Source of the DNA: a virus | IMG/VR virus record: IMGVR_UViG_3300045988_127072 | Coordinates: 1-55,096 of that record | Strand: one strand, 5' to 3' | DNA length: 55,096 nucleotides | Part shown: positions 1 through 55,096 of the stretch, piece by piece | Numbering within the stretch: position 1 is the stretch's first letter | How the letters are laid out: every line of letters starts with the position of its first letter | Translations under genes and position numbers: made by a program | Notes under the pieces: model-generated | The model's input: only the letters and a program-made list of their open reading frames with translations | Told to the model about the DNA's origin: nothing | Databases searched by the model: none

Positions 1-38
1 CTTGAAAAATATAGCGGTTTATTCAGATATTTATTACC
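1..38. repeat. terminal overlap identical to 55059..55096 (circular closure or terminal redundancy)
   Basis: cttgaaaaatatagcggtttattcagatatttattacc is present at both window ends, 38/38 identical. Confidence 0.95.
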
Positions 39-73
39 TTTGCACTGCACATGGCGTTGTGCATATCAGGATC

Positions 74-110
74 GGGTGGAACCGGCTTGTACCGGACCAC
101 CCGTTTTTTT
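74..110 (+). terminator. rho-independent terminator, plus-strand orientation
   Basis: GGGTGG aaCCGGcttgtaCCGGa CCACCC hairpin followed by g+TTTTTTT. The T-run is on the plus strand only. It lies 69 nt downstream of the cassette D stop when read across the circular junction. Confidence 0.7.
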
Positions 111-125
111 ATACCCAAGATACGG

Positions 126-142
126 TTCGCCAATCCCCCCAG
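126..142 (-). repeat. putative recombination crossover site s3 (CTGGGGGGATTGGCGAA on minus strand)
   Basis: Shares the core CTGGGGGGA-T with s1, s2 and s4. Lies 2 codons past the stop of 149..709, in the same codon phase and same orientation as s4. Confidence 0.5.
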
Positions 143-148
143 AGGGAA

Positions 149-709
149 TTAGGTAATATTTACTCCTTTAATAAGTAACCATTCTTCCCATGTTTTTCCT
201 AAGTTATATGATTTTCTCACATAAATATTTTCGGTACCATCCGATATGTAAATTTGAGCGGCACCAAATGATTTTGAACATAGGACAACTAGTACACCAT
301 ATTTATAAGCATATAAAGGCCATGTTCCCTGAACACTTTCATTCGTATTATAGATGCCATTAATGTTTGTATCAAGAGAAGCTGGATTATTATATCCTCT
401 TAAAAATCCCAAAGAATCCGGCAGAAGTCCCCCCAGTTTTGATGCAAGTGACTGCATCGTCATTTGTGCGGCATCTCCGCTACTTTGTAAAACCCTTACA
501 TTTGCGGCATCTGTCACAGTCGGAAGTTCATTTTCATACACGTCATTTCCTGTTGCAGCAGCGGCAGCAAATGTTGAAGTTTCTGACAAAGCCATAACCA
601 TTCTTGTGGAAACCATGTCCACCATCTCATCCACTGTTACATTCTGTTCGTTACCGTCTTTATCAACAGCCTTAAAACCAACAATATTGTCTAAATTCAA
701 ATCACTCAT
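149..709 (-). CDS. tail-fibre tip / receptor-binding protein, currently expressed form (constant N-terminus + C-terminal cassette A)
   Basis: 186-aa ORF, last gene of the minus-strand tail module. Residues 92-95 (LGGL) are encoded by site s4. The C-terminal ...SYNLGKTWEEW... tip motif is echoed in the plus-strand cassettes. Confidence 0.7.
   Translation of the reverse strand: MSDLNLDNIVGFKAVDKDGNEQNVTVDEMVDMVSTRMVMALSETSTFAAAAATGNDVYENELPTVTDAANVRVLQSSGDAAQMTMQSLASKLGGLLPDSLGFLRGYNNPASLDTNINGIYNTNESVQGTWPLYAYKYGVLVVLCSKSFGAAQIYISDGTENIYVRKSYNLGKTWEEWLLIKGVNIT
420..436 (-). repeat. putative recombination crossover site s4 inside the tip gene (CTGGGGGGACTTCTGCC on minus strand)
   Basis: The 11-nt core CTGGGGGGACT is identical to s1 (54343..54353) but inverted. 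CTG is codon 92 of 149..709, in phase 0. Confidence 0.65.
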
Positions 710-722
710 AATATCCTAATTT

Positions 723-1223
723 TTATAAAGTTCTAATATAATTTTTCCACACTTTTGAAGTGCCGCCAACCGATTTGTACAGCTTCTTCCTGCCACCTTT
801 TATCTTGTACCGGGAAAGATTGTTCCTGTCATAGTTAACGGGGTAATCCGGATTGTCTTCGTTGGCATACGCCTCCATTTCGTATGAGATGGTATAATAC
901 GCCGAACTCGCAGGATGGCAGATAGGGTTTCCCTTGATCCACTCGACAAAATACCGCCAGTAGTATTTTACCCATGAGCCGACAGCCTGTGCCTGACGCA
1001 AGTGTATGGTTTCGTGAGTCATACTCTCCTTACCCGCATAGGTCTGCATGTACTTCTCTATGTTCTCTTTGTTCTCAATATGGTAGATCATCCGTCCGCA
1101 CCACATCATGAAACGGTATCCCTTGAAAGGATAATGCTTCATGGCAAGCAGCTCAGGAGTGTCAAAATCACCCGGCTTGCTTGAGAACAGCATCTTGATT
1201 AATTGCCATAATTCTTTCATCAT
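723..1223 (-). CDS. HExxH-motif protein (putative metallopeptidase-like), tail-module accessory
   Basis: The ORF track extends to 1271; I prefer the ATG at 1223, which forms an ATGA overlap with the upstream stop. Contains HETIH (HExxH) followed by EMEAY. Confidence 0.6.
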   Translation of the reverse strand: MMKELWQLIKMLFSSKPGDFDTPELLAMKHYPFKGYRFMMWCGRMIYHIENKENIEKYMQTYAGKESMTHETIHLRQAQAVGSWVKYYWRYFVEWIKGNPICHPASSAYYTISYEMEAYANEDNPDYPVNYDRNNLSRYKIKGGRKKLYKSVGGTSKVWKNYIRTL

Positions 1224-1444
1224 AGCGTTTCTATTTCGTATTCTAGTTTTGTAATATGGTTGTCTATACACGTGTTCACCTCATCATTGAAGTTTGCTAT
1301 ATCCAGTTCCACACATCCGGCACTTGACCGGGCGCTGCTGTAGATACGGACATAGCCGCCGTTATTCAACGTTTCCTTCGCCAGCTTCAGTTTCGCCAGT
1401 TCGTCATTGATCCGGCTGGCGCGTTCCAAATTCTCAATTTTCAT
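1220..1444 (-). CDS. hypothetical protein (coiled-coil-like)
   Basis: ORF 1220..1477 trimmed to the internal ATG (MKIENLERAS...) to avoid a long overlap with 1434..1721. Confidence 0.55.
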   Translation of the reverse strand: MKIENLERASRINDELAKLKLAKETLNNGGYVRIYSSARSSAGCVELDIANFNDEVNTCIDNHITKLEYEIETL

Positions 1445-1721
1445 GTTGTTCCTCCTTCTTTTTATCCAGATAATCATTCAACGAATCGGCCAGCAAGCCG
1501 GACAACATAGGGGTAGAACGTCTTATGATATCCACCTCCTCTTCGTCAAGTTCCACACCATCTACAGTCGACTTGAAGATTTTCTCCGCAAGGAGATGCG
1601 CCTTCAAGCCCGCTACGTTCTTATATATCCAGTCACCGAAGGCCTCAGTGATGTTACTGGCTATAAGCTTTTCTTTTTTAATCCCGTCATAAATAGGAAA
1701 TTGTGCAAAATTTATTTTCAT
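1434..1721 (-). CDS. hypothetical protein
   Basis: 95-aa ORF in the operon, tightly packed downstream of the large fibre gene. Confidence 0.6.
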   Translation of the reverse strand: MKINFAQFPIYDGIKKEKLIASNITEAFGDWIYKNVAGLKAHLLAEKIFKSTVDGVELDEEEVDIIRRSTPMLSGLLADSLNDYLDKKKEEQHEN

Positions 1722-1735
1722 ACTTTATATTTAAA

Positions 1736-4700
1736 TTATCCGCAATAAAACATAACCCAATAATTACCCATACACTTAATGAAGCCGGATGCAAAATCCA
1801 AATCAATATAAGACATCTCCTGTCCTCCGGGAGCAGGCAGGATCCGTCCTCCTGTCAATCTTACTCCGCCGCTCATACGTTTGAAGTATATAGTATGTCC
1901 CGGAACATCCGGAGGAAGTGTCACTTCTATATTACCTGTATTAATAAACATCACATTGTCATCATTGTTATTCAGGGAGGTGCTGACGGATATGTTCCTC
2001 CAGTTGCCAACTATGCCACGAAGAGAAACATAGCTGTCATTGTTCGGATGAAGGAAAATGTTACCACCCTCCACGAATAGAGGAATGCTCGGAGTCTTGA
2101 TGTGCATTCCGATCATAGCATTTGAACTCTGTATATCAATTCCGGCATCATACTTAATCCCTTCAATAGTGACAAACTGCGTGTCTCCCCCGATTCTTAC
2201 GTTTGCAAATGTCCTTTCGTTATAAAATTCAATTTGCCCGGCAGACAGGTTGAAACCGACGTATTTATTTGTTTCATTTTCATAAAGGTTCTTTGAGGAC
2301 AATACTCCCGAAGCGATGGAGAACGGACCGATACGTCCTTTATCCGCTGTGATTGTTCCTGTAATCTCTGCATTCTTACATTTGAAATACCCGGTTACGC
2401 CATTGATAAGAAGAGTCTCACCTTCATCGTTGTGGGATTTAAGCACATTGTTTTTGAACATGAATCCGGCCACATTCGCACCATCGGCAAACAGGGTGTC
2501 AGTAGCGATATTCACAAACTTCTGCATGGCTTCCCAGTTCGAATCCCCGTTGGCTGATGTGGGTGCAGAGGTAACGGAAGCGCCGTAATTTTTTACAAGG
2601 AAATTATAATAAACTCCCCCTATCAGATATATGACCTTATCCCGGTAATCCGCATTCCAGACGTAAGTCTGTCCGGAAGCCCATACGCCTCTGTCACGGG
2701 GAAACGCCCCTGTTGCTCCTGTCGCTCCTATGGCTCCGTCTTTAGCAACCCCCACACCTTTTTCAGCGACAAAATTATTATTCCATGCGTTTGCGTCCGA
2801 CGCGGATTTATAAGCCCGGACGGCGAACTGGGTGTATCCGGCTGTTGCAGGAACGGATATCTGGCTGTTCAGGGTAGCACCTACATGCGCCAGCCAGCTT
2901 CCGTTATATTTGCGTGCGACAAGATAGAACCTGTTCGTATCGCTCACATTACCGCCTATATTCTGTTTCATGGTAACAACAAATGCTGACGGTGACGGTG
3001 TGCCTGTTGACGTGAAGTTTATCGTGCTTACCGGGCTGTCAAGCCAGTACGAAGCGGACGGTTCGACACCGGAAGTCATTTCCTGCCAGTCGGAGTTGAC
3101 AGCTTTGTCCGATCTCTTCCCGGAAAGTATGTAACCGCCATCCTTCTTCCTTAGATAACGTCCACCTCTCACACGAAGAAGCGGAAGTGGCGGATTGGAA
3201 GTCTGAACCTTGCTTAAGTAAGATCCTCCGGCAAACGATACTGTACTGTTTTTCGCATACGGAATGTTGGCGGACTCCCAATGACCTGCGGCTGTGATAC
3301 TCTCACCGTCAGCCCCGTCCTTACTCCAGCGATGCACCACGGCAGGAGTGCTGAACTCTGACCATACACCGTTTTCCTTGAAACGCTTGCAGCCCCATTC
3401 AACCTGATGATCAGCGTCCACTCCTACAAAATCATCCGTCCATCCTTCAGGTATATAATCATCCTTCTGCTGGCTGTCAGGTTTTTCGGGAGGATTATCT
3501 ATGATATTGCCTCTTGTGTATATATACTCATAGTCCTTACCGTCTTTCCCGTCCGATATCATAAGCTGCCATCTTCCGTCCTGATAGATGTAGGTGGCGC
3601 GGTCAGTTGTGTTACGGTATGAATCACCGTTTTTCGGGTTGGCTGGAGCCGTGGCAAATTCACCAAGGAAAGTGATGCTCTCGCCTTTCAGTTCACGCCC
3701 GTCAAGAAGCATGTCCCAGTCTTCGTTAACCTCCCAGTCGGCAGGTTTCCCGGCAAGATAATAACCACCGTCCTTCTTTCTTAAGAAATTGCCGCCTTTG
3801 ATACGCAATATTCTGATGGGAGGATTGGAGGTTTCCACCTTGGATATAAAGACACAGTTGGCAAGAGTGACCATTGTATTGGCACTATATGGTGTGTTGG
3901 CGGATTCCCAATGCCCACCACCGACTACAGACAAGCCCGGATCTCCTTTCTTTCCCTCAGAAACTTGTTTTAACCATGCCGAATTAGTCTCTGATGGTTC
4001 GGTTGTTGTTCCGTTATCATCAACACACAACCACAAAGCCCCGTTGTGTGACACCCGGTTATAGTAGGCGTACTTACCTGCGGTCCATTCACCTTTGTCC
4101 AACGGAACACGCACTGTCTGTCCGGTGATCTCATCCACCTGAAAGATAAGCCCGGTCATGATAATGTTTTGAAGAACGGCCGAGTAATTGTCCGCATTAA
4201 CACCAGCTACAGTCATGCCTTTTTTCTTGCCGAACCACGCAGGCATCTGCGCCGGTTCCGGGTCCCAAGTGTTGGCATTGTCAAAGAATGTAATACAGTT
4301 GTTTCCGTTGACTGAATCAATAAGTATATAAGTCTGACGTTCCGGGTCCGTAAAATTACCTGTTTGTGCCAATACCATCTGCTCGGCAGGTTTCCAGTCA
4401 GAATGCCCCGGACGGGGAATGACAGTAAACTTCTTGGCTGTATAATCTGCGGCAGTCACCCGGAATTTCATCTCTTCAAAGCCATTCAGCTTGCCTTCGC
4501 TATTCTTAGTCACAAAATAGGTGGTAAGGATATCATCAACAAACTGGCTCAATCCGTCCGCGTCCGTCAGATCGGGAGTGATGGTGTAGGTTCCATCGCC
4601 GTTATCCACGTATGACAATACGCTACAACCGCCACCGGGGGAGTTTACCATACGTCCTTTGAAATAGGTTGTACGGTTATAGGCTATTTCCGGAACAAAC

Positions 4701-5272
4701 AAACGCTTACGGAAAACGCCGCTTCCCATTTCCATGTCACCCTTTTCGTCTATGTATCCACCTGATACACCAGTAACGAAATCACCGAACTTGGCATATT
4801 TCTTAATGACAGTTCCGCCCAATAAGGATAACAAGTACTTAGTGGAATCCGCCACGTCCTTCCGCAAGAATATCTCTTTCAGCTTCTCCGCACTGTTCTC
4901 TATCTCAGTCATTACACGCAATGCGCTCATCACATCCTCATCGGTGTAGGTGACATCCTTGTCACCCTGCTTTACGATGCGGTTTATCAGATTCCCGGCT
5001 ATCTTAAGACCTTTGAGGAAGTTTATTATACCTTGCGCATCATCATCGTTCAATGCGGAAAGGAACCAGTTTTGTACAGGCGTGTCCTTATCCAGCGTGT
5101 ATGCGGAGTTGGCGTGATCGGCGTTGGTGACATCGCCCCCTCCGCCACCACTGCCGCCACCGCCGTTCTGCTTTATCTCTTCAACCTCAATGGAGATCTT
5201 GCTAAAGTTGCTGTTGATGCGGTCTGCCGTTTCGCTCCAAGTTCCTGTTTTGTTTATTGTATTAAGCTCCAT
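1736..5272 (-). CDS. large tail fibre protein
   Basis: Start set at MELNTINKTG (ATG 5272). The N-terminal 37-aa module is shared with 8125..8460, followed by a poly-Gly linker GGGGSGGGGGD. Contains an internal duplication of about 70 aa (GHWESAN...LRKKDGGY...), 3707..3916 and 3077..3286. Confidence 0.8.
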   Translation of the reverse strand: MELNTINKTGTWSETADRINSNFSKISIEVEEIKQNGGGGSGGGGGDVTNADHANSAYTLDKDTPVQNWFLSALNDDDAQGIINFLKGLKIAGNLINRIVKQGDKDVTYTDEDVMSALRVMTEIENSAEKLKEIFLRKDVADSTKYLLSLLGGTVIKKYAKFGDFVTGVSGGYIDEKGDMEMGSGVFRKRLFVPEIAYNRTTYFKGRMVNSPGGGCSVLSYVDNGDGTYTITPDLTDADGLSQFVDDILTTYFVTKNSEGKLNGFEEMKFRVTAADYTAKKFTVIPRPGHSDWKPAEQMVLAQTGNFTDPERQTYILIDSVNGNNCITFFDNANTWDPEPAQMPAWFGKKKGMTVAGVNADNYSAVLQNIIMTGLIFQVDEITGQTVRVPLDKGEWTAGKYAYYNRVSHNGALWLCVDDNGTTTEPSETNSAWLKQVSEGKKGDPGLSVVGGGHWESANTPYSANTMVTLANCVFISKVETSNPPIRILRIKGGNFLRKKDGGYYLAGKPADWEVNEDWDMLLDGRELKGESITFLGEFATAPANPKNGDSYRNTTDRATYIYQDGRWQLMISDGKDGKDYEYIYTRGNIIDNPPEKPDSQQKDDYIPEGWTDDFVGVDADHQVEWGCKRFKENGVWSEFSTPAVVHRWSKDGADGESITAAGHWESANIPYAKNSTVSFAGGSYLSKVQTSNPPLPLLRVRGGRYLRKKDGGYILSGKRSDKAVNSDWQEMTSGVEPSASYWLDSPVSTINFTSTGTPSPSAFVVTMKQNIGGNVSDTNRFYLVARKYNGSWLAHVGATLNSQISVPATAGYTQFAVRAYKSASDANAWNNNFVAEKGVGVAKDGAIGATGATGAFPRDRGVWASGQTYVWNADYRDKVIYLIGGVYYNFLVKNYGASVTSAPTSANGDSNWEAMQKFVNIATDTLFADGANVAGFMFKNNVLKSHNDEGETLLINGVTGYFKCKNAEITGTITADKGRIGPFSIASGVLSSKNLYENETNKYVGFNLSAGQIEFYNERTFANVRIGGDTQFVTIEGIKYDAGIDIQSSNAMIGMHIKTPSIPLFVEGGNIFLHPNNDSYVSLRGIVGNWRNISVSTSLNNNDDNVMFINTGNIEVTLPPDVPGHTIYFKRMSGGVRLTGGRILPAPGGQEMSYIDLDFASGFIKCMGNYWVMFYCG

Positions 5273-5397
5273 ATATCCTGTTCCACTTTTACCATTCCGC
5301 ATCCGGGTGCACTTCAACGGACAGACGGAACATTATTCTGATGATTAATTCTCGTATCATAAATATATGTTTTGAGTGTTACTGATAATTTTCCGGG

Positions 5398-7632
5398 TTA
5401 CTCTACCAGGGTTGTAATTTCAAAAGGGTTGCCTACAGCCGCTTTGACAGCGCGTATTATCAATGCAAAGTTCTCCTCATCTACAGGCGTACACAATTGT
5501 TCCTTGTAATCTCCCGTTCCTTGAGATATTCTATAGCTACAGTCTGCGATATCAAGATTGTATATTTTCGTCATAAACGACTGGAACAGAGTTGCCGCGA
5601 TGATATATCTTGTAATACCAAAATTCGCGTGTATGGAATCACGAGTAAAGTCATTCTTGTTCCTCCAGTTCGCCACGTTGTTCATAAACGGATAAGTATC
5701 AGAAACGGTAGTCAAATCGGTAATAGTTTCAGCCTCCTGAATAGTTGGGATTGCAGGTGAAGCGGAAGCATAATTTGTAGACTGTCTTAGTTGTGTGACA
5801 GTTCTTGCATTCTGAACCGCTGTTCCGGATGGAATGATGAATTTGACATCCGGGCAATTGGATATGCAGTCCTTGTAGTTTTTGGCAATATTACGCCACA
5901 TACCCAATTGTCTTTCCTTTTGGTTGTTTCCATAGCTTAACCATTTATCGTCATTTGCTCCACTTGGACCGTGTGACTCGGCGATTGTATGATAAATGCT
6001 GAACGCCCAAGTCATGTTCATACAGAATACAGGATTACTATAGAGACAGGCTTTTTTACACAAGTCGATCAATTCTTGTACTATGTTCCTTGTTATTTGT
6101 CCATCTTCTCCTTTTTCCCAAAAAGAGGATTGGTCCTCATAAGGGGATTGATAAGCCCCGTTTTGCATAACGATGAAGTCCCACGCTTCATCTGCCAACA
6201 ACCAGTCCATCAAGACTGTGTCATTTGCCGGTGCAGGTTCCCCTTCATCCGTTATATCAGAATCAGGCTCGCTGGACCATTTCCCTGTCGTACCGTTATA
6301 TTGTTCCCATGTCGTTGCCTGATATTTCCATTTATAATACGTAACTCCCTTATTTACTTGAAACCTTTTCAAAAAAACATCTAAAGTGGCTGCACCTATA
6401 TAAGCATTTCCCAAAATTACATTTTTGCCAAATGAAGCACAAATGTTACCCACTTCTCTGGCTGTATCCACACCGAAGGATGATCCGATAACAAGAACTT
6501 TCAGCGCTTCTTTATAGGACTGATCTTTATGTTCCATAGATTCCAACCTTTCATTCAAATCCTTGATATTGGCTTCGGTCTCATCCCTGTTTTTCTCAAC
6601 TTTCTGATCCAGTTCGGATATCTGACCTTTAAGCCCGGCCTGAATATAGGGAATACCATATATTTTTAAAGATTTCATCCATTGTTCCTGATTATCCTCT
6701 GTTATTGAAGCTATACCTATATGTAGTCCTAATACTGTAGCACCATCCGGTTTAAGATACCCCCTGTCCTTTCCTGATGTTCCACTTACCGTAGCAATAA
6801 TCCGGTTGCCATCAGAGCCAAAGAATTTCCATGTTCCCATGAAAATATTTGCATCTTCCGCATTTTTCAGATAAAGAAGTGTACCGTTCTCTATGCTGGA
6901 TACATCAATCCTGCTATAAGCGTTATTTGTGGCATTGGAGATAGGATTGTCTCCCAACGTATTACCCACATAAGCATGTTTGAGCGATATTTCAAGAGTA
7001 TTGCAAGGCAAATAAGGCAATTCCACACCTTCCGAAAGAGACTTGAGTTCATTTGATGTGTTATTTGCAATCTCCTTGGCCTCTTCTGCTATTTCTTTGG
7101 ATTTGTTTATTTCTGTATAGGTTTCTTGTACATAATCAATTACAGGCTTATAATACAATCCCAGAATACTATATCCGGGAACGGCATTTATCTTTTCGGT
7201 TGAAGCATGTATATACATATATTTCGCAGTACCTTGAACCTGTATTTGATACCCACTATCAGCGTATCCTGATTCAACATGATCACCTTCGGCATTTGTA
7301 AACTTAACAACCAAGCCCAAATCGGCAAGTCTGACTTGATTGTGATTGGTATCTATGACACTTATCACAAATCCAGCTGGTATATCAACGTCTAGAGCTT
7401 GTTTAAATCTTAAGTAACCTTCTGTGGAATTAGGATAAATAGATTGTCCCGTACCTACCCATTGTCCGATTTCAAAATCAGATAATTTAAAAACATATCC
7501 ATTGATTTCAACTTCTAATTCGGAAAGTTCTGCTGTAAGATTTTTGCGGCTGTTCGGATTAACCACCGCATCGGTTGTGGTTGCCGGGTAAATGGTTTGA
7601 CCACCTTTGGTCAGCTTATATATTTTTGCCAT
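5398..7632 (-). CDS. tail fibre/spike with C-terminal SGNH/GDSL-type esterase-like domain (DUF4886-like)
   Basis: 744 aa. Fibre-like N-terminus MAKIYKLTKGGQTIYPATTTDAV, a coiled-coil middle, and a C-terminal half with VIGSSFG (block I Ser), MQNGA and RDSIHAN (DxxH block V). Confidence 0.7.
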   Translation of the reverse strand: MAKIYKLTKGGQTIYPATTTDAVVNPNSRKNLTAELSELEVEINGYVFKLSDFEIGQWVGTGQSIYPNSTEGYLRFKQALDVDIPAGFVISVIDTNHNQVRLADLGLVVKFTNAEGDHVESGYADSGYQIQVQGTAKYMYIHASTEKINAVPGYSILGLYYKPVIDYVQETYTEINKSKEIAEEAKEIANNTSNELKSLSEGVELPYLPCNTLEISLKHAYVGNTLGDNPISNATNNAYSRIDVSSIENGTLLYLKNAEDANIFMGTWKFFGSDGNRIIATVSGTSGKDRGYLKPDGATVLGLHIGIASITEDNQEQWMKSLKIYGIPYIQAGLKGQISELDQKVEKNRDETEANIKDLNERLESMEHKDQSYKEALKVLVIGSSFGVDTAREVGNICASFGKNVILGNAYIGAATLDVFLKRFQVNKGVTYYKWKYQATTWEQYNGTTGKWSSEPDSDITDEGEPAPANDTVLMDWLLADEAWDFIVMQNGAYQSPYEDQSSFWEKGEDGQITRNIVQELIDLCKKACLYSNPVFCMNMTWAFSIYHTIAESHGPSGANDDKWLSYGNNQKERQLGMWRNIAKNYKDCISNCPDVKFIIPSGTAVQNARTVTQLRQSTNYASASPAIPTIQEAETITDLTTVSDTYPFMNNVANWRNKNDFTRDSIHANFGITRYIIAATLFQSFMTKIYNLDIADCSYRISQGTGDYKEQLCTPVDEENFALIIRAVKAAVGNPFEITTLVE

Positions 7633-7642
7633 AATAAATCTC

Positions 7643-8122
7643 CTATATTTCTAGATTAGTAACTGTTTCTTCTTCCTCTTCCGGTGGCAAAGGAGGTACA
7701 AAATCACTCAGCACATCTTCATATTCATTATCCGACAATGGGAACGCCTGAATTGTATTATATGCGGCATAATCGGGATAAGATGTTATTTCCACCGTGC
7801 TTTCATCGGTTTTCCCGGTAGTCAGTACGATTTCTGTATCTTCAACGGAAACAAGGTTGCAGATGCCATCCTGAAAGTCGGAATCGGATATGAAGTATTC
7901 ACGTTTTACCTTCAGCATACCAGGAGAAAAACAGGGATTGTCGAAAGCGACAAGCAGGTTGCCGTCTTCCATGCGGCTGCAACCGACATACTCATGCCCG
8001 TCAAAGGAGGCTATGAACTTTCCCTTGAACGGATTGAAGTAAGTAAACCGGAAAGGAGTATTCACATCCCCGTTCAAGTTCTTCTCTATGATCTTAAAAT
8101 CGGACTGATAATTGATTCTCAT
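7643..8122 (-). CDS. hypothetical tail-associated protein, acidic C-terminus
   Basis: 159-aa ORF between fibre genes; ends PPLPPEEEEETV. Confidence 0.6.
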   Translation of the reverse strand: MRINYQSDFKIIEKNLNGDVNTPFRFTYFNPFKGKFIASFDGHEYVGCSRMEDGNLLVAFDNPCFSPGMLKVKREYFISDSDFQDGICNLVSVEDTEIVLTTGKTDESTVEITSYPDYAAYNTIQAFPLSDNEYEDVLSDFVPPLPPEEEEETVTNLEI

Positions 8123-8124
8123 AA

Positions 8125-8460
8125 CTATATTGATGTTACATCGTCTATCTCCTCGGCTGTCAGGTAGCTGGATAAGTCAACACTTCCGCCACCTCCTGTC
8201 GTGCCAGTGGCACTCCATGTTCCCTTTGTCTTGCATTGATATATAGGGCCCGGTATGGTGTCACCCACAACAGCCCAGTCACCTACAACAGGAGATGGAA
8301 CAGCCGCTTTCAGTGATTCAAGAGTAGGGAACAACCCCTTGTTGCGGATGCCGTTCTGCTTGACTTTTTCCACTTCGGTAGAAGTCTTGCTAAAGTTGTT
8401 GTTAAGACGGTCTGCCGCCTCACTCCAAGTTCCTGTTTTGTTAATAGTATTCAGTTCCAT
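8125..8460 (-). CDS. short fibre-like protein sharing the N-terminal anchor module with 1736..5272
   Basis: MELNTINKTGTWSEAADRLNNNFSKTSTEVEKVKQNG is about 80 percent identical to the N-terminus of the 1178-aa fibre. Confidence 0.65.
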   Translation of the reverse strand: MELNTINKTGTWSEAADRLNNNFSKTSTEVEKVKQNGIRNKGLFPTLESLKAAVPSPVVGDWAVVGDTIPGPIYQCKTKGTWSATGTTGGGGSVDLSSYLTAEEIDDVTSI

Positions 8461-8471
8461 ATCACTTCACT

Positions 8472-10811
8472 TTATTTGGGCAACATGTTCTGATCCCATA
8501 CAATCTCAGAACCTTTAACCATAATTATGCGTCCTCCCATTATCTGGGTCTGATATATATAACCGTCACTTCCTTTTTGCTCGACAACCATACTATCCGG
8601 GCGGAAATATAATCTATCACTGCTAGAAGGATCGAACATGGAAATACTGGGAATCATCCCTCCAAGTCCGTACTGTAGGGAGATACTGAACAGTTCTTCT
8701 CCATTATAATCATACATTCTGATAGACGGTACGGAATACTCATCCTCAGGGGATATTACGATCTTGTAACCATTGGATGATATGACATTGACAGTACCAC
8801 TAAACTCTCCCTCTCCTTTTATCCAGATATTGCCATCCTCATCAATTTTAAAATTGCCGTTAGGTGACTTTACATTTTTAAAGATTCCGCTTTCCGCATT
8901 GACTTCCCCTCTGAACTTACCACCTAGAGCATAGATATATCCTCTCAAAAACACATCACCGCCATGAGTCGCAACAAAGTTCGCCATGTTCGCCCATTCC
9001 GCATCCGTAGGCTGGTAATCGGGGTTATTACGGAACCTCATTACGGTCAGAATCGCCTGTTCAAGTTTTCCTCCTGCCCAGAATGCCACATCATCATCGT
9101 CATTGTATATGCCGCTAACTCCGGCTGTGACCTTCTGTAACTTGCCATTCTTGTAGTTGCCTAACTGGATCATATTGGCAAGAATCAGACCACCAAGAAT
9201 ATCCACAGATCCATCCTTGATCGCACTGGCGATATAATTGATTGACTGGAAACCGGCTGTTGCCTTGTCGTTGTCAAGAATTGAAGGCTTCCAGTCAGTA
9301 GCGATGGTTCCACGCTCTAGCTGAAGGTCACAAACGGTTGCGGTACCACTGATAAGAAATATACCACTGCCATTGAAGGTGATCTTATGGGTATATCTCT
9401 GATAAGAGGATGTGAGAGGTTGAGAAACACTGAAAGAACCGCACGAAACAGACACAGACGTACCCTTTGCTTTATAACTGATAACATAACTTTCTCCTTT
9501 AATCAATGATACGGACTGGGACAAACTACCGATTGCGGCAGAGTACCCGGAGCCGGCATCACTGTCCGCAGATACGGTAGCCACACCCGTCCAATATTCC
9601 AGTTGCTTGCTAAAAAGTTCGGTATCCGCCGATAGCTCGGTAGCGGCAGACAGGTCCTCTGTCTCATAATCTCCCGTAAATCCGGAATTGCGCAACAGAT
9701 TGACACTTCCGACAGCCGCATTGTCTATCGCATCCTTGGCCTCTTGGGCAAGATCTGCGGCCGCCTGTATCTCATCCGGCAAGCCTTCCATATTCTTCCA
9801 TCCGGTGGAGCCTTTTTCGATATGGAACATACCCTTGATATCAACACCTTTATCCTGAGTGTATTCCATGTAAGTGGTCCGGTCCTTGTCACCAATATAC
9901 GTATCTCCGTACACCTTCATCCGGGCCTTGCCGGTAGACCTGTCAAAATCAAAAGATATAACGTCTTTCCCGGTCAAGGTAAAATCATTAATACCCTGAT
10001 ACATGATGATAGACGGAGAAACTTCGTTCACCGAAGAGAGAATTATCGCCGCCTGTCTGGTGATATCAGTCTTATGGCCCAATCCCACGATATCATCACC
10101 TGCCACCGGAACATCGTTCTCGACATTAGGATCACACACGGTCTTGGACAGGTCTATATAATTCTCACCTACTGCTGTGACCAACCGCCAGTAATAGCGG
10201 TTGCCGACATGATGCGAAATGCCTGTCTTGATATTGCACTCCTGTGCGATGGCGAGAGATCCCGGAGTAAACTGGTTCTCTATCTCAATTCCGTCTTCCT
10301 CTTCCTTGAAATAACAACGGTAGACATCATCCAACTCATCCACACGGTTGCATTTCATGCCTGCATGGGAAATCACCTGCTCACCACCTACATACGTCTT
10401 CTTCTTTACTTCAAGCTCGTCAAAAACGGCTTTGACCTTGACATACAGATAATCAACAACAGCCTGTGACATACCGTTCTCAAGTACAGTGATTCCACTA
10501 CCGTTCTTACCAATCAAAAGACCTTTTAAAAAAGTGATCAGCTCATTGGCGATATCTTCTTTATCTTTACGAAGGAAGTATTTGGAAAGTTCCTCTATAT
10601 TTGCACTTCCCGATATGGCAACAACCCGGTCTTTATTGGTCCTTATGTAAATAGAAGGATTCTTATCATCATTATGTATGTATATCTCACCCTCATTCAA
10701 CCCTTCCAATCGCTTTTCAAATGATGGGGATATTTTCGGTATAATCGGATTTCCTTCTGCATCCGTTTCCGAACCGTACCACAATATCTTTATAGGATGA
10801 TTTCTAGCCAT
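8472..10811 (-). CDS. tail fibre/baseplate protein with jelly-roll carbohydrate-binding-like central domain
   Basis: 779 aa. Central LLRNSGFTGDYE...LERGTIATDWKPS resembles galactose-binding-like phage tail domains. Call also rests on position in the tail module. Confidence 0.6.
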   Translation of the reverse strand: MARNHPIKILWYGSETDAEGNPIIPKISPSFEKRLEGLNEGEIYIHNDDKNPSIYIRTNKDRVVAISGSANIEELSKYFLRKDKEDIANELITFLKGLLIGKNGSGITVLENGMSQAVVDYLYVKVKAVFDELEVKKKTYVGGEQVISHAGMKCNRVDELDDVYRCYFKEEEDGIEIENQFTPGSLAIAQECNIKTGISHHVGNRYYWRLVTAVGENYIDLSKTVCDPNVENDVPVAGDDIVGLGHKTDITRQAAIILSSVNEVSPSIIMYQGINDFTLTGKDVISFDFDRSTGKARMKVYGDTYIGDKDRTTYMEYTQDKGVDIKGMFHIEKGSTGWKNMEGLPDEIQAAADLAQEAKDAIDNAAVGSVNLLRNSGFTGDYETEDLSAATELSADTELFSKQLEYWTGVATVSADSDAGSGYSAAIGSLSQSVSLIKGESYVISYKAKGTSVSVSCGSFSVSQPLTSSYQRYTHKITFNGSGIFLISGTATVCDLQLERGTIATDWKPSILDNDKATAGFQSINYIASAIKDGSVDILGGLILANMIQLGNYKNGKLQKVTAGVSGIYNDDDDVAFWAGGKLEQAILTVMRFRNNPDYQPTDAEWANMANFVATHGGDVFLRGYIYALGGKFRGEVNAESGIFKNVKSPNGNFKIDEDGNIWIKGEGEFSGTVNVISSNGYKIVISPEDEYSVPSIRMYDYNGEELFSISLQYGLGGMIPSISMFDPSSSDRLYFRPDSMVVEQKGSDGYIYQTQIMGGRIIMVKGSEIVWDQNMLPK

Positions 10812-10813
10812 GA

Positions 10814-11674
10814 TTACACATAATTTTCATTAACAAAAGCAGCTTGCGCCTTCTTGTATTTTAACACATCGTCCTCTTCAGGATTAGTTAGCAAAAATGC
10901 TATACCTGAAGAAGAAGTTGCGATCTCAGTTTTGCCTCCGATCCCAGCAATATCGTTTTCTCTAGGGCGTAAAGTCACTTTATATATAAACATCTGTTTT
11001 TTACCTATTGTATCAAGCTTTTCCGGGACAGAATCCCCTTCCCGTACATACAAATTACCGTCTATGTTAACGTGAGAAAGGCAAAGTAACTTATTTATGA
11101 ACTCCGCTATATAATACGGAACACCACGACTTGTCCCAAATACAAAATCAAATGTCTTATAAGGAAGAGAATACATTTCTATTATCTCCTGCTTCTGGTT
11201 CACGAACTGTTCGTTCTCAACTTTTAAGTCCACCCCATCCGGTTTGAATCCTCCTATTATTCTGAACTGAAACATCTGCTGAACATCATCAATCCAGAAT
11301 ATATTATCAAATGCAGAATTATTATCCTTATGGGAATATTCAATCAATATAGAATCACCTATATTCTCACACACACAGAATTCCTCACATTCCTTATCGC
11401 CTATAGTTACTGTATATATCCCCTCCGAAGGAGATAATGAGGCATAATACATCTTAACGCTTTCATTAACATCATAAGTGAGCAGTGCTATTGACGAGGA
11501 GATATTGCCAATCTTATCATTCAAAGAAGCCAAAGGTATTTCACCGTTATCGCAGAAAATTTGCAGCAAAATGTTGTCTGACAAGGAAAATACTTGTCTG
11601 AAACATCCTGCATTTGAATATTTATATTTCAGCGGTTTGAAGAATAACGGGCAAACATCTCCGATTGATATCAT
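10814..11674 (-). CDS. hypothetical baseplate/tail protein
   Basis: 286-aa ORF, 2-nt spacing to the next gene; call is positional only. Confidence 0.55.
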   Translation of the reverse strand: MISIGDVCPLFFKPLKYKYSNAGCFRQVFSLSDNILLQIFCDNGEIPLASLNDKIGNISSSIALLTYDVNESVKMYYASLSPSEGIYTVTIGDKECEEFCVCENIGDSILIEYSHKDNNSAFDNIFWIDDVQQMFQFRIIGGFKPDGVDLKVENEQFVNQKQEIIEMYSLPYKTFDFVFGTSRGVPYYIAEFINKLLCLSHVNIDGNLYVREGDSVPEKLDTIGKKQMFIYKVTLRPRENDIAGIGGKTEIATSSSGIAFLLTNPEEDDVLKYKKAQAAFVNENYV

Positions 11675-11750
11675 GGTCTTTTCGTTAGTTTCTAGCAGCT
11701 TGAGACTTCACAAGCTTTCATTGCAAATATAATAATTAAAAATTGAATCT

Positions 11751-13784
11751 TTATAAAGAATTAGAATTTTTCACAATCAAAGTTACCTTTGAACTTTGTG
11801 ATTTTGTGAAATTGTAATCAGCCTGCTGATAATATCCCTGTATAACCTTGCCTTGATGTTCAAATTCAACAATTCCTGTAAGATCTTCCGGAAGCTCTAC
11901 ATCCGAAGTTTCAAATTCTACTTCCGCCACAGTAAACATCCTTTTTGAAAGAATTATATCCCTGCTTTCCCCCATTCCATCAATACCCACATCACTATTA
12001 CCATCTGAAGACGCAAAAGTAAGCATCTCAACAGATGAACCGATATATGCTTCATTGGCCAAAACCATAGAAGAAGGAGAAAACATGGCATTGAACATTG
12101 TGTCAGGGCTGAGAACGCCACCCATAAGATAATCCCTGTTCAATATATACTTAAATCCAGACGAATCAGATTTCACCCCTACCATAAATAAATCAGTGTC
12201 ACTTTCGTTGTCTGTAGTATCTTCACCTATCTTGTCAGCAAGGAACTCTATGCCGTATGCGTCCGCACGGTATGGAGATATCATTTCAAGGCTATTGTCC
12301 GTCATGGTCACGCCTGTGGTATATTCATTCGTAAAACGAAACTCATCCTTACCATTAGCCGTGTCGTAATCCTGTTTGTCAAAGCCTATCCGTATGCGCG
12401 AATACACCAATGCGGAATTAACCTTCATCTCGTAATCGGATAAATCATCTATTTTTTTGACAACATCATCCGAGAAGTATTTGCCTCTGTGCCGGAAAGT
12501 TATCGTATTGCCGGATATGTCATAAGCGTATCCGAACACATAACTCATCCAACTTGCAAATTTGGTGAAGGATGTATATATTTTGGCTCCAGAAATCTTA
12601 CGGGCTGATTCAGCCGCCAAGAGCATACAATTATCAAGCCTTCTATCTCCTGTCCCCTCAATCACTCCAGTCAAACCATCTTTCTCTCCATTAATACTTT
12701 TAAGCAGTCTGTTCAGCAATGTATCGGGCTTTATAACATCCATCTCAACAGGGTTTATTCGATTTTTCCACGATACTGTAACACGGCTATCCGAAGACAT
12801 GGGATAATACACACGGGCACTACCTCCGCCTATCAATGTACATTCAAGTTTGCACATCAGGACAAGTTTTTCTCCCTTGTCTAATGGCACATCAAAATGC
12901 TCCGAATATTCCTTTTCCTGCAATGTTTCTTCGGGAGTAGTCCAAAAATGTTCTATTATCACTGTCGTTGTCTTGTTGTCCGTGCCGATTTTCGCCAGAC
13001 GGAGAGCAACTCCATGAGCAGATCCCCATGCTAGCGACTGATAACGAATGAAAAAATTAAAATTGATATCAACAGATAGTTTGACGCTTTTCAAAGCTGT
13101 TACAATGGTATTCTCATCCTTGTATCCGTCCGCCACGTTGCCATCACCATCAAGATACTGGTCTTGAAATGCCATATACGATTGGTCTAATATCTCCGTT
13201 GCATTGCCTATGTTGATATCTGTTGCCTCCGTATATAATTGCATAGGCTGCCAATTGGAAGAAAAGTTTGCATATACGTACTTGTCATTATCCAATAGAT
13301 CACCTATCTCACCATTATATATGTCACCTGTGGATAGCCATTTTGCCGATTCTGAAAGTTCAAGCCCGTCATAAACAAGAGGAATGGGGCTTTTCACCTC
13401 TTCAACAGGATATTCATATTGGGTTCCCCTTTTAGCCTTTATCATGGACGCCACGCTATCATCCACGGCATTTATCTGTAAGATACGACCATTATCCTGC
13501 AATGTAGAGAAATTGAGAGCGCAACTAAACCGTTCATTATACAACCAACTGTTATTTCTTGTACTTATTATTATTGAAGCGGAAGCATTCAGATAATCTT
13601 CATCATATTGTTTTAACAGCAATCTTCTAGCATCCCCAGCAAAAGAAAATTTGTTAGAAAAAGTACGGATAACACCGTCATAGTCATTTCTCTTGAAACT
13701 AGCCTTCACCTCGTCCCAATTCTCAAGATCATCAGTAACCCTGTACTTCAGACCATTTATAAGTAACTCACATCGATAATACAT
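11751..13784 (-). CDS. distal tail / tail-tip protein (positional call)
   Basis: 677-aa ORF, second gene after the tape measure. Confidence 0.5.
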   Translation of the reverse strand: MYYRCELLINGLKYRVTDDLENWDEVKASFKRNDYDGVIRTFSNKFSFAGDARRLLLKQYDEDYLNASASIIISTRNNSWLYNERFSCALNFSTLQDNGRILQINAVDDSVASMIKAKRGTQYEYPVEEVKSPIPLVYDGLELSESAKWLSTGDIYNGEIGDLLDNDKYVYANFSSNWQPMQLYTEATDINIGNATEILDQSYMAFQDQYLDGDGNVADGYKDENTIVTALKSVKLSVDINFNFFIRYQSLAWGSAHGVALRLAKIGTDNKTTTVIIEHFWTTPEETLQEKEYSEHFDVPLDKGEKLVLMCKLECTLIGGGSARVYYPMSSDSRVTVSWKNRINPVEMDVIKPDTLLNRLLKSINGEKDGLTGVIEGTGDRRLDNCMLLAAESARKISGAKIYTSFTKFASWMSYVFGYAYDISGNTITFRHRGKYFSDDVVKKIDDLSDYEMKVNSALVYSRIRIGFDKQDYDTANGKDEFRFTNEYTTGVTMTDNSLEMISPYRADAYGIEFLADKIGEDTTDNESDTDLFMVGVKSDSSGFKYILNRDYLMGGVLSPDTMFNAMFSPSSMVLANEAYIGSSVEMLTFASSDGNSDVGIDGMGESRDIILSKRMFTVAEVEFETSDVELPEDLTGIVEFEHQGKVIQGYYQQADYNFTKSQSSKVTLIVKNSNSL

Positions 13785-13786
13785 AA

Positions 13787-14347
13787 TTATTTCTTTTTAC
13801 GATTCAATTCATCGATTTCATCGCATGTCTGCCTTACAAGACAGGCATAAGATCCGGCGGTCCATTCTTTCGGATTGATATGCATCTTATTATATTTTCC
13901 AATAGCGACAACTTCATTTATAAACCCCCGTTTTGTAGGCTTCTCCTTCGGTTCCTCATTCTTTTCCTTACTTATCTTATCCAAATCATATTGTGCACGG
14001 GATTTTAACGCGGATATTCTAGCATTCATGGCCATTACATCAGCTTTCTTGCACGAATAACCTATCTTCATCAGAATATCACGCACCTCATCATACATTT
14101 TCAACTTCATCATGTTCTCACATGCCTTCATGCACTCCACGGTCATTGCGAGATTCATACGTTCATTACAATTCAATATCTCAGAGGACAACTGTTTGCT
14201 CCCAACAATTTCTATATAGTCATTGATAATTTTTGCCGATGCGGCCCCTTTGTCCTCACCGTCAAATTCGATAGTATTGCTATCATTGGTATAAATCTCT
14301 ATAAAAACGGACAAGGGAAGTTCATATATGTCACTTGTATACCTCAT
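13787..14347 (-). CDS. hypothetical protein downstream of tape measure
   Basis: 186-aa ORF, 2-nt gap to neighbours on both sides. Confidence 0.55.
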   Translation of the reverse strand: MRYTSDIYELPLSVFIEIYTNDSNTIEFDGEDKGAASAKIINDYIEIVGSKQLSSEILNCNERMNLAMTVECMKACENMMKLKMYDEVRDILMKIGYSCKKADVMAMNARISALKSRAQYDLDKISKEKNEEPKEKPTKRGFINEVVAIGKYNKMHINPKEWTAGSYACLVRQTCDEIDELNRKKK

Positions 14348-14349
14348 AA

Positions 14350-17300
14350 TCAGATACTTTTTGAAAATTGCTGATAATTGTTTTCTCTTATCGCCTTGGC
14401 TAATTTTGCAAATCCTATCTGCTGTGATTTTTCCAGATGCCCTATCTTTTTCTCCAGTTCGCTATAATCATTAACTATTGATACAGGAGGAAGATTGTTT
14501 TCGCTTCTATATGCCATAAGACCATCAAAATCATTTGCATGAGCCTTTATCCTATCCATATCCACAGCATAAGGTATAACCTTCGCACCTTTAGGGATGT
14601 CAACCAAAGTAGGGACAGACGGAGTAATATACGCCCCTTTATCTGTAACGATCGTTTCGGAAACGCCACCATCACCCACTACAGCCAATCCGCCTTTATG
14701 CGAATCAGTACCCTTGGCGTATTTCGGAATAGGAGTCGCTATAATAGTAGCAAGCTGTATCGCCCCCATAGCACCTAGAGCAGCTATCATAGGTATTGCA
14801 GCAGGGAAACCCAATTGTTTTATCGTCTGCAAAATACCACCTGCTATCTGTATAGCCGCTTCAGCTATACTGGTAGCTTTCTCAAACTTTGCTTGTTTTG
14901 TTCTTAATGCAGCTTTTTTCTTCTCCAATTCGGCATTCTTTTGTGCCGTTTTATCTTCCGCCGCACGTTTACGCGCTTCGGCTTCTTCTGTTGTTATAGC
15001 CCCTTTTTCTTCTAAAGCCTCTATACGGGAAATTTCCTCTTCACCAGCTTTCTCATTCGCTTCCTGTTCAGCCTCAACAGCCTCAATCTGGCGATCATAA
15101 ATGGATGATATCATTTCACCAATTCCACTAACCATAGAAGCCCACATCTCGGTGGTTCTTTCCATCTTCTCACCGTCTGTAAGTTCTTTCCAAACACCCG
15201 ATATCTTATCAGACATAATACTGAATCCCTTATCCATCCCGTCAAATATACCGGCAAACGGACTATCGATATCCGATGCAAGATCTTTCAATGCAGAAGA
15301 ATAACCTTTCAACGCTTCAAAATTCCTTCGTGTAATATCCTGTTGCTCTTCCGCTTTTTTCACCTGATCATCCGCATTTATGGAACCTATCTCTGCTTCC
15401 ATTGCCTTTATGGATTCTCTCAGCATTTCAATCTGTTGCTTGCTTACCACGCCCGATGCTTCCGCTATCTCGATCATTTTTTCAGTAGCATCTATCTGTA
15501 TCTGCAATTGCTCGTTTGCGGCTTGCTTCTCCAATTCACGCATGGCTTCATCATATTCTTTTCGCGACATCAGCCCTTTTGAATAATTTTGTGTTATAAT
15601 GTTTTCAAGCTCCTTATATCCAGTACTTGTAGCTGCTATACGGAGAGATGATTGTTCTTCTTCCAGTCTTAGCATCTCATCGGTATACTTTTTCTTTTCC
15701 TCGATCCTTTTTTCTTCGGCCTCTGCCAACTTCTTAGCATATTCCTCATTCTCTTTCGCTACCTTCTGCTTTCTCTCTTGAACCAACATTTCCCGGAGTT
15801 TGTTCTCTTCCTCAGAATATCCCTTTATAACTGCTATCTGGTCTTTATATTCTTTCTCTATGGCAGCAAGATTACGCTGGTGCTCATCCTCTATAAGAGA
15901 AACGGACAAGTCAGCCATTTTATTCCTAAGATTCTCTATATATTGTGCTAGATCATTTGCGGCTTTATCAACAGAATGAGGATCAAATGTAACATCTTCA
16001 ATATCAATAGAATTTGCTATATCTTTACTAGCTTTATCTATCCGATATATCTGATTTAATATAGAACCTATTTCTTCATCCAAATCTTCAACCTGCTCGT
16101 TTAATTTCCCATACATATCTCTAGCTGTATCCATAGCTGCCCCTTGACTGGATTCATATTGTGCTTTCATCTGGTCTCTAGCAGATTCAAGTTTCGTACG
16201 TTTTTCTTCTTTTTCTGCCAATTGATCTTCCAATTCTAATTTTTGCTTAGCCTGTTCCACAAGACGATCTTGCACAGCTCTAGCTTTAGCCGAAGCTAAT
16301 ATGGCATTAGATAACCTTTGATAACTATCAGCCGCTTTACCTGCAAGAATGTTTTCATCACTTATATTTTTAAAGTATGAAGGATATTGCTTCTTCAGTT
16401 CCTCAACGGCTTTTTTCCGCTCTCCCATAGGTTTATTCAAATTGACAGCAGCCCTATATAATATATCCAATTTAACAGCTTCATCTTGGGCATTTTTCAC
16501 ACCTTCTTTTTGAGCTTTATTCAAATCCTCCTGAAGCTGTTTTAGATAATCAATTTCTTTTCTCGCATCAAACAGGCTACCCACCCATTTGGTTATCTCA
16601 CCTCCATAACTCGATAAAAGAGTTGTCCCAACAACTAAAGCCGTCTGCCAACTAAGAAGGGAACTCAATACCTGTTTAAATACAGGTGTAGCAGTCTGCC
16701 CCGATTTCTTAAGAAGTTCATATTCCCCCCTTGCTTTCTTTAACTCATCAATAAATATAGGAAGGTTATTGGATATGGCAAGAAAGAAAGTATTGGCACT
16801 AACAGACAAAGCCGGAAGTTCTCTCGCAATCTGTTGTATGGAAACATTAAGACCATTCCAACCCGAAGCATAATTACCCACATTACGTTGGTAATTGCCC
16901 ATCTGTGCATCTATATCCTTTAATTGTTGATTCAACTTGCCGATATTGTTCAAGATATCCATACCTTTTGCTCCCTCGCGTGCAGCTTGTGAAAGGTTAT
17001 AATATTCCTCTTCCAACTGAAGCATTGAAGCCTTCATCTCGTTATAGCTTCCTGCTGTGGCAATCGCTACCTGCGTATGATTTCTCAATATCGCCGAATA
17101 CTGTTTATTCTGCTCTGTCAGCATGCGTAACTGGGATACCGTAGCATCTCTTTTGGACTTGTATTCCTCTTCGCTGATAGAACCTGTCTTATACTCCTTC
17201 GATAATTCCCTCAGAGATGTTCTTAAGGCTGAAATTGTTTCTTTGTTATCACTTAATCTACTGTTCAATTCGGCGGCTTGTGCATCAAAAGCCTTTACCG

Positions 17301-17766
17301 TCTGACGGATTGAATCAAAATCAGCAGCAGTCATGGATATTTTCTTGGATGCCTCTTGGAATGAAACAGAAGCAGTTTCCGCATCCTGTGACACGTTTTT
17401 CAAGTCTTCGGAAGCGCCTCTCAGATTTATTTTCACTTCCGTTATCTTATCTGCCAATGTATTCAATGGTTTGGTAAGAAGCTCTATCTTACGGGAAATA
17501 TCAGTCAATAACTTTAATTGACTAGTCTGTAATTCAGACAATCTATTTTGAGAAGCATATAATTTGGTTATTGTAGCATTATAACTGTCAACCTTAGACT
17601 GGTATTCTTTTAGATTACCCGGCTTAAAATTTATGCCTTCACTTAATTGTTTTGTGAAATTCGCATATTCGGAAGATGTGGTTTGAATATTAATCCTTAT
17701 CTCATTTAACTTCTTAACGATGTTAGGATCAATCGCATCAGTAATTTTAAATTCTGCTCCTGCCAT
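14350..17766 (-). CDS. tape measure protein
   Basis: 1138 aa. Long Glu/Lys/Ala/Gln-rich coiled coils, hydrophobic segments (ALVVGTTLLSSYGG; FPAAIPMIAALGAMGAIQLATIIA), and its position in the tail module. Confidence 0.85.
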   Translation of the reverse strand: MAGAEFKITDAIDPNIVKKLNEIRINIQTTSSEYANFTKQLSEGINFKPGNLKEYQSKVDSYNATITKLYASQNRLSELQTSQLKLLTDISRKIELLTKPLNTLADKITEVKINLRGASEDLKNVSQDAETASVSFQEASKKISMTAADFDSIRQTVKAFDAQAAELNSRLSDNKETISALRTSLRELSKEYKTGSISEEEYKSKRDATVSQLRMLTEQNKQYSAILRNHTQVAIATAGSYNEMKASMLQLEEEYYNLSQAAREGAKGMDILNNIGKLNQQLKDIDAQMGNYQRNVGNYASGWNGLNVSIQQIARELPALSVSANTFFLAISNNLPIFIDELKKARGEYELLKKSGQTATPVFKQVLSSLLSWQTALVVGTTLLSSYGGEITKWVGSLFDARKEIDYLKQLQEDLNKAQKEGVKNAQDEAVKLDILYRAAVNLNKPMGERKKAVEELKKQYPSYFKNISDENILAGKAADSYQRLSNAILASAKARAVQDRLVEQAKQKLELEDQLAEKEEKRTKLESARDQMKAQYESSQGAAMDTARDMYGKLNEQVEDLDEEIGSILNQIYRIDKASKDIANSIDIEDVTFDPHSVDKAANDLAQYIENLRNKMADLSVSLIEDEHQRNLAAIEKEYKDQIAVIKGYSEEENKLREMLVQERKQKVAKENEEYAKKLAEAEEKRIEEKKKYTDEMLRLEEEQSSLRIAATSTGYKELENIITQNYSKGLMSRKEYDEAMRELEKQAANEQLQIQIDATEKMIEIAEASGVVSKQQIEMLRESIKAMEAEIGSINADDQVKKAEEQQDITRRNFEALKGYSSALKDLASDIDSPFAGIFDGMDKGFSIMSDKISGVWKELTDGEKMERTTEMWASMVSGIGEMISSIYDRQIEAVEAEQEANEKAGEEEISRIEALEEKGAITTEEAEARKRAAEDKTAQKNAELEKKKAALRTKQAKFEKATSIAEAAIQIAGGILQTIKQLGFPAAIPMIAALGAMGAIQLATIIATPIPKYAKGTDSHKGGLAVVGDGGVSETIVTDKGAYITPSVPTLVDIPKGAKVIPYAVDMDRIKAHANDFDGLMAYRSENNLPPVSIVNDYSELEKKIGHLEKSQQIGFAKLAKAIRENNYQQFSKSI

Positions 17767-17855
17767 GGTCTTTTCGTAAGTTTTGGGTGATGCATGACTT
17801 CATGCACCTTCTAAGAGCAAAGATAGTGATTTTATTGATATTATGAAGATAAGGG

Positions 17856-17886
17856 AATAAAAAAGGGAGAAGCAAAAACTTCTCCC
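17856..17886 (-). terminator. rho-independent terminator after the DUF4468-like gene
   Basis: Minus strand reads GGGAGAAG tttttg CTTCTCCC followed by TTTTTTATT. Confidence 0.75.
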
Positions 17887-17908
17887 CGTGAAAAATAATT
17901 TATTTAAA

Positions 17909-18613
17909 TTACCAATCATCATTTTCATTGCCTACAAGACCATTCTTCACTGCTTCTTCTATTTTATCCATAATAACATTGGAATATGCATGAGCCATAA
18001 TCAATGCTTTAGATGATGTTTTCTTTGCCTTATGCTGATCCTTGGGACTGAAAGGATAACATGTTTCTATACCCCATTTTTCTATTTTCTTTGTCGTGTC
18101 CGCAGGCTGTCCTGTTGTACCAGCAGAAAAAGCTCCCATCCATCCACCTCCGATGTTCTGCTCAACCTCATAATATTGAAGCGTATATGTAACACGAATT
18201 TTTTTATCTTTAATATCAACTTTTATAACAGGGTGGATGTTAACATTATAAGCTGTCATTCCTCCAATATGTTGAGCGATTCCTCCCACAAATCCTTTAG
18301 CAATAATTACTCCCGCATCCTTATCATTCAATTTAATTACTGAGTTCGCATCGTTAAAAGATTCCGCAAACCAATGGTTTAAAGTAATATATAGCTGCTC
18401 TTTAGTCTGTTCCCCACAATCAATTATTTGCTCATAGGTCAAACTCTGATTCTTATCTAATACCAATGAAGAGCCTAAATTTTCGGCCGCATCCACCCAC
18501 TTATCACCATAATTTTCCTTTGCATATTTTTCTAATTCTTCCGCTCTCATTACTTGAGCACTCAGATTCATACTGAATAATGAAACAATCATTAAAAATA
18601 ATACTTTTTTCAT
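17909..18613 (-). CDS. secreted protein with signal peptide (DUF4468-like), moron
   Basis: N-terminus MKKVLFLMIVSLFSMNLSAQ. Has its own terminator and a 250-bp ORF-poor upstream region. Interrupts the tail operon. Confidence 0.7.
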   Translation of the reverse strand: MKKVLFLMIVSLFSMNLSAQVMRAEELEKYAKENYGDKWVDAAENLGSSLVLDKNQSLTYEQIIDCGEQTKEQLYITLNHWFAESFNDANSVIKLNDKDAGVIIAKGFVGGIAQHIGGMTAYNVNIHPVIKVDIKDKKIRVTYTLQYYEVEQNIGGGWMGAFSAGTTGQPADTTKKIEKWGIETCYPFSPKDQHKAKKTSSKALIMAHAYSNVIMDKIEEAVKNGLVGNENDDW

Positions 18614-18864
18614 ATAGTTATAATAATTTGGTCATTTTCAGCAAAGTAATATACTTTTAAAATCAAATCAAAACATTTCAACGTATTTGTTTGCAATTTA
18701 GAATGTTGTCTAAATAAATTATAAACATAGCATTTCAATCTTCATGTTTAAATTTCACCTTCTCACTTCTTTTCCCAGTGCATACAATCAGTTTGAGATG
18801 CTTGCCGTATATCCGTTCAAGTCTATTATTTTGTTCTTTCATTTTTTGAAGTATAATTTCAAGT

Positions 18865-19377
18865 TTATCTATTGTTTTCATAGTCTTTTCGGGTTATGTT
18901 GCGAATCGCAACGTTAACAGATGTAAATAGTCTGCCCACCTCGTAAGATAAGGTGGGAAAGACTTGATTAATAAATAATAACTCCTCTATCTTATTATCA
19001 ACCCAAATAGCAAAGTCAGTGGATAACTTTTGAGCGACACGGATTGCAACACGGTGATGCGCCCATGTGCCTTGTTGTGACACATCTCCTCCCTTTGTAA
19101 CTTGCAGTAAATCAGCCGAACTACAATTTTGTATTTCGCTCATTCGGGCTACATAATCGGTTAACTCCTTTGAGTTTACAATGTGAGAAAGGTTCTTGTC
19201 GGGGAATGGTTTTGCAAAGTCGGTAAGGCATACAAAAATATACCCATTCATTTTGCGCATTCTTACACTATTCCCATTATAAGAGAATATTTGCCCCATG
19301 TCGGAAGGGCTTGCCGTACCTAACACAGCAACGCTATTGCTGTTTGAGTAATTTTCATTCAACTGTAGCATAAACAA
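18865..19377 (-). CDS. KilA-N domain protein
   Basis: NGYIFVCLTDFAK...QGTWAHHRVAIRVAQKLSTDFAIWVDNKIEEL matches the KilA-N pattern. The start codon is uncertain. Confidence 0.6.
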   Translation of the reverse strand: MFMLQLNENYSNSNSVAVLGTASPSDMGQIFSYNGNSVRMRKMNGYIFVCLTDFAKPFPDKNLSHIVNSKELTDYVARMSEIQNCSSADLLQVTKGGDVSQQGTWAHHRVAIRVAQKLSTDFAIWVDNKIEELLFINQVFPTLSYEVGRLFTSVNVAIRNITRKDYENNR

Positions 19378-19622
19378 TGAAAATTATTTGCCCTTGATTT
19401 ATGATAGGGGTAATTACCCATATCATAATTTTCTCTTTCCATTATAGTGTAAATGAACTCTTTAGTGGAAGATAAACCGAAGTAGTCATTAACTTCCTTC
19501 TTCATACCTTTTAATTGATTCCACTGTTTCAATAAATTTGTAGCGTTGAAAAACGCATCTTTAGTTCTCTGAATTACTTTAAAATCACCCATTGGGCGAA
19601 TCATGATTTGGTTCGTTTTCAT
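19359..19622 (-). CDS. KilA-N-like protein, N-terminal part only (truncated paralogue?)
   Basis: Trimmed to the ATG at 19622 (MKTNQIMIRPMG...DAFFNATNLLKQW...). Lacks the GTW...W C-terminal half. Confidence 0.45.
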   Translation of the reverse strand: MKTNQIMIRPMGDFKVIQRTKDAFFNATNLLKQWNQLKGMKKEVNDYFGLSSTKEFIYTIMERENYDMGNYPYHKSRANNFHCLCYS

Positions 19623-19830
19623 GTCTTTTCGTTCACAAGATGTTCCGTACATCTTAATACGGGATATAAAAAATGCGGCAACCGATATAGAGGAGTCGGC
19701 CACCGCATCATATCCATTACTCTTAATGAATATATAATATCTTTCTATGCGAGACCTCTATCTATCGCTGTCGCTAAATTAATAAATAATACGGCAAACG
19801 CCAAATAATAGAATGATAAAAATAACCATT

Positions 19831-20016
19831 TCACGGAAATATGAATTCAATAAACTCGCCTGACCAGTTTTCACCTTCACGACAGAATTTATACACATCT
19901 CCAACCTTGTATAATATATAAACACATTCATCCATAACAGCAGCCTTCTCCGCGATTGAACGCATATGTTCCATCTCCCTCATTGACTTATTTCCTTGGC
20001 ACAAGCAGTTTTTCAT
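19831..20016 (-). CDS. hypothetical protein
   Basis: 61-aa ORF, 4-nt overlap with the upstream gene. Confidence 0.5.
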   Translation of the reverse strand: MKNCLCQGNKSMREMEHMRSIAEKAAVMDECVYILYKVGDVYKFCREGENWSGEFIEFIFP

Positions 20017-20531
20017 AGTTCACATCTCCTTATAAATTTCTCAATAGAGGGCATAAGCCTGTACGTAACATAATGCCTCCTTGCTTTGGAGCTTACCTTG
20101 AAAATTTTATAGCCATATTTCTTCTCAATATCAGAACCAAAAGAAACGCCATAGCTGGCAATCCTTATACCATTTGATATTGGTATTGCCGTGATGGAAC
20201 TATAAAAATCTCCACGTATGATAAGGTTTGGAGTATTGTTCCCTCTTGCAGAAAAACCCAGATATGAAGGTTTCGGTTTCTGTATCTTTGTCTTCCAATT
20301 TTTATAGCGTTCGGCGTTTTTCTTCCAATGCTCTCCATAAGTTTTTTTAAAGTATGGGTCCTCAGTATATCCAGGGATCAAAGGATTTTCATCTCCATCA
20401 ACACCACTATATAGCTGTTCTCGTACATATTCCTCAAACTGAGGAGCATCCTTTTCCATCTTATCCCTTATCATTGGCTGAATGCCATCAGCCAATTCCT
20501 TCCAACATCTCGCGTATTCCTCCAATGTCAT
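20013..20531 (-). CDS. hypothetical virion-module protein
   Basis: 172-aa ORF between the major tail candidate and the moron island. Confidence 0.55.
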   Translation of the reverse strand: MTLEEYARCWKELADGIQPMIRDKMEKDAPQFEEYVREQLYSGVDGDENPLIPGYTEDPYFKKTYGEHWKKNAERYKNWKTKIQKPKPSYLGFSARGNNTPNLIIRGDFYSSITAIPISNGIRIASYGVSFGSDIEKKYGYKIFKVSSKARRHYVTYRLMPSIEKFIRRCEL

Positions 20532-20546
20532 AGCAAAAACGGGGGA

Positions 20547-20738
20547 TCAATCTCCCCCGCCTCCTAAATTACTGTTATTGATAATTCTATTATATACGGA
20601 AACCAGCCTTGATTTCCGCCTTTTTCTAGAAATGTCCTTCCAGAATACATCTATATTCTGAGCGACAAACTCATCCAATGAAAGTTTGGCCACCTCGGAC
20701 TCTATAAATGTGACTCCATTAATTCTCATTGTACCCAT
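20547..20738 (-). CDS. hypothetical protein
   Basis: 63-aa ORF overlapping the end of 20726..21568 by 13 nt. Confidence 0.45.
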   Translation of the reverse strand: MGTMRINGVTFIESEVAKLSLDEFVAQNIDVFWKDISRKRRKSRLVSVYNRIINNSNLGGGGD

Positions 20739-21568
20739 TGTTCAATCCCAATGACCCCATTAGCCTGTAAAATAGAAGGAGATCTAAGCACCGGTACACC
20801 TCCTGTCGCTGTAAGCACACCGTTACTGTATCCCAGTGCTGACGCACCAGAAACGACTGTTGAAGCCTTCTCAGACAATACAGCGCCATAATATGCAGTA
20901 AGGTCTGTGCGGTCATAGTGATCCACGAGTTTATATGTATTCTCAGGAGATGTCATTTTCACAAATTCAACATAATTCAATCCCTTGAGAACATTTCCCA
21001 AATTGACACCCGCTTGCTTTACAGACATGTTTTTCATCATCTTCTCGGTATCGGAATACATCGCATTAAACGCAAGATAAGCCTTCTGACCGCTTGAATT
21101 ATAAGCCTGTCCTGTAGGGTAAACACCAGATAATGCAAAACCCGCAAGTTCATCTGTCCCGTCATCTTCTCCGTAGATTACATTATTCTTGTCAAAAACA
21201 TACATATCAAACAATGTATCCTTGTTGGCTACAAGATTAGCTTGTAAAGCTAGATTAAACTTACGCAACGTGAATGTATCCGTCCTTGCCGAATAGCCCG
21301 TTATTTCCGACCCGGCATAACCATTTTCTGTTGTATTGGGTTCACCGCCGCTTACCGCGTATTCCGAAAATCCTGTAATAGGATAAATTCTGTCCGGATA
21401 ATCAGCATGACAGGCTTCCTCCAAAGCCTCAGCAGTCAATTCTTTGGGCAGTTTTTTGCCATGAATGACCAATATAACACCTACGACCTTGTCCGGTTGC
21501 AGGGGGCAGTAACTCATTCCAGTATTAAATCCGGACGTGCTGCCGCACTCTCTAATATCTGTTCGCAT
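20726..21568 (-). CDS. major tail protein (positional call)
   Basis: 280-aa ORF following the head-tail joining genes; composition rich in Gly/Ser/Thr/Asn. Confidence 0.5.
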   Translation of the reverse strand: MRTDIRECGSTSGFNTGMSYCPLQPDKVVGVILVIHGKKLPKELTAEALEEACHADYPDRIYPITGFSEYAVSGGEPNTTENGYAGSEITGYSARTDTFTLRKFNLALQANLVANKDTLFDMYVFDKNNVIYGEDDGTDELAGFALSGVYPTGQAYNSSGQKAYLAFNAMYSDTEKMMKNMSVKQAGVNLGNVLKGLNYVEFVKMTSPENTYKLVDHYDRTDLTAYYGAVLSEKASTVVSGASALGYSNGVLTATGGVPVLRSPSILQANGVIGIEQWVQ

Positions 21569-22073
21569 AACAATTCTGATTTTTAACTGTTAAATCCAAA
21601 TTCTTTATTTCAATAGCATCTATCTTTTCGCCAACTTCCTTACCGTCAACATCAACAGCACCACGTCTTCCAAAACTATAATTTTCTGAATATGTATGGC
21701 TTACAATACCGGAGTAACCGAAATCAAATTTATCACCTTTTTTTAACTCTTCTATGAATCTGTAATACAAAGGTCGAAGAATACCTTCAAAAGATATCTC
21801 ACGACGTTGTTCATTTGTATACTTTTCCAGTGTATTGGTAGCGATTATTATGTTTACAGATGCCTTACAAAAATAATTCTCACTATCCCTTTCCTCGTCT
21901 AAGGGAACATACAGCCCTATCATTGGGAATTTTCCCGATGCTGTCACCCTGCTTTTCCCAAGAAGAAGAAGTGTTTCCCTTATATAAGAACTGTCACCAT
22001 ATATGTAATTTATCTGTTGATCCATTCTTTTTGACAAGGAAGCACATACATCTGATATTATATCGATTATCAT
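21552..22073 (-). CDS. head-tail joining / tail terminator-like protein (positional)
   Basis: 173-aa ORF, overlaps both neighbours. Confidence 0.45.
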   Translation of the reverse strand: MIIDIISDVCASLSKRMDQQINYIYGDSSYIRETLLLLGKSRVTASGKFPMIGLYVPLDEERDSENYFCKASVNIIIATNTLEKYTNEQRREISFEGILRPLYYRFIEELKKGDKFDFGYSGIVSHTYSENYSFGRRGAVDVDGKEVGEKIDAIEIKNLDLTVKNQNCYANRY

Positions 22074-22606
22074 ATTCCAAGAGAATTAATTGTTTCCAAC
22101 AATTCGAAATCGGTGGCGATATCCGGATAGTCCGCTTTATTTGATTTAAGCCACCTCACAAGTCTGATATTCATTCTTACCATGTCATTCCATGCGAATA
22201 TCATTTTCCTTTCTGGACTTACAAGACGACCGTCATCTTCGTCAGCCTTCACACCTGTAATAGTTGCCTGTGCATGATTATGTCTCAAATAATGAAAATA
22301 TATATAGTTGGCAATAGGGGATTTGGAAACCTCACTATCACCATCACTATATCTCACGACAAGACGCGCTATAAGATCATCCCATCTTTTTTCCTTCGTT
22401 TTCCCTTCGTTGGCAACATATGATGAGAATTCCTCATACAACTTCTCTCCAAGGAGTTTTCCCAGATATTCCGACTCATATTGCATTACAAAGCCTTGAA
22501 GGCTGTCAACTATCGCCTTATTAGTCTCAGAGGGAGTATGTATATTCAATACAGCACCCTCAATATCAAGAATACCTCCTTGAAAAAAAGTATAATCCAC
22601 TAACAT
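22070..22606 (-). CDS. head-tail connector/adaptor protein (positional)
   Basis: 178-aa ORF two genes downstream of the capsid gene. Confidence 0.45.
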   Translation of the reverse strand: MLVDYTFFQGGILDIEGAVLNIHTPSETNKAIVDSLQGFVMQYESEYLGKLLGEKLYEEFSSYVANEGKTKEKRWDDLIARLVVRYSDGDSEVSKSPIANYIYFHYLRHNHAQATITGVKADEDDGRLVSPERKMIFAWNDMVRMNIRLVRWLKSNKADYPDIATDFELLETINSLGI

Positions 22607-22824
22607 TACACAATATCTTTGAGGTTCTTCTTTTTATTGAACAAGTCTTCAGCACCGATTTTCTTAGCGTCCTCTATCAATTCCGTAGGAACGGTGGCAA
22701 CACGCCCATCTTGGAAGAACTTAGCTGCAAGTAACATATTAACACTTACCTTATCACCTTTTTTATAAGAAGCTCCGTCCTTTGCGAACTCAACCTCATA
22801 AGTTTTAGTCAAATTTACCTTCAT
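22606..22824 (-). CDS. small head-associated protein
   Basis: 72-aa ORF directly after the major capsid gene. Confidence 0.5.
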   Translation of the reverse strand: MKVNLTKTYEVEFAKDGASYKKGDKVSVNMLLAAKFFQDGRVATVPTELIEDAKKIGAEDLFNKKKNLKDIV

Positions 22825-22837
22825 AGCATATATAAAT

Positions 22838-24151
22838 TTATCCGCCGACAGCGACGGGGGTTATAGCTTCAATAACGGTTGCAATCTTATCCTTGACAAA
22901 AGCTGTTTTATATTGTTTTTTGATATAAACCATCAATCGTTTCTCACCAAGGATAGTCACCATATTTTTAGTGAAATCATCATTTTCCCACCCAAGTGTA
23001 ATGGTAAGGACCCATACATCACGGATGTTAAGATAGTTAAAATCTCCAACCCAAATATCACCTTGTTTGATTGCAGTGCTGGTTTCCACTCTCAGACCTT
23101 GAATCAGTTCATCACCAATACGGAAAGGACGAAGATATTGCCCATTAACATCCTTAGTCAACTGCATTTGTGCATAGTCAAGAGGATGCATGAGCACAAG
23201 GTTGGGGCGATAAGCCATATTGGACATTGACACAATCTGTGTATACATACCAACAATAACATCATAAGTGTTGGGCTTATCTACTTTCAGAGTTGTCAAG
23301 GAGAATGTAGGTATATCACTCCCAATCCCTTTAATCTGACCACCAGAACCAGTACCAGACAGAATACCTTCTTCTTCTTTCAAACCAATACGATTGATAA
23401 TCTCAGCCCTAACCTCCGCAACCAACTGAGGTAAATCAGATAATGTTTCTTCGGTTACTTTTGTGCCAAGAGCCACTTTGCCAGCATTGATAGTAACTTC
23501 TGACAATGTACCGCTCATCATAGGCTTAAGACCGCCTTCTGGAACCCATTCGGCTTCTTCTTCACCCGGATTGAACTCCGCATAAGTTAATGATCGTGTA
23601 GATATTGCTGCCACATTGGCAAATTTACGGATTACAGTCTGAGAACGCGGATCAACAGATAACTGACTATCAATTGTCATGTTATAATGTGGTGCCACAC
23701 CTGTACTCTTCAAGGGCTCAACATCCTTTTTGCTCATAACAAGTGTAAGGCTTTTCTTGAATCCAGGAGACTTCTTACAAGCTGTTTTCAAGTCCACGGA
23801 TTTCTCTCCATGTTTGCCTACAGTAATGAAATCCTTCAATTGCTCTTCAATCTGCTGGTCTACAGATTTGAAAACCGTTTCCCCATCTTCATTCTTATGC
23901 ATTGCACCCTTCATGCGAACAATTATCTCTTTCATCTCACCAAGTTCCTTACGCACTGTTTCCAATTCCTTTTCGGAGTCTATCTTTTGAGTAACCTCAT
24001 TTAATTTATCCTCAAAAGTTTTTTTGTCGATAGTATCGTTCATGAAATCACCTACAGTAGCGTTTATTGCGTCCTGCAACGCCTGTAATGACTTCACGGA
24101 AACCTCATCCATTCCCGACAAATCAATTTTGCTTAAAAAGTCAAATTTCAT
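22838..24151 (-). CDS. major capsid protein, HK97-like with N-terminal delta (scaffold) domain
   Basis: 437 aa. Coiled-coil N-terminus of about 100 aa. Follows the prohead protease with an ATGA overlap. Confidence 0.8.
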   Translation of the reverse strand: MKFDFLSKIDLSGMDEVSVKSLQALQDAINATVGDFMNDTIDKKTFEDKLNEVTQKIDSEKELETVRKELGEMKEIIVRMKGAMHKNEDGETVFKSVDQQIEEQLKDFITVGKHGEKSVDLKTACKKSPGFKKSLTLVMSKKDVEPLKSTGVAPHYNMTIDSQLSVDPRSQTVIRKFANVAAISTRSLTYAEFNPGEEEAEWVPEGGLKPMMSGTLSEVTINAGKVALGTKVTEETLSDLPQLVAEVRAEIINRIGLKEEEGILSGTGSGGQIKGIGSDIPTFSLTTLKVDKPNTYDVIVGMYTQIVSMSNMAYRPNLVLMHPLDYAQMQLTKDVNGQYLRPFRIGDELIQGLRVETSTAIKQGDIWVGDFNYLNIRDVWVLTITLGWENDDFTKNMVTILGEKRLMVYIKKQYKTAFVKDKIATVIEAITPVAVGG

Positions 24152-24882
24152 ACTTCTTTAAGTTTTAAAGGTTTTGTAAATATTTTTATTTTTTTATCGG
24201 CTCCCTCTTCATCAAGTGGCTTGCCTGCCGGCTTGTATCGAGCGAGTGACATCGCTTTTCTTATTAACGTTTGAACTTCCTCTCTCTTCCTTATTGGAAG
24301 TCCTTTACATACATCACTTATTTCAACCGGAAGTGATTCCAACGCACTTTCATATTCTTCTGCCGATTTCAGACCAAGATATTCAGTTTCCCCGTTACAT
24401 CCTATGGACACTACGGATATCTCATATAGAATAACTTCCTTTACAACCAAACAGTCACGTTCCCTATCATATTCACATTTTTCCCATACATAACTATAAC
24501 CTATAGAGAACTGGTTCAAAGTTCCACTTTCAAGCTGTTTCAACGCTTGATTCCCTCTTTCCACATCATCAATAGACGCTTCAAAGTAAAGCCCTTTCTC
24601 ATCTTCTTGCAGAAGCGTAATGCGTCCTATAGGTTCATGCATGTCATGCATCCACAACATGATAATCTTATCATTAGCAGAACTTTCCGGACCTCTCTCC
24701 TGTATACTTTTTGAGAAACATCCTTTCAAGAGCATATCACCGGACTTATCAATGTTATTGAAAATTGCGGCATAACCACTGATAGTTCTGCTGCCAGAAT
24801 CATATTGTATCTCCTTTGCATTAAAAGATAAGGATTTATACTGCATCCCCAGCCTGTCCTTGTATTTGCTTGTCTCCATCAT
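24148..24882 (-). CDS. prohead serine protease, HK97 (S78) family
   Basis: ISGYAAIFNNIDKSGDMLLKGCF...LWMHDMHEPIGR...FSIGY matches the S78 pattern. An alternative start (MQYKSL, 24846) is possible. Confidence 0.8.
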   Translation of the reverse strand: MMETSKYKDRLGMQYKSLSFNAKEIQYDSGSRTISGYAAIFNNIDKSGDMLLKGCFSKSIQERGPESSANDKIIMLWMHDMHEPIGRITLLQEDEKGLYFEASIDDVERGNQALKQLESGTLNQFSIGYSYVWEKCEYDRERDCLVVKEVILYEISVVSIGCNGETEYLGLKSAEEYESALESLPVEISDVCKGLPIRKREEVQTLIRKAMSLARYKPAGKPLDEEGADKKIKIFTKPLKLKEV

Positions 24883-26215
24883 TATTTATTTCTATTTTAA
24901 ATTCCCCTTTTGGGTTATCCGGATTAATATCTGTAAAATTAGACATCTCAGTTCTTGCCTCCTCAAAAGTAATCAGCCGGTTGTTATACAATGAAGCTAT
25001 AGCATTAGAGGCCGTAGACAAGGCATCCGCCAACTCTTTCATGTCCTTTTGAAGACAAGCGACATGAGTAAAGTCCATTTTGATTATTGCTCTGTCCTTA
25101 CATATAGCATTAGTCAAAGCCTCTGTTATACATTCACTGTCAGGAATAATAAGATCCTGATATGCCGCTTTCTTTGCCTGAGAAGAGTTATCATAAGTAC
25201 TTCCTTGTATAATCAGATTGGCGTCAAAACCTATGGTCTGAGCTATCGCCTCCAAACACGCCTTATCTTCCTCATGAAGCTTCAATTGTTCCGTATTTGA
25301 TCCTAATGTAATCCATCCCAGTTTCTTAGGAGTCACCATGATTTCATACAACTTATGCACTATGCCATATTTCCTTTTAAAATCATTCTGCAATTTTTGG
25401 GATTCAGACGGAGTAATGGCGGCATTCCCTACATCAGTCGTATCATTCCCGTACAATATCCCTTTTGGACCTCCATTAACTATAAGATTTCCTCTCCCTA
25501 TCAGTTGAGCCATATAGTTTCGCGTATGCGAAGATAATGCGTCTACAGGGGAATGGAAGGCAATTTTCCCTCCATTATTGCTTGGAATATCCATTATTGA
25601 ATCGTATATGACAAAATATTCCTCATCCCCAAGCTCTATATTTACATCTCCCCAACGTATATATACCCTTTTAGCAATTGAAGAAAGTTCTGTCTGAGTA
25701 AATGGGTCTTTACCGAATGATTCCATATAAAATAATTCGGGAGGTATTACCATCATGGATTTAGGCAGGTCGGATTTTAAAGCTCTCAATGTATAAATAG
25801 GGCAAAATCCGAAACATTTTAAGGATATCTCAACCTGTTTTATAAAGGAACGCCCACTCTGTATTATATTTGGACGATTTAAGAGAGTCACAATATCTTT
25901 AAAACTCCTCTTTTCATTCCCGTTCATATCTGTCACGTAATATCTTCCGTTCTGAATCATTCTTCCGCAATGATCTAGAACCATTGCAAACGGCCAACAT
26001 TCATGCAAGGCTCTTGCTTTCCCCTCAACAGTAGACATATCGTAATCTATATTTCCTTTATTGCCAGGAAACAGGCTCTCTACCCATTTAGGTACATAAA
26101 TAAAATTACCCCCATCATCCTTACCATGATAGGTGGCTTCATCATACATATCCTTATTTGACTTCTTTAAAGAAGGTATCTTAAACCAGTGTCTCATATA
26201 CAACAATAAAGGCAA
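24836..26215 (-). CDS. portal protein
   Basis: 459-aa ORF between terminase and protease; the exact start is uncertain. Confidence 0.75.
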   Translation of the reverse strand: MPLLLYMRHWFKIPSLKKSNKDMYDEATYHGKDDGGNFIYVPKWVESLFPGNKGNIDYDMSTVEGKARALHECWPFAMVLDHCGRMIQNGRYYVTDMNGNEKRSFKDIVTLLNRPNIIQSGRSFIKQVEISLKCFGFCPIYTLRALKSDLPKSMMVIPPELFYMESFGKDPFTQTELSSIAKRVYIRWGDVNIELGDEEYFVIYDSIMDIPSNNGGKIAFHSPVDALSSHTRNYMAQLIGRGNLIVNGGPKGILYGNDTTDVGNAAITPSESQKLQNDFKRKYGIVHKLYEIMVTPKKLGWITLGSNTEQLKLHEEDKACLEAIAQTIGFDANLIIQGSTYDNSSQAKKAAYQDLIIPDSECITEALTNAICKDRAIIKMDFTHVACLQKDMKELADALSTASNAIASLYNNRLITFEEARTEMSNFTDINPDNPKGEFKIEINNDGDKQIQGQAGDAV

Positions 26216-26494
26216 CCGCCGTTATAATACAGCAATTGCCTCCACAGTGATCACGTTCTAAAAGTGGGTATGGTGCAACTTCACACCATGAAGGCAATTG
26301 CCTGTTACAAAGGAACAAATTAATTTATTAATTAACAAGTAATTCAAATATTATTTTCGTTTAATATAAATTAAAATAATAAACTTCCAATTTATATACT
26401 CTAAAAATACCCATATTAAAAAAAGACCAACATTTTTTGTACAACATCCGATATTTTTTTGCCAAAGTTTTGATATATCTTAAAAATATACCAA

Positions 26495-28507
26495 TTATAT
26501 ATTATATTTTTTCGATACGTAATAAGACAGTGCTGCTACAGAATAAATTGCAGCGCAATCATCTGAACCATTATAGTCCAATACTCCATCCATAAACTCA
26601 TTGTATTGCGGTGTCTTGTCATAGTCTGAACGGAACATCACATTATTTTTGATAAAATCCAAAAAAGCAGATATCCTAGCGTCTGCTCCCATATTTTTAT
26701 GTATGATTCTGACATCATATCTATCCCTTAAGCCCCGTGCTATAGGAAAATAATTTTTTTCACTTTCAAACAAGATCTCCGCAGGAGATATCCCTTCTAA
26801 AAATGACAGAAGAACATTTTCATCAAATGAACTTATATATGTCACATTATCGATATATATTCGCTCATTTACATAACATGAAACCATAATAAACTTTCCG
26901 GCATATTCGGGAAGAACATATACAAGTCTTGTCCCCTGAATATTTTTAGATATATCATAATATCTCATATCTTTATTTTCCTGCTTAATTTTACTTCGTT
27001 TTCTTTTTAAGGAGAAACGAGTATATTCATCCTTAAACACCCATACGGTAATATAACGTAAGCAGTCGCAAATGTGCCCGTACTTCTCATAAGACTGCCC
27101 CGTAACCTTATCCTTAACTCTCGTCTTCAACATTCCACCGTTAACATCCTTCTTGGCATTATTATAATCAACAACTGAATTCTTACATCCGTCATCTACT
27201 GAAAAACACATTCCGGAACCACCATCAAGCATGTAATTGACAAACTCACCAGACATGGGCACGGACGGATTAGAATATGGTATCCTTTCTTCGACATGGT
27301 AAGTACCTTCCAGCCCTTCTACGAACTTGTCAAGGAATGACCTCTTTTCATCATCTATAGTATTCCCATTCCTTGTTGAAGCGTCACCATATAAATACAG
27401 CATATCATTGTATCTGATTGACCGCAGATAATCAACAGCCATCCGAGATGCCTGCGTTACTGTGTTAAAGGGATCACCGGCACATATCTCATTAAACTGC
27501 CTTATATGACTTCCGTCCACTTGATAAAAACAAATCGAAATATAGGGAAGAACATTGTTATCAATAGAAATATGCACAGGAAGTCCCTTGATATATCGTG
27601 TTGTTTTAATATGCCTATTAGAATCGAAAGCATATAGAAACTCACCCCCCGTCATAATACTACCCCATTCACCCAGCGCATATACCCGGTAATAGTTGTA
27701 ATCATGTTCCTTGTACCATTGATAATTGGATATTGCCTGCCTGTCATAATATCCATATTTACCGTCCGGAGAACCAACCACCCAAAAATTATTTTTATAA
27801 GACGAATGCAGTTCTATTGTATCCGATGGGTACTTTTCCAGCTTTCCTGTACGTTCATTGGCGATCATTCTAGGTTTGCAACCCCGTTTCCCTAATATTG
27901 TGCTGTATGCCTTTGGCAAAGAACTTTTAGTAAGAGGATTTTTCACTTCGCCATATAGTTCATTTGGAAGATCGTCCCATTCATAAGTATCAAGAATTTT
28001 CGTTTTAATCCATGAATCCTCAGATACAGGATTAAAATTGCATATTATCTGCAACCCTTCCTTACCTCTAAGACGGAAACGTATCTGAGTAAAATCTTCA
28101 TATTCGAACTCGGTTGCTTCTTCCATCACTATCCAACGATATCCAGTGATAGACTTTATTTTTTCAGGATCATCAAGCCCTGTAAAGTCAATTTTACAAC
28201 CATTTACACAAGTTATATTATTTTCCTTAGGCACAAAGAACTGACTCAGTTGAAGAGCCTTTAGTTGGGTCTTAAACTCTTCATACACTGTATTCCTCAG
28301 ACTAGTTCCCACTTTTCTTACAACAAGAGCCGAACCTTCGCAAGAAAATACAGACAACAACACAGCCTGTGTCGTAGATACAGATTTTCCCGATGAAGAA
28401 CCACCTCTGTTTATAATGTACCTGATATTCTTGTCATGCATAGCCTTACGGATATGCCAAAACAGAGGATTGAACAACTTATGTGAGAATACCATCTCTA
28501 TCATCAC
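26495..28507 (-). CDS. terminase large subunit
   Basis: Walker A RGGSSSGKS, Walker B-like WIVMEEATEF, 670 aa, ATGA overlap with the small subunit. Confidence 0.9.
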   Translation of the reverse strand: MMIEMVFSHKLFNPLFWHIRKAMHDKNIRYIINRGGSSSGKSVSTTQAVLLSVFSCEGSALVVRKVGTSLRNTVYEEFKTQLKALQLSQFFVPKENNITCVNGCKIDFTGLDDPEKIKSITGYRWIVMEEATEFEYEDFTQIRFRLRGKEGLQIICNFNPVSEDSWIKTKILDTYEWDDLPNELYGEVKNPLTKSSLPKAYSTILGKRGCKPRMIANERTGKLEKYPSDTIELHSSYKNNFWVVGSPDGKYGYYDRQAISNYQWYKEHDYNYYRVYALGEWGSIMTGGEFLYAFDSNRHIKTTRYIKGLPVHISIDNNVLPYISICFYQVDGSHIRQFNEICAGDPFNTVTQASRMAVDYLRSIRYNDMLYLYGDASTRNGNTIDDEKRSFLDKFVEGLEGTYHVEERIPYSNPSVPMSGEFVNYMLDGGSGMCFSVDDGCKNSVVDYNNAKKDVNGGMLKTRVKDKVTGQSYEKYGHICDCLRYITVWVFKDEYTRFSLKRKRSKIKQENKDMRYYDISKNIQGTRLVYVLPEYAGKFIMVSCYVNERIYIDNVTYISSFDENVLLSFLEGISPAEILFESEKNYFPIARGLRDRYDVRIIHKNMGADARISAFLDFIKNNVMFRSDYDKTPQYNEFMDGVLDYNGSDDCAAIYSVAALSYYVSKKYNI

Positions 28508-28998
28508 TCGTCCCCAATTATCATGCGCACATTAGTACTGACATCACTTTTTACCGGAGCATCCCATCCAAGCATCTTGCTTATCTGTGTAATGGCGGCT
28601 ATCTTGCTGTATAGCCGTATCTCCACTCCATATTGAGTGTTCTTAATTGACTGTATGCATAGACGGACGGATTTCGGAATATTCTCAACAGACTTTACCA
28701 TATATGTATCTTTACCAGAGGACAGCAGATCTATCGGATCAACATTCACCACGCTTGCAAGAAAGCGAAGCACATCATCCTTCTTCATATCAAACCTCTC
28801 GCAAGCCTCAACCTGAAGCTCATTCAACCGGGAGGCCACATCTGAATTTTTAAGAAGGTCAAACGCACGTTTGCGCACAGTTCCGTCCTTCCAATTCACA
28901 CTGCACGGATAAGCTTTCCGATACGCCTCTGATGCGTTACCCGTTTCTATATAATAGTGGCAAAATTTTTCTCTATTTATTACAAGTTTCTTTTTCAT
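28504..28998 (-). CDS. terminase small subunit
   Basis: FCHYYIETGNASEAYRKAY is typical of the Terminase_2-type N-terminus. Sits immediately upstream of TerL. Confidence 0.7.
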   Translation of the reverse strand: MKKKLVINREKFCHYYIETGNASEAYRKAYPCSVNWKDGTVRKRAFDLLKNSDVASRLNELQVEACERFDMKKDDVLRFLASVVNVDPIDLLSSGKDTYMVKSVENIPKSVRLCIQSIKNTQYGVEIRLYSKIAAITQISKMLGWDAPVKSDVSTNVRMIIGDE

Positions 28999-29055
28999 AA
29001 AAGTCTTTTCGTCCGAAGAACGTACCGCGCTCCTTTACACGGGATTATTACAATT

Positions 29056-29063
29056 CAAAGTTA
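29056..29063 (-). promoter_or_regulatory. candidate Bacteroidota -7 promoter box (TAACTTTG) for the packaging/late operon
   Basis: Minus strand matches TAnnTTTG, with a TTTG 18 nt upstream (29082..29085), about 58 nt before the TerS ATG. The motif alone is weak evidence. Confidence 0.35.
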
Positions 29064-29274
29064 CGGAAAATATGAATAAAACAAAAAAAAACATACCATT
29101 TAATTCCTGTACCCTAAAAGTGCCCTAAATTCATTGCTAAAATTCAAGTTTAAGCTCATTCATAGGATTAACTTTCTTTTTTCCACCTTTCGCTTTCCGA
29201 TATACATCGTCAATCAATTATTTAAGCTCGTTGATGTAGCTTTCAAGGGATGTTGCAGGCATCCCTTTCTCTTT

Positions 29275-29544
29275 TTAAAACCTGCCATTTCTATCTACCA
29301 TTCTCTTTTCAGCATCAGTGGCTTGTCTTTTGGGAAATTTCCCATGCCACTTCCCCGGTATCATACGCGGATTTTCCCCTTTACTGTCAAATATCAATCT
29401 CCCACACTCCGAGCACAACGGTTTTCCTTCAAACTCCTTTATGCTTGCATCATACTCTATGGGAAAGATTTTATGTACAACAGGCCAATAATCCGATGTG
29501 GCTGTATTCTCAACACAACCACATTTGCTACAAGGCATAATCAA
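29275..29544 (-). CDS. zinc-ribbon protein
   Basis: CSKCGC...CSECG cysteine pairs. Preferred over the antisense 163-aa plus ORF. Confidence 0.6.
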   Translation of the reverse strand: MIMPCSKCGCVENTATSDYWPVVHKIFPIEYDASIKEFEGKPLCSECGRLIFDSKGENPRMIPGKWHGKFPKRQATDAEKRMVDRNGRF

Positions 29545-29691
29545 TATCTTTTTCCGTTCAACATATGTCTTAATTCATTGTATCTTATCTTCTGTTCGAT
29601 ATGCCAAAGCAAATCTACGCCATAGTCTTCCGACCATCCAATACCGCTTGGGTTAATCCTAATTTATCGTTGAAAAATATCTTCTTCATAA

Positions 29692-30057
29692 TCATATAAG
29701 TTTTAATGCTTCCTGTAATCCTGCTTCCCGTGCTTCCTCGTAGGTATTATAACGGACAATAGGTCTGTCAGACAATCCTATCAAGTCATGGGTAGGTATT
29801 GTCAGAATATCGTAAAGCCAATAATCTCCATACATATAGCCTATTTCAATATGGAGACATTTAGTGTCACGCAGCCACTTTTGTGCAATGGACTGAGCGG
29901 GACGACTATAACACAATTTTGGCAAATCCTTATTCGTTCGGAACACAGATTGCATTATCCGATTATCGTCTTCTTTAATAATATCTTTGCAATACTCATT
30001 AAACCCTTTCTCTTTCAGCAGCTTTGCTGTTTCTAATGCTACAAGTTCTTCGGTCAT
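29692..30057 (-). CDS. hypothetical early protein
   Basis: 121-aa ORF in the minus-strand early array. Confidence 0.6.
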   Translation of the reverse strand: MTEELVALETAKLLKEKGFNEYCKDIIKEDDNRIMQSVFRTNKDLPKLCYSRPAQSIAQKWLRDTKCLHIEIGYMYGDYWLYDILTIPTHDLIGLSDRPIVRYNTYEEAREAGLQEALKLI

Positions 30058-30059
30058 GG

Positions 30060-30272
30060 TTATTCTCCTTTCTTTTGTTGGTTATCACACTCTTCACAAT
30101 GTAATTTATAAGCATAGGCAAACATCTTTAACGTAACAGAATCAAAGTTAAAATCTGCCTGTTTATCTTCTATGACAACTGAAACACATAATTGGCCGTC
30201 GCAAAAGTCAATATATGCCTCACCACCTCCAATCCCTTTAATGGAAAAGGTTTGTGTCTGTACACTATCCAT
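30060..30272 (-). CDS. hypothetical early protein
   Basis: 70-aa ORF, tightly packed. Confidence 0.5.
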   Translation of the reverse strand: MDSVQTQTFSIKGIGGGEAYIDFCDGQLCVSVVIEDKQADFNFDSVTLKMFAYAYKLHCEECDNQQKKGE

Positions 30273-30543
30273 GATTCTCCTCCTTTAGTCTTTTAATTAG
30301 GGCATCAGCGCAATTAAGCGAATATTTAGCGGCTGCCTCAGAATTAGCACCATTATCGTTTGCTATAACAACTTTAATAATGTCTTTTGCCAATTCGTAC
30401 CTACGTTGTTCCCAATCAATGTTTTCACTAAAGAAATTAAGTTCTGACACCTTGATATACATGTTTCCCACCAATGCAGTACCATCATCATATAAATCCT
30501 TAATCTCTACAATTTCTCCAGTTGCCTTTATTGTTGCTTTCAT
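30265..30543 (-). CDS. hypothetical protein, paralogue of 31468..31794
   Basis: Shares IDWEQRRYELAK and the C-terminal ...CADALI..LK with the 108-aa ORF. Confidence 0.6.
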   Translation of the reverse strand: MKATIKATGEIVEIKDLYDDGTALVGNMYIKVSELNFFSENIDWEQRRYELAKDIIKVVIANDNGANSEAAAKYSLNCADALIKRLKEENHG

Positions 30544-30546
30544 AAT

Positions 30547-30837
30547 TTACTTTTCTTTAAGATTTACCTCAATTGAATATTTGTCAGTTATCTCGGTTTT
30601 TATTGCCTCCTTACTTAAAGTCCATAACATGTTTAAGCCTCCTTGACGTTTTATTTCATCGGAAACCATACATCGAATCCAGTTGTCCAGAGAAACATCA
30701 TTTCCATAAGTATTATGGAAAACTCGTTTAACCTCCTCTCTAATGATAGGAATCATTATCTCCCTTATATCCTCTTTAGTCAACTTTAGTTCGTTGTGGA
30801 TATAGTTCTTTACTTCTCTGTATCTATATTTACTCAT
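30547..30837 (-). CDS. hypothetical early protein
   Basis: 96-aa ORF. Confidence 0.55.
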   Translation of the reverse strand: MSKYRYREVKNYIHNELKLTKEDIREIMIPIIREEVKRVFHNTYGNDVSLDNWIRCMVSDEIKRQGGLNMLWTLSKEAIKTEITDKYSIEVNLKEK

Positions 30838-30867
30838 AATAATTATCCAATAAGTTTACGATCTTGT

Positions 30868-31140
30868 TTATTCCTCCTCCGTTATTATACATCCTAATAA
30901 CACACCTAGATATTTCATTCCAAGTTCGGAAACATGGTCCACAATTTGTTTTTCTATATCTAACAATCTTCTATTAGCGTAACCAATAAACACCAACTCT
31001 TCCCAATCATCATCAGGATGATTAACAATATACCAGTTACGATAAACCTTATATCTATTTCTTTTTATTTTACCACGCTCAAACCCTATAGCGTGTTCCA
31101 TTTTTTCTATCTGTCTTAATGATAATTTTACATCATCCAT
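30868..31140 (-). CDS. hypothetical early protein
   Basis: 90-aa ORF. Confidence 0.55.
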   Translation of the reverse strand: MDDVKLSLRQIEKMEHAIGFERGKIKRNRYKVYRNWYIVNHPDDDWEELVFIGYANRRLLDIEKQIVDHVSELGMKYLGVLLGCIITEEE

Positions 31141-31144
31141 AGCA

Positions 31145-31471
31145 CTAATGTATAAATTCGTCCAATACCTTCTTTACAAGTTCATAGCGTGATAATGCCA
31201 ATATTTTATCATCATAATGATTGTCATAAACATACTGATTCAAGTTGTCAATAAACCCATCACCGTCAAGACCTTCATCACAATCATCAAACATATCAAG
31301 TTCATAGGCTAATTGGGTGCAATCACAGTGACTAACCCAATCATAAACACGATCATCACAAACATTGGTCTGTCTGTTATATTTTTCTCCAATGTGTATT
31401 ACTTCACCGCAAAATTCACATCTATGCTCTTTGCGAGCGATAGGAGTTTTATTTCTTAATACTTTTATCAT
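31145..31471 (-). CDS. Cys-rich (zinc-binding-like) protein
   Basis: HRCEFCGEVIH...CDC motifs; 108 aa. Confidence 0.55.
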   Translation of the reverse strand: MIKVLRNKTPIARKEHRCEFCGEVIHIGEKYNRQTNVCDDRVYDWVSHCDCTQLAYELDMFDDCDEGLDGDGFIDNLNQYVYDNHYDDKILALSRYELVKKVLDEFIH

Positions 31472-31794
31472 TTTAATTCATTAATTAAAGCATCAGCACA
31501 AGCAATTGCAAACCGGGCAATGCTTATAGGTATTGTATGTTTCTCTCCTTTCTTGTAATCTGCTTCCGAACAAGCGTAACCAACTTCTGTATTGTCACTT
31601 AAAATCCCTTGCATTGCGGATTTAGCCAGTTCGTATCTACGCTGTTCCCAGTCAATAGCTGAAAAATCAAGTTCGCATTCCTTGAATACCATGTTATCAC
31701 ATACATATAAATAATCTCTGCTATGTTGAGAGTTGATGTTTAATTGGGGAGTTACATCCACCAAAACCCCTGTTGATTTTACTCTTGCTTTCAT
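31468..31794 (-). CDS. hypothetical protein, paralogue of 30265..30543
   Basis: Shares the IDWEQRRYELAK motif. Confidence 0.6.
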   Translation of the reverse strand: MKARVKSTGVLVDVTPQLNINSQHSRDYLYVCDNMVFKECELDFSAIDWEQRRYELAKSAMQGILSDNTEVGYACSEADYKKGEKHTIPISIARFAIACADALINELK

Positions 31795-31796
31795 AT

Positions 31797-31955
31797 TTAA
31801 TATTCTGATTTAATAATAGTACCAAATGAACGATACCTACGCCAAACTATATTTCCACGCTGAATACTAGTAAGCCAATCACAAGCCTTAAATACTTGTC
31901 CTACATTATATAAAAATGGTCGTTTTTGTATTTTTCTTTTTATTCTTGCTTTCAT
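31797..31955 (-). CDS. small basic ORF (52 aa, not in ORF track)
   Basis: MKARIKRKIQKRPF... Its first 19 nt or so duplicate the start region of 31468..31794. Fills an otherwise empty gap. Confidence 0.35.
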   Translation of the reverse strand: MKARIKRKIQKRPFLYNVGQVFKACDWLTSIQRGNIVWRRYRSFGTIIKSEY

Positions 31956-31957
31956 AT

Positions 31958-32215
31958 TTAATCGAAATACATTACTTTCTTACCTATACATACCTTGAAC
32001 CTTGAAAGAGATTCACTATATTGTGTAATATTATTGGGATTATATTTGTTAACAAAACATCCAGTACGTTTATGGTATCTGACACAAGCATTTTCAGGAG
32101 ATTTAGCCAATATTTCTTTCTCATCGCTAAAACTAAAAAATAAACTATCTCTATATGATACCTTATACCACTTAACTTGGTTTCTTATCTTTTTAAAATA
32201 CTTTGCTTTCATCAT
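31958..32215 (-). CDS. hypothetical early protein
   Basis: 85-aa ORF, 4-nt overlap with the upstream gene. Confidence 0.55.
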   Translation of the reverse strand: MMKAKYFKKIRNQVKWYKVSYRDSLFFSFSDEKEILAKSPENACVRYHKRTGCFVNKYNPNNITQYSESLSRFKVCIGKKVMYFD

Positions 32216-32598
32216 TCCTCCTTTGTTTTAAAATGTTCAATCAGTTCGTATACGGTGGCCTTGCGCCATTTAGGAGATACTGATATACTGTCATTGTTTT
32301 TATTATAAGCCCAAATTCCTTCGGGTGAAATAAACCACTGAAACTTATCTGTATCATCCCTCAATGCAGCTAAAGCCAGGAAAAGATCCTCATTAGTTCC
32401 GCAATCAATGCTATCGGTTTCGTCGGGATGTGGAATATTACTGAAAAACTCAACACTATATAGCCTATATTCAGGTTCGGTGAAAATACACAAGTCCTCG
32501 TTAAGTTCACATCCGAATAATCTATATCCTAACTCGTTTAATCTGTTCATAAGTTTATATGGACTCTTTCTTATAAAGCACGGTGTTGTAAATCCCAT
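32212..32598 (-). CDS. hypothetical early protein
   Basis: 128-aa ORF. Confidence 0.6.
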   Translation of the reverse strand: MGFTTPCFIRKSPYKLMNRLNELGYRLFGCELNEDLCIFTEPEYRLYSVEFFSNIPHPDETDSIDCGTNEDLFLALAALRDDTDKFQWFISPEGIWAYNKNNDSISVSPKWRKATVYELIEHFKTKEE

Positions 32599-32600
32599 AA

Positions 32601-32798
32601 TTATTCCTCCTTATCTATCTTAATATCCGTTACTTTGCCACGACTGATAAAACACTGACCTGTCCCCAAATCTAACATGGAACAATAGGTCTCATCTAAA
32701 ATATTACAGCATTCCCGGGACAAGGAACATTCATTACAAAATCCTTCTGATGGTTCATACAACACACCATCTATTATTATTCCGCTATTTATTTCCAT
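32601..32798 (-). CDS. small Cys-rich protein
   Basis: The track ORF 32601..33014 is trimmed to the ATG at 32798 (MEINSG...). The extension is an alternative frame of the DUF551-like gene. Confidence 0.5.
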   Translation of the reverse strand: MEINSGIIIDGVLYEPSEGFCNECSLSRECCNILDETYCSMLDLGTGQCFISRGKVTDIKIDKEE

Positions 32799-32799
32799 A

Positions 32800-33186
32800 T
32801 TAGTCTCCTTTCTCTTTAATCCGTTCCAGTACATCCCTGTTGGCTTCGAGTATCTCGTCAAAAGACGGAATAGGCATCCACATGTCACACTCGTAGTCGT
32901 TCCAATCCTCAAATTCAAATCCTCCGTCTGTCGCAACGTATGGCGATCTCCCGGATGAAACAACGATATAGCCACTAACAATCGCTCCATTTGATACCAT
33001 TCTGCAAAGAACAAGCTTGTTTGGTTCCGGCAACCGTTCCTTCACGCTTATCCACGGGGATTGCTTGGACTGCCATTCTGCACCGTCCTTAAAGCCATCC
33101 AAGTAATACGGCTGATACTCGTCATTGTATATGCTTCTATCTATCACGCAGCTTTCTATTGCTGCTTCTTCTACTGTCTGTTTCAT
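32800..33186 (-). CDS. DUF551-like protein (copy A)
   Basis: WISVKERLPEPNKLVLCRM... resembles the DUF551 pattern. The 3-prime 276 nt are about 93 percent identical to 37321..37596. Confidence 0.65.
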   Translation of the reverse strand: MKQTVEEAAIESCVIDRSIYNDEYQPYYLDGFKDGAEWQSKQSPWISVKERLPEPNKLVLCRMVSNGAIVSGYIVVSSGRSPYVATDGGFEFEDWNDYECDMWMPIPSFDEILEANRDVLERIKEKGD

Positions 33187-33331
33187 AATTTAATGTTATT
33201 AATCGGTTTTTACTATTTTCCCATTATCCAATATCAAATATAACCGGCATTTATAGCTGACTGTATCCGCCCATTGGTGAGCATATTTCAAATACTGATG
33301 TAGCTTATACCTTCCGGGATTATTCATCATT

Positions 33332-34357
33332 TTATTTCTTATTCTTTTTTTCATCAGTTTTGAATTTTTTTTTCACAACTACCGCCATTGTACTAACAGA
33401 AGTGCCACTCTCTTTAAACTTGCCTGCGCTGATTTCAAACAGTTCTCCATGTACTTCTTTCAGCCAGTTGCGGAAATCAATACATATCTTTTCCGAAGCG
33501 AATCTCCAGTGTTGGCTGGTTATTGCTGCAAGGGTTCCACCTTGTTCCAATCGATCATACATAAGCCTGACATGCTCTATATCCTGATTACCGGAAAACG
33601 GAGGATTTGCAATTATCTTAGTATAACTACCTACACTGTCTTTGGTAAAGTCTTCATCAAGCAATATTACGTTGTTAAGGGTGTGAAGATATTCTCTGTT
33701 TTCCGGCATCAGTTCATAACATTCAACCATTACAGAAGGACAAGCCCGGTGGATTGCTTTTACAAGCGCGCCACGCCCGGCACTCGGCTCCAGTACCGTA
33801 TCATCCTCATGTATCCCTCCGGCAAGCATAACCAGCCAGTCAGCAACATCGGCCGGAGTTTCAAAAAACTGGTAATCCTGCTGTAGGTTGCACCGTTTAC
33901 CCTCTTTCAGTATGGAACACACACGTTCCGGATTAAACGGGAATGTGAAACCCTGTATCTTCCCACCTTGCCATGAGCCGCCGGCTTCTTCTATCCACTT
34001 TTTTGCTTCGGCATAAGATTTTTTATTGAATTGAACTTGAGGAAGTTTGAGGATATTGTTCTCAAGAGTACAATGTTTCAGTATTTCTTCCACATTCCAT
34101 TTCTTACCTTCATCAGCAAGTTTTTTCTTTTCGTCCATTGGAGCATCCGGCGCTAACAGTGAAGATATTTTTTGAATAACTATGTTGCTTGCGTCCATGA
34201 AGGCACTGACGCAAGATATCGCTTCTATCAAAAAATCAGTGTCAACACACCCGGCCTCGTCATAGATGTCTATCCCTTCGGTCATGGATGACAGTTCATT
34301 GAGCTGCGCTACACTACCATGTAACGTTTCGATTAAAATCTTTTTTTTGTTCGTCAT
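33332..34357 (-). CDS. N6-adenine DNA methyltransferase (orphan)
   Basis: Motif I VLEPSAGRGALV and motif IV IANPPFSG. No cognate nuclease is visible. Confidence 0.7.
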   Translation of the reverse strand: MTNKKKILIETLHGSVAQLNELSSMTEGIDIYDEAGCVDTDFLIEAISCVSAFMDASNIVIQKISSLLAPDAPMDEKKKLADEGKKWNVEEILKHCTLENNILKLPQVQFNKKSYAEAKKWIEEAGGSWQGGKIQGFTFPFNPERVCSILKEGKRCNLQQDYQFFETPADVADWLVMLAGGIHEDDTVLEPSAGRGALVKAIHRACPSVMVECYELMPENREYLHTLNNVILLDEDFTKDSVGSYTKIIANPPFSGNQDIEHVRLMYDRLEQGGTLAAITSQHWRFASEKICIDFRNWLKEVHGELFEISAGKFKESGTSVSTMAVVVKKKFKTDEKKNKK

Positions 34358-35420
34358 AGCTTTTCTGTAAATAAATTCTAGTTGTGTCTACACTCCCGTG
34401 ACCTAGAAGGTCAGCCAGTTGAATAACATCTTTGTTTTTTTTCAGGAACATTTTAGCAAAGAAATGCCGGAAGGCGTGCGCGTGCATTTTCCTTGGATCA
34501 ATGCCGCAATGTTTTCCCCATGCTTTCAAGTGCTGGGAAAAGCCACGCTGTGTGATCGGGCCGAATCTCCCTACCGCAAAAATCCCGGTTTTACCATATT
34601 CTTTAGCGTAAACCTTCGCTTCCTGCTGAATTGTTTTTTGGAAGAAAAAACGTCTGTACTTGTTACCCTTTCCTTTTAATACTACTTCCCCGGATATGAT
34701 GTCTTCCCACGTAAACTGTTGGAATTCCGACAGACGGGCACCCGTTGTACCCAAAACCTTAATAAAGAAATAGTAATCCTTATTGTTTTTTGCCTTGAGA
34801 TATTCCAACAGCCGGTTATATTCCTCCTCGGTCGGCACATTGTTCACATCAAGCTTGCGCTTTATTTTGGGACGCTTCAGTTCTATAGGCTTCTTCAGCC
34901 ATTTGGAAAATCTTTCGATCGCTGTAATTCGCAAACGGATGGTAGCGGGAGATAATTTTTCTTCTTCAAGACTTTTTATAAACCTCCTGCAATTATCCAT
35001 GTTTACCTCATTGGCGTATTCGAAATACTTTTTCATGGATGTGTAATATATATAAACTGTATGAGAAGAGTAATCATTGTTGTCAGTCAGCCATATAATG
35101 AAATCATTAAGTTGTTTCTTGTTCTTATCCGAAATGACATCAAGTTTTTCCAAAGGTTTCACCGCCTTTCCCCTTTTTCCATATCCGATGTTGAGATAGG
35201 ATAATAGATCGCATATAGCTGAACACATTAGCGAATGACGCACCATGACATCTGCATTTTCACGCTTATAAACCAGATAGCCACGACGATTGACATCTTC
35301 AGTACGTTCAAGAAAATCCGTTACATATTTGATATATTTCCCGACAGTATCATAAGTTCTGCCTGTTGTGTATAAGTAGGAAATATAATCAGTTAATATC
35401 TTCTGCCTGTCATTATTCAT
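34314..35420 (-). CDS. tyrosine recombinase (integrase/invertase family)
   Basis: TGARLSEF (Arg), HAFRHFF (HxxR), LLGHGSVDTTRIYL (His...Tyr), plus an N-terminal SAM-like core-binding region. Overlaps both neighbouring genes, so there is no adjacent intergenic attP. Confidence 0.85.
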   Translation of the reverse strand: MNNDRQKILTDYISYLYTTGRTYDTVGKYIKYVTDFLERTEDVNRRGYLVYKRENADVMVRHSLMCSAICDLLSYLNIGYGKRGKAVKPLEKLDVISDKNKKQLNDFIIWLTDNNDYSSHTVYIYYTSMKKYFEYANEVNMDNCRRFIKSLEEEKLSPATIRLRITAIERFSKWLKKPIELKRPKIKRKLDVNNVPTEEEYNRLLEYLKAKNNKDYYFFIKVLGTTGARLSEFQQFTWEDIISGEVVLKGKGNKYRRFFFQKTIQQEAKVYAKEYGKTGIFAVGRFGPITQRGFSQHLKAWGKHCGIDPRKMHAHAFRHFFAKMFLKKNKDVIQLADLLGHGSVDTTRIYLQKSYDEQKKDFNRNVTW

Positions 35421-35808
35421 AATCTTGTTTAATTAAATTATACCAATCATTGCTATCTTCGAAAAAACATCTGTATCCATTAGCCGTATGTTTGCCTCTC
35501 ACTTTCCGACATATAGCACTGATCAAAGAAGGAGCCACGCCAATCATCTTACCAGCCGTTTGTATCGAAGGGAATACTCCACATAATTTCTCATCCTTTA
35601 TCAAAACAACGCTCTTTTTATTCATGCCTGCACCAGTCTTATGCCAAGCCCCACGTCCTTTAGACAGATTTTTTATACTTCTGGCCTTGGAACGTTTTGA
35701 ATGATAAACCATTTTACGACCCTTGTTGCGAGAAACACAACCTTTTAAAAATCGTCCGGTAATTAAGTCTCTCTCAAATCGCTCAGGCGGTATATATAAT
35801 TCACTCAT
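35413..35808 (-). CDS. basic DNA-binding-like protein (NUMOD-type HTH resemblance)
   Basis: FPSIQTAGKMIGVAPSLISAICRK...ANGYRCFFE resembles the DNA-binding modules of homing endonucleases. No nuclease motif is seen. Confidence 0.35.
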   Translation of the reverse strand: MSELYIPPERFERDLITGRFLKGCVSRNKGRKMVYHSKRSKARSIKNLSKGRGAWHKTGAGMNKKSVVLIKDEKLCGVFPSIQTAGKMIGVAPSLISAICRKVRGKHTANGYRCFFEDSNDWYNLIKQDYE

Positions 35809-35830
35809 TTCTATTTTCGTTTTTAGTTAA

Positions 35831-36094
35831 TTACCAATCTCCACCATCATTTAATATGCCATCAATAGTAGTTACACTATTATCAATGTTGCTGCCTCCA
35901 TATTGCGTAAATTCCGGTGTAGGATTATAGTCTGTATCTCCATGCATCATTACGTGAAGTGAGCCACTGGCTGAATACAGCCAAAGACGCTTACCATCCT
36001 TTTCCCACTTTTTTGCAAGTCGTTTCAAAGAGTCAATTAACTTATCTTCTTCGGGAGTACATTCTATCCCAGCTTCTGTTTGATATTTGCTCAT
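35831..36094 (-). CDS. hypothetical early protein
   Basis: Trimmed to MSKYQTEAG (ATG 36094). Confidence 0.5.
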   Translation of the reverse strand: MSKYQTEAGIECTPEEDKLIDSLKRLAKKWEKDGKRLWLYSASGSLHVMMHGDTDYNPTPEFTQYGGSNIDNSVTTIDGILNDGGDW

Positions 36095-36305
36095 TACTGT
36101 TCTGTTTTGAATTATATTTGAATTAATAAATTGGCACATCATAGCCCTTTTCAATCAAAAACTTTATTGCATTTAACCCAAGACGTTCTCCATGCCATTT
36201 TTCTGTTGACCACTCTCTATGATAGTGGTAGGACAAATCTTTGGTATCCAAAAAGAAAGTAAGTTCGCTACTATCTCGATTATCCTCTTTCTTCTCTGTT
36301 TTACG

Positions 36306-36788
36306 TTAATTGATTCGTACATACTTACCTGCTATATAACAAGTCCTTAGTATCTCTGCATTCTCTTCACCAAAAGCGATTAAGATGGAACCACAACCGG
36401 GTGAATCTCCGCGCGTACCATCCGGGCGAAAAAAACGAATCCTATTACGCAAAAACTTTATCGCTATTGCCTTCTCAAATATTACATCTTGAAACATCTT
36501 TGAGTCACAACGATTAAAGAGTAATGCAATTCCGTTACCATGCTCTGCCAACCGATTAACGAACCGTTCAATAAGAGGACGAGAGTAAGGCGGATTGAGC
36601 CATACACGACCTTTCCATTCTTGCGATAGTCCGTCATCATTCTTGTTATACATTTGTGTGGCTGTTTCCCAAAGTGGGTTAACCGGAGCACATGGATCTA
36701 AATCAAACTTCCCTAATGCATCTATAATTTCTTTCGGTGTGTACCATTCATCGGTAGAATTAGACGATTTTTCAAATGTTGTGTTCAT
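36306..36788 (-). CDS. DNA N6-adenine methyltransferase, phage Dam-like family (orphan)
   Basis: DEWYTPKEIIDALGKFDLDPCA and WLNPPYS. The track start at 36824 is a TTG; the ATG at 36788 is preferred. Confidence 0.75.
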   Translation of the reverse strand: MNTTFEKSSNSTDEWYTPKEIIDALGKFDLDPCAPVNPLWETATQMYNKNDDGLSQEWKGRVWLNPPYSRPLIERFVNRLAEHGNGIALLFNRCDSKMFQDVIFEKAIAIKFLRNRIRFFRPDGTRGDSPGCGSILIAFGEENAEILRTCYIAGKYVRIN

Positions 36789-36820
36789 TTCTATTCGGTT
36801 TTGAATAATTTGCCAATGTG

Positions 36821-37312
36821 TCAATGTGCTAATATGCCAATTGGCTGCGCTCTATTCCGCATGATCATTGGCATATTAGCACATTTGTGAATTAATTCAT
36901 TATTAATCAATTTTGTATCTTTCCATCTTTCCATGTATAAAATATATTCGTCAATGCAATTTTCAATTTTCTTCATGGATTGTCTCATATCAAAAGTAAA
37001 ACTACTCATTCTTCGTTTTGCTTTAATGCCGCATCGTGAACAAACTACAATATCATATCCATTTTCATCACTGATGATATTTTGTTTTATCCAATTATGG
37101 TTGGGGCTTATTTGCGAATAAGATTTTGATATTCTTTTTCTATCTTGTAACTTCCTGTCAGCATACGACTTCTCTCCTAATATCCTTTTTACACCTGCAA
37201 GAGCAGCATAGGCGTATGTAGAGCACTCACCGCTTTCAAAATCGAGATGATGATACAATGCTTCCTTGTCAATCCCAAAGTCTTTTCCGCATCCCGGACA
37301 TCTATATCCCAT
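36821..37312 (-). CDS. zinc-finger protein
   Basis: Trimmed to MGYRCPGCGKDF (ATG 37312), with a second pair CSRCG. The upstream track extension is an alternative frame of repeat R1. Confidence 0.55.
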   Translation of the reverse strand: MGYRCPGCGKDFGIDKEALYHHLDFESGECSTYAYAALAGVKRILGEKSYADRKLQDRKRISKSYSQISPNHNWIKQNIISDENGYDIVVCSRCGIKAKRRMSSFTFDMRQSMKKIENCIDEYILYMERWKDTKLINNELIHKCANMPMIMRNRAQPIGILAH

Positions 37313-37313
37313 A

Positions 37314-37699
37314 TTAATAATCTCCTTTCTCTTTAATCCGTTCAAGTACATCCTTATTGGCTTCGAGTATTTCATCAAAAGACGGAATGGGCATCCACAT
37401 GTCACACTCGTAGTCGTTCCAATCCTCAAATTCAAATCCTCCGTCTGTCGCAACGTATGGCGATCTCCCGGGTGAAACAACGATATAACCACTAACAATC
37501 GCTCCATTTGATACCATTCTGCAAAGGACAAGCTTGTTTTGTTCTGGCAACCGTTCCTTAACACTTATCCAAGGTGATTGCTTTGACTGCCATTCGGCGC
37601 CTTTAATAAAATATTTTTTGCTACCATTGGCAATCCTCCCCAATCAGGCATCTTATCGTAAGCCATACTTTTGGCTGCTTCTTCTAATGTTTGTTTCAT
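37314..37699 (-). pseudogene. DUF551-like paralogue (copy B) with frame disruption
   Basis: MKQTLEEAAKS... (ATG 37699, stop 37565) matches the copy A N-terminus. The conserved GAEWQSKQSPWISVK... body is in another frame (37314..37643, TTG start preceded by TGA). Confidence 0.5.
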
Positions 37700-37739
37700 A
37701 TCCTATTCTTTAAAGTTTCTCATGTATTCGCAATCCTCA

Positions 37740-38021
37740 TCACATACACCTTTCTTTGCACAGTGAGGGATGATAGTGGTAGGACAAATCTTTGGTATCC
37801 AAAAAGAAAGTAAGTTCGCTACTATCTCGATTATCCTCTTTCCGTGTAGATTTGTATGAGCACCATACTGAATCTCTAAACATGGTATTATCATACTCGG
37901 TCAAAGTTGGATAATTCCAATAGTCAGGATGAGCACAGCATCCTTGAATTACTGCAACCTGCAAAATATCCTCTTTTGATATTTGCATTAAAGGCTTATC
38001 GCCAATCACTATTTGCTTCAT
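37740..38021 (-). CDS. hypothetical early protein
   Basis: 93-aa ORF. Its 3-prime part carries repeat R2 (37770..37842), identical to 36218..36290. Confidence 0.55.
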   Translation of the reverse strand: MKQIVIGDKPLMQISKEDILQVAVIQGCCAHPDYWNYPTLTEYDNTMFRDSVWCSYKSTRKEDNRDSSELTFFLDTKDLSYHYHPSLCKERCM

Positions 38022-38040
38022 TTTTATTCAGTTTTGAGGG

Positions 38041-38349
38041 TTATTGTTTTTCTTCATTTTTCAAAAAGCCACTCCGGTCAGGATATACCTTTTGTACCAG
38101 TTTCTCCATTTCCTCAATAGCTTTATAGGCATTATTTATATCATCTTCACGATAGGGATTGTTAGGATTATCGCCAAATAAACCATATATGACCTTGTAT
38201 GAGAGCCTGTGAGCACGTTGCCTATCAATGTATTTTTGCTCACAGGTAGCAGTACCGTCAAGCGTTCCGCCAAGGCTGTTTGTAACAGCCATAAGCCTTG
38301 CCAACAATTTCTTTTGAGTTTTATTCATTTCTTTATAGTTTTGAACCAT
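38041..38349 (-). CDS. hypothetical early protein
   Basis: 102-aa ORF. Confidence 0.6.
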   Translation of the reverse strand: MVQNYKEMNKTQKKLLARLMAVTNSLGGTLDGTATCEQKYIDRQRAHRLSYKVIYGLFGDNPNNPYREDDINNAYKAIEEMEKLVQKVYPDRSGFLKNEEKQ

Positions 38350-38460
38350 TTTCCTGATGTCAGGTAAATGGTAATTATTGGATATTAAATTCTAATTGTA
38401 TTATCAGTCAACTGTTAATCAACTTCCACTAACTCACCGTTTTCCAGTCATCAGCAGTTT

Positions 38461-38847
38461 TCATGATTTTCTAGACAAATGACTGAACGCATTATCCAAA
38501 TCCAGGTCCAAATTCAGTTTGGACGGGAAAGATTTAATGTATTCGTACATCTTATAAGCGAGGTTGTCATCATCACCGCATCTGTCAATCAGTGTGAGTA
38601 ACATAGCATTCACCATGTCAGAATCATTGCCGAAGTTTTCCTGAGTGGATTCACTGCAATGATTCACATCACTTTTCAATCTCTTTATCGCGGCTATGGC
38701 TGTGTTGAAGTTTCTTTTTGAATCGTGTCTGAGTTCAAAGCCTTCCTTCTTGTATTTCTGCTGCATTTCAAGAAGGTTGGTTTCTAAAACGTCCGTGAGG
38801 ACAAATACGATGTTGGTTATCGTATTCAGTTTGTCTGTTCCTTGCAT
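38461..38847 (-). CDS. hypothetical early protein
   Basis: 128-aa ORF. Confidence 0.6.
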   Translation of the reverse strand: MQGTDKLNTITNIVFVLTDVLETNLLEMQQKYKKEGFELRHDSKRNFNTAIAAIKRLKSDVNHCSESTQENFGNDSDMVNAMLLTLIDRCGDDDNLAYKMYEYIKSFPSKLNLDLDLDNAFSHLSRKS

Positions 38848-38927
38848 GATCGTGTATTTTTTATCAATTATTTTATTTGATACAACCTATTTTAAAGCCG
38901 TATAATGAATTTTCCTGCATGAAAGTA

Positions 38928-39110
38928 TCAACTACAGGCTTTCTTGTTGAAAATCTTGTCACGGGGCTGGAAATGCTGTCTATCGTTTTCTTTCTTCGCC
39001 CTGTCAATCCATCTTTGGAATTTGGCGGCTACAATAGGACAGTGGATGCGTAGGTTCCTGTCGCGTTCCGCTTCCCATTCACGTATCTTTGTCTGCATCT
39101 CGGTATTCAT
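38928..39110 (-). CDS. hypothetical small protein
   Basis: 60-aa ORF. Confidence 0.45.
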   Translation of the reverse strand: MNTEMQTKIREWEAERDRNLRIHCPIVAAKFQRWIDRAKKENDRQHFQPRDKIFNKKACS

Positions 39111-39128
39111 AAATTTCTCCTTTTTTCG

Positions 39129-39296
39129 TTATGATTCTTTCTTTTGAAAACTGTTACAAATTTGCCCGTATCTGTCACAGGCGCACACTCTATGCCCTTT
39201 GGCCCTGCAATACGCAGAATTGTCCCCGAAGTCCGAAGCATTCTTGCAGTTCCGGCATTTGACATATACAATTTCCGGTTTGACTTTCTTTGCCAT
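39129..39296 (-). CDS. small Cys-rich zinc-finger-like ORF (55 aa, not in ORF track)
   Basis: MAKKVKPEIVYVKCRNCKN...CRAKGHRVCACDRYGQIC. Starts 3 nt after the dnaB stop. Confidence 0.45.
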   Translation of the reverse strand: MAKKVKPEIVYVKCRNCKNASDFGDNSAYCRAKGHRVCACDRYGQICNSFQKKES

Positions 39297-39298
39297 AT

Positions 39299-40672
39299 TT
39301 AAAATGGATTGTTATCCTCTTCAGTGCTATTACTTGATATGGGAATAATGTTCAAGTCGTAAAAGTGAGTAGATGCGGCATTGAAACCACAGATAAACTT
39401 CAATAGCCCTATATTCCTGCCTTTAGCTATATCAATCATGGCAGTTCCTTTTGTGTCCACGTCTGAAAACTCATCAGGATAACGTTTCCCTTTTACCTCG
39501 GGGCGATAAATCAGCATGACTATATCTGCTGCTTCCGCTATCTGTCCACTATCCCTTAACCTTGCCAATGTAGGTACAGGGTTAAGATTATCCCTATTCA
39601 TCTGTGACAATGCAATAATCCATATATCCAAATCCTTTGCCAGATTCTTCAGCCTTCTTGCAACCTCTCCCATCTGCTGTTCTTTGTTGCTTCCCTTCAT
39701 GTTAACATTCAAAATCTGTAAATAATCAACCACAGCCCCGTCTATCCCATTTTTTAATTTCATTTGACGGATTGAGGATATTATCGTGTCGATATTGGAC
39801 GTGCTCCTGTCATCGAAATAGATTTGCATTTTTGATACAGTATCCACAGCTCGGTCTACATTTTCCAACTGCATACCGGAAAGCGGTGAGTAAAGTATAA
39901 CATTTGAAGGAATACCACTTATCATTGAAATGATTCTAGACGTAATCTGTTCCTTCTTCATCTCCATTGAATACATGGCTATCTTAGCACCTGCTATTGC
40001 AGCGTTTTTCATCATGCTTACAGCAAGGCTAGTTTTTCCTTGGCTTGTTTCACCCGCAATTATTATCAGGTCTGATTTTTGAAGCCCGCCTGTTTTCCCG
40101 TCTATCTTGTCAAATCCGGTCGGTGTACCTGTCAATTCTGTTTTTTCCGACATGTTGCGGTTTATCGTTTCATACACGGATTCTATGCTTTCCTTGACTG
40201 TGCTGATAGAATTACAATTGGATGAGAACAGATTAGCAAGCTGGTCTGACACTTTTTGCACGACATCGGCAATATCTTCCTTCTCATTAAAAGCGTTACT
40301 GTCAAGATAACTCCCAATATCAAAAAAACGTCTTCGTATCATCAGATCATGAAGTCTGCACGCATATTGATACAGATCGAATGTGTACATTCCTGAAATC
40401 TTTACCAGCTCATATAAACTAAAGTCCGGATAGGAGAACTCCAGTTTTGATTTCACACTGACAGCATCGGCCCTTCCTCCGGAATCTGTTATCTCCAATA
40501 CAGTCCTGTATATCTGTTTGTGAAAATCGTTATAGAAACAATTTTCAGTAAGGATATCCCTCACTTCGTAAATGGTATCTCTCTCGCTTAGAATGGTCCC
40601 AAGAACACGTTTCTCACATTCTTCATCTCTTGGTAATATACGCATTCCACTCGGTATTATTTCATTTTTCAT
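39299..40672 (-). CDS. dnaB: replicative DNA helicase DnaB
   Basis: 457 aa. N-terminal DnaB domain (RVLGTILSE...), Walker A GETSQGKTS, and LSQMNRD...RDSGQIEQDAD-like LRDSGQIAEAADIV. Confidence 0.9.
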   Translation of the reverse strand: MKNEIIPSGMRILPRDEECEKRVLGTILSERDTIYEVRDILTENCFYNDFHKQIYRTVLEITDSGGRADAVSVKSKLEFSYPDFSLYELVKISGMYTFDLYQYACRLHDLMIRRRFFDIGSYLDSNAFNEKEDIADVVQKVSDQLANLFSSNCNSISTVKESIESVYETINRNMSEKTELTGTPTGFDKIDGKTGGLQKSDLIIIAGETSQGKTSLAVSMMKNAAIAGAKIAMYSMEMKKEQITSRIISMISGIPSNVILYSPLSGMQLENVDRAVDTVSKMQIYFDDRSTSNIDTIISSIRQMKLKNGIDGAVVDYLQILNVNMKGSNKEQQMGEVARRLKNLAKDLDIWIIALSQMNRDNLNPVPTLARLRDSGQIAEAADIVMLIYRPEVKGKRYPDEFSDVDTKGTAMIDIAKGRNIGLLKFICGFNAASTHFYDLNIIPISSNSTEEDNNPF

Positions 40673-41204
40673 CTTTCATAAACTCAAATTGTTTTAAAAC
40701 AGCGTTATACAAAACATCCCATTTGGAACGGATGTCTACTCTGCCTTCAATTGTGCATAATGCGTTTTTAAACATATCGTTCCCATATTTGTCTCGTAAA
40801 AGCAAAAACTCTTCTTCCGTAGGCAATCGCATATTGGAAAAACAATACGGTGCTTGTTTCTTGATATACGACAGGAATTTGTGATATGTCTTGTTGCATT
40901 CGGAAGATTTCAGCAAAGCATCATTCGTATCCTGAAACAAATTTGTAGCCCCTCTTTTTATCTCAGTCAATATCCAGTTTCTGAAATGCTCCATAAAGCC
41001 TTTCCTGTCTTTCGAGATAGTTCCTCCGGCTTTTAGGCTTATCACGAACTTGTCAAGCCATAGAAGAAACATATCATGGTCGAAAACCTTTATCCCGTTA
41101 CGGTACAAATGAAGCCTTATTGCTTCTTCCCATCCGCTATCTGCTGACAGCTCATGTTGCAATTCACTGAGGGGTATATCACAACTTCCAAAATCAGAAC
41201 CCAT
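40662..41204 (-). CDS. replication-module protein of unknown function (helicase-loader position)
   Basis: 180-aa ORF between the initiator and DnaB; overlaps dnaB by 11 nt. Confidence 0.5.
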   Translation of the reverse strand: MGSDFGSCDIPLSELQHELSADSGWEEAIRLHLYRNGIKVFDHDMFLLWLDKFVISLKAGGTISKDRKGFMEHFRNWILTEIKRGATNLFQDTNDALLKSSECNKTYHKFLSYIKKQAPYCFSNMRLPTEEEFLLLRDKYGNDMFKNALCTIEGRVDIRSKWDVLYNAVLKQFEFMKDEK

Positions 41205-41238
41205 TTTTTCTTTTACTCTATTTATAGAGTTTTCTTTA

Positions 41239-41763
41239 TTATTTCCTTTTCTTTTGTGTACTTTTCTCGGAGGAAATGCCTATTTCCTCGGAGGAAATGC
41301 CTATTTCCTCGGAGGAAATGCCTATTTCTTCGGAGGAAATGCCTATTTCTTCGGAGGAAATGCCTATTTCTTCGGAGGAAATAAGTCCAAATTCATCAAA
41401 TTGACATACACGTCTCAACGGGTCACAAATACTCTTATAACGTTCCTGAATCCCCTTCGATGTAATTACTTTGTCAGAATCATACAGTTTTTTAGAAAAC
41501 AACCCGACTATCAGGCAGCATTTAAAGACTTCCTGTATATACGCCTCTTCAAACCCGGTTTGTTCCGAGATAATAAAGGGCAACTCATCATCCCACCTCA
41601 CGTAGTACCCTTGTTTGTAGATAATACATAGCAGGAGAGCATATACAGTTACAGCTTTACCGCCTTGATACTTGATTAGTTTTCTAATGCGTATATCCTG
41701 AAAGAAATCCACGTCCATAGGGAAATAATCAAGTCCTAATTTTCTATTTCTTCCCATGACCAC
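41239..41763 (-). CDS. DUF4373-type (Lin1244/Lin1753-like) replication initiator-like protein with C-terminal ISSEEIG repeats
   Basis: LDYFPMDVDFFQDIRIRKLIKYQGGKAVTVYALLLCIIY matches the DUF4373 N-terminal pattern. The C-terminus carries 5.5 heptad repeats encoded by the iterons. Confidence 0.7.
   Translation of the reverse strand: MVMGRNRKLGLDYFPMDVDFFQDIRIRKLIKYQGGKAVTVYALLLCIIYKQGYYVRWDDELPFIISEQTGFEEAYIQEVFKCCLIVGLFSKKLYDSDKVITSKGIQERYKSICDPLRRVCQFDEFGLISSEEIGISSEEIGISSEEIGISSEEIGISSEEIGISSEKSTQKKRK
41268..41383. repeat. 5.5 tandem 21-bp iterons (candidate origin of replication) inside the initiator gene
   Basis: cggaggaaatgcctatttcct/t repeated head to tail. Each unit contains the dyad GGAAAT-n4-ATTTCC. 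Confidence 0.8.
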
Positions 41764-41885
41764 TTTTAGGGCATTTAGGTATATGTTCTATTTCATTCAT
41801 TATTTCTCCTATTGTTTTCATGATTTATGATATAAGAGGTGTGGCAGCCTTGTATAAGGCTACCAACACTTGGTTAATTATATTT

Positions 41886-42077
41886 TTATCTTATTTTGGT
41901 TATTTCCTCGTGTATGATGTACAGCGTGCCTACATCATCTTTAAACTGCCCCAATGATTCTTCGTCAACAATGGAAGCGTAGTTAAAGAGTAATTGCACG
42001 ATATTCTTTGCTAATTCCTCAGAGGTAATAAAATTGTTTAGCATCTCATTGAATGAAGTGAAGTCGTACTGTTTCAT
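41886..42077 (-). CDS. hypothetical early protein
   Basis: Trimmed to MKQYDFTSF (ATG 42077), forming an ATGA overlap with the 42074 stop. Confidence 0.5.
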   Translation of the reverse strand: MKQYDFTSFNEMLNNFITSEELAKNIVQLLFNYASIVDEESLGQFKDDVGTLYIIHEEITKIR

Positions 42078-42256
42078 AGAAGACCTCCTTTCTTCACTGA
42101 GATAAAGCACAATAAAAAGGGAATTATAAACAAGATAGGGTTAATGATAGTGAGTACTAGCATTAATAACATGAAAATGGCTTTTACGTTAGCCGATAAC
42201 GTAGATGTAGAAGTTACTGTACTTCGCTTCTGCTCTAATTTCATGGAGTTTGGCAT
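42074..42256 (-). CDS. small membrane protein
   Basis: 60 aa with a hydrophobic stretch IFMLLMLVLTIINPILFIIPFLLCFI. Confidence 0.5.
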   Translation of the reverse strand: MPNSMKLEQKRSTVTSTSTLSANVKAIFMLLMLVLTIINPILFIIPFLLCFISVKKGGLL

Positions 42257-42455
42257 ACGATGAAATTTGAGTTATGTATAAAAGGAAAGCCGTTAGCCTC
42301 CCAAAGTCGCCAAACTCCGACTAAATTCGCATAACGAAAGCAGTCCGTAGGGAAAACTAACGGCTATATCTTTGCGATAAAAGCTGTCAAGTAGATATAA
42401 AAATATCCACTTTCGATATGCTATATAAAATCAAAGTTTGGCGAACTTTTCACCG

Positions 42456-42463
42456 CAAAGATA
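42456..42463 (-). promoter_or_regulatory. candidate -7 promoter box TATCTTTG (minus), part of a 10-bp inverted repeat
   Basis: Minus strand matches TAnnTTTG. Its inverted partner at 42367..42374 gives the same box on the plus strand. Confidence 0.3.
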
Positions 42464-42493
42464 CAACTCAAATTCAAAACACCAAAATAAAAT

Positions 42494-42901
42494 TCAAATA
42501 TCTTTCAAATAATTATCCACCACTTTAATAAACTCGTCCAATGATCGGACAACAACGTACTTGTTACCATTCGCCTCACATTCCTTTTGCCATTCTTTTT
42601 GTACCGGCCTTTGGTATTCTCCAGGCTTTTTCATTTCCACACACAAAGCTCCATAGAAGCGGTTGCTCTTTAGAAGTATCAAATCTGCAACTCCGGGAAG
42701 CATACCTTCATCTTTCATATAAGCACCATTCCTTGCAGAACGTCTTGCCGCATTAGGAACAGCAAACAACATATTCCTGAGATGGGGATATTTTAAACGG
42801 AAATATTTAACACAAGAACATTGTATTTTATGCTCTTCATTTTTGGGCTTACTACGGCTGCTTGCCACACAAGCCTTGGATTTCATCTCTTCGTATGTCA
42901 T
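42494..42901 (-). CDS. VRR-NUC domain nuclease
   Basis: EHKIQCSCVKYFRL...FAVPNAARRS...GMLPGVADLILL...CVEMKKPG...Q..W matches the VRR-NUC PD-(D/E)XK pattern. Confidence 0.75.
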   Translation of the reverse strand: MTYEEMKSKACVASSRSKPKNEEHKIQCSCVKYFRLKYPHLRNMLFAVPNAARRSARNGAYMKDEGMLPGVADLILLKSNRFYGALCVEMKKPGEYQRPVQKEWQKECEANGNKYVVVRSLDEFIKVVDNYLKDI

Positions 42902-42913
42902 AGTTTTATTTCT

Positions 42914-43138
42914 TTATGTAGTATGGCATTGTTTCAACAATTTATTTATCTCTCTTATTTCTATCTTCTTCCGACGAATAGAGACGGTTAAATCATGAAC
43001 TTTTTTATCGTTGCTTACTATAGCAAGTCTTTCTCTATAAACCTCTATTTTATCAAATATAGAATCTCTTAGATTTTGCAATTCTTCTTTTGACAGACCT
43101 ATTATTTTATCTTTAAAAGTATCTGCGTATGTCTTCAT
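42914..43138 (-). CDS. hypothetical coiled-coil protein
   Basis: Trimmed to MKTYADTF (ATG 43138). The track extension translates a terminator hairpin. Confidence 0.5.
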   Translation of the reverse strand: MKTYADTFKDKIIGLSKEELQNLRDSIFDKIEVYRERLAIVSNDKKVHDLTVSIRRKKIEIREINKLLKQCHTT

Positions 43139-43147
43139 AATTTTCCT

Positions 43148-43179
43148 AATTAAAAGCCCCGAAGCGTATTCTCCGGGGC
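43148..43179 (-). terminator. rho-independent terminator
   Basis: Minus strand reads GCCCCG gagaatacgctt CGGGGC followed by TTTTAATT. Confidence 0.5.
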
Positions 43180-43230
43180 ACAACCATTATTTACTAACCA
43201 TTGCCATTTATGTGTGGCTCACATTTATGA

Positions 43231-43254
43231 GGGATAAGCAGGAGTCGAACCTAC
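43231..43254 (-). other. tRNA 3-prime-end-like fragment (T-arm + acceptor strand); possible attP core
   Basis: Minus strand reads GTAGG TTCGACT CCTGC TTATCCC, a canonical T-stem/T-loop shape. No D arm or anticodon arm can be folded upstream. Confidence 0.35.
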
Positions 43255-43480
43255 ACAAGTATCGTCTGATTTCTCGCTTTCGTCCGTAGATTGGCTATCC
43301 TACGATCTTTAAACTACTCAACAAATGTATTACTCTCAGCTACGGTCTTGATGACTTCCATTTCTATGTACACTTGAAATTTCCATTCATTAGTCTTAGC
43401 ACCATATGACCATTTTATCCCATGTTTGCCCACCCTATCTTCACAGGCCGAGCAGGCATGTAAACAAATGCCCGACTATA

Positions 43481-43933
43481 TCAATCAGTCAACCCAAATT
43501 TAATTTTAATAACATCGATGATGGCTTTATACTGCTTCTCATAGATTGTGCCCGAATGGGTTTCTTCCACTCTCTTTTCAAACTCTTCAATACTCCCACG
43601 GAAGCATCCGCATGTTATTTCCACTTTGTTTTCTTTTGTCAGGTAGGCATGGGTGTGGCGGTTGGCAGAACCGAAACAGTCAAATCCGCAATGTTTATTA
43701 TTGTTGTCTATCTCAGCATTGCCGGACACCCGAGCATTGCCGGACACCCGAGCATCGCCGTACACCCAAGCATTGCTTTCTTGGTCTAAGTTCTCATCTT
43801 TCTCAACATATCCTCCCAAATCACCTTCCTTGGCATATTTGAAAGACTTTGTACACTTGATTTGGAATAACTTCACTCCAAAAGCATTGATTATAAAGTT
43901 ATCTGTTAGCTCAAATTTCTTTTCCATATTCAT
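43481..43933 (-). CDS. hypothetical protein with short hexapeptide-type repeats
   Basis: 150 aa. GDARVSGNARVSGNAEI is encoded by 3.4 tandem 18-nt units at 43716..43776. Confidence 0.6.
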   Translation of the reverse strand: MNMEKKFELTDNFIINAFGVKLFQIKCTKSFKYAKEGDLGGYVEKDENLDQESNAWVYGDARVSGNARVSGNAEIDNNNKHCGFDCFGSANRHTHAYLTKENKVEITCGCFRGSIEEFEKRVEETHSGTIYEKQYKAIIDVIKIKFGLTD

Positions 43934-44030
43934 TCAAAATTAAAATTATCCTCACCGTTAGGTTCTTCATCCGACATATCATTACCGAAGTCCATCGGGA
44001 TGAACCAGTCTGAAATATAGTCTTGCATAA

Positions 44031-44252
44031 TCATTCCTCCTTTGTCTTATTACGTTCCTTAATCATTGCATCAGCTATTTGGTAAGCTGTTTTAGCCTGT
44101 CCTTCATGATTGTAGTTTATAACACTTTCTTCTTCGGATGGGAAAAACAATGTTACAACTCTGTTCCATAAAGTTCTCCTGCGTTTTGCTGTCATCATTA
44201 TGCACTTCATCGCTTCAAGCGCAATATGATCTCGTGATATGTTGCTTTCCAT
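44031..44252 (-). CDS. hypothetical early protein
   Basis: 73-aa ORF. Confidence 0.5.
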   Translation of the reverse strand: MESNISRDHIALEAMKCIMMTAKRRRTLWNRVVTLFFPSEEESVINYNHEGQAKTAYQIADAMIKERNKTKEE

Positions 44253-44254
44253 AA

Positions 44255-44728
44255 TCAGTCCTCTTCTTGTATTAGTCGTTTAATCAATTCTTTTTTCCAT
44301 CCTTGAATAAATCCATTCTCATCAATATTCATAATGATGTAGTCGCCATATCCTTCATCTGCCGGACACATAATCTTAGGTACATATCCGTCATAAGAGG
44401 TGATAACGTTTTTGTTCCCATCAAGAATATCACAAAGGAAATCATCGCACACTTTATAATGAACACGGGCAGTTGTTCCTTGGGACCAGTTGACTATTTG
44501 TCCTGTTTCAATATCTATCAGTGGTCGCCAACGCCAGTTATAACCACGCAGCACCATGTGTTGTTCTCCCATATATTCGGCACAAGGCATCTGGGGGATT
44601 CCATCCGTTTCTTCACAATCGGTATCCTCCATACCGTTGATGTATCCGTCATCCCAATAGCGTACACCTGCATCCACTTCTAAGTAGACCGCTTCAAATT
44701 CTGTTGGTTTGTTGATTGTAATTTTCAT
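44255..44728 (-). CDS. hypothetical early protein
   Basis: 157-aa ORF. Confidence 0.6.
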   Translation of the reverse strand: MKITINKPTEFEAVYLEVDAGVRYWDDGYINGMEDTDCEETDGIPQMPCAEYMGEQHMVLRGYNWRWRPLIDIETGQIVNWSQGTTARVHYKVCDDFLCDILDGNKNVITSYDGYVPKIMCPADEGYGDYIIMNIDENGFIQGWKKELIKRLIQEED

Positions 44729-44729
44729 A

Positions 44730-44888
44730 TTATTTTAATTGATTAATAACTTGTCTTTTGATTTTCTTGTACAGCTTCCCGACAAAACGTCCATGCTTCT
44801 CTGTTCCGTCATCGGGCAACTCGTTTTTATAAATATGAAGGAGTAACTGGATGAGAAGCACTTCTTGTTTTGTCAAAGTAAGTTTCAT
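44730..44888 (-). CDS. small ORF (52 aa, not in ORF track)
   Basis: MKLTLTKQEVLLIQLLLHIYKNELPDDG... ATGA overlap with the upstream stop; its own stop lies 1 nt before the next ATG. Confidence 0.4.
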   Translation of the reverse strand: MKLTLTKQEVLLIQLLLHIYKNELPDDGTEKHGRFVGKLYKKIKRQVINQLK

Positions 44889-45268
44889 TTGTCTATAAGT
44901 TTAAGTATATCCATAACCGAATTAACATCGGTAAGAATTTCATTGAAAGTTGGTGCCTTCTGCCCCAAAAATCCGCATTGCAAATACTTGTGCTTACCCT
45001 CTCCGAAGATGCGGCATATCTTCGGTCTGCGGTCGTATATGTTACACTTGTAATCGTAACGCTGGAACGGGCATCTGTTTTCTGCAATGTCCTCATTTGT
45101 GATAGCTACCACATTGTTTCCCCCCAATTCGGGATTGTTACCTGCATCCTCAAACCTGATTATAGGTCTGACGATTCGATTCTTTAAAGCTGTGAAGTAA
45201 CCTTTAGGAATTGGGACATTGCAACAACAATTTGCAGAACACTTACTTATATCACATTTTAATCTCAT
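44885..45268 (-). CDS. YkgJ-type zinc/iron-chelating (CxxCxxCC-like) domain protein
   Basis: KCSANCCC near the N-terminus and RCPFQRYDYKCNIYDRRPKICRIFG, typical of the family. Confidence 0.6.
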   Translation of the reverse strand: MRLKCDISKCSANCCCNVPIPKGYFTALKNRIVRPIIRFEDAGNNPELGGNNVVAITNEDIAENRCPFQRYDYKCNIYDRRPKICRIFGEGKHKYLQCGFLGQKAPTFNEILTDVNSVMDILKLIDK

Positions 45269-45270
45269 AT

Positions 45271-45705
45271 CTATCTGTTTCTATATTCTCTCATCATTTC
45301 CTCATAACCTACATCGCCGTAGTATGGTAGGTAACATCCGAAATCTGCCTGTGCCCACATTTTGAATTTATCCATAAATGAGGATAGTTCGGTAACAGAC
45401 ATTTCGCTTGTCTTGTAGTCCTCCCAATCCGTTTCACCAGTAACAACATTGATTACAGGCTTACGTCCAAGAAGTTTCCTTTTCACATCACGCTTGCACT
45501 CGTCAAACGTACAGCCTATCTCTTTCGCAAAAACAGAGAACCACAAGTGAACTGTGTTGTTTTGCCTTATGGTTCTCATTTGCTCTTCGGACAGGTTTCT
45601 TTCCTTGACCTCTGTAAGTTCAAAAGGTCTCTGCCCATTTATCAGCTTGTTGAAACGGACGGTTGCCTTTTGAACGTCAAGAGGTAATTTAGGATCGTAA
45701 CGCAT
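45271..45705 (-). CDS. hypothetical recombination-module protein
   Basis: 144-aa ORF directly downstream of ssb. Confidence 0.55.
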   Translation of the reverse strand: MRYDPKLPLDVQKATVRFNKLINGQRPFELTEVKERNLSEEQMRTIRQNNTVHLWFSVFAKEIGCTFDECKRDVKRKLLGRKPVINVVTGETDWEDYKTSEMSVTELSSFMDKFKMWAQADFGCYLPYYGDVGYEEMMREYRNR

Positions 45706-45708
45706 AGG

Positions 45709-46116
45709 TTAAAATGGCAAGTCGTCTGATTCTTTAGCCGCTTGCTGCGTTGTTGAAGGGGCTGATTTAGTATCTTGACCGTTTCCGTCCTTCTTTGGTG
45801 TAAGCAACTCAATCTCCGTTGCCGTGACTTCCCAAGCCGTATATTTAACCCCGTCTTTCTCGTACTCACGGGAAAGCATCTTTCCTTCCACAAAGAGTTT
45901 ATCGCCCTTGTTGACGTACTTTTCTACAATCTCCGCAAGACCTCTCCAAAGACCGATACGAAACCAAGTTGTTCTGTCTTCTATCTTCTTACCGTCTTTC
46001 GTTGTGTATCCTTTTTCGGTTACACCCAAAGACATTGAAGCCACTTTTGAATCGCCTATCGTTCTTATCTCCGGCTGGTTCCCGACATTTCCTATTAATG
46101 ATATTCTGTTGTGCAT
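45709..46116 (-). CDS. ssb: single-stranded DNA-binding protein
   Basis: OB-fold N-terminus (ISLIGNVGNQPEIR...TTWFRIGLWRGLAE), a flexible tail, and an acidic tip DDLPF. Confidence 0.9.
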   Translation of the reverse strand: MHNRISLIGNVGNQPEIRTIGDSKVASMSLGVTEKGYTTKDGKKIEDRTTWFRIGLWRGLAEIVEKYVNKGDKLFVEGKMLSREYEKDGVKYTAWEVTATEIELLTPKKDGNGQDTKSAPSTTQQAAKESDDLPF

Positions 46117-46117
46117 G

Positions 46118-47017
46118 TTATTCTATTGTTTTTAATGTTACACTTCCAACTACTGGAATCTCTTTTAAATATTTCTTATACAAATCAGGATAATCTTTCT
46201 CAAACGCCTTCTTGTCGAAATCCTTTCTGATAGTGTCCTTTTTGCGAGTAAATGATATGATATCACCTTTCCAACTATATTCACCGGCTTCTACCATAGC
46301 CATCATAACGCCATCAGTTATTTCTTTCTTTTTATCAGACCAGTATTTTGCCTGTGACACAATTTCCTGTATTGTCCTCTCCATCTTTCGGTACTCGTCA
46401 GGAAGAGTAACAGGGGATATGGAATAGGGATTCACAAACTGTCTGCCTTCCGAATCACATTTCAACAGATTCATTACAACTTCTGATGGTATTCTCTCGA
46501 CTTCTACTATCTCATGGTTTTTGCCTCTCAACCATATACCTATAAGCCTTACCGCATTGCATCCCGGATTCTGCAACTCAAAAAGGTATGCATATATACT
46601 CAACTGCCATCTTACAGATTCCTTGTCAAGTACGTAGGTGGTCTTTATATCACCTAAAGTAAAATCCGTATCATTTTCGCGATAAACCTTGTCGATACAG
46701 CTTGCATAGTGCTCATTGTCAGATACAAGATATTCGGAACATTCGTATCTCAATCCCCAATCATCTTTCAGTTCCTTGTATCCTTGTGCTTCGTCGCTGT
46801 CATGAGTTATCCCCATATCATCAACAAGTTCGCATATACAGTGGATCATAGTACCTCTTTCAGCCGCTTTCCTTAACACGTCTTCGGGAACATCACGGTA
46901 TTTATCGGGGAAAAGCTGTCTGCCTATCACGGAAGTAATACCGCTTAGTTCCTTATCCCCTAGCATATAAGTATGTTCATCGGGATTGAAAACGACTTGT
47001 GATTTGATTAGTTTCAT
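46118..47017 (-). CDS. PD-(D/E)XK family exonuclease (recombination exonuclease)
   Basis: GTMIHCICE ... LGDIKTT ... WQLSIYAY motifs. Paired with the ERF-family annealase immediately upstream. Confidence 0.6.
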   Translation of the reverse strand: MKLIKSQVVFNPDEHTYMLGDKELSGITSVIGRQLFPDKYRDVPEDVLRKAAERGTMIHCICELVDDMGITHDSDEAQGYKELKDDWGLRYECSEYLVSDNEHYASCIDKVYRENDTDFTLGDIKTTYVLDKESVRWQLSIYAYLFELQNPGCNAVRLIGIWLRGKNHEIVEVERIPSEVVMNLLKCDSEGRQFVNPYSISPVTLPDEYRKMERTIQEIVSQAKYWSDKKKEITDGVMMAMVEAGEYSWKGDIISFTRKKDTIRKDFDKKAFEKDYPDLYKKYLKEIPVVGSVTLKTIE

Positions 47018-47586
47018 TTCAGTTCTCCTTTCCTTCTTGTCACCGCTTCAACAAAACGTTTGTCACTCTGTAATTCCTTATAGTTTCCCCATACTACCTG
47101 TAATGTCTCGATTGACAGGCTTGATCTTACTTCCTGCAATGCCATCGCAAGGAAATCCGTTTCCTCAGGTGTCGTACTATCAGGGTCCTTTTGCTCTTCT
47201 GTAGGAATCAGAAACATTTGAAGTAGAGAATATTTCAACGCTATGCTCATACATTTATTAAAACCCTTATCGGAACTGTCCTGAGCTTCTCCTACATTTA
47301 CCGTTTCAACATACGATCCGTCAGTGGTCATGTACTTGAACTTTATCGTAGCTCTTGTGAATGTGTTCGTACCGCCGGATTTCGTTATCCTGTTCTCTGT
47401 TGTGAAGCTCTGCACTTCCTGTAGTATGAATACCTCATTTTTTGAGAATAATTCATGAAGTTCGTTCATAACATTGTCAATACCACGAAATTTGAACCCC
47501 TGTTGCTGGTTATTCTCCGATTTGGTGATAGCCTTTGTTTCTTTGAGGATATTGGCTATCTTACTGTATATTAACTGTTCACTCAT
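47014..47586 (-). CDS. ERF-family single-strand annealing protein
   Basis: FKFRGIDNVMNELHELFSKNEVF and GEAQDSSDKGFNKCMSIALKYSLLQMFLIPTEE match the ERF pattern. Confidence 0.7.
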   Translation of the reverse strand: MSEQLIYSKIANILKETKAITKSENNQQQGFKFRGIDNVMNELHELFSKNEVFILQEVQSFTTENRITKSGGTNTFTRATIKFKYMTTDGSYVETVNVGEAQDSSDKGFNKCMSIALKYSLLQMFLIPTEEQKDPDSTTPEETDFLAMALQEVRSSLSIETLQVVWGNYKELQSDKRFVEAVTRRKGELK

Positions 47587-47599
47587 ATAAAATTATTAT

Positions 47600-47842
47600 T
47601 TACCAACACAAAAAAGGCAGGTCCGCAGTCCTTACAAAGTTCCGCTTCCTGCCATGATATCTTTCCGATTCTTCAAGCTCGTTTTCAAGAGAATCGATTT
47701 CTTCATTAAGCAAGGATATATACTTGCCCTTACATTCAGCATTGAATGTGAACCTTACCGATTCCTCACTCATTGACTGGACTATATCAAGCTCTGAATA
47801 AAGTTTATCCAGTTCATCGCTTATCTGTCTTATAGTCCTCAT
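47600..47842 (-). CDS. hypothetical coiled-coil protein
   Basis: 80-aa ORF. Confidence 0.5.
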   Translation of the reverse strand: MRTIRQISDELDKLYSELDIVQSMSEESVRFTFNAECKGKYISLLNEEIDSLENELEESERYHGRKRNFVRTADLPFLCW

Positions 47843-47982
47843 ACCTTTTCAAGAAATTGGACCGGCAACGAGCATACACCCTTCATATTAGGATATTTGA
47901 CATCAGCATACCCGTTAGCGATATAAACAATCGTACCTGTCAGCGTATCACCTATCTCACGTACTTTATCACCTTTCTTCAT
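47839..47982 (-). CDS. small ORF (47 aa, not in ORF track)
   Basis: MKKGDKVREIGDTLTGTIVYIANGYADVKYPNMKG... ATGA overlaps at both ends. Confidence 0.4.
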   Translation of the reverse strand: MKKGDKVREIGDTLTGTIVYIANGYADVKYPNMKGVCSLPVQFLEKV

Positions 47983-48164
47983 AACCATTTTATTTTAAGT
48001 TCAACTTTAACCGGAGGATTCTCCATCTTGGAAAATCCGTCAAGAATTTGCTCTTTAAGAAGTTTGGGAGGTCTGTCAGTAATCTTACTATCCAAGACAG
48101 ACAGTTCCTCACGTTCTCCGTCATAAAACACAAGCGTTACGCCTTGAACTATATATGGGTTCAT
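47979..48164 (-). CDS. hypothetical small protein
   Basis: 61-aa ORF in a chain of translationally coupled genes. Confidence 0.5.
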   Translation of the reverse strand: MNPYIVQGVTLVFYDGEREELSVLDSKITDRPPKLLKEQILDGFSKMENPPVKVELKIKWL

Positions 48165-48334
48165 GGCAGTTCGGTATAAGTAAGATTTACACCAATGCAG
48201 TCATGTGTCGCACGGATACTGTTACGGTATTTCTCCAAATCATCCACCATAACAGGCATGAACAATTTTACTGTATCCCTGCCACCACTGGCATACACAA
48301 GCTGGTAACTTGTTATTTGATATTTCTTTTCCAT
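48161..48334 (-). CDS. hypothetical small protein
   Basis: Trimmed to MEKKYQITSYQ (ATG 48334) to avoid overlapping 48345..48650. Confidence 0.45.
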   Translation of the reverse strand: MEKKYQITSYQLVYASGGRDTVKLFMPVMVDDLEKYRNSIRATHDCIGVNLTYTELP

Positions 48335-48344
48335 GATATTTATA

Positions 48345-48650
48345 TTATTGTGGCAATGGTTTCCAAAAATCAATGTCCCATGCCCGGTTAGTATTTCCAC
48401 ATATCCAAATGTTCTTCTTATGCTCACTATCGAATACCAACATCCCGGTATTCACAAATTTCCCGGAACTCTTCACAAGCACTCTTGTGTCCAATGGTGG
48501 AGGATCTTTTTCTGCATTCCTCCATTTCATGGATTCCAAAACAAATTGAGCACCTTTCTCAAAATCCACCGATGCTGTTCTTTTGTGCGTAATCCCATGT
48601 ATACCATTTGCATACTCTCTGGCTTTCTCCTTTATTATATTTATATCCAT
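48345..48650 (-). CDS. DUF551-like protein
   Basis: 101 aa. WRNAEKDPPPLDTRVLVKS... and C-terminal FWKPLPQ resemble DUF551. Confidence 0.5.
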   Translation of the reverse strand: MDINIIKEKAREYANGIHGITHKRTASVDFEKGAQFVLESMKWRNAEKDPPPLDTRVLVKSSGKFVNTGMLVFDSEHKKNIWICGNTNRAWDIDFWKPLPQ

Positions 48651-48670
48651 AATTTAACTTGTTTCTAATT

Positions 48671-48705
48671 AAAAAGCTCCTGTTATCTTCACAGACTACA
48701 GGAGC
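48671..48705 (-). terminator. rho-independent terminator
   Basis: Minus strand reads GCTCCTGT agtctgtgaagata ACAGGAGC followed by TTTTT. Confidence 0.7.
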
Positions 48706-48929
48706 AAAACCTAAACGACTTTATTATGATAACCTACAGCCACCGTCAGCGGAATCGGATCGCCGTACTATCCGTTAAATGAAAGTAGAGATTAGAACAG
48801 ATAATTATTTATGCTTATTTCCTTAGACAGTACCAGCTATGGACGGTGAAATTCCGTACCTATATTCACACATCGGCACGGACAAATTATGCAATTAACA
48901 TTATAAACACAAAAAACTAGATGAAAAAA

Positions 48930-49112
48930 TCATTCATATTCCTTTAACTCCTTATATGTCATTGCCACCAATCTCACACACAATAATGAGATAATAGAAA
49001 ATATAATCACCGATACGGATTTTATAGGACTTTCCGTAACTATCGCACCATAAATCATTCCTAAGGAACATAGGGTGGCAAATATAGACAGGATAAAATT
49101 AGCTGTTTTCAT
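48930..49112 (-). CDS. small two-TM membrane protein
   Basis: 60 aa. FILSIFATLCSLGMIYGAIV and VSVIIFSIISLLCVRLVAM. An isolated gene bracketed by a repeat and a terminator. Confidence 0.5.
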   Translation of the reverse strand: MKTANFILSIFATLCSLGMIYGAIVTESPIKSVSVIIFSIISLLCVRLVAMTYKELKEYE

Positions 49113-49133
49113 AATACAAATTTTTATATTGTT

Positions 49134-49180
49134 CCCCTCAACGGCTTAAACCGGTTGTTACCACGAATCTTACGGGAGGG
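49134..49180. repeat. 47-bp direct repeat, copy 1
   Basis: cccctcaacggcttaaaccggttgttaccacgaatcttacgggaggg; 46/47 identical to 49412..49458. Ends are self-complementary (CCCTC/GAGGG) with a central AACCGGTT palindrome. Confidence 0.85.
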
Positions 49181-49411
49181 GATATATTAGACCTTTCGGC
49201 GGTACTTGTGCCCAACCAAGTTTACTTAATGCACTAAGGACAAATCGGTGCACCGAAAGTATGTTCAATCAATTATTATTATAGACCCTCAATACGTCAC
49301 GGCATCCCTGCTGGTATTGACTCCTATAATCAATCCGTTTGTCTGCATCATACGGCTTATGAGTTACACCATATGAGCATTTACAATGATGTGAAAGAAC
49401 TTTAAGCAGCT

Positions 49412-49458
49412 CCCCTCAACGGCTTAAACCGGTTGTTACCACAAATCTTACGGGAGGG
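49412..49458. repeat. 47-bp direct repeat, copy 2
   Basis: Same sequence with a single g-to-a difference. Lies 8 nt downstream of the stop of 49466..49750. Confidence 0.85.
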
Positions 49459-49465
49459 AAGAAAT

Positions 49466-49750
49466 TTATTTATCTGTTGAGATACAAGCCAGCTGTTTCT
49501 TTAGATGACTTATACGATCACATTCGATATCACATATTTGGCTACCTTGTTTTTGGTTGTGGGGATAATGCTTGCATTTCCCATTTTGATAACAAGGACA
49601 TAACTGTCGGTACACTTTCACAGCTCGTTCCTCTATTTCCTTGGATGCGATATTAACAGCCTCCAATGCGTCAGCTTTAAAAATCAACGGCTCTATCGGA
49701 TTGCCAAGCTGGTAGCATTTATTATTTATAAAATCGGTTGCTTTGCTCAT
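49466..49750 (-). CDS. Cys-rich hypothetical protein
   Basis: 94-aa ORF with LCPCYQNGKCKHY...CDIEC. Confidence 0.55.
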   Translation of the reverse strand: MSKATDFINNKCYQLGNPIEPLIFKADALEAVNIASKEIEERAVKVYRQLCPCYQNGKCKHYPHNQKQGSQICDIECDRISHLKKQLACISTDK

Positions 49751-49754
49751 TTTA

Positions 49755-50051
49755 TTAATTCTTCTTTGAATAATAGTTGTTGAATAGCTTCCTTGCCATC
49801 ACCGGATCAGTCAAGATTCTACGACCATCCTGATATACCGCTTTTTTCAATATTCCATCCTTTAACTTTGCTGCAGTATTTTTAGAGCAACCGAACAACT
49901 GGCATATACCCTTAAGCCCGTACACGTAATCCTGTTCCTTGTCCTTGACATCACATCCCGACATCGTATCACGGATTATATTACTTAACACGCTCTTAAG
50001 TTCGCCTATTGTGAGGTCTATCAATCTGGTTTCATCTTTTATGGGTATCAT
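49755..50051 (-). CDS. DUF3853-like helix-turn-helix protein (excisionase/regulator-like)
   Basis: YVYGLKGICQLFGCSKNTAAKLKDGILKKAVYQDGRRILTD matches the Bacteroidota DUF3853 HTH pattern. Confidence 0.6.
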   Translation of the reverse strand: MIPIKDETRLIDLTIGELKSVLSNIIRDTMSGCDVKDKEQDYVYGLKGICQLFGCSKNTAAKLKDGILKKAVYQDGRRILTDPVMARKLFNNYYSKKN

Positions 50052-50070
50052 GACAGTTTGTTTTAAATTG

Positions 50071-50280
50071 TTATACTCTTATTTTTATAATGGATTCTGC
50101 GCCAGCATAATTCTTTATCGCCTCTTCCCTTATTCTTACTGCGAGTTCAGTGTTAATAATGTACTTTAATGCCTTGCGTACTGTTTCACCGCTAACCCCG
50201 AAATGAGATGCGATGCGTTTTTGTGCACCTTGCGGAACGATTACCCGTGGGATTTCTTTGGTTCTTTCTTTTTTATTCAT
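50071..50280 (-). CDS. small HTH DNA-binding protein (first gene of leftward early operon)
   Basis: QKRIASHFGVSGETVRKALKY is HTH-like. Preceded by a promoter-like box. Confidence 0.55.
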   Translation of the reverse strand: MNKKERTKEIPRVIVPQGAQKRIASHFGVSGETVRKALKYIINTELAVRIREEAIKNYAGAESIIKIRV

Positions 50281-50342
50281 ATATTTGTATATTAATTATT
50301 GTCGTTGCGAAACTGAACTAAATTAATTCGTTTTTCACGCTG

Positions 50343-50350
50343 CAAATATA
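50343..50350 (-). promoter_or_regulatory. candidate -7 promoter box TATATTTG for the leftward early operon
   Basis: Minus strand matches TAnnTTTG about 63 nt upstream of the ATG at 50280. An identical TATATTTG on the plus strand at 50280..50287 points rightward. Confidence 0.35.
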
Positions 50351-50433
50351 AGATCTTTTGAGCTTAAAACAATATTTTAAAAGAAAAAACTTAGCTCAAT
50401 AGCTCTATTTATTATAATTCTAAATAACAAAAT

Positions 50434-50559
50434 ATGGAAGAAGGTGTTTTACAAAGGGTTATTAGCATTTGCAGACAAAAATCTGTTTCAGAGAGTCAGT
50501 TTGCAAAAATGATTGGTTCAAACCATGCGAGAACAATTTTAGATATTTTTATAGTTTAA
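50434..50559 (+). CDS. short XRE-type HTH ORF (41 aa), possibly a truncated repressor remnant
   Basis: MEEGVLQRVISICRQKSVSESQFAKMIGSNHARTIL... looks like helices 1-3 of an XRE HTH and then stops. Divergent from 50071..50280. Not in the ORF track. Confidence 0.4.
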   Translation: MEEGVLQRVISICRQKSVSESQFAKMIGSNHARTILDIFIV

Positions 50560-50969
50560 TATACAAGAAGATACCGGGCATCTACAGTTTCCATATTCTT
50601 ATCAGATGATAATATTTGGTCTACAGACACTTCTGTTTCTTTTGAAACAATATTAATTATTTTGGCAAAGATTTCTGACTTGCACATTGTGGTTTAAATT
50701 TTTGTTGTATTTTTGCCTCGCCAATCAAATAAAATCATAACAAAAGCATACGTAGGAAATAAGTAAGGATATTACTACCCCTGACACTTATCTACGTATG
50801 CTTTGTATACTTTAAAGTTTGATTGGCGTTAAACTTCAAGTGTCGGGGGTTCTTTTAATTCTGCCCCCCTGAAAGAATTACTTTTGTTAAATGAGTTTTT
50901 CTATTATACGCCACGCTTCTACCTGTGGCATTCTGGTTACTATTTCATCTTGCACCTCCCTTCTGTTGA

Positions 50970-51419
50970 TTACCATATTCTATAACTTATTCCTGCGACA
51001 ACCGCAGGAGAAAAACCATCCTTACCAAATCCATAACCGGCTGTTATTCCCAGACCCCATCTTCTAGGTTTTATCTTAACCGTGTGATAGATGTCATTCG
51101 TTACTGTCAGTGTTTTGGAGCAAACATAGATACTATCTAGGTTAGGTCTGTAACCACTCACATAAGCAATGTAATCACTATCTCTGTATACCTTCTGCTC
51201 GACAGGAAGAATTGTGTCTCCTACATGGATTGTATCACCATCATGCCAGCACAGTACAGGGGAAGGAAGATAATACTTTACCGTATCTCTCTTTACAATA
51301 ATACTCGTGCTGAATACCGTATCTGCTCTTACCTCTATATCCGTTTCTATGGATGGTCTTGCGAACCATCCTAAACCGAAAACGCACACAATAACGATTA
51401 TATATATTAACCATTTCAT
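50970..51419 (-). CDS. membrane-anchored lysis-cassette protein (possible spanin analogue)
   Basis: N-terminal TM MKWLIYIIVIVCVFGLGWF, Gly-rich C-terminus GLGITAGYGFG...AGISYRIW. Overlaps the endolysin stop. Confidence 0.45.
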   Translation of the reverse strand: MKWLIYIIVIVCVFGLGWFARPSIETDIEVRADTVFSTSIIVKRDTVKYYLPSPVLCWHDGDTIHVGDTILPVEQKVYRDSDYIAYVSGYRPNLDSIYVCSKTLTVTNDIYHTVKIKPRRWGLGITAGYGFGKDGFSPAVVAGISYRIW

Positions 51420-51814
51420 AAGTGTAATACCTGCTTTTTATTATCGGACTGATTATAGGATATATGTACCCAACTGAATCCACTCTCATCAATAAGCTGC
51501 CTCCACTCTAAGGAAGAATTTCGAATCATATCAAACAATTTTTTATTGTCTGCCTTATTCCCGGTAGTTATATCTGCCGCACATCCTGACATGTGTTCAC
51601 TGTTCTTTGCACCTCCCACAGCTTTATTTAATTTAACACAACGAAAGCCGCTATTCACAATAATGGGTTTACCCCACATCTGCCGGATCGGATCAAGAAG
51701 ATGATTAATTAGATTCTCCATATTCGCTTTCTGAAATGAGTTAGGTACATTCTCTATACCTAACTTTTCTCCTGTATTACTACGGCATAATTCTGCAATT
51801 GTAAAATATTTCAT
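51416..51814 (-). CDS. endolysin, peptidase M15 family (zinc D-Ala-D-Ala / L-Ala-D-Glu peptidase type)
   Basis: SGFRCVKLNKAVGGAKNSEHMSGCAADI (SxH..G.AaD) and a distal WVHISY histidine. Confidence 0.85.
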   Translation of the reverse strand: MKYFTIAELCRSNTGEKLGIENVPNSFQKANMENLINHLLDPIRQMWGKPIIVNSGFRCVKLNKAVGGAKNSEHMSGCAADITTGNKADNKKLFDMIRNSSLEWRQLIDESGFSWVHISYNQSDNKKQVLHL

Positions 51815-52260
51815 TTCTTATCCTCCTTTTTATTTTCGTTGTCAAACAATATCTGAGCCATGACCTTGGCAATATCATCCTTGTTCTCGATAATCACACT
51901 CATTGTCTTTTCTGCCTTGCGCAACTCCGCTTTTTCCCACGATTTTTCGCGTACCGATTTAAACTCACAAAAAATGCAGTAACCCGTCCAAATCATTGAA
52001 AAAACAGGGAAGGGGATAACAACACAGCATAACAGGTCAATGAAGCACAATTCTATGAACGGGGTGAAATACTTCTTCGCCTTGACGGCTGTTTTCTTAT
52101 ACCCCGTGGATGTTCTTGCCTCCCCCCGTTGCTTGGCTTTCATAACTCCCGTAATAAGGTCCACTAACATCGCCCCCATTGTAGCCGCAATACACAAGGC
52201 TATAAGCACAATGTGTATCATCATGTGCTCATTTATAAAATTGTAGATTACATCTCTCAT
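51811..52260 (-). CDS. holin (Phage_holin_4_1-like)
   Basis: Three hydrophobic segments and LVDLITGVMKAKQRGE...STGYKKT, characteristic of the family. Sits upstream of the endolysin with a 4-nt overlap. Confidence 0.7.
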   Translation of the reverse strand: MRDVIYNFINEHMMIHIVLIALCIAATMGAMLVDLITGVMKAKQRGEARTSTGYKKTAVKAKKYFTPFIELCFIDLLCCVVIPFPVFSMIWTGYCIFCEFKSVREKSWEKAELRKAEKTMSVIIENKDDIAKVMAQILFDNENKKEDKK

Positions 52261-52880
52261 TGAAAGTAAGTTTTGAACACATTAATATGATAGATATTCA
52301 CCTGTCCATAGTTGGCGTCAAATATCTTCTTGATCTCGTAGCCCAATCCATAAGACAATGCTTTCATTCTTCGCCAGTTAATGGAACGCCAGTTCATATT
52401 ATGTTCCTTTGCCCAACGCTTGATACTGTACCATTCTTTGGATTCATCAAGTTGCTCGGTCTTCTGTTCAAGCTGGTACTGAATCTGTTCTTTTGCCTCC
52501 ACCTCATCCGCAAGCCGGCGCAACGCTTCCGCATATGTTTGAGGAGTTTTAATTTCTTTCAATGATCGTTCCATTGCCTCAAATGCATCGTAAAACTCAT
52601 TTTTAAATTTCAAGGCTTTTATACCATTCCATCCCATTACCAAAATAGAAAAACCTTTTTGGTTCATGATATAGGCAGGATTACTTTTACCTGTTGAATC
52701 TTCGTAAGTCGTTGATACAAAAGCTAAACGCATTTTTGCGTTTAGTAATTCATCCTCCGTATTAAGAATATTATCAATACTTCTTATTACATCGGCATGT
52801 CTTTTCCCAAACTTCTCAGCAACCAATAAGCTGTTTGTTAAAACTTGGTCATTCTGGCCTTTAAAAACTAAATCTGTCAT
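52257..52880 (-). CDS. phage regulatory protein Rha
   Basis: VLTNSLLVAEKFGKRHADVIRSIDNIL matches the Rha N-terminal domain. Confidence 0.85.
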   Translation of the reverse strand: MTDLVFKGQNDQVLTNSLLVAEKFGKRHADVIRSIDNILNTEDELLNAKMRLAFVSTTYEDSTGKSNPAYIMNQKGFSILVMGWNGIKALKFKNEFYDAFEAMERSLKEIKTPQTYAEALRRLADEVEAKEQIQYQLEQKTEQLDESKEWYSIKRWAKEHNMNWRSINWRRMKALSYGLGYEIKKIFDANYGQVNIYHINVFKTYFQ

Positions 52881-52971
52881 ATTACCTAATTTTATGTTAA
52901 CTTTTAATTCCCATCAATTACACGTTTTGGATTACCCGATTTTCAAGCTAACCTTTATTTTGTCATACAAA

Positions 52972-53018
52972 ACAAAAAAAAAAGAGCCTGTCACGGAAAC
53001 TAATCCGCAACAAGCTCT
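52972..53018 (-). terminator. rho-independent terminator
   Basis: Minus strand reads AGAGCTTGT ...18 nt... ACAGGCTCT (one mismatch) followed by T10. Confidence 0.55.
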
Positions 53019-53115
53019 TGGTCTTATGAAATTGTATAATGTCCTTTCGTCATAATATAAGTGGCGTGCATCTTCACACGCTCCCCACAAAGATAAATAT
53101 TGTTTCCCTTATTAC

Positions 53116-53147
53116 AAAAAAAATAACCGACAATTAACGCCGGTTAT
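53116..53147 (-). terminator. rho-independent terminator overlapping the stop of 53134..53421
   Basis: Minus strand reads ATAACCG gcgttaattgt CGGTTAT followed by TTTTTTTT. Confidence 0.55.
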
Positions 53148-53421
53148 CGTGATAGTATCTTATAGCCTCATTGACATATAATGATACTGATTGCTCCTTA
53201 TCCAAGATAGCAGCTACATCCTCCTCTATCATAACAAGTATTCTTTTCACGCCATTAACCTTCGGTCTTCGGGGCACACCATTGCTGTCCAATATCCTAT
53301 ATATCGTTTGCTCAGACTTTATATCTGTTTCCTTCATTATCTCCTTAATAGCCATCCCGTCCTTATATAGGGACAATACCCTAGACTCTTGATCTAGGGT
53401 AATAGATCGTCCTCTTGCCAT
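53134..53421 (-). CDS. transcriptional regulator: resolvase-type HTH + ribbon-helix-helix-like C-terminus (no catalytic domain)
   Basis: ITLDQESRVLSLYKDGMAIKEIMKETDIKSEQTIYRIL (HTH_7-like), then KRILVMIEEDVAAILDKEQSVSLYVNEAIRYY (CopG-like). Confidence 0.6.
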   Translation of the reverse strand: MARGRSITLDQESRVLSLYKDGMAIKEIMKETDIKSEQTIYRILDSNGVPRRPKVNGVKRILVMIEEDVAAILDKEQSVSLYVNEAIRYYHDNRR

Positions 53422-53479
53422 AATTAATATGTTTTATAACATTTATAATTTGTTGCTCGTTATTTCAAAAAGTTGCACC

Positions 53480-53614
53480 TTTACATCGAACATCAACGAT
53501 GTTAGTCGCACTTCGGTGCGTGGATTGAAACGACATTGTGATTTGCTCACAAATTAGTATTTTCTAACAGTGAGCTGTATAGTGAAGAGGCGGAGAAATC
53601 CGCCTCTGTTTTTT
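53480..53614 (+). ncRNA. candidate plus-strand structured small RNA ending in an intrinsic terminator
   Basis: Hairpins CATCG/CGATG (53484..53501), CGCAC-UUCG-GUGCG (53507..53520) and GCUCAC/GUGAGC (53545..53575), then GAGGCGGA-gaaa-TCCGCCTC + TGTTTTTT (53587..53614). The T-run is on the plus strand only. The 5-prime end is not defined. Confidence 0.45.
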
Positions 53615-53676
53615 ATTCCCTTATTACTCCGTTATCAATATCTTCTTGTGTCATAATTGTTTGTCCTTCATGCTAA

Positions 53677-53895
53677 TTAGTAGATAACAGCCTTTATCTT
53701 CATGTCAGTTATACAAACACTCTCTTGTCTCTGCACGGAATAGTAAGTAACGTGATTGTTCGATACTTCAAACATTGGATAAATCGAATCGGGATCGTCT
53801 TTAATTCCTTCAACCGTGAATTTAACTATACCTTGCTTTGCTGCCTGTTTGAATGCTCTGCGAAAATCTGCATCTAATGAATTGAAAGTTTTCAT
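53677..53895 (-). CDS. hypothetical protein
   Basis: 72-aa ORF. Confidence 0.55.
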   Translation of the reverse strand: MKTFNSLDADFRRAFKQAAKQGIVKFTVEGIKDDPDSIYPMFEVSNNHVTYYSVQRQESVCITDMKIKAVIY

Positions 53896-53932
53896 AACCC
53901 TTGCCCGTCAAGCCGATAGCACAGCGTTTAGT

Positions 53933-54316
53933 TTATAATTTAATTTGATTTTCTATCGCGAATTTAGCAAGGCAAGTAGCCTGTTTCTCTGAACACTTCA
54001 TGAACTTAATAACAGATTCACAAATCGATGCAATAAAATCGTTACCAAGTTCTCTTGCTTTCAATTCGATACCTGCCATCATATCATAGCTAATCTGGTA
54101 ACTCATTGATGTTCTGTCTCCATAAACACAACCATTAATCCACATCATCTTACTGGCAACTTCCTCAATCGGGTTTAATTGCTTAGATGCGCTTTTTCTA
54201 GTTTTATAAACTTTCTGCTTCGGCATGGAATCTATATCTTCAACCACAACTTCTTTTTTCGCAAACATCTTAACCTTTCCCTTAGAGTCTTTACAGATAA
54301 AAAAATTCTTCTGCAT
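53933..54316 (-). CDS. hypothetical protein adjacent to the invertible region
   Basis: 127-aa ORF. Its start codon is 27 nt from site s1. Confidence 0.6.
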   Translation of the reverse strand: MQKNFFICKDSKGKVKMFAKKEVVVEDIDSMPKQKVYKTRKSASKQLNPIEEVASKMMWINGCVYGDRTSMSYQISYDMMAGIELKARELGNDFIASICESVIKFMKCSEKQATCLAKFAIENQIKL

Positions 54317-54327
54317 TTACAAAATAA

Positions 54328-54615
54328 ACCACAAAAATTGTTCTGGGGGGACTGATAGGGATTGCCTCATGCATTAAGGATAAAAGAATGAAGACAGTGG
54401 ATGCTAATGAAGCCCCAATGAATGAATTTATTTTTGCATATATTGGTTCTACCAATTTACCTACAGATTCTTCACCGGGAGGTCTATTGACATTGGGATT
54501 TATGGACGGATCGAGTAGTTGTAAACTTCAGTTTTTTTTCCGACACGATAATGTATTTAAACGTATACAATGGTATAACAATTGGCAAAATTGGACTAAA
54601 ATCTTAACAGAATAA
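54328..54615 (+). CDS. silent alternative C-terminal cassette C of the tail-tip protein
   Basis: The frame is open from 54328 through s1 (…VLGGLIGIASC…) into the track ORF 54388..54615. Ends ...RIQWYNNWQNWTKILTE, resembling the cassette A tip. Opposite strand to all neighbours. Confidence 0.6.
   Translation, partial: TTKIVLGGLIGIASCIKDKRMKTVDANEAPMNEFIFAYIGSTNLPTDSSPGGLLTLGFMDGSSSCKLQFFFRHDNVFKRIQWYNNWQNWTKILTE
54343..54359 (+). repeat. putative recombination crossover site s1 (CTGGGGGGACTGATAGG)
   Basis: 11-nt core identical to s4 but inverted; 15/17 identical to s2. In frame with cassette C. Confidence 0.65.
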
Positions 54616-55063
54616 AGTCCATGATACCGAGCTGGGGGAACTGATCGGTACGGCTACGAGAGAAAAAACAGGCTTGAGCGATAGTATACAAGCCTTAAAC
54701 TCTACGTTTTATAGCATTTCTAGCGGATCAAAGAATGCTACTTTGTTTAAAGTTTGTGATTATGGCAAAAATATTCTCCATCGATTATATATCTATAGTG
54801 CACCTAATGGTACATCGGATACTTGCAGATATATTCGTGTGATCCTCTCAGACAATAATATATTTGCAAATATGTTGTTGGCAAAGGGAGGGAGTAATAT
54901 CAGACTTTTTAAAGATGAAACAAGTTTTTATGTTTACACTTATAACGGTACGTGGTCGAGGTCTAATATTGAGGTTTTTGCAAATGAACCTCATCGCTTT
55001 TATTTCACAGACGTGACAGATCAAATCAGTATATCAGATTTGGAAGAAATCTCTATATCTTGA
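54608..55063 (+). CDS. silent alternative C-terminal cassette D of the tail-tip protein
   Basis: The frame is open from 54608 through s2 (…ELGELIGTATREKTG…) into the track ORF 54674..55063, whose listed start is a TTG. Contains ...YVYTYNGTWSRSNI... Confidence 0.6.
   Translation, partial: QNKVHDTELGELIGTATREKTGLSDSIQALNSTFYSISSGSKNATLFKVCDYGKNILHRLYIYSAPNGTSDTCRYIRVILSDNNIFANMLLAKGGSNIRLFKDETSFYVYTYNGTWSRSNIEVFANEPHRFYFTDVTDQISISDLEEISIS
54632..54648 (+). repeat. putative recombination crossover site s2 (CTGGGGGAACTGATCGG)
   Basis: Same core with one G-to-A change. In frame with cassette D. Confidence 0.6.
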
Positions 55064-55096
55064 AAAATATAGCGGTTTATTCAGATATTTATTACC
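55059..55096. repeat. terminal overlap identical to 1..38
   Basis: 38/38 identity with the window start. The stop codon of cassette D lies inside it. Confidence 0.95.

Follow-up and report, generated by a model that had tools for sequence, protein, structure and literature searches.

The window is a stretch of 55,096 nucleotides whose ends overlap (positions 1–38 equal 55,059–55,096), giving a circular phage genome of 55,058 bp. Positions 1–709 thus physically adjoin the features at 54.3–54.6 kb, and the switch described here crosses the ends of the window. Its expressed part is a tail-tip gene on the minus strand (149–709, 186 residues) that comes after two fiber-like genes encoding 1193 and 744 residues. 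The constant amino-terminal part of the tip protein (residues 1–91, 437–709) is found at 97–100% identity in more than 100 public proteins with unrelated carboxyl termini. It is followed by the crossover site s4 (420–436, minus strand; CTGGGGGGACTTCT at 436–423), which lies in frame inside the gene and encodes L92-G-G-L; CTG at 436–434 is codon 92 (LGGLL), so the initial annotation was right to divide the gene at residue 92. The cassette A body (149–419, minus strand) is the variable tip now expressed and, with s4, supplies residues 92–186 and the stop codon. Beyond the stop lie another site, s3 (126–142, minus strand; CTGGGGGGATT...), the remnant 3′ tail of a cassette-I-type domain (109–141, minus strand), and a predicted one-way intrinsic terminator (74–110, plus strand). 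Two silent, promoterless cassettes that are inverted relative to A occupy the plus strand on the other side. Cassette C (54,632–55,063) is headed by s2 (54,632–54,648, CTGGGGGAACTGATCGG) and has its stop codon at 55,061–55,063, equivalent to bases 3–5 of the circle. Cassette B (54,343–54,615) is headed by s1 (54,343–54,359, CTGGGGGGACTGATAGG). The cassettes encode 95 (A), 90 (B), and 143 (C) residues, each in frame from its own site. In array signs, where A on the window minus strand is +, the state is A(+), s3(+), flipped terminator, C(−), B(−).

The array is bordered by a conserved outer flank (54,287–54,342) with 94–96% identity to the stretch directly upstream of the recombinase gene of relatives. 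The place of the 412-residue tyrosine recombinase and 79-residue genes of those relatives is taken in the window by 127- and 72-residue open reading frames (ORFs) with no assigned function (53,677–54,316, minus strand), and an exact look-up found no record of the 127-residue ORF among called genes. A 368-residue Xer-like tyrosine recombinase is encoded ~20 kb from the switch (34,314–35,420, minus strand). The tip protein and the neighboring small ORFs gave no informative match in Pfam, PHROGs, or NCBIfam, and no hit came from scanning the entire window for Rfam families (gathering threshold) or for tRNAs. An AlphaFold2 model of the constant part joined to A, built from a 29-sequence alignment, had a mean pLDDT of 59 and a pTM of 0.36 and was too poor for a fold search.

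The family consensus CTGGGRGRAYT, taken independently from the relatives, matches the window four times, and all four matches are at the locus: 132–142(−), 426–436(−), 54,343–54,353(+), and 54,632–54,642(+). Chance predicts 0.15 ± 0.39 matches, and 0 of 100 shuffles reach four. The exact 9-mer CTGGGGGGA occurs three times in the window versus 0.29 expected; with one mismatch allowed, five copies are found versus 6.6 expected, which is not above chance, so the significance of the sites rests on the longer consensus, their clustering, and their frame. The window cores read CTGGGGG(G/A)A(C/T)T, and the motif is shared by 294 sites in relatives and carried by Phocaeicola vulgatus contigs as well. 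Four copies are present as initially proposed, but the conserved element spans only ~11–14 bp (CTGGGRGRAYTNNT) rather than 17 bp. The site is asymmetric: positions 1–11 and 14 are conserved, and no column in the 20 nt to the left exceeds 71%. The G or A at core position 8 moves with the cassette (cassette C has A in 17 of 17 cases with four different left flanks), which would place strand exchange within CTGGGGG.

The site s3 (CTGGGGGGATTGGCGAA on the minus strand) begins two codons past the TAA stop (TAA TTC CCT CTG), direct to s4 and in the frame of the tip gene, all as initially described. The significance attached to the codon phase common to s3 and s4 does not hold, however, because the spacings between successive sites across cassette types occupy all three phases (19/14/13) and the agreement is coincidental. 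The sequence after the s3 core is an out-of-frame tail, WGDWRTVSWV-stop (frame +1 relative to s3), that can be aligned to the cassette I terminus of relatives (SWGNWKTVSLK-stop). Among relatives, sites of the s3 class (E-type empty sites) occur with 10 distinct left flanks, including the outer flank beside the recombinase, and an empty site joined to the constant part creates 122-residue proteins in at least 22 contigs. The flanks and the direct fusions bear out the view that this class consists of real crossover sites. In L190, an example of such a fusion, the order is e(+) T′ Q(−) recombinase, with e standing for the empty site and Q for a silent cassette. The suggestion that s3 brackets cassette A as a shufflon segment gives way to another arrangement, in which s3 would be the head site of the next head-to-tail cassette. 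By sequence comparison, s3 is an empty site of a recurrent type, in which the head of a cassette that was deleted is fused to the terminator; the body of that cassette was probably lost when the true site recombined with a similar sequence in the cassette's own WG(D/N)W tail. The site would still be usable: in relatives it swaps flanks and, joined to the constant part, would yield a truncated, tip-less protein. The tip-less state is common in integrated prophages.

On the plus strand the hairpin (74–103) and its T7 run (104–110) have a predicted energy of −20.7 kcal/mol (z = −3.2). Read on the minus strand, the hairpin has A7 before it and GAUCCUGA after it, and there is no U-tract. An intrinsic terminator is thus predicted on the plus strand only, in agreement with the initial annotation. 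A simple terminator scanner missed 74–110 because of an internal loop in the stem, and its other hits (440–459 and 54,970–54,993) were discarded as chance level. The hairpin sits at the convergence of the + and − cassette runs in 50 of 50 parsed loci with the hairpin motif, and its states are distributed as 35 T, 13 T′, and two bidirectional variants. The window hairpin faces away from the tip gene (T′ state). It had been expected that inversion would bring the terminator directly behind the newly expressed cassette. This is predicted for s4 × s2, after which it would lie ~70 nt past the C stop in the correct direction, but not for s4 × s1, after which B and C would both precede it, with the B stop ~0.5 kb upstream.

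Close relatives were found only in IMG/VR, metagenome contigs, and a large protein collection; a search for the constant part in GTDB species genomes and GenBank phages found nothing. The protein P0001 consists of the constant part and cassette C, 100% identical in both parts, and 14 more proteins (to P0015) have 95–100% identity. P0001 matches the predicted product of s4 × s2, and together with the inverted block in relatives described below, it upholds the proposal that a cassette-inversion switch has its expression site here. The constant part is joined to A in a 51-member protein cluster, and B is the expressed cassette in L073. The exact window sequences for the constant part with B and for the constant part with the long s3 tail are absent from the protein collection. 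Cassette A is silent in other contigs or is joined to an unrelated 38-residue amino terminus. In L002–L013, the constant part is collinear with the window (99%) and the block C-terminator-s3 is inverted (98% identity), with breakpoints at s4/s2 and s3, and homology between relatives and the window changes partner exactly at s4. Cassette order varies between near-identical phages; L006, L007, L008, L010, and L012 have the same cassettes in permuted order, and each tail moves with its own cassette. The relatives hold at least 67 cassette types, with 1–9 per locus, and 63 of 63 parsed loci follow the '+...+ −...−' layout. Contigs often break at the expression site, as expected from heterogeneity within samples: 29 of 80 IMG/VR contigs end 7–142 nt past s4, and 10 contigs end at 54–55 nt, likely the k-mer length of the assembler. 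Public contigs show that this family of switches truly flips. The state of the window is also that of its closest contigs, L014 (99.8%) and L015 (100%), and the three contigs of this lineage have a single state. Cassettes are common to lineages with different constant parts, and the early regions of related phages are highly mosaic.

Three alternatives bear on how the arrangement is read. The arrangements in relatives could reflect homologous recombination or modular exchange between phages instead of programmed inversion, as the sharing of cassettes between lineages and the mosaic early regions might suggest. This is very improbable. The breakpoints fall exactly on a motif of 11–14 bp, a length insufficient for homologous recombination, the '+...+ T −...−' layout is strict in all of the parsed loci, many contigs end at the site, and all configurations are detected by reads within single BV01-like populations (PMC13596623). 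Slipped-strand ON/OFF phase variation of the tip gene, raised in the initial annotation as an extra layer, draws on the G6 run that lies in frame within the coding sequence at s4. It is even harder to credit, since the 294 site cores in relatives (CTGGGGGGA, 105; CTGGGGGAA, 51; CTGGGAGRA, 138) are equal in length with 0 length variants, and in 138 the G run is broken. The 94 constant-part/cassette junctions examined are in frame, and the lone odd junction, in L078, is an aberrant inversion and not a slip. A less remote alternative, though still an improbable one, is that s3 in the window is a scar or a chance look-alike formed by the W-G-D-W codons (TGG GGG GAT TGG) of a truncated cassette tail. 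The homology to the cassette I tail right of the core fits a scar, as do departures from consensus at positions 10 (T for C, a 7% minority) and 14 (C for T, 96%), and the tail of A is the left flank in 4 of 4 contigs that have the exact long version with cassette A upstream. However, in L032 the identical long version comes after another cassette, at least six different left flanks, including the outer flank, occur with the short version, fusions of the constant part to the empty site are common, and the junction of TCCCT with CTGGGGGGA is like genuine cassette-tail/site junctions. These points favor s3 as a crossover site emptied of its cassette.

A 412-residue tyrosine recombinase (Arm-DNA-bind_5, SAM_5, and Phage_integrase domains) adjoins the array in 31 loci of the relatives, and we infer that it is the invertase. 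The enzyme belongs to a module, int-79aa-68aa-HTH_7-att, at the prophage end, and in the integrated prophages L190–L192 this module is ~1.5 kb from the phage-host junction. It may be the lysogeny integrase, as its module is beside att; a dedicated invertase was also considered, and the att-proximal position in L190–L192 keeps that assignment tentative. An att core that doubles as a shufflon site was unconvincing: the att junction, ...AATATTTATCTT abutting TGTGGGGAGCG..., near window position 53,090, matches the consensus at 7 of 11 positions. No recombinase domain was found at the array flank in the window, and the 368-residue Xer-like protein is the sole site-specific recombinase in the genome. 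A phmmer search of the window ORFs with a Hin-like probe for serine recombinases found nothing (best E = 0.11), and the 95-residue HTH_7 protein of the window has the HTH domain only. The Xer-like protein was rejected as a relocated shufflon enzyme in the main reading on the basis of its 23% identity to the shufflon-adjacent enzyme and its distribution: BS-TP3 has a 91%-identical homologue without shufflon sites, and BS-TP2 has a multi-cassette switch beside a 412-residue-type enzyme without the Xer-like gene. The initial annotation missed that the genome lacks an array-adjacent tyrosine recombinase, which makes flipping of this copy doubtful.

Judged from its sequence, this copy is probably in a locked state in which A is expressed and no terminator faces the right way, unless a recombinase acts in trans, because the adjacent 412-residue recombinase is replaced by unrelated ORFs and the closest contigs are all in one state. 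It is possible, although unlikely, that the shufflon is still active here and is driven in trans by the Xer-like protein, which could act in this way, or by the 412-residue-type recombinase of a co-resident related prophage. The four sites of the window all fit the family consensus, and the silent cassettes B and C are intact, with the C protein 100% identical to expressed copies, so that activity either persists or was lost recently. The Xer-like gene is kept across the family, including a P. vulgatus genome with the shufflon; the 412-residue enzyme resembles a lysogeny integrase beside att and need not be the invertase; and related phages are very common in gut samples, which makes co-infection plausible. 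On the other side are the opposite distributions of switch and Xer-like gene in BS-TP2 and BS-TP3, the single state of the three lineage contigs, and the location of the Xer-like gene 20 kb away, where it shares a fixed module with a methyltransferase-like gene. A locked copy remains the preferred reading.

The best explanation, and a likely one, is that 74–709 and 54,343–55,063, joined across the ends of the circle, make up a multi-cassette tail-tip shufflon like those of BV01-like Phocaeicola/Bacteroides phages. The constant 91-residue part (709–437) would end in the short asymmetric site CTGGGRGRAYTNNT, encoding L-G-G/E-L, and a tyrosine recombinase would invert the DNA between this expression site and any oppositely oriented copy. 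Each inversion would join the constant part in frame to another promoterless carboxyl-terminal cassette of ~90–150 residues. The cassettes would follow one another head to tail in two runs, with a single one-way terminator hairpin at their convergence, and every inversion between a + and a − site would keep the '+...+ T −...−' layout. Judging from context, the cassettes presumably encode the receptor-binding tip.

A more speculative reading, to which we give little credence, is that the one-way terminator and the empty site on invertible DNA make the shufflon more than a tip-swapper. The constant part joined to the empty site may be a deliberate tip-less OFF state that could re-target adsorption to other fibers. 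In the flipped-terminator states, of which the window is one, late transcription may read through the array into downstream DNA. In relatives a recombinase/integrase gene lies downstream of the array on the same strand, so with such read-through recombinase expression would depend on the shufflon state. It might also be that a single arm-binding tyrosine recombinase, with att ~1.5 kb away, acts as both lysogeny integrase and shufflon invertase.

Gut Bacteroidaceae change capsules by DNA inversion. A phage shufflon that swaps tail tips would be a counter-move to capsule inversion and would help to explain a broad or shifting host range in phages that are very common in the human gut. With its three cassettes, single empty site, and single movable terminator, this locus is a compact example from nature. 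Because the neighboring recombinase is lost, it is also a useful negative control for naming the invertase and for linking single cassettes to receptors.

The switch shares features with several known systems. The Rin shufflon of Bifidobacterium prophages is reportedly phage-encoded and recombinase-driven and acts on a receptor-binding tail gene of a temperate gut phage; it differs in host phylum, and its sites and proteins are unrelated to those described here. Serine-invertase tail-fiber switches include Mu G/Gin, P1 C/Cin, e14 Pin, and p15B Min. As in these systems, a constant amino-terminal fiber part is joined by inversion to alternative carboxyl termini, altering host range; the convergent cassette pair around the terminator recalls the Sv-U / U′-Sv′ arrangement, and the several crossover sites recall p15B Min. 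In contrast to the serine switches, the window encodes no serine recombinase and the enzyme in its relatives is of the tyrosine class; the sites do not resemble gix or cix; no chaperone (U-like) gene rides with each cassette; and a locus has up to nine cassettes. In the R64/IncI1 shufflon, the Rci tyrosine recombinase acts on sfx sites to exchange PilV tips, and the segments are bracketed by inverted sites. Both systems use multiple inversions to change the carboxyl terminus of an adhesin, employ the tyrosine recombinase class, and have asymmetric sites with a conserved core and right side and a non-conserved left side, and in both inversion is apparently favored over deletion between direct sites. 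They differ in that the enzyme of the relatives is arm-binding and IntDOT-like (Arm-DNA-bind_5 and SAM_5), for which membership in the Rci family is not claimed, the sfx sites are unrelated in sequence, the two head-to-tail runs here converge on one terminator instead of being bracketed by inverted sites, and the target is a phage tail tip rather than a pilus.

The closest system is the tail-fiber shufflon of BV01-like P. vulgatus phages described in a Res Sq preprint of 16 Sep 2026, which has the motif TGGGAGAACT, a flanking recombinase, three cassettes, and six variants, and in which reads prove all configurations (PMC13596623). Its core is directional like that of the window, and TGGGAGAACT is the variant CTGGGAGAACT that is common in the relatives of the window. 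As here, the motif overlaps the distal end of a tail-fiber gene and the non-homologous promoterless cassettes run from site to stop codon; the flanking tyrosine recombinase is found in the relatives of the window and is missing from this genome. A contig of P. vulgatus ATCC 8482 has six such cassettes beside a recombinase 95% identical to that of the relatives. The constant part of the P. vulgatus prophages is only ~53–57% identical to that of the window, and there is little DNA similarity outside the switch. The preprint is silent on the empty site, the truncated-tip state, the single convergent terminator, and the large shared cassette pool (PMC13596623). The present analysis goes beyond it in describing a simple rule of layout, a truncated-tip state, and a shared pool comprising at least 67 types of cassette, and the contig breaks at the site, which are absent from the preprint, are a practical warning for virome assembly. 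The window is a member of the BV01-like shufflons by descent that has lost its flanking recombinase.

The first and last 38 nt of the window (1-38 and 55059-55096) are identical, and the sequence is therefore a circular 55,058-bp phage genome in which the 74..709 region adjoins 54.3-55.06 kb. Nearly all genes are carried on the minus strand. Read in that direction, the locus opens with a pair of large fibre-like genes, encoding 744 and 1193 aa, together with three small ORFs, followed by the 186-aa tip gene (709..149, minus strand), the crossover site s3 (142..126, minus strand) two codons past the tip-gene stop, and a hairpin (110..74). Codon 92 of the tip gene is the start of crossover site s4 (L-G-G-L), which joins the constant part (residues 1-91) to the expressed variable tip, cassette A. 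Two silent cassettes follow on the opposite (plus) strand. Site s2 heads cassette C (54632..55063) and opens a 143-aa reading frame that begins LGELIG, and s1 heads cassette B (54343..54615) and opens a 90-aa reading frame that begins LGGLIG. A conserved 56-bp outer flank lies beyond cassette B, and past it are a 127-aa ORF, a 72-aa ORF and genes for an HTH_7 protein, Rha, holin and endolysin. A tRNA scan and an Rfam search of the whole window returned no tRNA genes and no Rfam matches. The locus features described in the initial annotation are confirmed, and their interpretation is mostly right; the exceptions are what s3 represents, the outcome of s4 x s1 inversion, the G-tract idea and a missing recombinase.

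A protein search with the constant part and cassettes A, B and C concatenated as the query returned 394 proteins. P0001 is the window's constant part joined exactly to the window's cassette C, P0002-P0015 combine the constant part with versions of C (95-100% identical), and about 40 more proteins carry this constant part at 97-100% identity followed by unrelated C-termini. The contigs encoding P0001 and P0002 (L002-L013) are collinear with the window over the constant part (99%), and their block of cassette C, hairpin and s3 is inverted relative to the window at 98% identity, with breakpoints on s4/s2 and s3. They carry one to four additional silent cassettes whose order varies between otherwise near-identical contigs, and the 3' tail moves with its cassette. 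The proposal that the segment flips is borne out for the family by the constant part-C proteins, the inverted block and the permuted cassette orders. Of 80 IMG/VR loci that share the window's constant part, 29 are on contigs that end 7-142 nt past the site, which is the behavior of an assembly graph when one left flank meets several right flanks per sample; ten of these ends fall at 54-55 nt, likely the k-mer length of the assembler. The 63 parsed loci contain at least 67 cassette types (1-9 per locus), and all 63 have a run of sites in + orientation and then a run in - orientation because inversion between a + and a - site always restores this pattern. The cassette pair flanking the hairpin therefore stays tail to tail. 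Cassette A also occurs behind an unrelated N-terminus of 38 aa (MADRKLNEV…), with the junction at LG(E/G)L (P0127 and P0129; 132-133 aa), indicating that the cassette pool is common to phage lineages with different constant parts.

The site consensus CTGGGRGRAYT, built from the relatives' sites, has four copies in the window, s1-s4 only, compared to 0.15 expected, and four copies were reached in 0 of 100 shuffles. The 9-mer core with one mismatch allowed is not significant by itself in the window. To the right of the core in the relatives' sites, position 10 is C in 93%, position 11 is T in 100% and position 14 is T in 96%, and the 20 nt to the left have no conservation. The sfx sites of the R64 shufflon show comparable asymmetry; in the sfx-like asymmetry here, DNA and protein constraints are inseparable because the conserved bases also encode L-G-G/E-L-hydrophobic. 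The G or A at position 8 tracks the cassette and not the left flank (A in 17 of 17 for cassette C, with four different left flanks), which places strand exchange within CTGGGGG. The cores of 294 sites (CTGGGGGGA, 105; CTGGGGGAA, 51; CTGGGAGRA, 138) have a single length throughout, and slippage in the G-tract, raised as an extra layer of variation, is not supported.

The sequence that follows the s3 core (TGGGGGGATTGGCGAACCGTATCTTGGGTATAA) aligns to the 3' end of cassette I of the relatives (…SWGNWKTVSLK*), and the s3 tail in the window reads WGDWRTVSWV* in another frame. By this alignment, s3 is a head site joined directly to a cassette tail, the cassette body having been lost. Such an empty site would likely originate by deletion between a true site and the look-alike TGGGG(G/T)(G/A)AT in the cassette's own tail. 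In the IMG/VR contig L078, ~90 nt past the constant part, the constant part is joined at CTGGGGGG to an inverted cassette interior, giving a nonsense C-terminus; the junction resembles the product of an aberrant inversion that used a look-alike site inside the cassette, and shows that look-alike sites can be used. The long form of the empty site lies by the hairpin in the window, L014, L015, L042 and L032, and the short form in L018, L019, L020, L023, L030, L063 and L070. Pooled, the two forms are preceded by ten distinct left flanks, one of which is the outer flank beside the recombinase. The constant part with the short empty tail (122 aa) is found by exact look-up in a 64-member cluster, one member of which occurs in 22 contigs, such as integrated prophages laid out as empty site (+), flipped terminator, silent cassette (-) and recombinase. 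The ten left flanks and the constant-part fusions establish the s3 class as an active crossover site that yields a truncated tip. The window's s3 departs from the consensus at positions 10 and 14, and we infer that this copy is competent for crossover. The codon phase shared by s3 and s4, to which the initial annotation drew attention, is irrelevant for s3.

The hairpin at 74-103 (-20.7 kcal/mol) is followed by T7 on the plus strand, and the minus strand has no U-tract there. It is nearly invariant among relatives and, where seen in the parsed loci, sits at the convergence point of the + and - runs, in the productive orientation in 35 and flipped like the window in 13; two parsed loci have a bidirectional form, A7-hairpin-T6. 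The expectation that inversion would set this terminator behind the newly expressed cassette is right for s4 x s2. An s4 x s1 inversion would leave it behind B and C together.

In 31 related loci, the gene next to the outer flank, on the same strand, encodes a 412-aa tyrosine recombinase with Arm-DNA-bind_5, SAM_5 and Phage_integrase domains. The window and L014 keep the outer flank and have the 127-aa ORF next instead. The window contains no serine recombinase, and its one tyrosine recombinase is a Xer-like protein (368 aa, 34314..35420) that is 23% identical to the 412-aa enzyme and whose gene shares a conserved module with a methyltransferase-like gene. Bacteroides phage BS-TP3 has the Xer-like gene but no sites. 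BS-TP2 lacks the gene and has a multi-cassette switch (sites such as CTGGAAGAACT) beside a homologue, 61% identical, of the 412-aa enzyme. This distribution favors the adjacent 412-aa-type enzyme as the invertase. However, the 412-aa enzyme may be the lysogeny integrase, because the order in integrated prophages is recombinase, 79 aa, 68 aa, HTH_7 and host cob genes, with the junction at window ~53090. BV01 has three integrase-domain genes, and the att-adjacent one is required for excision (PMC8354205). Homology of the window to the integrated prophages L190, L191 and L194 ends at …AATATTTATCTT| with host cobalamin genes beyond, and ~53090, between the HTH_7 gene and Rha, is likely attP. The window retains this region despite the loss of the neighboring 412-aa integrase-type gene. 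The same state is found in all three contigs of the window's lineage, and the switch in the window is probably locked.

A plus-strand hairpin with a T-run (53586-53607) lies within the minus-strand gene array, and the DNA ahead of it (53435-53537) is 97-98% conserved among relatives; the stretch 53435-53607 may give rise to a small transcript, antisense or regulatory, upstream of the HTH_7 gene. Elsewhere, a perfect 73-nt direct repeat (36219-36291 and 37770-37842) flanks DNA that is missing from L096 and L098, which are 100% identical elsewhere, and the window thus has a ~1.5-kb indel containing a Dam-like methyltransferase gene (36306..36824) and a 247-aa ORF. A 296-nt repeat with 92% identity occupies 32798-33093 and 37315-37610. 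The conserved three-gene module at 33335-35841 stands out in the mosaic early region and comprises genes for the 341-aa methyltransferase-like protein and the Xer-like recombinase (368 aa) as well as a 131-aa ORF; its recombinase and methyltransferase-like genes are also in BS-TP3 (gp48/gp49), and it is possibly a recombinase-coupled modification system. The 21-nt unit TTTCCTCGGAGGAAATGCCTA in six to seven tandem copies (41241-41403), beside Lin1244_N and DnaB-like genes, looks like the iterons of a replication origin. The two copies of a 56-nt direct repeat with 93% identity (49133-49188 and 49411-49466) are separated by 278 nt, in a stretch with few genes.

The multi-cassette switch of the cultured Bacteroides phage BS-TP2 (PQ571275) is unannotated and lies beside the gp3 'integrase', with sites at 141, 585, 880 and 56772. 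The GenBank record is linearized exactly at a switch site, which suggests an assembly break from inversion. The P. vulgatus chromosome L177, with a recombinase 97% identical to BS-TP2 gp3, has a block of recombinase and lysis genes inverted relative to the tail genes compared to BS-TP2, and this large inversion begins at the outer shufflon end. In its mode of action the window resembles the R64 shufflon and the tail-fibre switches of Mu, P1 and p15B, without belonging to those families. A September 2026 preprint describes an active shufflon in BV01-like phages that has the motif TGGGAGAACT, three cassettes and a recombinase at its flank, with every configuration detected in reads (PMC13596623). 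A P. vulgatus ATCC 8482 contig has six cassettes with CTGGGAG(G/A)ACT sites adjoining a 95%-identical recombinase, and more distant P. vulgatus prophages have up to nine. The window is a further member of this recently described kind of shufflon; its constant part is divergent and the recombinase is missing.

Follow-up and report, generated by a model that had tools for sequence, protein, structure and literature searches.

Phages Mu (Gin/G), P1 (Cin/C) and p15B (Min, a multi-site system) use serine invertases, which act on symmetric sites of ~26 bp with a Fis-dependent enhancer. The R64/IncI1 shufflon exchanges the pilV tips by means of the tyrosine recombinase Rci, whose asymmetric sfx sites are conserved on one side only, and it undergoes multiple inversions and no deletions. 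In prophages of Bifidobacterium, the Rin shufflon depends on a tyrosine-family invertase and the rix site TTCCCTAACCC (Mavrich et al. 2018, PMC6109161). A Res Sq preprint of September 2026 described a read-verified tail-fibre shufflon with the motif TGGGAGAACT in BV01-like (Salyersviridae) phages of Phocaeicola vulgatus (PMC13596623). The window (the whole stretch of DNA analysed here, 55,096 nucleotides) belongs to a phage of gut Bacteroidaceae and carries a new member of this known BV01-type kind of shufflon, one that lacks the flanking recombinase. The first-pass annotation regarded the system as not obviously described for Bacteroidota phages, a view that the homologous BV01-like shufflon overturns (PMC13596623). 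We consider it likely that the window holds a multi-site inversion system of the BV01-like family that swaps the C-terminal receptor-binding domain of a tail-fibre tip; with the recombinase gene deleted, the array is now most probably static.

An 11-nt core, CTGGGRGRAYT, occurs four times in the window, confined to about 1.25 kb spanning the circular junction. With at most one mismatch allowed, the core matches 4 times in 55 kb against 0.28 expected for the whole window, and 0 of 100 shuffled sequences had four matches. The window closes into a circle because there is a 38-nt exact terminal repeat at its end, and the array reads constant part-s4-A-s3-B, then the junction, then D-s2 and C-s1. 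The features are as follows.

723..1271, minus strand: gene for a conserved HExxH protein, next to the tail-tip gene on its upstream side (also its neighbour in most loci, at 77-99% identity)
437..709, minus strand: coding segment for the constant N terminus of the tail-fibre tip, codons 1-91 of 149..709 (conservation across loci)
426-436, minus strand: core site s4, CTGGGGGGACT, encoding L-G-G-L, between the constant part and the expressed tip
149..425, minus strand: cassette A, the tip expressed in the present arrangement, 95 aa with the site codons counted
132-142, minus strand: core site s3, CTGGGGGGATT, directly past the stop of 149..709 and in direct orientation to s4
33..131, plus strand: central B element, with TAccTTTG at 35-42, a hairpin at 46-63, a GC-rich hairpin at 73-103 and a run of seven T at 104-110
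54632..55063, plus strand: cassette D, 143 aa, silent and inverted, headed by s2 (const-D fusions in relatives)
54632-54642, plus strand: core site s2, CTGGGGGAACT, heading cassette D
54343..54615, plus strand: cassette C, 90 aa, silent and inverted, headed by s1 (const-C fusions in relatives)
54343-54353, plus strand: core site s1, CTGGGGGGACT, heading cassette C
54287..54342, minus strand: remnant of the missing recombinase gene, leader plus first codons (homology to loci L037, L020 and L078)
53933..54316, minus strand: fusion ORF of 127 aa, its start and first residues matching the recombinase leader and the remainder a gene normally downstream of the recombinase
34314..35420, minus strand: Xer-like tyrosine integrase of 368 aa, the sole recombinase in the window (Pfam Phage_integrase and SAM_1)

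At all four cores the CTG lies in phase 0, the site encodes L-G-G/E-L and an uninterrupted frame opens. From site to stop these frames measure 95 aa (A), 90 aa (C), 143 aa (D) and, for B behind s3, merely a tip-less 39 aa. Site s4 falls at codon 92 of 149..709, which puts the array across the 3' end of the tail-fibre gene. The positions of s1, s2 and s4, their shared core, the inverted orientation of s4 and the phase-0 CTG had already been proposed, as had the open C and D frames and the three cassette lengths; all were re-derived from the sequence. The fourth copy, s3, had not been described. The two silent cassettes are not, as had been thought, the only sizeable plus-strand ORFs, as 29134..29625 (+), of 163 aa, is also present; it fills a gap between minus-strand genes. 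Scans of the window for tRNAs and Rfam families gave no matches.

The core is essentially that of the BV01-type shufflon (TGGGAGAACT versus CTGGGGGRACT here, the window sites lying 1-3 nt off the published 10-mer), the target is likewise the 3' end of a tail-fibre gene, and the relatives of the window carry a flanking tyrosine recombinase. The window differs from BV01 in backbone, tail genes and cassette set, with one PF00589 gene versus three in BV01, and from the BV01-type shufflon in that its flanking recombinase gene is deleted. In P. vulgatus ATCC 8482, the BV01 host strain, contig L193 encodes a constant part 56% identical over residues 1-99 and has seven TGGGAGAACT/TGGGAGGACT sites, a D-like cassette and a homologous HExxH gene upstream. 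This contig was the sole match in a profile search of genome contigs; a search of the same contigs with the single tail-tip protein found no relatives. In INPHARED, a collection without BV01, neither distant-mode blastn with the 2.4-kb junction region nor tblastn with the tail-tip protein gave a match. With the Rin shufflon, the window shares a gene for the constant N terminus of a receptor-binding protein, variable C-terminal cassettes and an asymmetric 11-bp site before each, and in its relatives, as in the bifidophages, the array ends with the gene for a tyrosine-family invertase. However, TTCCCTAACCC is unrelated to the core, the host phylum and receptor-binding protein family differ, and an arm-binding domain, Arm-DNA-bind_5, is present in the Bacteroidaceae enzyme and missing from Rin. 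The R64/IncI1 shufflon resembles the locus in its general outline, with a constant N terminus, alternative C termini and inversion only, but it acts on the adhesin of a conjugative pilus and not on a phage tail. The sfx sequence is unrelated to the core, and the adjacent recombinase of an Rci/sfx-type shufflon is absent from the window.

Fusions of the constant part to C and D had been predicted, and both occur in relatives with exactly the predicted lengths and sequences. The const-D protein P0124 (234 aa) is found on 24 contigs with D 100% identical, and 15 or more further const-D proteins of 234 aa are 96-100% identical. P0240 is a const-C protein of 181 aa, and P0239 is another such fusion. 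At the DNA level, L037 has the constant part joined to window positions 54632 through 141, inverted, at 98.1% identity and with the breakpoint within the 11-nt core; L053 and L038 have it joined likewise to cassette C. The homology breakpoints of these three loci and of L080 overlap the 11 nt of s4. Elsewhere, cassette A is silent behind unrelated upstream sequence (P0048, P0064, P0066, P0068 and P0092), as it also is in L005 and L020, which have near-identical backbones and an arrangement reciprocal to that of the window. The comparison with homologous genomes that had been suggested therefore did reveal alternative cassette orientations (L037, L053, L038, L005 and L020).

The constant part is 96-100% conserved in 80 viral loci, the sequence changing beyond residue ~95, and this one part is joined at LGG/EL to many unrelated tips. 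AF2 models it as helix-rich, though with low confidence for the monomer. Tip A is modelled confidently as a small beta-sandwich (pLDDT 83-92), and its best fold matches, weak at TM about 0.35-0.4, are receptor-binding domains of phage baseplates and tail fibres. These models suggest that the tips may be receptor-binding domains. The structure prediction for const-D failed (pLDDT 37). A Y-N-x-W motif had been proposed for all three tips; a family-wide pattern, G..Y / Q / (Y)IR / W..W, fits the ~95-aa tips better, D being of a longer, different type. Cassette C is also found on another short N terminus (P0238), and a D-like tip is the sole, fixed tip in L080. Cassette dN/dS is 0.3-0.9, only moderately below 1. 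The HExxH protein matches PHROG 15610, "protease" (E = 2.9e-12).

Across 112 related loci we found 284 core sites, in arrays of 2-12, and the family comprises at least 2,100 proteins. The consensus is CTGGG-R-G-R-A-C-T-n-n-T, an asymmetric conserved block of about 14-16 nt in the logo with unrelated flanks; all four window sites fit it, and CTGGGAGAACT is among the commonest core variants (82/284). The "ATT" variant seen at s3 makes up 14 of the 284 sites, is associated with the B element in the loci listed and is typical of the central element; s3-type sites are degenerate in many relatives. Core position 5 is nearly uniform per array (mixed in 4/51 loci) and position 7 is mixed in 36/51, varying even between identical flank pairs. 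Wherever both orientations occur, a run of "+" sites precedes a run of "-" sites, and none of the 34 loci tested was interleaved. Contigs end 7-119 nt beyond the constant part or first site in 31 of 80 cases, many at the k-mer-like distances 55, 77 and 99. Three P. vulgatus prophages with 8-11 sites (L081, L082 and L083) differ in how one set of left and right flanks of the sites has been re-paired, and the first two have near-identical flanks and recombinases 99.75% identical. Contigs assembled around shufflons from metagenomes can be chimeric. Two convergent constant genes on one array (L060, L073) and a tail-fibre gene joined to the dn127 gene (L087, L088) were considered as new architectures; they are unsupported and are probably assembly chimeras or deletions.

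A tyrosine recombinase of ~410 aa, with the domains Arm-DNA-bind_5, Phage_int_SAM_5 and Phage_integrase, directly follows the last site in 25 of 29 informative loci. It falls below every curated invertase family cut-off in NCBIfam, and its synteny with the array suggests that it catalyses the inversions. The window lacks this gene; in its place lies a deletion junction at a 9-nt microhomology, ATTTTTTTA, at 54298-54306. In L037, L020 and L078, in which site and leader are followed by the ~410-aa recombinase, homology to the window ends at 54287-54290, and homology to the dn127 gene of L087-L090 begins at 54306. L090 shows the order array, recombinase, intergenic element and a homologue of the 127-aa ORF with a different N terminus (MKAIKIKNSIFEVTGERGD-FFICKD...). 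Judging by these homology limits, the recombinase gene is removed by a deletion at the microhomology, and its leader is fused to the next gene. An independent scaffold, L194 (SAMEA3665095), found via the tail-tip protein and 99.8% identical over 12.5 kb, has the identical deletion junction and array arrangement; there, the gene caller chose a downstream start for the fusion ORF (111 aa). An exact-pattern search for the junction in viral and metagenome contigs and an exact-protein look-up of the 127-aa ORF returned nothing.

Throughout the family the constant 91-aa N terminus ends at the asymmetric 11-nt core, and each cassette opens with that core, likewise in phase. We propose that the dedicated recombinase would join a "+" core with a "-" core, the DNA between the partners would invert, and another cassette would come to lie in frame behind the constant part. 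If only inversions occur, as the strict order of site orientations suggests, the array would stay "+...+ -...-" around a central terminator-like element that flips with each event. In the present state of the window, tip A is the expressed one and C and D are silent. With the recombinase gene gone, the array is most likely fixed on tip A, except where a related prophage in the same host provides a compatible recombinase in trans; only three near-identical assemblies (the window, L194 and L195) bear on the idea that it is static.

The B element is conserved across many loci in either orientation and lies between the last "+" and the first "-" site in 34 of 34. Its fold has -28.7 kcal/mol (z = -3.0), and a consensus terminator scan of the window did not pick up the nested B hairpin. 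A speculative and rather unlikely idea is that B acts, beyond a role as terminator, as an architectural accessory site, for example one providing arm-type sites for the Arm-DNA-bind_5 domain, and that the window is an "orphan" array that relies on the recombinases of co-resident phages, for which it would keep the cores and B. If B were needed between partner cores at synapsis, recombination would be limited to "+/-" pairs, and arrays of up to 12 sites would invert and never delete for that reason. Each inversion would also turn B around, and through its hairpin, T-run and promoter-like box B could then link the configuration of the array to read-through into the recombinase gene.

It is possible, though we think it unlikely, that the array is still active, being served by a cognate recombinase in trans from a related prophage in the same cell (BV01-like or L037-like, with the same core). 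Cross-recognition is plausible because recombinases just 61% identical to one another are associated with the same core consensus, which the four window sites also fit. Related prophages are common in P. vulgatus, and for bifidophages, in which one inverted locus has no recombinase, an invertase acting in trans was proposed (PMC6109161). However, the three near-identical recombinase-less assemblies show one arrangement, and L194 was assembled straight through the array, where 31 of 80 contigs from relatives break. It is very doubtful that the Xer-like integrase drives the inversions, although it is the sole recombinase in the window, as had been noted, and of the tyrosine type like the cognate enzyme. 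This gene, ~19 kb from the array, had been considered for that role, which it loses to the dedicated ~410-aa enzyme of the relatives. The two are 22% identical (E = 2e-5), and the N-terminal domain of the integrase is Phage_int_SAM_1, in contrast to the Arm-DNA-bind_5 and Phage_int_SAM_5 of the array-adjacent enzyme. It is within 6 kb of the array in 0 of 80 viral loci bearing the constant part; the dedicated recombinase, by contrast, directly neighbours the array in 25 of 29. It sits in a mosaic early region and resembles a lysogeny or resolution function, and in BV01 integration was assigned to a separate integrase beside attP (PMC8354205). Its best NCBIfam similarities are XerA, XerC and XerD, all under the cut-off, and its conservation is 95-100% across at least 80 viral contigs, with 282 relatives found. 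Contig ends near this gene were inspected for an attP site or the end of a prophage; the surrounding sequence is mosaic.

That there is no site-specific inversion at all, LGG/EL being a module boundary for homologous tip swapping between phages and the plus-strand ORFs paralogues or remnants, seems to us highly improbable. The conserved stretch is indeed short, 11-14 nt, and the cassette pool is common to different backbones, including a small Mu-like element. Nevertheless, one genome holds promoter-less and start-less inverted cassettes, each headed by an in-phase core, and reciprocal arrangements occur in genomes otherwise 97-99% identical. The invariant "+...+ -...-" order, the assembly breaks at the core and the adjacent recombinase also argue against a mere boundary, as do read-level junction counts for BV01-like phages (PMC13596623). 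A serine-invertase system of the Gin/Cin/Min type has next to no probability. The logic is the same, a constant tail-fibre N terminus with invertible C-terminal cassettes and host-range switching through exchange of the C terminus, and in this respect the likeness drawn earlier to Mu, P1, p15B and R64 stands. Relatives, however, carry a tyrosine recombinase. The sites are asymmetric 11-14-mers, unlike the ~26-bp dyad-symmetric gix/cix sites, and a Fis enhancer is absent. In agreement with the earlier statement that no serine invertase is encoded, Pfam found one Phage_integrase protein, no Resolvase domain and only an isolated 95-aa HTH_7 protein among the 64 ORFs of the window.

A shufflon that has lost its recombinase thus remains our preferred reading, and it extends what was described for a single phage to a large family with a strict "+...+ -...-" geometry, a conserved central element and recombinase-less derivatives. 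Bacteroidaceae use DNA inversion to diversify their capsules and surface proteins, and a phage shufflon that swaps receptor-binding tips would be a counter-strategy to this variation. Such tip swapping would be relevant to the prediction of host range and to the design of phage therapy for gut Bacteroides and Phocaeicola. The natural recombinase-less derivatives may serve as built-in "locked" controls for matching tips to host surfaces.

The first-pass annotation had read the region around the last late gene (149..709, minus strand), which encodes a tail-fibre tip protein, as a multi-site inversion system that swaps tail tips, and both its observation and this core interpretation turned out to be correct. 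A 38-nt exact terminal repeat closes the window on itself, and four copies of an 11-nt core span the circular junction:

426-436, minus strand: core s4, CTGGGGGGACT
132-142, minus strand: core s3, CTGGGGGGATT
54632-54642, plus strand: core s2, CTGGGGGAACT
54343-54353, plus strand: core s1, CTGGGGGGACT

Sites s1, s2 and s4 were described correctly from the start, and s3 is now added as the fourth. Core matches with at most one mismatch occur four times in 55 kb, all of them s1 to s4, where 0.28 would be expected by chance, and none of 100 shuffled sequences contained four. The CTG of every site lies in codon phase 0 and is followed by an open frame that runs on to a stop. Site s4 is codon 92 of the tail-tip gene and separates a constant N-terminus of 91 aa (const) from tip A of 95 aa; cassette C (90 aa) begins at s1 and cassette D (143 aa) at s2, and the 39-aa frame behind s3 crosses a conserved, non-coding-looking element, B. 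In the direction of the tail gene the array reads const-s4(+)-A-s3(+)-B, followed by D-s2(-)-C-s1(-). The coordinates, phase and open cassette frames first reported hold, but the cassettes are not the sole sizeable plus-strand ORFs of the genome, as had been stated, because a 163-aa ORF (29134..29625, plus strand) is also present, filling a space among minus-strand genes.

Databases contain 2,122 relatives of the tail-tip protein, and viral contigs 130. In most of them residues 1 to about 95 are 96-100% identical and identity collapses beyond. Const is joined at LGG/EL to many unrelated C-termini (P0084, P0118, P0079, P0011, P0040), and tip A is found behind meaningless upstream sequence in P0048, P0064, P0066, P0068 and P0092, the pattern expected of silent copies called as ORFs. 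Contig L037 is collinear with the window from 1220 to 426 (97.4%) and then, inverted, with window 54632 to 141 (98.1%); the 11-nt core is common to both alignments, and the arrangement is const-D, then B in opposite orientation. Const-C is arranged in the same way in L053 and L038, and tip A lies silent behind C in L005 and L020. The const-D fusions in the protein collection are 234 aa long, exactly as predicted; one of them (P0124, D 100% identical) is present on 24 contigs and another (P0190) in P. vulgatus genomes, and P0240 is a const-C fusion of 181 aa, again the predicted length. L037, L053, L038, P0124 and P0240 thus supply the in-frame C and D fusions that the first-pass annotation had predicted, and the alternative cassette orientations it had suggested looking for in homologous genomes are seen in these three contigs and in L005 and L020. 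Separately, an approximately 7-kb Mu-like element inserted in a Bacteroidaceae chromosome (L084-L086) encodes an rve transposase, AAA_22, an S78 prohead protease and a capsid, and has proteins of 127-133 aa (P0020, P0039, P0238) in which LGG/EL links a different 38-aa N-terminus to tip A or C. This points to a satellite-like element that takes its tips from the shared pool.

A survey of 112 fetched loci (0.99 Mb) yielded 284 cores with the consensus CTGGG-R-G-R-A-C-T-n-n-T. The core flanks are unrelated, so the site is asymmetric. Arrays contain 2-12 sites over 0.7-4.3 kb, and wherever both orientations occur all '+' sites come before all '-' sites, with no interleaved array. This order is the invariant expected if recombination consists of inversions between opposite sites only; inverting a segment with a '+' and b '-' sites would give b '+' and then a '-' sites. 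The arrays of three P. vulgatus prophage copies (L081, L082, L083) have 8-11 sites, and the copies differ in how the same left and right site flanks are paired; L081 and L082 have near-identical flanks and recombinases that are 99.75% identical. The contig ends 7-119 nt past const in 31 of 80 cases, many at 55, 77 or 99 nt, which are typical assembler k-mer distances. This indicates that the assembly graph branches at the core because samples contain a mixture of arrangements. At core position 5 (A or G) only 4 of 51 loci have a mixed array, a near-uniformity that suggests homogenisation. Mixed arrays are more frequent at position 7 (36 of 51), where even identical flank pairs differ, which suggests that this position may lie in or beside the strand-exchange region. 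In two contigs (L060 and L073, ~6000-9700), a single cassette array without a recombinase lies between two convergent tail-tip genes, one with a window-type and one with a BV01-type const. A double-ended shufflon is possible, but these are probably assembly chimeras formed through cassettes common to two co-resident phages.

The centre of the array is occupied by element B:

~33-131, plus strand: element B
35-42, plus strand: TAccTTTG, Bacteroides -7-box-like
46-63, plus strand: hairpin TGCACA-N6-TGTGCA
73-103, plus strand: GC-rich hairpin, then T7 at 104-110

The first hairpin has a compensatory variant (ATACAT/ATGTAT) in two loci, and B folds at -28.7 kcal/mol (z = -3.0). In 34/34 loci the last '+' site precedes its GC hairpin and the first '-' site follows it. 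Every inversion spans the array centre, so B must flip at each event, and its T-run points along the tail operon in 21 of the 34 loci and against it in 13. Read most simply, B is a terminator placed where the cassettes converge, but it could also be a small RNA gene or an accessory site that binds protein. A less likely reading is that it acts as an accessory site restricting recombination to inversions. In many relatives the s3 core that adjoins B is degenerate, so the tip-less const-B protein is only a possible state. A paralogous B copy with a different terminator hairpin follows the recombinase gene in L090 (5330-5470).

Downstream sequence of at least 3 kb is available for 29 loci, and 25 of these have a tyrosine recombinase of ~410 aa that starts within ~100 nt of the last '-' site (precomputed Pfam domains Arm-DNA-bind_5, Phage_int_SAM_5 and Phage_integrase). 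These recombinases form mainly two groups, ~61% identical to each other, and the same core occurs with both. No such recombinase was found in the window, where the best match is the Xer-like integrase at 34314..35420 (22% identity, E = 2e-5). Pfam searches of the 64 window ORFs gave one Phage_integrase and no Resolvase domain, in agreement with the earlier statement that no serine invertase is encoded. A 95-aa ORF (53134..53421, minus strand; PHROG 1303, 'DNA binding protein') has an isolated resolvase-type HTH_7 without a catalytic domain; in relatives (L083, L194) it is conserved on the downstream side of the array or recombinase. At least 80 viral contigs (of 282 relatives found) share the block around the Xer-like integrase (33353-35812) at 95-100% conservation; it sits, however, in a highly mosaic early region, and several contigs end less than ~1 kb upstream of it.

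Window 54353-54287 matches the last site and recombinase leader of L037, L020 and L078, and window 54306-53931 matches the gene downstream of the recombinase in L090. The two homologies overlap in ATTTTTTTA (54298-54306), a 9-nt microhomology. The recombinase is missing because a deletion has joined leader and downstream gene at this point, the product being a 127-aa fusion ORF (53933..54316). An assembly artefact is unlikely because the same junction, with the same array arrangement, is present in an independent ENA scaffold (L194; 99.8% identical over 12,561 nt), which assembled unbroken through the array, whereas many contigs of recombinase-positive relatives are broken. A contig from a further sample (L195) is 100% identical over 6.7 kb and reads const-A-B. 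A related genome, L080, has a single site and a fixed D-like tip and also lacks the recombinase, so loss of the switching function recurs. In L087 (5986-6008), L088 (~5730-6002) and the window (54298-54306), the downstream gene is joined within ~25 nt of one point to different left partners, namely the recombinase leader or, at window ~4684 or ~5291, the tail-fibre gene. This point could be a recombination-prone spot, or the joints could be assembly chimeras.

An AlphaFold2 model of const-A (43-sequence alignment) shows the tip as a small beta-sandwich (pLDDT 83-92 from about residue 110) behind a helix-rich const of low monomer confidence. Top PDB matches were a baseplate chain of phage phi812 (E = 1.3e-3) and, over 83 columns at an rmsd of 2.9 A, the receptor-binding region at the C-terminus of the R2 pyocin fibre. 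Most BFVD matches were proteins of the tail-fibre, BppU or minor-tail type. With TM values of 0.35-0.4 these similarities are weak, yet they are consistent. G118, Q152, R165 and W177 are invariant across the ~95-aa tips at a tip-region identity of only ~20-35%, so these tips are one divergent domain family; tip C fits the pattern and D is a longer type. Cassette frames stay open, with dN/dS of 0.3-0.9 between copies. Directly upstream of the tail-tip gene lies a 182-aa HExxH (HETIH) protein (723-1271, minus strand; PHROG 15610, 'protease'), which neighbours const in most loci as well as in the BV01-host contig, and which may help to process or assemble the tip protein.

The R64 Rci/sfx shufflon is a functional parallel. 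The Gin, Cin and Min serine-invertase systems are unrelated: the 64 window ORFs contain no Resolvase domain, and the sites are not symmetric 26-bp ones. In architecture the system most resembles the Rin shufflon of bifidophages, which combines a constant RBP gene with variable cassettes, a tyrosine invertase and an asymmetric rix site of 11 bp; these phages have a second inverted locus without a flanking recombinase, for which action in trans was proposed (PMC6109161). The suggestion that the system was not obviously described for Bacteroidota phages has been overtaken by a Research Square preprint of 16 September 2026 reporting that BV01-like phages of P. vulgatus carry an active multi-cassette shufflon, which overlaps a tail-fibre gene's distal end, with a recombinase at its flank, directional TGGGAGAACT motifs and all configurations revealed by reads (PMC13596623). 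A P. vulgatus ATCC 8482 isolate contig (L193) has seven TGGGAGAACT/TGGGAGGACT sites behind a const 56% identical to that of the window, the same upstream HExxH gene and a D-like cassette, so the two systems are homologous. BV01 has three PF00589 genes, integration being assigned to the one beside attP (PMC8354205), whereas the window has one.

The window system belongs to this recently described kind of shufflon, without its recombinase, and its array probably stays on tip A unless a recombinase is provided in trans. Beyond the preprint (PMC13596623), our analysis adds the site logo, the arrays of 2-12 sites, the orientation invariant, the central element, a cassette pool common to several backbones and a small Mu-like element, and the loss of the cognate recombinase in the window genome.
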